Made by a program: the position numbers and the translations under genes. 13,528 bases of DNA from Myxococcales bacterium (GTDB lineage: Bacteria; Myxococcota_A; UBA9042). How positions within the stretch are numbered: the stretch's first letter is position 1; every line of letters starts with the position of its first letter. The notes below the pieces were generated by a model that saw only the letters and a list, made by a program, of their open reading frames with translations, was not told the DNA's origin and searched no databases. The stretch is taken from the NCBI GenBank assembly GCA_037441385.1, contig JBBISH010000151.1, positions 1-13,528 of the forward strand, in the 5' to 3' direction. Shown in pieces: positions 1-13,528 of the stretch.

Positions 1-25
1 AGAAACTCTTTCCATGTCGTACACT

Positions 26-155
26 TGGCCCTCACCCCGCCGCTGGCGCGTCTGCCCCTCTCCCAAGGCATTGGGCGAGGGGCAAGGAAATTTTCCTTTA
101 CCCCTCGCCCACTTCAGTGGGAGAGGGCTCGGCCACAGGCCGGGGGTGAGGGCCA
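26..155. repeat. REP-like palindromic doublet (two inverted GC-rich hairpin units around an AT-rich palindromic centre)
   Basis: TGGCCCTCACCCC (26-38) is the perfect reverse complement of GGGGTGAGGGCCA (143-155). Hairpin 53-84 is TGCCCCTCTCCCAA-GGCA-TTGGGCGAGGGGCA and hairpin 102-127 is CCCTCGCCCACT-TC-AGTGGGAGAGGG. The centre is AAGGAAA-T-TTTCCTT (84-98). It resembles the widespread CCCTCACCCC..CCTCTCCC..GGGAGAGGG extragenic repeats. Confidence 0.85.
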
Positions 156-190
156 GAAGCTCGGCGCAAGAGTAAGCAAACGGTATGGCA

Positions 191-231
191 GGCACCGACG
201 GGCCACCGATGGCCCACCGATTGGGCACCGC
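191..231 (+). repeat. Four degenerate 11-bp tandem direct repeats (core CACCG[A/C])
   Basis: CACCGA at 193, 204 and 215 and CACCGC at 226, an exact 11-bp period, in the intergenic DNA upstream of the START gene. Confidence 0.7.
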
Positions 232-300
232 CGATGCGCGCCACCCGCTGGCGCCGAGAGCAGCAATCCCGCGATCCCCGCGGCACAACACGAGACGATC

Positions 301-900
301 ATGGCTATTCATTTCCGTTACTTGCATTGGATGCGCTGGATCGGCAGCGCCGCGTTGGTGCTCGCGGCCAGCACGGGTGTGGCCGCCGGCGATGTCGAAA
401 GTCGGCTTGCGGCGGGCGAGATCGTACTGACCACCCGCAGCGTGGCCGGCTGCGACCTGCCCGAGGCGACCCTGCAGGCGGTCATCGACGCGCCACCCGC
501 CAAGGTCTGGAAGCTCATCGACGACTGCAACAACTACACCCGCACCATGTTGCGCATCGCCGAATCCAAAGAGCTGATGCGCAACGGCACCGCCTCGCAG
601 TGCATGACGGTCGTAGATATGCCCATGCCGATCAGCAACTTGACGTCGGTGTCGGTGGCCGAGTCTGTGCCCGGTCCGCCGCAATGGAAGCGCACCTGGA
701 AGCTGCTGCGCGGCGACTACAAGCGCAACGAAGGCTCGTGGACGCTGACGAATTACGACGCCGAGGGCAAGCGAACGCGCATCGTCTACCGCGTCCTGGC
801 CGATCCCAACGTGTCGGTGCCCAACTACATCATCCGCAAGGCGCAAGAGAGCACCCTGCCCGACATGATCAAGAAAATCCGCACCCTTGCCACTCGGTAG
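301..900 (+). CDS. Exported START/SRPBCC (polyketide cyclase/lipid-transport) domain protein
   Basis: Signal-like N-terminus (MRWIGSAALVLAASTGVAA). SRPBCC motifs VIDAPPAKVWKLIDD, GDYKRNEGSWTL, TRIVYRVLADP and a C-terminal helix. Start is ATG 301 or 331. The ORF-track extension from 25 runs through the repeat and is unlikely to be coding. Confidence 0.8.
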   Translation: MAIHFRYLHWMRWIGSAALVLAASTGVAAGDVESRLAAGEIVLTTRSVAGCDLPEATLQAVIDAPPAKVWKLIDDCNNYTRTMLRIAESKELMRNGTASQCMTVVDMPMPISNLTSVSVAESVPGPPQWKRTWKLLRGDYKRNEGSWTLTNYDAEGKRTRIVYRVLADPNVSVPNYIIRKAQESTLPDMIKKIRTLATR

Positions 901-906
901 TGCCGC

Positions 907-2139
907 ATGTCCCGTCCACAACAGCCCGATTTGTCGGTCCCCCAATTTGCCCAGCACTGGACCCAATTTGCCCAGCACTGGACCCTGGACCCCGACGTCA
1001 CGTTCTTGAACCACGGCTCGTATGGCGCCTGTCCGCGCACGGTACAGCGGGCGCGGGCGGCTTGGCTGGATCGGCTCGAGCGCGAGCCCGTCACCCTGCT
1101 GACCCGCGAACTCGAAGGTCTTTTGGCCACTGTCCGCCATGCGCTGGGCGCCTTCTTGGGCTGTGACGGCGACGATTTGGCCCTGATCAGCAATGCCACG
1201 GAGGGCGTAGGAACGGTTGTTCGTTCGCTAACTTGGCATCCCAATGACGAAGTGCTAGTCATCGATCACGGATATAACGCCTGCAAAAATGCCGCACAAG
1301 TCGAGATCGAGCGTTTTGGCGGTCGTCTGGTGATGGCGGCCGTGCCCTTCCCGCTCGCCGATGCGACCACAGCGATAGAGGCAATTCTTTCGTCGTGTAG
1401 CGATCATACCAAGCTAGCCATCATCGATCACATTGCGAGTCCCACTGCAGTCCTGTTTCCCATCAAGGAAATCGTGCAGAAACTGCAGGCGCGCGGCATC
1501 GATGTACTGGTCGACGGCGCCCACGCCCCCGGGATGGTGCCGCTGCACCTGGACGACCTGGGCGCGGCCTACTACACCGGCAACTGCCACAAGTGGCTGT
1601 GTGCACCCAAAGGCGCTGCTTTTCTTCATGTTCGCCGCGATCGCCAAGACCGCATCCGGCCGCTGGGATTCTCACACGGCGCGAACAGTTCGCGCACCGA
1701 TACCTCGCGTTTTCGGGTGGAATTCGATTGGACGGGCACCCGCGATCCGTCGCCGTGGCTGACCATCCCGGCGGCCATCGAGTCGATGGCCGAGCTGCTG
1801 CCTGGGGGCTGGCCAGCGATCTACCAGCGAAATCACGAACTTGCTCTGCAGGCTCGCGACGTCCTGTGCCAATCCTTGCAGGTCGCCGCGCCCTGTCCGC
1901 CCGAGCTGATGGGCTCCATGGCGGCGGTGATCTTGCCCGCCGGCCAGCAACCCCAGGGCGGCGCAGGCGATTCGGATGCCCTGCACGCCTGGCTGTGGCA
2001 GCGGGGCTTCGATCTGCCGATCATGTCGTGGAATGGGCAGCGAATTCTTCGGGTTTCTTGCCAGCTGTACAACAGCCGCGAACAGGTTGTGCGGCTGGGG
2101 GAGCGGTTGGCGGAGTTGCGGACCCGCCATGAAGGATAG
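907..2139 (+). CDS. Class V PLP-dependent enzyme (isopenicillin N epimerase CefD / Egt2-type C-S lyase / cysteine desulfhydrase-like)
   Basis: Motifs FLNHGSYGACP, NAT, DHIASPT, VDGAH and PLP-lysine GNCHKWLCAPKG, plus FDWTGTRDP and LRVS. It starts 6 nt after the START gene stop, so co-transcription is likely. Confidence 0.9.
   Translation: MSRPQQPDLSVPQFAQHWTQFAQHWTLDPDVTFLNHGSYGACPRTVQRARAAWLDRLEREPVTLLTRELEGLLATVRHALGAFLGCDGDDLALISNATEGVGTVVRSLTWHPNDEVLVIDHGYNACKNAAQVEIERFGGRLVMAAVPFPLADATTAIEAILSSCSDHTKLAIIDHIASPTAVLFPIKEIVQKLQARGIDVLVDGAHAPGMVPLHLDDLGAAYYTGNCHKWLCAPKGAAFLHVRRDRQDRIRPLGFSHGANSSRTDTSRFRVEFDWTGTRDPSPWLTIPAAIESMAELLPGGWPAIYQRNHELALQARDVLCQSLQVAAPCPPELMGSMAAVILPAGQQPQGGAGDSDALHAWLWQRGFDLPIMSWNGQRILRVSCQLYNSREQVVRLGERLAELRTRHEG
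941..985 (+). repeat. Perfect 21-bp in-frame tandem duplication (QFAQHWT x2)
   Basis: CCCAATTTGCCCAGCACTGGA at 941-961 and again at 962-982, followed by CCC. Confidence 0.95.
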
Positions 2140-2151
2140 CTGCGATTTTGG

Positions 2152-3876
2152 CTACTTGCCCACAACCTTGGCCAGCGTCGTCAGCAGGTCCGCGGCGTCG
2201 TCCAAATTGGGCACACTGGCATCGTAGACCAGCAGGTCGGCGGCGAGCAGCGCCATGTGCTTGTCGTGCAACTGCTTTTGCGCCGCCAGGGTCGCCAGGG
2301 CGTCGCTCTGCTTGCCGGCCTCGGCCTGGGCCACGGCTTGGATGAGGCTCTGGCCATCGCCCAGCAGCAGCCAGGCACGGTGCACCGCCGGGTTGGTGAA
2401 GTAGGCCGTGCCGGCGTCGGGAATCTGAACCAGACCGGGCACTTGCACGGGCACGCTGAACTGCTCGGCAGCGCCGCCCTTGGACAGCGTGTAGCCGTAG
2501 GTCACCGTCGCCAGGGTCAGGTTCACCAGGTCAGACGGCTGGGTGTTGGCCGGAGCGATCAGGCGCGCCATCACCAAGCCGTTGCGCTTGCTGGCAAACA
2601 GGGTCGGCATCGCCACCGGGTCAGTGCCCACGCCGGGATCCTCAGGATTGCCCGGATCGGGGTTGCCCGGGTCGGTCGGCCCCACGGCCTCCATTGGGCC
2701 GGTGATGGTCACTTCGCCGTCCTTCTCGACCCACTTGAACCCATAGATCTCGGCCACTTTCCAGCCGTTCGCCAACTTGAATTGCAGGGTCAGCTTCTCG
2801 GCGACCGGCAGCAGCATCGTCTCCAGATCCTGGATGAACACCTCTTTGGCGGCCTGCGCGTTGGGCAGGAACCAGGCCGTACCGTTGCCCTTTTGCGCAA
2901 TGGCGTTCATCAGCGACGGCGAGAAATCCAAGCCCACGCCCACCGACGACACGCTGCAGCCGCCGGCCTTCGCCTCGGTCACCTGGCCCAAGATGCTGTC
3001 GAAGCCGGTCGTGCCGACCGTGGGCAAGCCGTCAGAAAGGAACAGGATTCGCTTCTGCTCAAAACCGGCCGGCGTCGCCTGGCATAGCGCGCTGCCGTCG
3101 CCCAGGGCTTGGAAGATGTTGGTGCCGCCGTCGGCGGCCAGGGCGTCGATCGCCTCGTGCAAGGCCTGGACATTGCTAGAATCGATCACGGCGGGCGGGA
3201 ACGGGACGCTCACCGTGCTCGAGAAACTGACCAGTCCCAGGCGCGTGCCCTTGGGCAACTGGTCGGCCAGGGCGTGCAACCCCGCTTTGACAAAGGCAAG
3301 TTTGTCCCCCGCCATCGAGCCCGAGCGGTCGATGACCACCGTCAGGCTCAGGGTCGTCTGCACATCGGCCAAAGTCTTGCCCGAATTCAGGCCAATCTGC
3401 AGCACCGCGCTGGGTTGGGCACCCGGCTCGACCATCACGCCGGCCAGGGCGTGCAGCGTCACGCTGCGGTCCTTCAGGGCGGGCGGCAGCACTGTGTCGT
3501 GCTCGTTCAGCCAGCCTTCGATGGTCATGTCGCCCGGCTTGGGTAGCAGAGCCGCGGCCAGCTTCTGGCGGAAAAACGCGATGTCTTGCGCCCCGCCCGG
3601 CTTGAGGCCAATGCCCTGGTCAGCGTTGCCCGCGCCGGGGGTCTGCGGCACGCCGCCGGTCGAGGTGCCAGCATCGGCCGACATGCTGCCGCCGCCGGTC
3701 TTGCCGTTCGAGGTGTCCGCGCTACTGCTGGTATCCTTGCTGGCGAACGAGCCACTGCCATTCGTCGACGCCGTGCTCGCCATCGGCGCAAAGTCACTCG
3801 CGCAACCTGCCAAGCTCAGCCCGAGCAGCGCCGCCACGCCTGCCCACTTGGTCCTGCCCAACCCGATCCTGCTCAT
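2152..3876 (-). CDS. VWA-domain lipoprotein (YfbK-like), 574 aa
   Basis: ATG 3876 is preceded by RBS AGGAGG. Basic n-region, hydrophobic h-region and lipobox LAGC, then a Ser/Gly/Thr linker. Intact MIDAS: VIDRSGSM, GGTN, LFLSDG, plus VGVGLDF. Confidence 0.9.
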   Translation of the reverse strand: MSRIGLGRTKWAGVAALLGLSLAGCASDFAPMASTASTNGSGSFASKDTSSSADTSNGKTGGGSMSADAGTSTGGVPQTPGAGNADQGIGLKPGGAQDIAFFRQKLAAALLPKPGDMTIEGWLNEHDTVLPPALKDRSVTLHALAGVMVEPGAQPSAVLQIGLNSGKTLADVQTTLSLTVVIDRSGSMAGDKLAFVKAGLHALADQLPKGTRLGLVSFSSTVSVPFPPAVIDSSNVQALHEAIDALAADGGTNIFQALGDGSALCQATPAGFEQKRILFLSDGLPTVGTTGFDSILGQVTEAKAGGCSVSSVGVGLDFSPSLMNAIAQKGNGTAWFLPNAQAAKEVFIQDLETMLLPVAEKLTLQFKLANGWKVAEIYGFKWVEKDGEVTITGPMEAVGPTDPGNPDPGNPEDPGVGTDPVAMPTLFASKRNGLVMARLIAPANTQPSDLVNLTLATVTYGYTLSKGGAAEQFSVPVQVPGLVQIPDAGTAYFTNPAVHRAWLLLGDGQSLIQAVAQAEAGKQSDALATLAAQKQLHDKHMALLAADLLVYDASVPNLDDAADLLTTLAKVVGK

Positions 3877-3940
3877 GGTGCCCTCCTGCCGCCGTCGCGG
3901 CTGCCTGTGGTGCGGCGTGCTGCCGATGCCAAAAGCGCAT

Positions 3941-3956
3941 TGCACGGGCCGTGCCA
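3941..3956 (-). promoter_or_regulatory. Candidate sigma54 (-24/-12) promoter of the VWA lipoprotein gene
   Basis: Minus strand reads TGGCACG-GCCC-GTGCA against consensus TGGCACG-N4-TTGCW: one mismatch, correct GG/GC spacing, 65 nt upstream of the ATG. Confidence 0.7.
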
Positions 3957-4050
3957 GGTGGACACACCACGCGGAAGTATGGATAATATCAGGAAACATT
4001 TGGCTGAACGGCCCAGTCGCCTCACGACGCGAGTGCGGCACTTCTCAGCA

Positions 4051-4067
4051 TGTCGATTTTTTCGACA
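4051..4067. promoter_or_regulatory. Palindrome TGTCGA-N5-TCGACA, candidate enhancer-binding-protein upstream activating sequence
   Basis: Perfect 6-bp arms (TGT-N11-ACA), centred about 130 bp upstream of the predicted sigma54 start site. Confidence 0.45.
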
Positions 4068-4077
4068 CTACTCCGCC

Positions 4078-4800
4078 TCAGGACTGGCCGGCCGGCGAAA
4101 AGCGGTAGCCAACCCCGCGCACCGTCACAAAGTGCCGCGGCACCTCGGGATCGGGCTCCAGCTTGCCGCGCAGCCGCATGACGAAGTTGTCGACCGTGCG
4201 CAACGTCGCCTGCTCGCTGCCCCACACGTCGCGCAGCAGATCTTCGCGCGTCAGGACCCGTTCCGGCCGGTCGACAAAGTGTAGCAACAGCGAGAATTCG
4301 CGCGCCGTCATCGGCACTTCGCTGGTTGCGCGCCGCACGCGGTGGCCCACACGGTCGATGTAGATATCGCCAAACGCGGGCTGCTCCGCCACCAAGGTGG
4401 TCGACGAGGCGTGGATACGCCGCGATCGCCGCAGCGACGTCCGCACCCGCGCTCGCAACTCGGCAAGACCAAATGGCTTGGTGATGTAGTCGTCGGCGCC
4501 CAGCTCCAGCCCCAGCACCTTGTCGGCCTCGTCGGCGCGGGCGGTGAGCAGCAGCACCGGCAAGTCGGGCTGCTCGCGGCGCAGCGCCCGCAACAGCTCA
4601 AAACCATTGCGCCCTGGCAGCATCACGTCCAGCAGGACCAGGTCCACCGTCAGCGGCCCGCGCAGCACCGCCTCGGCGGCGTCCGCATCGGCACACAGCA
4701 GGGTCTGATAGCCGTCCAGGCTCAGGTTCAAGTCCAGACCTTCGCGAATGGCGGCGTCGTCTTCCACGATCAGGATGCGCGCGTTGGGCTGGTCGTTCAC
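4078..4800 (-). CDS. OmpR/PhoB-family response regulator
   Basis: Receiver domain ILIVEDD, LLDVMLP (phospho-Asp), LLTAR, GADDYITKPF. Winged-helix domain REFSLL..LTREDLL..VW..RTVDNFVMRLRGKLE..TVRGVGYRF. GTG start. Confidence 0.97.
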   Translation of the reverse strand: MNDQPNARILIVEDDAAIREGLDLNLSLDGYQTLLCADADAAEAVLRGPLTVDLVLLDVMLPGRNGFELLRALRREQPDLPVLLLTARADEADKVLGLELGADDYITKPFGLAELRARVRTSLRRSRRIHASSTTLVAEQPAFGDIYIDRVGHRVRRATSEVPMTAREFSLLLHFVDRPERVLTREDLLRDVWGSEQATLRTVDNFVMRLRGKLEPDPEVPRHFVTVRGVGYRFSPAGQS

Positions 4801-4878
4801 GGTGGCACGTCCCTTGTTGGTGGCGTTGCGCCGCGGTTTGTGCCCGACCTTTCCGCAAACTGCAAGGTGCGGGGGCGC

Positions 4879-5787
4879 TCAGCCCGGCAGAGCCGGCAGT
4901 TCGACCACAAAGGTGCTGCCGCGCCCGGGCGCACTGTCCACGCGAATTCGCCCGCCGTGAGCCGACACCACGTGCTTGGCAAAGGCCAGGCCCAGACCCG
5001 AGCCTTCGGTCGCGCGCGACAAACGATCGTCCACGCGATAGAACATCTCGAAAATACGGCGATGTTCGTGCAAGGCGATCCCAGGCCCGTTGTCGTGGAC
5101 CGCGATCTGCACCCCGCGCCGGTGGCGGGCCGGGCTGGCACCGACCTTGACCGAGATCCGCTTGTCCGACCCCGTGTATTTGAAGGCATTGTCCAGCAAG
5201 TTCTGGACCACGTCTTGCAGCGCCTCGGCGTCCGCAGCCACCAGTGGCAGCCCTTGAGCCACTTCCACGGTCAGCGCCACACCGGGCTGATCTAGGCGCG
5301 GCTCAAAGCGCGTCGCCACCGCCTGGACCAGATCGGCCACATTGGTCGGGGCCAATTGATATTTGATCTTGCCGGCTTCTAGCCTAGCCAGCTCCAGCAG
5401 GCGGTCGATCATGGCCGAGAGGCGTTCGGTCTCTTGCCCCAGCAGCGCCAGCACCCGTTCGCGGCGTTCGGGATCCTCCAAGCGCTGCTCGCGCAGCGTC
5501 TCGACGAACATGCGGATCGACGTCAGGGGCGTCCGGAAGTCGTGGCTGACCTTGCTCAAGAAGTCGGCCTGCAGCCTAGATAAATCCGCCGACCGACGCA
5601 GCGCCACCACCAGCCAAGCCGCGCCGGCCAGCAGCTCGACACAAAAGACCAAGATCAGCACACCAAAGGCGACGTCAAAATTTTCGCGGCGGTAGTAGAG
5701 CACCAAGATGCCCACCACGCTCAGCACCACCGCCGGCGTGAGCAGGAAGGCCGAGGCCAAGTAGGCGGTCTGCCGCACGCGCCGCAT
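4879..5787 (-). CDS. Sensor histidine kinase (HisKA + HATPase_c) with two TM helices and almost no periplasmic loop
   Basis: H-box VSHDFRTPLTSI, N-box NLLDNAFKY, G1 DNGPGI, F-box IFEMFYR, G2 GSGLGLA. Two hydrophobic segments are separated by YYRRENFD. Confidence 0.95.
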   Translation of the reverse strand: MRRVRQTAYLASAFLLTPAVVLSVVGILVLYYRRENFDVAFGVLILVFCVELLAGAAWLVVALRRSADLSRLQADFLSKVSHDFRTPLTSIRMFVETLREQRLEDPERRERVLALLGQETERLSAMIDRLLELARLEAGKIKYQLAPTNVADLVQAVATRFEPRLDQPGVALTVEVAQGLPLVAADAEALQDVVQNLLDNAFKYTGSDKRISVKVGASPARHRRGVQIAVHDNGPGIALHEHRRIFEMFYRVDDRLSRATEGSGLGLAFAKHVVSAHGGRIRVDSAPGRGSTFVVELPALPG

Positions 5788-5790
5788 GAT

Positions 5791-6498
5791 TTAGGCCCCG
5801 CCGCGGTCGCGCTGGCGGAAGGCCAGGACTTCGCCCGCCACCCGCTTGATTTGCTTGATGTTCGCAATGCGCGACGGCGTCCCATCGGTGCGCGGCCGGC
5901 TGGCGATGGTCGTGTCGGCCACTCCGTAGCCGCGCCGTAGCGCCTGGGCGATCAGCTCGAAACTGAAGAAAAACGTGTCAGCGCCGATGCGTTGCAGGCC
6001 AATTTCGTCGCGCGCCAGCGCCACTGGGAACAAGTAGGTACCTTCCAGCGCAAAATCCACGCCGATCAGGGCGCGCATGTAGACGCGGAAACCCCGCGAG
6101 ATGAAAGTGCGCAGCCAGTTGTTCGGCCGGTTGCCGTACGTCGAGAGCACGATCGGCGCCTGCGCCAAAGCCGGCAGCATCTTGGCCAGCTCGGCGGCGG
6201 GGATCTGGCCGTCGGCGGCGAGCATGCAAAAATAGTCCTTGCTGGACGCGGCGATCCCGGTGCGCAGCCCAGCGCCCATGCCACGGTTGCGATCGTGCTG
6301 CAGCAGGCGGATGCGCGGTTCGGCCTGGGCCGCCTGGCGCACCAACTCAGCGGAGCGATCGGTCGAACCGTCGTCCACCACCAGGATCTCCCAGTCCGTC
6401 AGCGCACTTTGGCAGTAGGCCACCGCCTCGTCCAAGGTGGCCAGCAGGCTGCGCTCTTCGTTGAGGCACAGGTAGATGAGCGAGAGCGACGGATTCAT
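5791..6498 (-). CDS. GT2 family glycosyltransferase (DPM1/polyprenol-phosphate glycosyltransferase-like), 235 aa
   Basis: Begins MNPSLSLIYLCLNEE, with motifs EILVVDDGSTDRS, HDRNRGMGAGLRTG and ADGQ. The start overlaps the upstream stop (ATGA, 6495-6498) and the stop is 3 nt from the kinase start. Confidence 0.9.
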   Translation of the reverse strand: MNPSLSLIYLCLNEERSLLATLDEAVAYCQSALTDWEILVVDDGSTDRSAELVRQAAQAEPRIRLLQHDRNRGMGAGLRTGIAASSKDYFCMLAADGQIPAAELAKMLPALAQAPIVLSTYGNRPNNWLRTFISRGFRVYMRALIGVDFALEGTYLFPVALARDEIGLQRIGADTFFFSFELIAQALRRGYGVADTTIASRPRTDGTPSRIANIKQIKRVAGEVLAFRQRDRGGA

Positions 6499-9400
6499 GG
6501 TGCGATGGCCTTGCCCTGAGTGCCAGGGATCACCGCGCCGCCCAGGGCGCCTGTGCCCAAACACCGCAGCGAGCCGTCGGCCATCCGCGCGCACACCTGA
6601 TTGCCGGCCGAGGCGAGTTCCACCACGGCCAAGTCGTTGAAGATGGCGATGGGCTGGCTGCCATCGCCGCTGGGATTGCCAAAATCCGCGGCGGCGGCGT
6701 TGCTGGTGCGGCACCAGACTTGGCCCGTGTCGCCGCGCAAAGCGCACAGGTGGTTGCCGCCAGCGGCCACGTCGGTGTAGGGCGCGCTGGGGCCCAAGGG
6801 CTTGACCGCAAAGGCTGCTGCCGCGGGACTGCCCAAAAGCGGGTTGTCGCCCATGCCCCAACAAACGGCAGGTTGGCCGCCGCCGGCCGCCGCGCACGCG
6901 ACCCCAACGCCCACCCAGATCTGCTGATAAATCCCAGGCAGATCTACCAAGTTGGGCGCTCCCGGCTTGGGCACGCCTTTGCCGCCGACCCATGTCGTCG
7001 CCGCGCTGCCCCAACAGAAGACCTTGCCGGCCACGATTCCGCAGGTGGTGCTGGGGCCGCTGGCCAGAGCCGTAACCCCAGACAATCCGGGCACTTCCTG
7101 GGGTACGGCCGAGTCGACGGCCCCGCTGCCCTGGCCTAGCTGCCCTTGACCCGCCGCGCCCCAGCAATAAGTACGGGCCACCCCGGCCTTGTCCATGCCG
7201 CCGGCGCAAGCGTGGGCAGTCCCGGCGACAAGCTGCGTGGCCTCGATCGGCAGGGTCACCAGGCTGGGCGCGGGCGTGTTGCCAAGCGCTGCGCCGGTTT
7301 GGCCGTGGTCGTTGCGGCCCCAGCACCAAACGCCCAGCGTGGTGTCCACGGCACAGGTAAAGCCGTCGCCCACAGCGACTTGCGCGTAGCTGCCCGTGCC
7401 CACCTGGGTGGCCGTGGGCGTGCTGGCCAGGCCCGTGGCAAGCAACTGACCGTCGCCGTTGCTGCCCCAGCACCACAGGCTGTGATCCGGTCGCAGCGCG
7501 CAGCTGTGGCTGGGGCCCGCGGCCAAGGCGGCGGCGAACGGCTCCCAGCATTGATTCTGCGCGCAGACGCCCACGCCGCTGTTGCACGCCGCGCCCGGCA
7601 CCTTGTCGGCCAGGCCACAGCCCAAGAAGGGCGTGCAGATGCCGACTTGGCACTGCCCCGGCGCTGGGCAAGCCAGCGGCTGGGTGCCCGGCACGCAGCT
7701 GCCCGTCGCACTGCAAACGTCGCCGCCAAAGCAGATGTCGCCGTCGTCGCATGGGCTGCCGGGCTTGGCGGGGCTGTGTACACAACCCTGCGCGGGGTCG
7801 CAACTATCCAAGGTACAAGGCAAAGCGTCGTTGCAGCTGTTGGCACTGCCGCCGACACACGCCCCGCCGCTGCAGGTCTTGGCAAAGGTGCACGGCGCGC
7901 CGTCGTCGCACGGACCATCGACCTGGGTCTGAGTTTGGCAGCCTGAGCTGCTGCACCATGCCACCTGGCAGCCAGAAGCGACACAGCTTGTCGGTTTACT
8001 GACGCACGCGACGGGGTCGCAGGTCGTCTCGCCGGTCACCGCGATTCGCCAGACGGTGCCGCCACTTGGCTCGGACTCTTTGCCGCCGACCAGCCAGAAA
8101 TTGCCTTTTCCGTCGGGCGCAATGGCGGTGGCCAGGTCGTCTGGCGCGTGCACCACCGCCTGCAGTGACTCCAAGTTCGGCCCCAGGACTTCGTGGCGGC
8201 GCAGGCTGCCGCCCTGCACGGTCATGCCTTCGGTGAGCCAGTTGCCCCCCTGCCAAAGGGCTGCCAGCACCATGTAGGGCTGCAAGCCCACGTTTTCGGG
8301 TTGTTTCAGTACCAACCCAGTGGGGTCCAGCAAGGCAGCCGTGCCGGTCCCTTTGCCGGCGGCGAACTTTTGCCCCATCGCCAGCACCGGACCGCCGGGG
8401 CGCGCGGCGAGCGCCGTGATCAGGCTCAGTTGCGTCTGGGCATAGGTGACCACGGTGGCGCTGCCCTTTTGCAGGTCCACTCGCGCCAACTGAGCGGCGT
8501 CGGGAATCGCGAGCGGGTACCACACCTCGCCGCCCACCAACTCGCTGGTCCACGGCTGCTGCGGAACGTCGCTGACCGGGATCCACCGCGGCGCCTCGCC
8601 CGTCAGGCCGAGCAACACCGCCATGGCAAACCCCTTGCCATCCGGCGCCTTGCCGCTGCAGAGCGCCACAATTCGCTGGTCGGGCAAGCGCCGGGCCGAG
8701 TTGCAGTGCTGGGTGCCGGGAGGCAACAGGCCGGCTGGCAGGGCCTGTGGGGCCGGCTTGGCGGGGGCCAAACGCAAGACCTTGGCGGCGGGCACATCGC
8801 CGTGACTCTCTAGAAATACAACGAGTTCTGTGTCATTCAGCGGCGCCGCCGCAGTGATCGAGGCGTCTTCGCTCAGCGCCCACGACGGCCACACGCCGTC
8901 CAGGTCGACGATGCTGGTCGGGCTCCAAGCCAGCGTGTGACCGGGCACTGGCTGGATCAGGCCAAAGAACAAGGCATTGCCTAGCTTCTGCGTGCCGAGC
9001 AGGCTGGCCCCGATGCACGACCCGCCCTTGCAGGTGTCCGGACCCGTGCACGCCGAGCCGTCGTCGCAGATCGTGCCGTCGAGCGGGCTGTGGCCGCACT
9101 GGCCCGCCACGCACAGCTCCTGGTCGCACGGGTTGCCGTCGGCCGGGCACTCCAGCGCCTTGGTTCCGCAAACGTGCGCTTCGCAGATGGCGATCTGGCA
9201 CTCGCCAGGCTTGGGGCAGTCGTCCGGGCTGTTGCAGCCGCCTACCGCATCGCCGTCGGCGTCGCCCGCAGCATCGCTGTCCACAGCGCCGATGTCGGCG
9301 TCGGGACTGCCGTCGCTCCCCACGGTGTCCACGCTGGCGTCGCTACCGCTGGTGTCGACCAAGACCGCATCGTGACCGGTCGAATCGCCGTGCTCGGCCC

Positions 9401-9521
9401 GCCACTTGGCCAAGTCGGGGCCCACGTCGCCCAGGCCACAGGCCGTTGTCGACCCAACCAAGACGAGCCAGACCGTCCAGCAAATCAAGCTGTTACAGAG
9501 CCTATCCAAGCTTCCCCTCAT
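6495..9521 (-). CDS. Large Cys-rich probable lipoprotein with C-terminal RCC1/BLIP-II-like repeat propeller
   Basis: Hydrophobic leader ending TTAC (Cys28) and an Asp/Ala/Gly linker. Two blocks of CDDGxxCT-type repeats (about 9015-9236 and 7548-8021) flank a mostly Cys-poor domain. RCC1 repeats include AGPSHSCAL..LWCWGSNGDGQL, VWCWGRNDHGQTG and TYCWGAAGQGQLG. Confidence 0.88.
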   Translation of the reverse strand: MRGSLDRLCNSLICWTVWLVLVGSTTACGLGDVGPDLAKWRAEHGDSTGHDAVLVDTSGSDASVDTVGSDGSPDADIGAVDSDAAGDADGDAVGGCNSPDDCPKPGECQIAICEAHVCGTKALECPADGNPCDQELCVAGQCGHSPLDGTICDDGSACTGPDTCKGGSCIGASLLGTQKLGNALFFGLIQPVPGHTLAWSPTSIVDLDGVWPSWALSEDASITAAAPLNDTELVVFLESHGDVPAAKVLRLAPAKPAPQALPAGLLPPGTQHCNSARRLPDQRIVALCSGKAPDGKGFAMAVLLGLTGEAPRWIPVSDVPQQPWTSELVGGEVWYPLAIPDAAQLARVDLQKGSATVVTYAQTQLSLITALAARPGGPVLAMGQKFAAGKGTGTAALLDPTGLVLKQPENVGLQPYMVLAALWQGGNWLTEGMTVQGGSLRRHEVLGPNLESLQAVVHAPDDLATAIAPDGKGNFWLVGGKESEPSGGTVWRIAVTGETTCDPVACVSKPTSCVASGCQVAWCSSSGCQTQTQVDGPCDDGAPCTFAKTCSGGACVGGSANSCNDALPCTLDSCDPAQGCVHSPAKPGSPCDDGDICFGGDVCSATGSCVPGTQPLACPAPGQCQVGICTPFLGCGLADKVPGAACNSGVGVCAQNQCWEPFAAALAAGPSHSCALRPDHSLWCWGSNGDGQLLATGLASTPTATQVGTGSYAQVAVGDGFTCAVDTTLGVWCWGRNDHGQTGAALGNTPAPSLVTLPIEATQLVAGTAHACAGGMDKAGVARTYCWGAAGQGQLGQGSGAVDSAVPQEVPGLSGVTALASGPSTTCGIVAGKVFCWGSAATTWVGGKGVPKPGAPNLVDLPGIYQQIWVGVGVACAAAGGGQPAVCWGMGDNPLLGSPAAAAFAVKPLGPSAPYTDVAAGGNHLCALRGDTGQVWCRTSNAAAADFGNPSGDGSQPIAIFNDLAVVELASAGNQVCARMADGSLRCLGTGALGGAVIPGTQGKAIAP

Positions 9522-9571
9522 CCCGCCCCGCGTGCCGCGTCACTCAAGCATGGTGCGCTTGCCCGGCAAAG

Positions 9572-9587
9572 CGCAAGTGCCTTGCCA
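9572..9587 (-). promoter_or_regulatory. Candidate sigma54 (-24/-12) promoter for the RCC1-lipoprotein/GT2/HK/RR operon
   Basis: Minus strand reads TGGCAAG-GCAC-TTGCG with GG-N10-GC spacing and TTGC intact, about 50 nt upstream of ATG 9521. Confidence 0.5.
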
Positions 9588-9610
9588 TCGACCGGTGCGC
9601 TGGGCACAGT
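9582..9610 (+). promoter_or_regulatory. Candidate sigma70 promoter for the methyltransferase gene
   Basis: TTGCCA (9582-9587), 17-nt spacer, CACAGT (9605-9610). The ATG follows 8 nt later with no SD sequence. Confidence 0.35.
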
Positions 9611-9618
9611 GTGGCGCC

Positions 9619-10686
9619 ATGGCTACGCCCGCACTGCCCCTGCCGCACGCCCTTTCGCACCTGCTGCCCCTGTGGCTGGCCCGCAGCTCCGGTGCCGCGC
9701 CAAGATCGTTCTTGCACACGCTGCACCTTGGCCTGCAGGCCCGACAAAGTCTGGCAGGCCTGGACGACACGGATTGCTGCCGCCTCTTGGACGGCGAGGA
9801 CGGTCGGCACTACGTGGATCTGTACGCCAACTGCTTGGTGGTGCAGGACTATTTGGACCTCGATCCCCACGATGTGGCCGCGGTAACGGCCGGCCTAGCC
9901 GAGCTAGCGCAAGCCGTGGAGCCGCTGATTGCGGCTCTGCAACCGCGCGCCGCTTGGCTCAAGATTCGCCCGCGCCAGACCAACACGCTGGTGGATCCGG
10001 TGCGCTTGGCTCCGGCCGAGCCGGCGACCGGCAGCTGTGATCTGCCCTTGGTGGCGCACGAAAATGGCGTGGCGTTTCAGATTCGCCCAGACCAGGGCCT
10101 AGCCACCGGCCTGTACCTGGACCAGCGCAGCAACCGCCGCTGGCTGTTGCGGCAGAAGCCAGGTCTGCGCGTGCTGAATACCTTTTGCTATTCTGCGGGG
10201 TTTTCGATTGCCGCCGCCCGTGCCGGCGCCGCCACGGTCAGCGTGGACATCGCCGAGCCCGCTCTGCAGTGGGCGCGTGACAACTTCGCCTTGAATCACT
10301 TGGCCCTACAGAGCGAAAACGGCGAGCGGTACCACGACCTGATCCGCGGCGACAGCTTGGAGTGGCTCGGGAAATTCGCCAAGCGCGGTCAGCTGTTCGA
10401 CGTGATCATCCTGGACCCGCCCAGCCACGCGACCCATCGCGGCAAACGCTGGACGGCGGTGCGCGACTACCCCGAACTGGTCGAGCTGGCTTGCCGCTGC
10501 CTTGCGCCCGGTGGTCGGCTGCTGGGCTGCATCAACGCCGCCACCGTGGAGCCCGCCCGACTGCACCAGTGGCTGCGGCAAGGCGCGCAGGCGGCGGGGC
10601 GGCAGGTAACTCAGCTTACGCCCATGCGAAGTCAAGTAGACTATCCGTCTAGTCGAATGAAATCGGCGCTGCTTTCGGTTGCGTGA
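9619..10686 (+). CDS. Class I SAM-dependent rRNA methyltransferase, RlmI/RlmK (COG1092) family, probably stand-alone RlmK-like
   Basis: Motifs RLLDGEDG, VDLY, ENGVAF, TGLYLDQRSNR, VLNTFCYSAGFS, SVDIA, WARDNFALN and FDVIILDPPS. ATG 9619 was chosen because the ORF-track start at 9406 overlaps the divergent gene. Confidence 0.88.
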   Translation: MATPALPLPHALSHLLPLWLARSSGAAPRSFLHTLHLGLQARQSLAGLDDTDCCRLLDGEDGRHYVDLYANCLVVQDYLDLDPHDVAAVTAGLAELAQAVEPLIAALQPRAAWLKIRPRQTNTLVDPVRLAPAEPATGSCDLPLVAHENGVAFQIRPDQGLATGLYLDQRSNRRWLLRQKPGLRVLNTFCYSAGFSIAAARAGAATVSVDIAEPALQWARDNFALNHLALQSENGERYHDLIRGDSLEWLGKFAKRGQLFDVIILDPPSHATHRGKRWTAVRDYPELVELACRCLAPGGRLLGCINAATVEPARLHQWLRQGAQAAGRQVTQLTPMRSQVDYPSSRMKSALLSVA

Positions 10687-10756
10687 TCCCAGTCGAGGTT
10701 TGGCGCACAGCCGTGTAGACTGCCGCCGCCGCGGCCGCCTGCCGCCCTGAGCAGCG

Positions 10757-11320
10757 ATGATTCAACGCCACCGCAACCTGATCCCGCACATTCATCCCAC
10801 CGCCTGGGTGCACCCCGCCGCCGTCGTCATCGGCGAGGTCGAATTGGGCCCCTATGTCACGGTTTGGCCCGGCGCCATCCTGCGCGGCGACTGCGGCGCG
10901 ATCCGCGTAGGCGCCCACACCAACATCCAAGACGGCGCGCTGGTGCACACCACCTTCGACGTCAGCCAGACCATCCTGGGCGAGCGAATCACCGTTGGCC
11001 ACGGCGCGGTGCTGCACGGATGCATCGTAGAGGATGACTGTCTGGTAGGTATGCATTCAACGTTGCTGGACAATTGCCGAATCGGCCATCACAGCATCGT
11101 CGGCGCCGGCGCAGTGGTCGGGGTGGGCAAGCAGTTCGAGCCGCGCTCGCTCATCATGGGCAACCCAGCGCAGCGCATCCGCGAGTGCAACGACAAGAAT
11201 TTGCAGCAGATTGACTACGGCTGGAACGCCTACAAGGGCTACCGCGAACCCTTCGTGAACGGCGAGGTGCAGGATCTGCCGGACGATTGGCACTATTGGC
11301 CAAGCGAAGACATCGGGTAA
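10757..11320 (+). CDS. Gamma carbonic anhydrase family protein (YrdA/CaiE/PaaY-like left-handed beta-helix)
   Basis: Hexapeptide repeats, LRGD, NIQDG, three metal-ligand His in ALVH and GHGAVLHGC, then GNPA..R. Confidence 0.95.
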   Translation: MIQRHRNLIPHIHPTAWVHPAAVVIGEVELGPYVTVWPGAILRGDCGAIRVGAHTNIQDGALVHTTFDVSQTILGERITVGHGAVLHGCIVEDDCLVGMHSTLLDNCRIGHHSIVGAGAVVGVGKQFEPRSLIMGNPAQRIRECNDKNLQQIDYGWNAYKGYREPFVNGEVQDLPDDWHYWPSEDIG

Positions 11321-11346
11321 GGCTAGATGTTGCAAGGTACCACTTG

Positions 11347-12522
11347 ATGTTTTCGGATCGAACAAGCTGGGATCGAACGGTCAATCGCCTGTCTCTGGCT
11401 GTCAAAGACCGCCGCCAGCGCGGTCTGGAGGTGGTCGATCTCGGCGAGTCGAACCCGACGCGCGTGGGACTGTCGCCCGTCTGGCAACAGCTGGGGCCGC
11501 TGCTCGATTGCCCGCAGGCGCAGAACTACGCCCCCGAGCCGTTTGGCCTGTGGTCGGCGCGTCAGTGTGTGGCCCACTACCTGGGCAACCGCGTGCCGGC
11601 CGAGCAAGTCGTGCTCAGCGCGTCGACAAGCGAAGCCTACGCGTGGATCCTGCAGATCCTGTGCAATCCGGGCGACGAAGTGCTGGTGCCGGCGCCCTCG
11701 TATCCTCTGCTCGAGTACCTGGCAGCGCTCGCGGCCGTGCAACTTCGCACCTATCCAACGCTTTGGGTGGGGGGCGACTGGCACATCGACCTGGCCAGCC
11801 TGGCCGCGGCCATCGGTCCGCGCACCCGCGCCGTGGTGGTGGTCAGCCCCAACAATCCCACCGGCGCTGTAGCGACCCCAAGTGAAGTCGCAGCGTTGCA
11901 GGGTCTCTGCGCCCAACATGGTCTTGCCCTGGCCATCGACGAAGTTTTTGCCGAGTGGACTGGCGCGCAAGACGGCCAGACCCCGGCGAGCCCCCCGACC
12001 TTGGCCGGCCTGGAGGACTGCCTGACGCTGGTCATGTCCGGTCTGTCCAAAGTGCTGCTGCTGCCGCAGCTCAAGCTGGCCTGGACCGCGGTGAGCGGCC
12101 CACCAAGGTTGGTACAAGAGGCCCTTCATCGCCTTGAAATTGTGGCCGATACTTCCCTGTCGCTGGCCACGCCGGTGCAGTGGGCGCTGCCGGAACTGCT
12201 GACACGGCGCAGCGAGTGGCAGGCGCCCATGCGGCAGCGCTTGCTCCAGAACCGCACGATCTTGGACCGCCTCTGCGCCCATTCGCTGGCGACCGCCCTG
12301 CCCACCCAAGGCGGCTGGAGCGCCGTGCTGCGGATTCCTGCCACCGAGCCCGACGACGAGCGGGCCTTGCGCTGGCTCGAGCGGCACGGGGTGTTGGTGC
12401 AGCCGGGCTATTTCTTTGATTTTGCGGGCAATGGCTGGATCGTCCTTGGCTTGTTGCAGCCGCCTGAGCGCTTTGAACCCGCGGTGGCAGCGCTGCTGGA
12501 CGACCTTCACACATCCGCGTGA
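11347..12522 (+). CDS. Class I/II (fold type I) PLP-dependent aminotransferase-like protein, 391 aa
   Basis: Motifs NPGDEVLVPAPSYP, SPNNPTG, DEVF, SGLSK (PLP Lys) and GVLVQPGYFF. Start at ATG 11347 (MFSDRTSW). Confidence 0.9.
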   Translation: MFSDRTSWDRTVNRLSLAVKDRRQRGLEVVDLGESNPTRVGLSPVWQQLGPLLDCPQAQNYAPEPFGLWSARQCVAHYLGNRVPAEQVVLSASTSEAYAWILQILCNPGDEVLVPAPSYPLLEYLAALAAVQLRTYPTLWVGGDWHIDLASLAAAIGPRTRAVVVVSPNNPTGAVATPSEVAALQGLCAQHGLALAIDEVFAEWTGAQDGQTPASPPTLAGLEDCLTLVMSGLSKVLLLPQLKLAWTAVSGPPRLVQEALHRLEIVADTSLSLATPVQWALPELLTRRSEWQAPMRQRLLQNRTILDRLCAHSLATALPTQGGWSAVLRIPATEPDDERALRWLERHGVLVQPGYFFDFAGNGWIVLGLLQPPERFEPAVAALLDDLHTSA

Positions 12523-12622
12523 CGCAGCCGCCCACCTGCCTGCGGGGCTCCTGTTCGCCGGGCCATTTTCGTAGTAACATCGCCGTCATCTATGGGGCCC
12601 ACCGGGACCTTGGGGAGGAAAC

Positions 12623-13528
12623 GTGAGGATTCTTCTTGCCTTCGCCGCATGCGTCGGCCTGCTCAGCGGCTGCGGGGCCAGCACCCTGCAACAATTCGTC
12701 GCCGAATCCCCGGCAGGCTACCCGGCGCGCTGCCAGAAGGCGGCCGCGGACCACGACCGAGCGCTCCGCGAACTCGACTACTTGCAGCCCGGCTTCCGGA
12801 CGCTGATTTGGACTGGCGAGGCCGCGCCCAACGCCGACGGCGTGCTGACCGAAGACAAGCTGATGCGCGAGTTGCGCGAAGGCGTGCTGAAGTCGGTGTT
12901 CGTGCAAGCGCGCGGGGGCATCGGCAAGACCGAGTTTGGCAAAGCCGTCTTTGCCGAGATCTGCTCGGCCCAGCCAACCTTTACCATCGACTTCAAGGAC
13001 ATCGCCAAGGCCGGCGGCAGTCAGAGCGCCATCACCGCGGCGATGCGCGGCGTGCTGCAGTCGCCCGACGACAAGGACGCCGCCTTCAAGGAGCTTCTGG
13101 CCACCTCGCGCTTCACCTTGATCGTCGATTCGCTGGACGAAGTCGCACCGGACCGCCGCGCGCCGTCGCTGCAGGCCCTGACCGAGATGCGCAAACAATA
13201 TCCGGGCATGCAGCTGCTGCTCCTGGGCCGCCCGTCGATCTACGACCAGTACTACGGCATGCAGGACCTGGACGCCGTCCTGGAGATCGCCCCGCTGGAC
13301 TGCAGTCGGGCCCGCTCGGCGCTGCTGCACACGGCGGCCGACAAGCCCGAGCGCGAACGCATGACCGCGTTTGTGTCGACTTGGCGCCTGGACCGCCAGG
13401 CGGTGTTCGGCCAGCAGTGCTATTACCCCTTCTTGTCCACCTACCGCGACTTGCAGGCCATCAAGCGGCTGTCGGCCGCCTTTGACGCGACCCGCGATCG
13501 CGGCGGCCAGCAGCACAGCTTGGCCGAG
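12623..13528 (+). CDS. Partial (3'-truncated) lipoprotein carrying a NACHT/STAND-type P-loop NTPase domain
   Basis: RBS GGGGAGG (12612-12618) then GTG. The frame stays open for 302 codons to the window end with GC3-rich codons. Translation: MRILLAFAACVGLLSGC...VFVQARGGIGKTEFGK...FTLIVDSLDEV...LLLLGRPS...LEIAPL. Not present in the ORF track. Confidence 0.88.
   Translation, partial: MRILLAFAACVGLLSGCGASTLQQFVAESPAGYPARCQKAAADHDRALRELDYLQPGFRTLIWTGEAAPNADGVLTEDKLMRELREGVLKSVFVQARGGIGKTEFGKAVFAEICSAQPTFTIDFKDIAKAGGSQSAITAAMRGVLQSPDDKDAAFKELLATSRFTLIVDSLDEVAPDRRAPSLQALTEMRKQYPGMQLLLLGRPSIYDQYYGMQDLDAVLEIAPLDCSRARSALLHTAADKPERERMTAFVSTWRLDRQAVFGQQCYYPFLSTYRDLQAIKRLSAAFDATRDRGGQQHSLAE

Follow-up and report, generated by a model that had tools for sequence, protein, structure and literature searches.

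STAND and NACHT NTPases, among them the animal and plant NLRs and, in bacteria, the Avs and bNACHT proteins, are regarded as switches of the cytoplasm, and the Gram-negative envelope is, to our knowledge, taught as a place whose processes do without local NTP hydrolysis. A P-loop ATPase of a different compartment is Torsin, an AAA+ enzyme of the ER lumen with functionally important Cys residues, which depends on partners and receives its ATP via a membrane antiporter. Here we describe a gene at the end of a 13,528-nucleotide stretch of Myxococcales DNA (contig JBBISH010000151.1; the whole stretch is hereafter the window) that encodes a NACHT-type NTPase with a lipoprotein signal. As an analogy only, Torsin resembles this NTPase as a P-loop ATPase of the AAA+/STAND kind in an oxidizing, non-cytosolic compartment, and differs from it in being eukaryotic, of the classical AAA+ clade and without a lipid anchor.

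A preprint on bacterial NACHT proteins (Kibby et al., 10.1101/2022.07.19.500537) suggests that TM regions may sense periplasmic signals, and its available text contains neither "signal peptide" nor "secreted" (0 occurrences each). In the sources available to us, the only earlier periplasmic NACHT found is the second DGR-3 target of Thiohalocapsa PB-PSB1, whose NACHT and C-type lectin domains were predicted to be periplasmic from TM topology (Dore et al. 2024, PMC10907252). That target is a single TM-anchored protein with a hypervariable lectin sensor, mentioned in one sentence of the accessible text (PMC10907252), whereas the NTPase described here represents a whole lipoprotein family with Cys pairs, no sensor and a conserved envelope operon. 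The preliminary description had proposed an undescribed class of exported, membrane-anchored NACHT protein; our results support this reading for the lipoprotein family, but one periplasmic NACHT had been predicted before (PMC10907252). A putative precedent combining NACHT with a lipoprotein signal (PMC4452313) was rejected, as the NACHT described there is joined to a protein of the SecA-like kind. Extracytoplasmic ATP hydrolysis is reported for PA2072 of Pseudomonas aeruginosa, whose periplasmic CHASE4 domain binds and hydrolyzes ATP and whose oligomeric state switches the output (PMC12625894); in contrast to the NTPase, it is a TM receptor of unrelated fold (CHASE4, no P-loop) with a cytoplasmic c-di-GMP output.

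Based on the observations below, we propose, with a probability of roughly 0.55, that the gene product is a NACHT-type (STAND) nucleotide switch of the envelope, exported by Sec and held by a lipid anchor, that acts on its operon partners.

The gene, its start and its family

The window ends within the gene, the frame of which is still open at residue 302 of the translation. The features of the locus are the following.

12565..12622, + strand: conserved leader with the Shine-Dalgarno site GGAGG at 12614-12618 (near-invariant in the window and in the orthologous loci L001 and L002)
12623..13528, + strand: 5' part (302 codons) of the gene for the lipoprotein NACHT-type NTPase (ORF, translation, ortholog)
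12623..12673, + strand: predicted signal peptide (residues 1-16) and lipobox Cys17 (Arg2, hydrophobic core, L-S-G-C)
12674..12892, + strand: N-terminal extension of the predicted mature protein, residues 18-90, with Cys37 and Glu77 (model, alignment, hhalign)
12893..13297, + strand: nucleotide-binding domain, residues 91-225 (motifs, invariant residues, Foldseek)
12908-12931, + strand: Walker A, A-R-G-G-I-G-K-T, residues 96-103 (translation)
13118-13141, + strand: Walker B, L-I-V-D-S-L-D-E, residues 166-173 (translation)
13214-13231, + strand: sensor-1, L-L-L-L-G-R, residues 198-203, with Arg203 at 13229-13231 (translation)
13280-13297, + strand: L-E-I-A-P-L, residues 220-225 (translation)
13298..13528, + strand: helical domain 1, residues 226-302, with Cys227/Cys266 and T-Y-R-D (273-276), ending at the window end

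The NTPase frame has a GC3 of 0.86 against 0.48 and 0.66 in the overlapping frames, and was therefore read as coding. Its start is the GTG at 12623-12625, the earliest start codon past the in-frame stop, with GGAGG (12614-12618) 5' of it. The full length of 507 aa was taken from a 92%-identical ortholog (L001:3696-5219). Leader, Shine-Dalgarno site and GTG are almost unchanged across the window, L001 and L002, unlike the 3' end of the upstream aminotransferase gene, which diverges between the same loci. An RNA element in the leader was rejected, as judged by an Rfam search of 12565-12622 without a match, a folding analysis that found no stable structure (z +0.85) and a search that found neither a sigma-70-like site nor a terminator. 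A tRNA search of the window found none.

The next in-frame Met after the GTG is residue 80. A start there is disfavored because it would remove conserved, confidently folded residues, including the invariant Cys37; nor do the homologs initiate at an internal Met, the region from Cys17 to the P-loop being conserved and confidently folded.

The NTPase belongs to an unnamed family of ~510-560 aa proteins (73 clusters at E<=1e-10) that is found in Myxococcota MAGs, with several paralogs per genome; the database lists 44 homologs of near-equal length and gives each of them either no name or the name "hypothetical protein". Conservation counts below refer to 65 aligned family representatives, genome copies being counted apart, and the locus scan was run with a 10-sequence alignment of the family.

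Lipoprotein signal, paired cysteines and location

In a PROSITE-style lipobox, [LVI][ASTVI][GAS]-C closes the h-region and the Cys lies about 15-35 residues from the start. The window protein starts with Arg2, followed by a 12-residue hydrophobic stretch ending in L-S-G-C, so that translation from GTG 12623 places Cys17 at 12671-12673 and bears out the SPase II signal of the preliminary description; a twin-arginine motif is absent from this signal, and Tat export was set aside. The strict form of the lipobox pattern is present in the window protein and in 48/65 representatives. The lipobox column itself is Cys in 60/65 representatives and in all 42 of the 42 genome-encoded copies that cover the N-terminus, which answers the question whether the lipobox is conserved among homologs. 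The preceding residue (-1) is G, A or S in 61/65, the best 12-residue hydropathy before the Cys column has a median of 2.34 over the 65 members, and in 39/65 the Cys falls at position 15-35 of the annotated start. The five representatives that lack the lipobox Cys have N-termini of the SPase-I-like or TM-anchor type. A later hydrophobic window of at least 1.6 is absent in 61/65 members, and the full-length ortholog, whose best 19-residue window reaches 1.0, has no later TM helix, in agreement with the earlier remark that the visible part contains none that would return the NTPase to the cytoplasm. Judged by its signal, the NTPase would be lipidated.

The +2 residue after the lipobox Cys is G/S/A/T/N/L, and K or D occurs in none of the 60 Cys-bearing representatives. 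In M. xanthus, a +2 Lys is reported to mark inner-membrane lipoproteins (PMC3222651). Because the family lacks +2 Lys and Asp, we place the NTPase at a membrane that, from these residues, is most likely the outer one.

Relatives with a different anchor point to the same side of the membrane. In the long forms P0053, P0065 and P0074, a signal-less N-terminal domain of ~250-300 aa is followed by a single TM helix and the module, which has the full Cys set in all three. For the cytoplasmic N-terminal domain of P0065, the ESM Atlas gave no usable match and Pfam no domain. No fused relative of >889 aa turned up in a search for such forms; as evidence, this is weak.

Besides the lipobox Cys, ten Cys residues are conserved across the family. 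Cys37 and Cys114 are Cys in 65/65 representatives. Cys227 and Cys266 are lost jointly in 6/6 representatives and in L026, and never singly; C455 and C499 are lost jointly in 2/2 cases. The cytoplasmic NACHT relatives P0088 and P0090 have no Cys at the nine family positions up to C455, and both align a Cys at the C499 column. The paired loss argues for an extracytoplasmic location, and the pattern suggests that five disulfides, with C37-C114, C227-C266, C353-C368, C418-C446 and C455-C499 as candidate pairs, may stabilize the NTPase. Raw Cys content was dropped as an argument, since the 2.0% of the window protein falls within the 0.3-2.7% of the neighboring genes; because the overall content is not unusual, it is conservation and joint loss that carry the Cys argument for export.

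An ordinary cytoplasmic STAND NTPase, whose seeming signal would be a hydrophobic N-terminus arisen by chance or the product of a wrongly assigned start, would be compatible with the single window sequence taken alone. Set against the lipobox counts (60/65 and 42/42), the leader, Shine-Dalgarno site and GTG conserved in orthologs, the residues (Cys37 included) that a start at Met80 would cost, the joint loss of Cys pairs and the cytoplasmic relatives without the Cys set, this reading is hardly tenable. An extracytoplasmic location of the family is well supported: the exported, membrane-anchored module that had been proposed is backed by the paired Cys loss, the TM-anchored variants and the exported operon partners described below. 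The lipoprotein signal and paired Cys residues in many relatives point to a NACHT switch that works in the cell envelope.

Myxobacteria exchange outer-membrane lipoproteins, and a probable outer-membrane lipoprotein of Myxococcota could also be cargo for another cell, by outer-membrane exchange with kin or delivery into prey, in which case the NTPase would meet nucleotides only in the recipient cytoplasm. We consider this very improbable: neither a toxin domain nor an immunity-like small gene downstream was found, Cys pairs of the disulfide type suit an oxidizing compartment, the TM-anchored long forms are not transferable, and the operon partners are envelope proteins.

The NACHT module

The Walker A, Walker B, sensor-1 and L-E-I-A-P-L motifs that had been read in the preliminary description are each present at the positions listed above. 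Residues G99, G101, K102, C114 and R203 are invariant in the 65 representatives, D169 is kept in 64/65, D/E172 in 60/65, E173 in 59/65 and P204 in 58/65, and all catalytic residues are intact in the genome copies. Within the L-E-I-A-P-L segment (residues 221-225), 38 of the 65 members have the E, 59 have I or L, 36 keep P224 and 51 keep L225. In the first helical domain, R275 and D276 are kept in 63/65 and 60/65, and the T-Y-R-D motif pairs with T-Y-R-Q of the NACHT protein P0088 in the hhalign alignment. In the N-terminal extension, residues 33-49 are modeled with confidence as a helix and residues 57-63 and 74-76 as strands, Glu77 is kept in 60/65 representatives, and residues 48-90 match the pre-P-loop part of a NACHT protein by hhalign.

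The window protein scores 17.8 bits against Pfam NACHT PF05729, below the cut-off of 26.7, with profile positions 3-164 of 167 covered, and at E<=0.01 only 19/65 members match NACHT (best 1.8e-10), both of which count against the proposal; AAA_16 is matched by 22/65. Scores are 28.5 and 30.2 bits for the TM-anchored relatives P0065 and P0074, and 44.4 and 32.5 bits for the cytoplasmic relatives P0088 and P0090. The family profile aligns to P0088 over 220 columns with an hhalign probability of 97% (E 1.1e-10). An NCBIfam scan of the window protein gave noise only, and a PDB sequence search with the family profile gave local P-loop matches only (best ArsA, E 2.8e-4).

AF2 models of the 302-aa window protein and the 507-aa ortholog have pLDDT values of 93.8 and 91.9, and the best Foldseek matches for both are NOD2, NLRC4 and NLRP3. 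With the 507-aa model, all but one plant NRC3 and one AAA+ entry among the best 50 Foldseek rows are NACHT modules of animal NLRs, with alignments that span ~385-540 columns and a best TMq of 0.54. For the 302-aa model, NLRs give TMq 0.52-0.57 versus 0.33-0.41 for FtsH, p97 and proteasomal ATPases. The classical AAA+ clade (FtsH, p97 type) was rejected on this lower TMq, the PDB sequence matches being confined to the P-loop. Look-alikes in the ESM Atlas are nSTAND4, NACHT, nSTAND3 and NPHP3_N clusters. The P-loop is thus assigned by structure (Foldseek) and profile (hhalign) searches to NACHT and not to a non-STAND family, and the NACHT fold predicted for the module is well supported.

The 507-aa ortholog model has an NBD, a helical domain, a winged helix and a second helical domain in the NACHT arrangement, the same order of NBD, helical domain 1, winged helix and helical domain 2 as in the animal NLRs NOD2, NLRC4, NLRP3 and NAIP5, which also share with the family the Walker A, a Walker B of the D-x-x-D-E type, the sensor-1 Arg and l-e-i-x-P-L. 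As a property of the model only, it lies nearer to open, active NLRC4 (TMq 0.53-0.54) than to closed, ADP-bound forms (0.34-0.38). Animal NLRs are cytoplasmic and carry effector domains and LRR sensors, whereas the family combines an export signal with about ten conserved Cys residues and lacks both kinds of domain; the ortholog consists of signal, 70-residue extension and NACHT module and nothing more, and a Pfam scan of ortholog and family found no other domain. The designation "NLR-like" in the preliminary description therefore holds for the NACHT module but not for a repeat sensor or an effector domain, both of which are absent.

In NACHT proteins, a winged-helix His (F-x-H-x-S-F-Q-E type) contacts the bound ADP. 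This His, present in animal NLRs, is not kept in the family. P0088 and P0090 have H there and the window's ortholog has F; the 65 members show 35 N, 8 D, 7 S, 5 H and 4 A. Most clade-A genome copies carry H, and clade-B copies carry D. A residue other than His is unusual for a NACHT latched by nucleotide.

Like the family, the bNACHT and Avs anti-phage proteins are NACHT-clade STAND NTPases of bacteria, which raises the possibility that the NTPase is an NLR for phage defense or conflict (Avs or bNACHT-like), located in the envelope and sensing phage attack at the cell surface. The NACHT fold, together with the reported defense by bacterial NACHT proteins against phage (bioRxiv 10.1101/2022.07.19.500537), would suit it, as would the several paralogs per genome. 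We nevertheless regard a defense role as unlikely: PADLOC gave no Avs or bNACHT match and only a local PDC-M37B match (E 0.0013), effector and sensor domains are both absent, the genes lie in synteny with envelope and metabolic genes of the housekeeping type and outside defense islands, and no relatives were found among 72,556 plasmid and 50,697 phage records.

Operon partners and a proposed role in the envelope

The window stops 5' of the partner genes, and the operon is deduced from orthologs at 92% and 87% identity. In the orthologous loci, the NTPase gene heads an operon of exported proteins, namely an ImpL63-like protein (c1), a small lipoprotein (c6) and a VolA/Pla-1-like lipoprotein hydrolase (c2). 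The c1 gene follows the NTPase gene of the clade in 15 loci, and c0-c1-c6-c2 lie on the same strand in 12. All c1-adjacent NTPase copies fall into one 100/100 clade save L031, a labeling artifact; in L004 and L011, the NTPase gene has no partner genes. Other neighbors of the NTPase gene are aminotransferase, methyltransferase and envelope genes.

Both c6 and c2 carry a lipobox as well as invariant Cys residues. c2 is a large lipoprotein serine hydrolase with a Cys-rich N-terminal half, an invariant G-H-S-Q-G motif and a match to the VolA/Pla-1 family model TIGR03502 (E 3.7e-11), which is local (41.9 bits, cut-off 383.9). No PDB sequence relatives of c1, c2 or c6 were found. VolA, of the VolA/FadL module of Vibrio cholerae, is reported to be a lysophospholipase lipoprotein of the cell surface whose gene is expressed together with that of a transporter in the outer membrane (PMC3656444). 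A further gene, c3, encodes an NTT-HEAT-cNMP transporter that resembles ATP/ADP translocases (TLC 28.9 bits, HEAT, cNMP-binding); it follows c2 in 7/11 loci and does not directly follow it in 4/11. It has the NTT-HEAT-cNBD architecture, which is described as widespread and uncharacterized, with transport direction and substrate open (PMC5381601). Clade-B copies have no full-length NTT-HEAT-cNBD gene adjoining, only small cNMP-binding genes. The available text of the two papers (PMC3656444, PMC5381601) describes no NACHT-type lipoprotein beside VolA or NTT-HEAT proteins.

On the reading that we prefer, an envelope nucleotide switch, cleavage at Cys17 would leave a mature protein of ~490 residues hanging from the membrane into the periplasm, predicted to consist of the NACHT module and nothing else, from the NBD through helical domain 1 and the winged helix to helical domain 2, its catalytic residues being intact. 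It would bind and hydrolyze nucleotide in the envelope, as a nucleotide-dependent switch or an assembly factor, and its targets would be the co-transcribed exported proteins: the ImpL63-like protein, the small lipoprotein c6 and the Cys-rich VolA/Pla-1-type hydrolase c2. The NTT-HEAT-cNMP transporter that the last gene of the operon encodes may supply the nucleotide, or ATP may reach the periplasm from outside. The earlier statement that the periplasm lacks an ATP pool goes too far: for E. coli, periplasmic ATP is given as micromolar in a review, which calls its export route unknown (PMC7432876).

The same location evidence would equally suit an exported module that works independently of nucleotides. 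The P-loop module would then be a scaffold, or a binder of another phosphate-bearing envelope ligand (a phospholipid or lysophospholipid head group, polyphosphate or a lipid A phosphate), and would hold substrate for the adjoining lipoprotein hydrolase, or pass it on, without an NTP cycle. Consistent with this, 50/65 representatives have N, D or S where canonical NACHT proteins have the ADP-latching winged-helix His, the window's ortholog has F there, the operon contains a lipid-handling hydrolase, and c3 is absent in 4/11 loci. Against it, the Walker A Lys and the sensor-1 Arg are invariant and the Walker B acidic residues are kept in 64/65 and 59/65 representatives and in all genome copies; because residues for hydrolysis are conserved, a pure binder is weakened, and we regard this reading as possible but on the whole doubtful.

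A more elaborate version of the nucleotide switch, speculative and rather improbable as a whole, would make the operon a self-supplied, nucleotide-driven envelope machine. Here, c3 would move cytoplasmic ATP out to the periplasm in exchange for ADP under cyclic-nucleotide control and feed a disulfide-locked, outer-membrane-anchored NACHT NTPase, whose ATP-dependent oligomerization would switch on or assemble the phospholipase and ImpL63-like module, with the meeting of prey or damaged cells as a possible trigger. If this were true, the NTPase would be the first P-loop STAND switch outside the cytoplasm, and the operon a dedicated answer to the question of how ATP enters the bacterial periplasm.

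The lipoprotein NACHT family would make the assumption that the envelope lacks NTP hydrolysis directly testable, and if the NTPase binds and hydrolyzes NTP there, switches of the NLR type would gain a further compartment. Under the same condition, the locus would also offer a candidate for the ATP route into the periplasm that the review calls unknown (PMC7432876), and would provide uncultured freshwater and groundwater Myxococcota with a regulated module for lipid scavenging or predation.

The NTPase gene, its family and the window

The window, whose GC content is 0.61–0.70, ends within an open reading frame in which translation recovers the signal, the lipobox Cys, Walker A, Walker B, L-L-L-L-G-R and L-E-I-A-P-L exactly where the preliminary description had placed them. 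The features are:

12623..13528, + strand: NTPase ORF, the last of the window, GTG start, 302 codons, open at the window end
Residues 96–103 of the window NTPase, + strand: Walker A (translation)
Residues 166–173, + strand: Walker B (translation)
Residues 198–203, + strand: L-L-L-L-G-R (translation)
Residues 220–225, + strand: L-E-I-A-P-L (translation)
12565–12622, ~60 bases 5' of the NTPase gene: conserved leader, near-invariant in the window and the orthologous loci L001 and L002
6495–9521, − strand: RCC1-repeat protein, 1,008 aa, with RCC1 repeats and a Dicty_CTDC repeat
5791–7803, − strand: 670-aa ORF overlapping 6495–9521 (−) in a different frame

The translated signal comprises 16 residues with Arg2 and a hydrophobic core, and terminates in L-S-G-C, Cys17 being encoded at 12671–12673. 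With a GC3 of 0.86, against 0.48 and 0.66 in the overlapping frames, the frame shows codon usage typical of a genuine gene. The sequence GGAGG lies four bases 5' of GTG 12623, and this start codon is supported by the fact that the leader, Shine-Dalgarno site and GTG are retained in L001 (92% identical) and L002 (87%), while the adjoining 3' end of the upstream aminotransferase gene diverges. A search of the leader for an Rfam match, a stable fold or a sigma-70-like site found none; the leader may serve as an operator or as a promoter of another type than sigma-70. Methyltransferase, hexapeptide transferase and aminotransferase genes 5' of the NTPase gene are common to the window and L001, from whose gene the full-length protein is 507 aa.

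Elsewhere in the window, the RCC1-repeat protein starts with a lipobox-type signal and contains 57 Cys (5.65%), and is thus predicted from its sequence to be a second exported, Cys-rich lipoprotein. The GT2 domain of the overlapping 670-aa ORF (residues 441–569) is confined to the part downstream of 6495, so that the real glycosyltransferase gene is probably short (~5791–6490) and the rest of 5791–7803 probably a shadow ORF within the RCC1 gene.

With the NTPase as query, phmmer was run exhaustively against 1.84 billion representatives; 91 proteins reached E ≤ 1e-3, of which 73 also passed E ≤ 1e-10 and 14 passed E ≤ 1e-30, most being 500–560 aa long. The 44 near-length homologs listed are all unnamed or "hypothetical protein", and only one among them has a precomputed Pfam domain (AAA_22). 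No relatives were found in the plasmid and phage collections searched. The genome scan yielded 41 loci, every one in a MAG, with at least two loci in several MAGs. By record title, 29 of the 41 are Myxococcales or Myxococcota, two Deltaproteobacteria and four Proteobacteria or Pseudomonadota; the remaining six (L008, L015, L021, L026, L031 and L032) are TPA assemblies labelled "uncultured Enterobacteriaceae". These six share the Myxococcota-type genes and synteny of the other loci, and their titles are probably wrong.

Lipoprotein signal and conserved cysteines

Six independent lines of sequence evidence say that the NTPase is exported, as the preliminary description had proposed. First, the lipobox is kept among the collected homologs: 60 of the 65 aligned representatives have Cys in its column, as do 42/42 genome-locus ORFs that cover the N-terminus. 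The preceding residue is G, A or S in 61/65, and a strict PROSITE-style lipobox pattern is satisfied in 48/65. Second, the five representatives lacking the lipobox Cys have an SPase-I-like peptide or a single N-terminal hydrophobic anchor instead. Third, ten further Cys are conserved, of which C37, C114, C353, C368, C418 and C446 are invariant in the 65 representatives, C227 and C266 are Cys in 59/65, and C455 and C499 in 63/65. C227 and C266 are absent jointly in 6/6 representatives and in locus L026, with single loss never seen, and C455 and C499 are absent jointly in 2/2 cases; since the losses are paired, each pair behaves as disulfide partners. Fourth, three long forms (P0053, P0065 and P0074; 706–850 aa) consist of a ~250–300-residue N-terminal domain without a signal, one TM helix and finally the family's module, complete in its conserved Cys, an arrangement that would place the module across the membrane from a cytoplasmic domain. 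Fifth, the most distant matches, P0088 and P0090, are NACHT proteins of the ordinary kind that carry no signal, and have Cys at 0/9 conserved positions up to C455, although both have one at the C499 column. Sixth, a later TM helix that would return the NTPase to the cytoplasm, which the preliminary description had missed in the visible part of the protein, was not found: after the lipobox column, no 19-residue hydropathy window reaches 1.6 in 61/65 members, and the highest in the window's ortholog is 1.0. All six lines contradict a cytoplasmic NTPase with a spurious signal, which we find scarcely credible. Raw Cys content (2.0%) was discarded as an export argument, as it is not unusual beside that of neighbouring genes.

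At position +2, directly after the lipobox Cys, 44 representatives have G, 7 have S, 5 have A, 2 have T, and one each has N and L; neither K nor D occurs there. In M. xanthus, Lys at +2 is reported to mark inner-membrane lipoproteins (PMC3222651), so that sorting of the NTPase to the outer membrane by the default route appears the likelier outcome.

The one-pass TM forms P0053, P0065, P0074, P0092 and P0093 carry a putative cytoplasmic N-terminal domain of ~250–320 aa, for which neither a Pfam family nor a usable ESM Atlas match was found. These proteins may be receptor-like versions in which an outside NACHT module signals to the cytoplasm. Such TM-anchored relatives are not transferable, and no toxin or immunity pair was found; that the NTPase is cargo handed to other cells is accordingly highly improbable.

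A NACHT module with intact catalytic residues

Pfam NACHT aligns end-to-end with the window protein (profile positions 3–164 of 167), but its score of 17.8 bits falls short of the 26.7-bit cut-off. That threshold is exceeded by two TM-anchored relatives, and P0088 and P0090 score 44.4 and 32.5 bits. At E ≤ 0.01, NACHT matches 19 of the 65 members (best 1.8e-10), AAA_16 22 and NPHP3_N 8. The claimed assignment to NACHT/STAND P-loop proteins is supported by profile and structure comparisons. The family profile matches P0088 with 97% probability (E 1.1e-10) over 220 columns, from the pre-P-loop strand through Walker A, Walker B and sensor 1 to the T-Y-R-[DQ] motif. AlphaFold2 models have pLDDT 93.8 and pTM 0.88 for the window fragment, and 91.9 and 0.88 for the full ortholog. 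In Foldseek searches against the PDB, the top matches of the fragment are NOD2, NLRC4 and NLRP3 (TMq 0.52–0.57), followed by FtsH, p97, Cdc6 and ORC (0.33–0.43). For the full model, the best 50 rows are nearly all NLR NACHT modules, aligned over ~385–540 columns; its best TMq values (0.53–0.54) are to open, active NLRC4, against 0.34–0.38 for closed ADP-bound forms. Look-alikes in the ESM Atlas belong to nSTAND4, NACHT, nSTAND3 and NPHP3_N clusters.

Taken together, the sequence and structure evidence indicates that the mature NTPase is one NACHT module with a ~70-residue N-terminal extension; unlike canonical NACHT proteins, it lacks an effector domain and a repeat sensor. The missing effector, together with the absence of a PADLOC match and of a defence island, makes an envelope anti-phage NLR quite improbable.

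K102 and R203 are present in 65/65 members, D169 in 64/65 and E173 in 59/65, and all four are intact in all genome copies. A further departure from canonical NACHT proteins concerns their winged-helix His, which contacts ADP. Its column, placed by means of the F-x-H-R-S-F-Q-E motif of P0088 and P0090, holds F in the window's ortholog; among the 65 members, 35 have N, 8 have D, 7 have S, only 5 have H, and 4 have A.

The operon of the orthologs and a proposed mechanism

Because the window ends within the NTPase gene, its partner genes were assigned from orthologous loci, by a tblastn survey, ORF clustering and translation. In these loci the NTPase gene (c0) leads a cluster in one strand direction. 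In the c1 product, a signal peptide and a Pro-rich stretch (42 Pro in residues 35–125) accompany a domain of ~480 aa; Leptospira ImpL63 is a relative (NCBIfam NF047543, E 2.4e-28, far under the equivalog cut-off). c6 encodes a lipoprotein of ~290 aa in which the lipobox Cys and four further Cys are invariant. A larger lipoprotein (~900–940 aa), encoded by c2, combines Cys-rich N-terminal repeats containing 23 invariant Cys with an alpha/beta-hydrolase half bearing invariant H-G-T-G-G and G-H-S-Q-G; its match to the VolA/Pla-1 phospholipase family is local only (TIGR03502, E 3.7e-11). Finally, c3 (1,070–1,076 aa) encodes TLC (NTT), HEAT and cNMP-binding domains, with TLC in L002 at 28.9 bits against a cut-off of 21. 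c0 is followed by c1 in 15 loci, the whole series c0-c1-c6-c2 occurs in 12, and of the 11 loci with sequence past c2, 7 have c3 after it. Intergenic gaps in L001 are 110, 2, 41 and 96 bases.

IQ-TREE divides the 41 genome-encoded copies into two clades (split 100/100). Clade A (18 rows, including L001 and L002) carries 13 of the 14 c1-adjacent labels; the 14th, L031, is an artefact of an ORF filter that dropped its clade-A copy. Among clade-A copies without c1, three lie at contig ends (L003, L009 and L037), and those of L004 and L011 truly lack partner genes. A GH13 pair, one GlgB-like with CBM48 and one of the alpha-amylase family, lies 5' of the NTPase gene and co-directional with it in many loci (e.g. 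L006, L008, L010, L012, L013, L031 and L041); two GH13 genes are found upstream in 10/18 clade-A loci and also beside clade-B copies in L023 and L026, but none precede the NTPase gene in the window or L001.

Clade-B copies (23 rows) lie in tandem 5' of a clade-A copy, or beside genes for a PPC-domain lipoprotein and TldD/PmbA peptidase. In the tandem loci (L021, L030, L034, L037, L041 and also L031) the order is clade B, clade A, c1. The winged-helix His column is Asp in the clade-B and His in the clade-A copy, and both keep all catalytic residues; the pairs are reminiscent of paired NLRs. A second conserved neighbourhood, shared by clade-B copies (L014, L016, L019, L020, L025, L028 and related loci), has, upstream on the opposite strand, genes of the protein kinase-like, PP2C and VWA types along with two for small cNMP-binding proteins, and downstream genes for the PPC-domain lipoprotein, one or two TldD/PmbA peptidases, an acyl-CoA-synthetase-like protein and an SRPBCC protein.

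The signal, the Cys pattern, the fold and the operon are computed results; lipidation, disulfide bonds, the choice of membrane, the use and source of nucleotide, and the target belong to a mechanism that we infer as follows. The NTPase would leave the cytoplasm through Sec, be acylated on Cys17 and remain anchored in the envelope, with its Cys pairs oxidised there. For a bare NACHT module that retains its hydrolysis residues, alternation between nucleotide states is the most plausible mode of action; it would govern how the co-encoded envelope proteins assemble or how active they are, foremost the VolA/Pla-1-like hydrolase. The loss of the winged-helix His and the lipid context would also suit a nucleotide-independent scaffold or phospho-ligand binder, an explanation that we consider unlikely given the invariant catalytic residues. 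For a nucleotide-cycling NTPase, c3 could be the nucleotide source. NTT-HEAT-cNBD fusions are described as widespread and uncharacterised (PMC5381601), and according to a review, ATP has been measured in the periplasm of E. coli, its inner-membrane route being unknown for want of an ATP/ADP translocase (PMC7432876). Another possible source is ATP from outside; the periplasmic domain of P. aeruginosa PA2072 reportedly binds and hydrolyses eATP and switches by oligomerisation (PMC12625894). VolA of V. cholerae, reportedly a lysophospholipase and surface lipoprotein that is expressed together with a transporter of the outer membrane (PMC3656444), makes a gated lipid-scavenging or prey-lipid module a reasonable picture of the operon.

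The literature searches turned up no paper describing a NACHT family of lipoproteins or secreted proteins, though the supplements of PMC10907252 and of the bNACHT preprint (10.1101/2022.07.19.500537) may list such architectures. The former predicts from TM topology that the NACHT and lectin domains of one DGR target are periplasmic; the main text of the latter states that TM regions may sense membrane or periplasmic signals, and uses "signal peptide" and "secreted" 0 times each. What appears new in the NTPase family is a known NACHT module in a new compartment, in a new minimal architecture and with a new genomic partnership.
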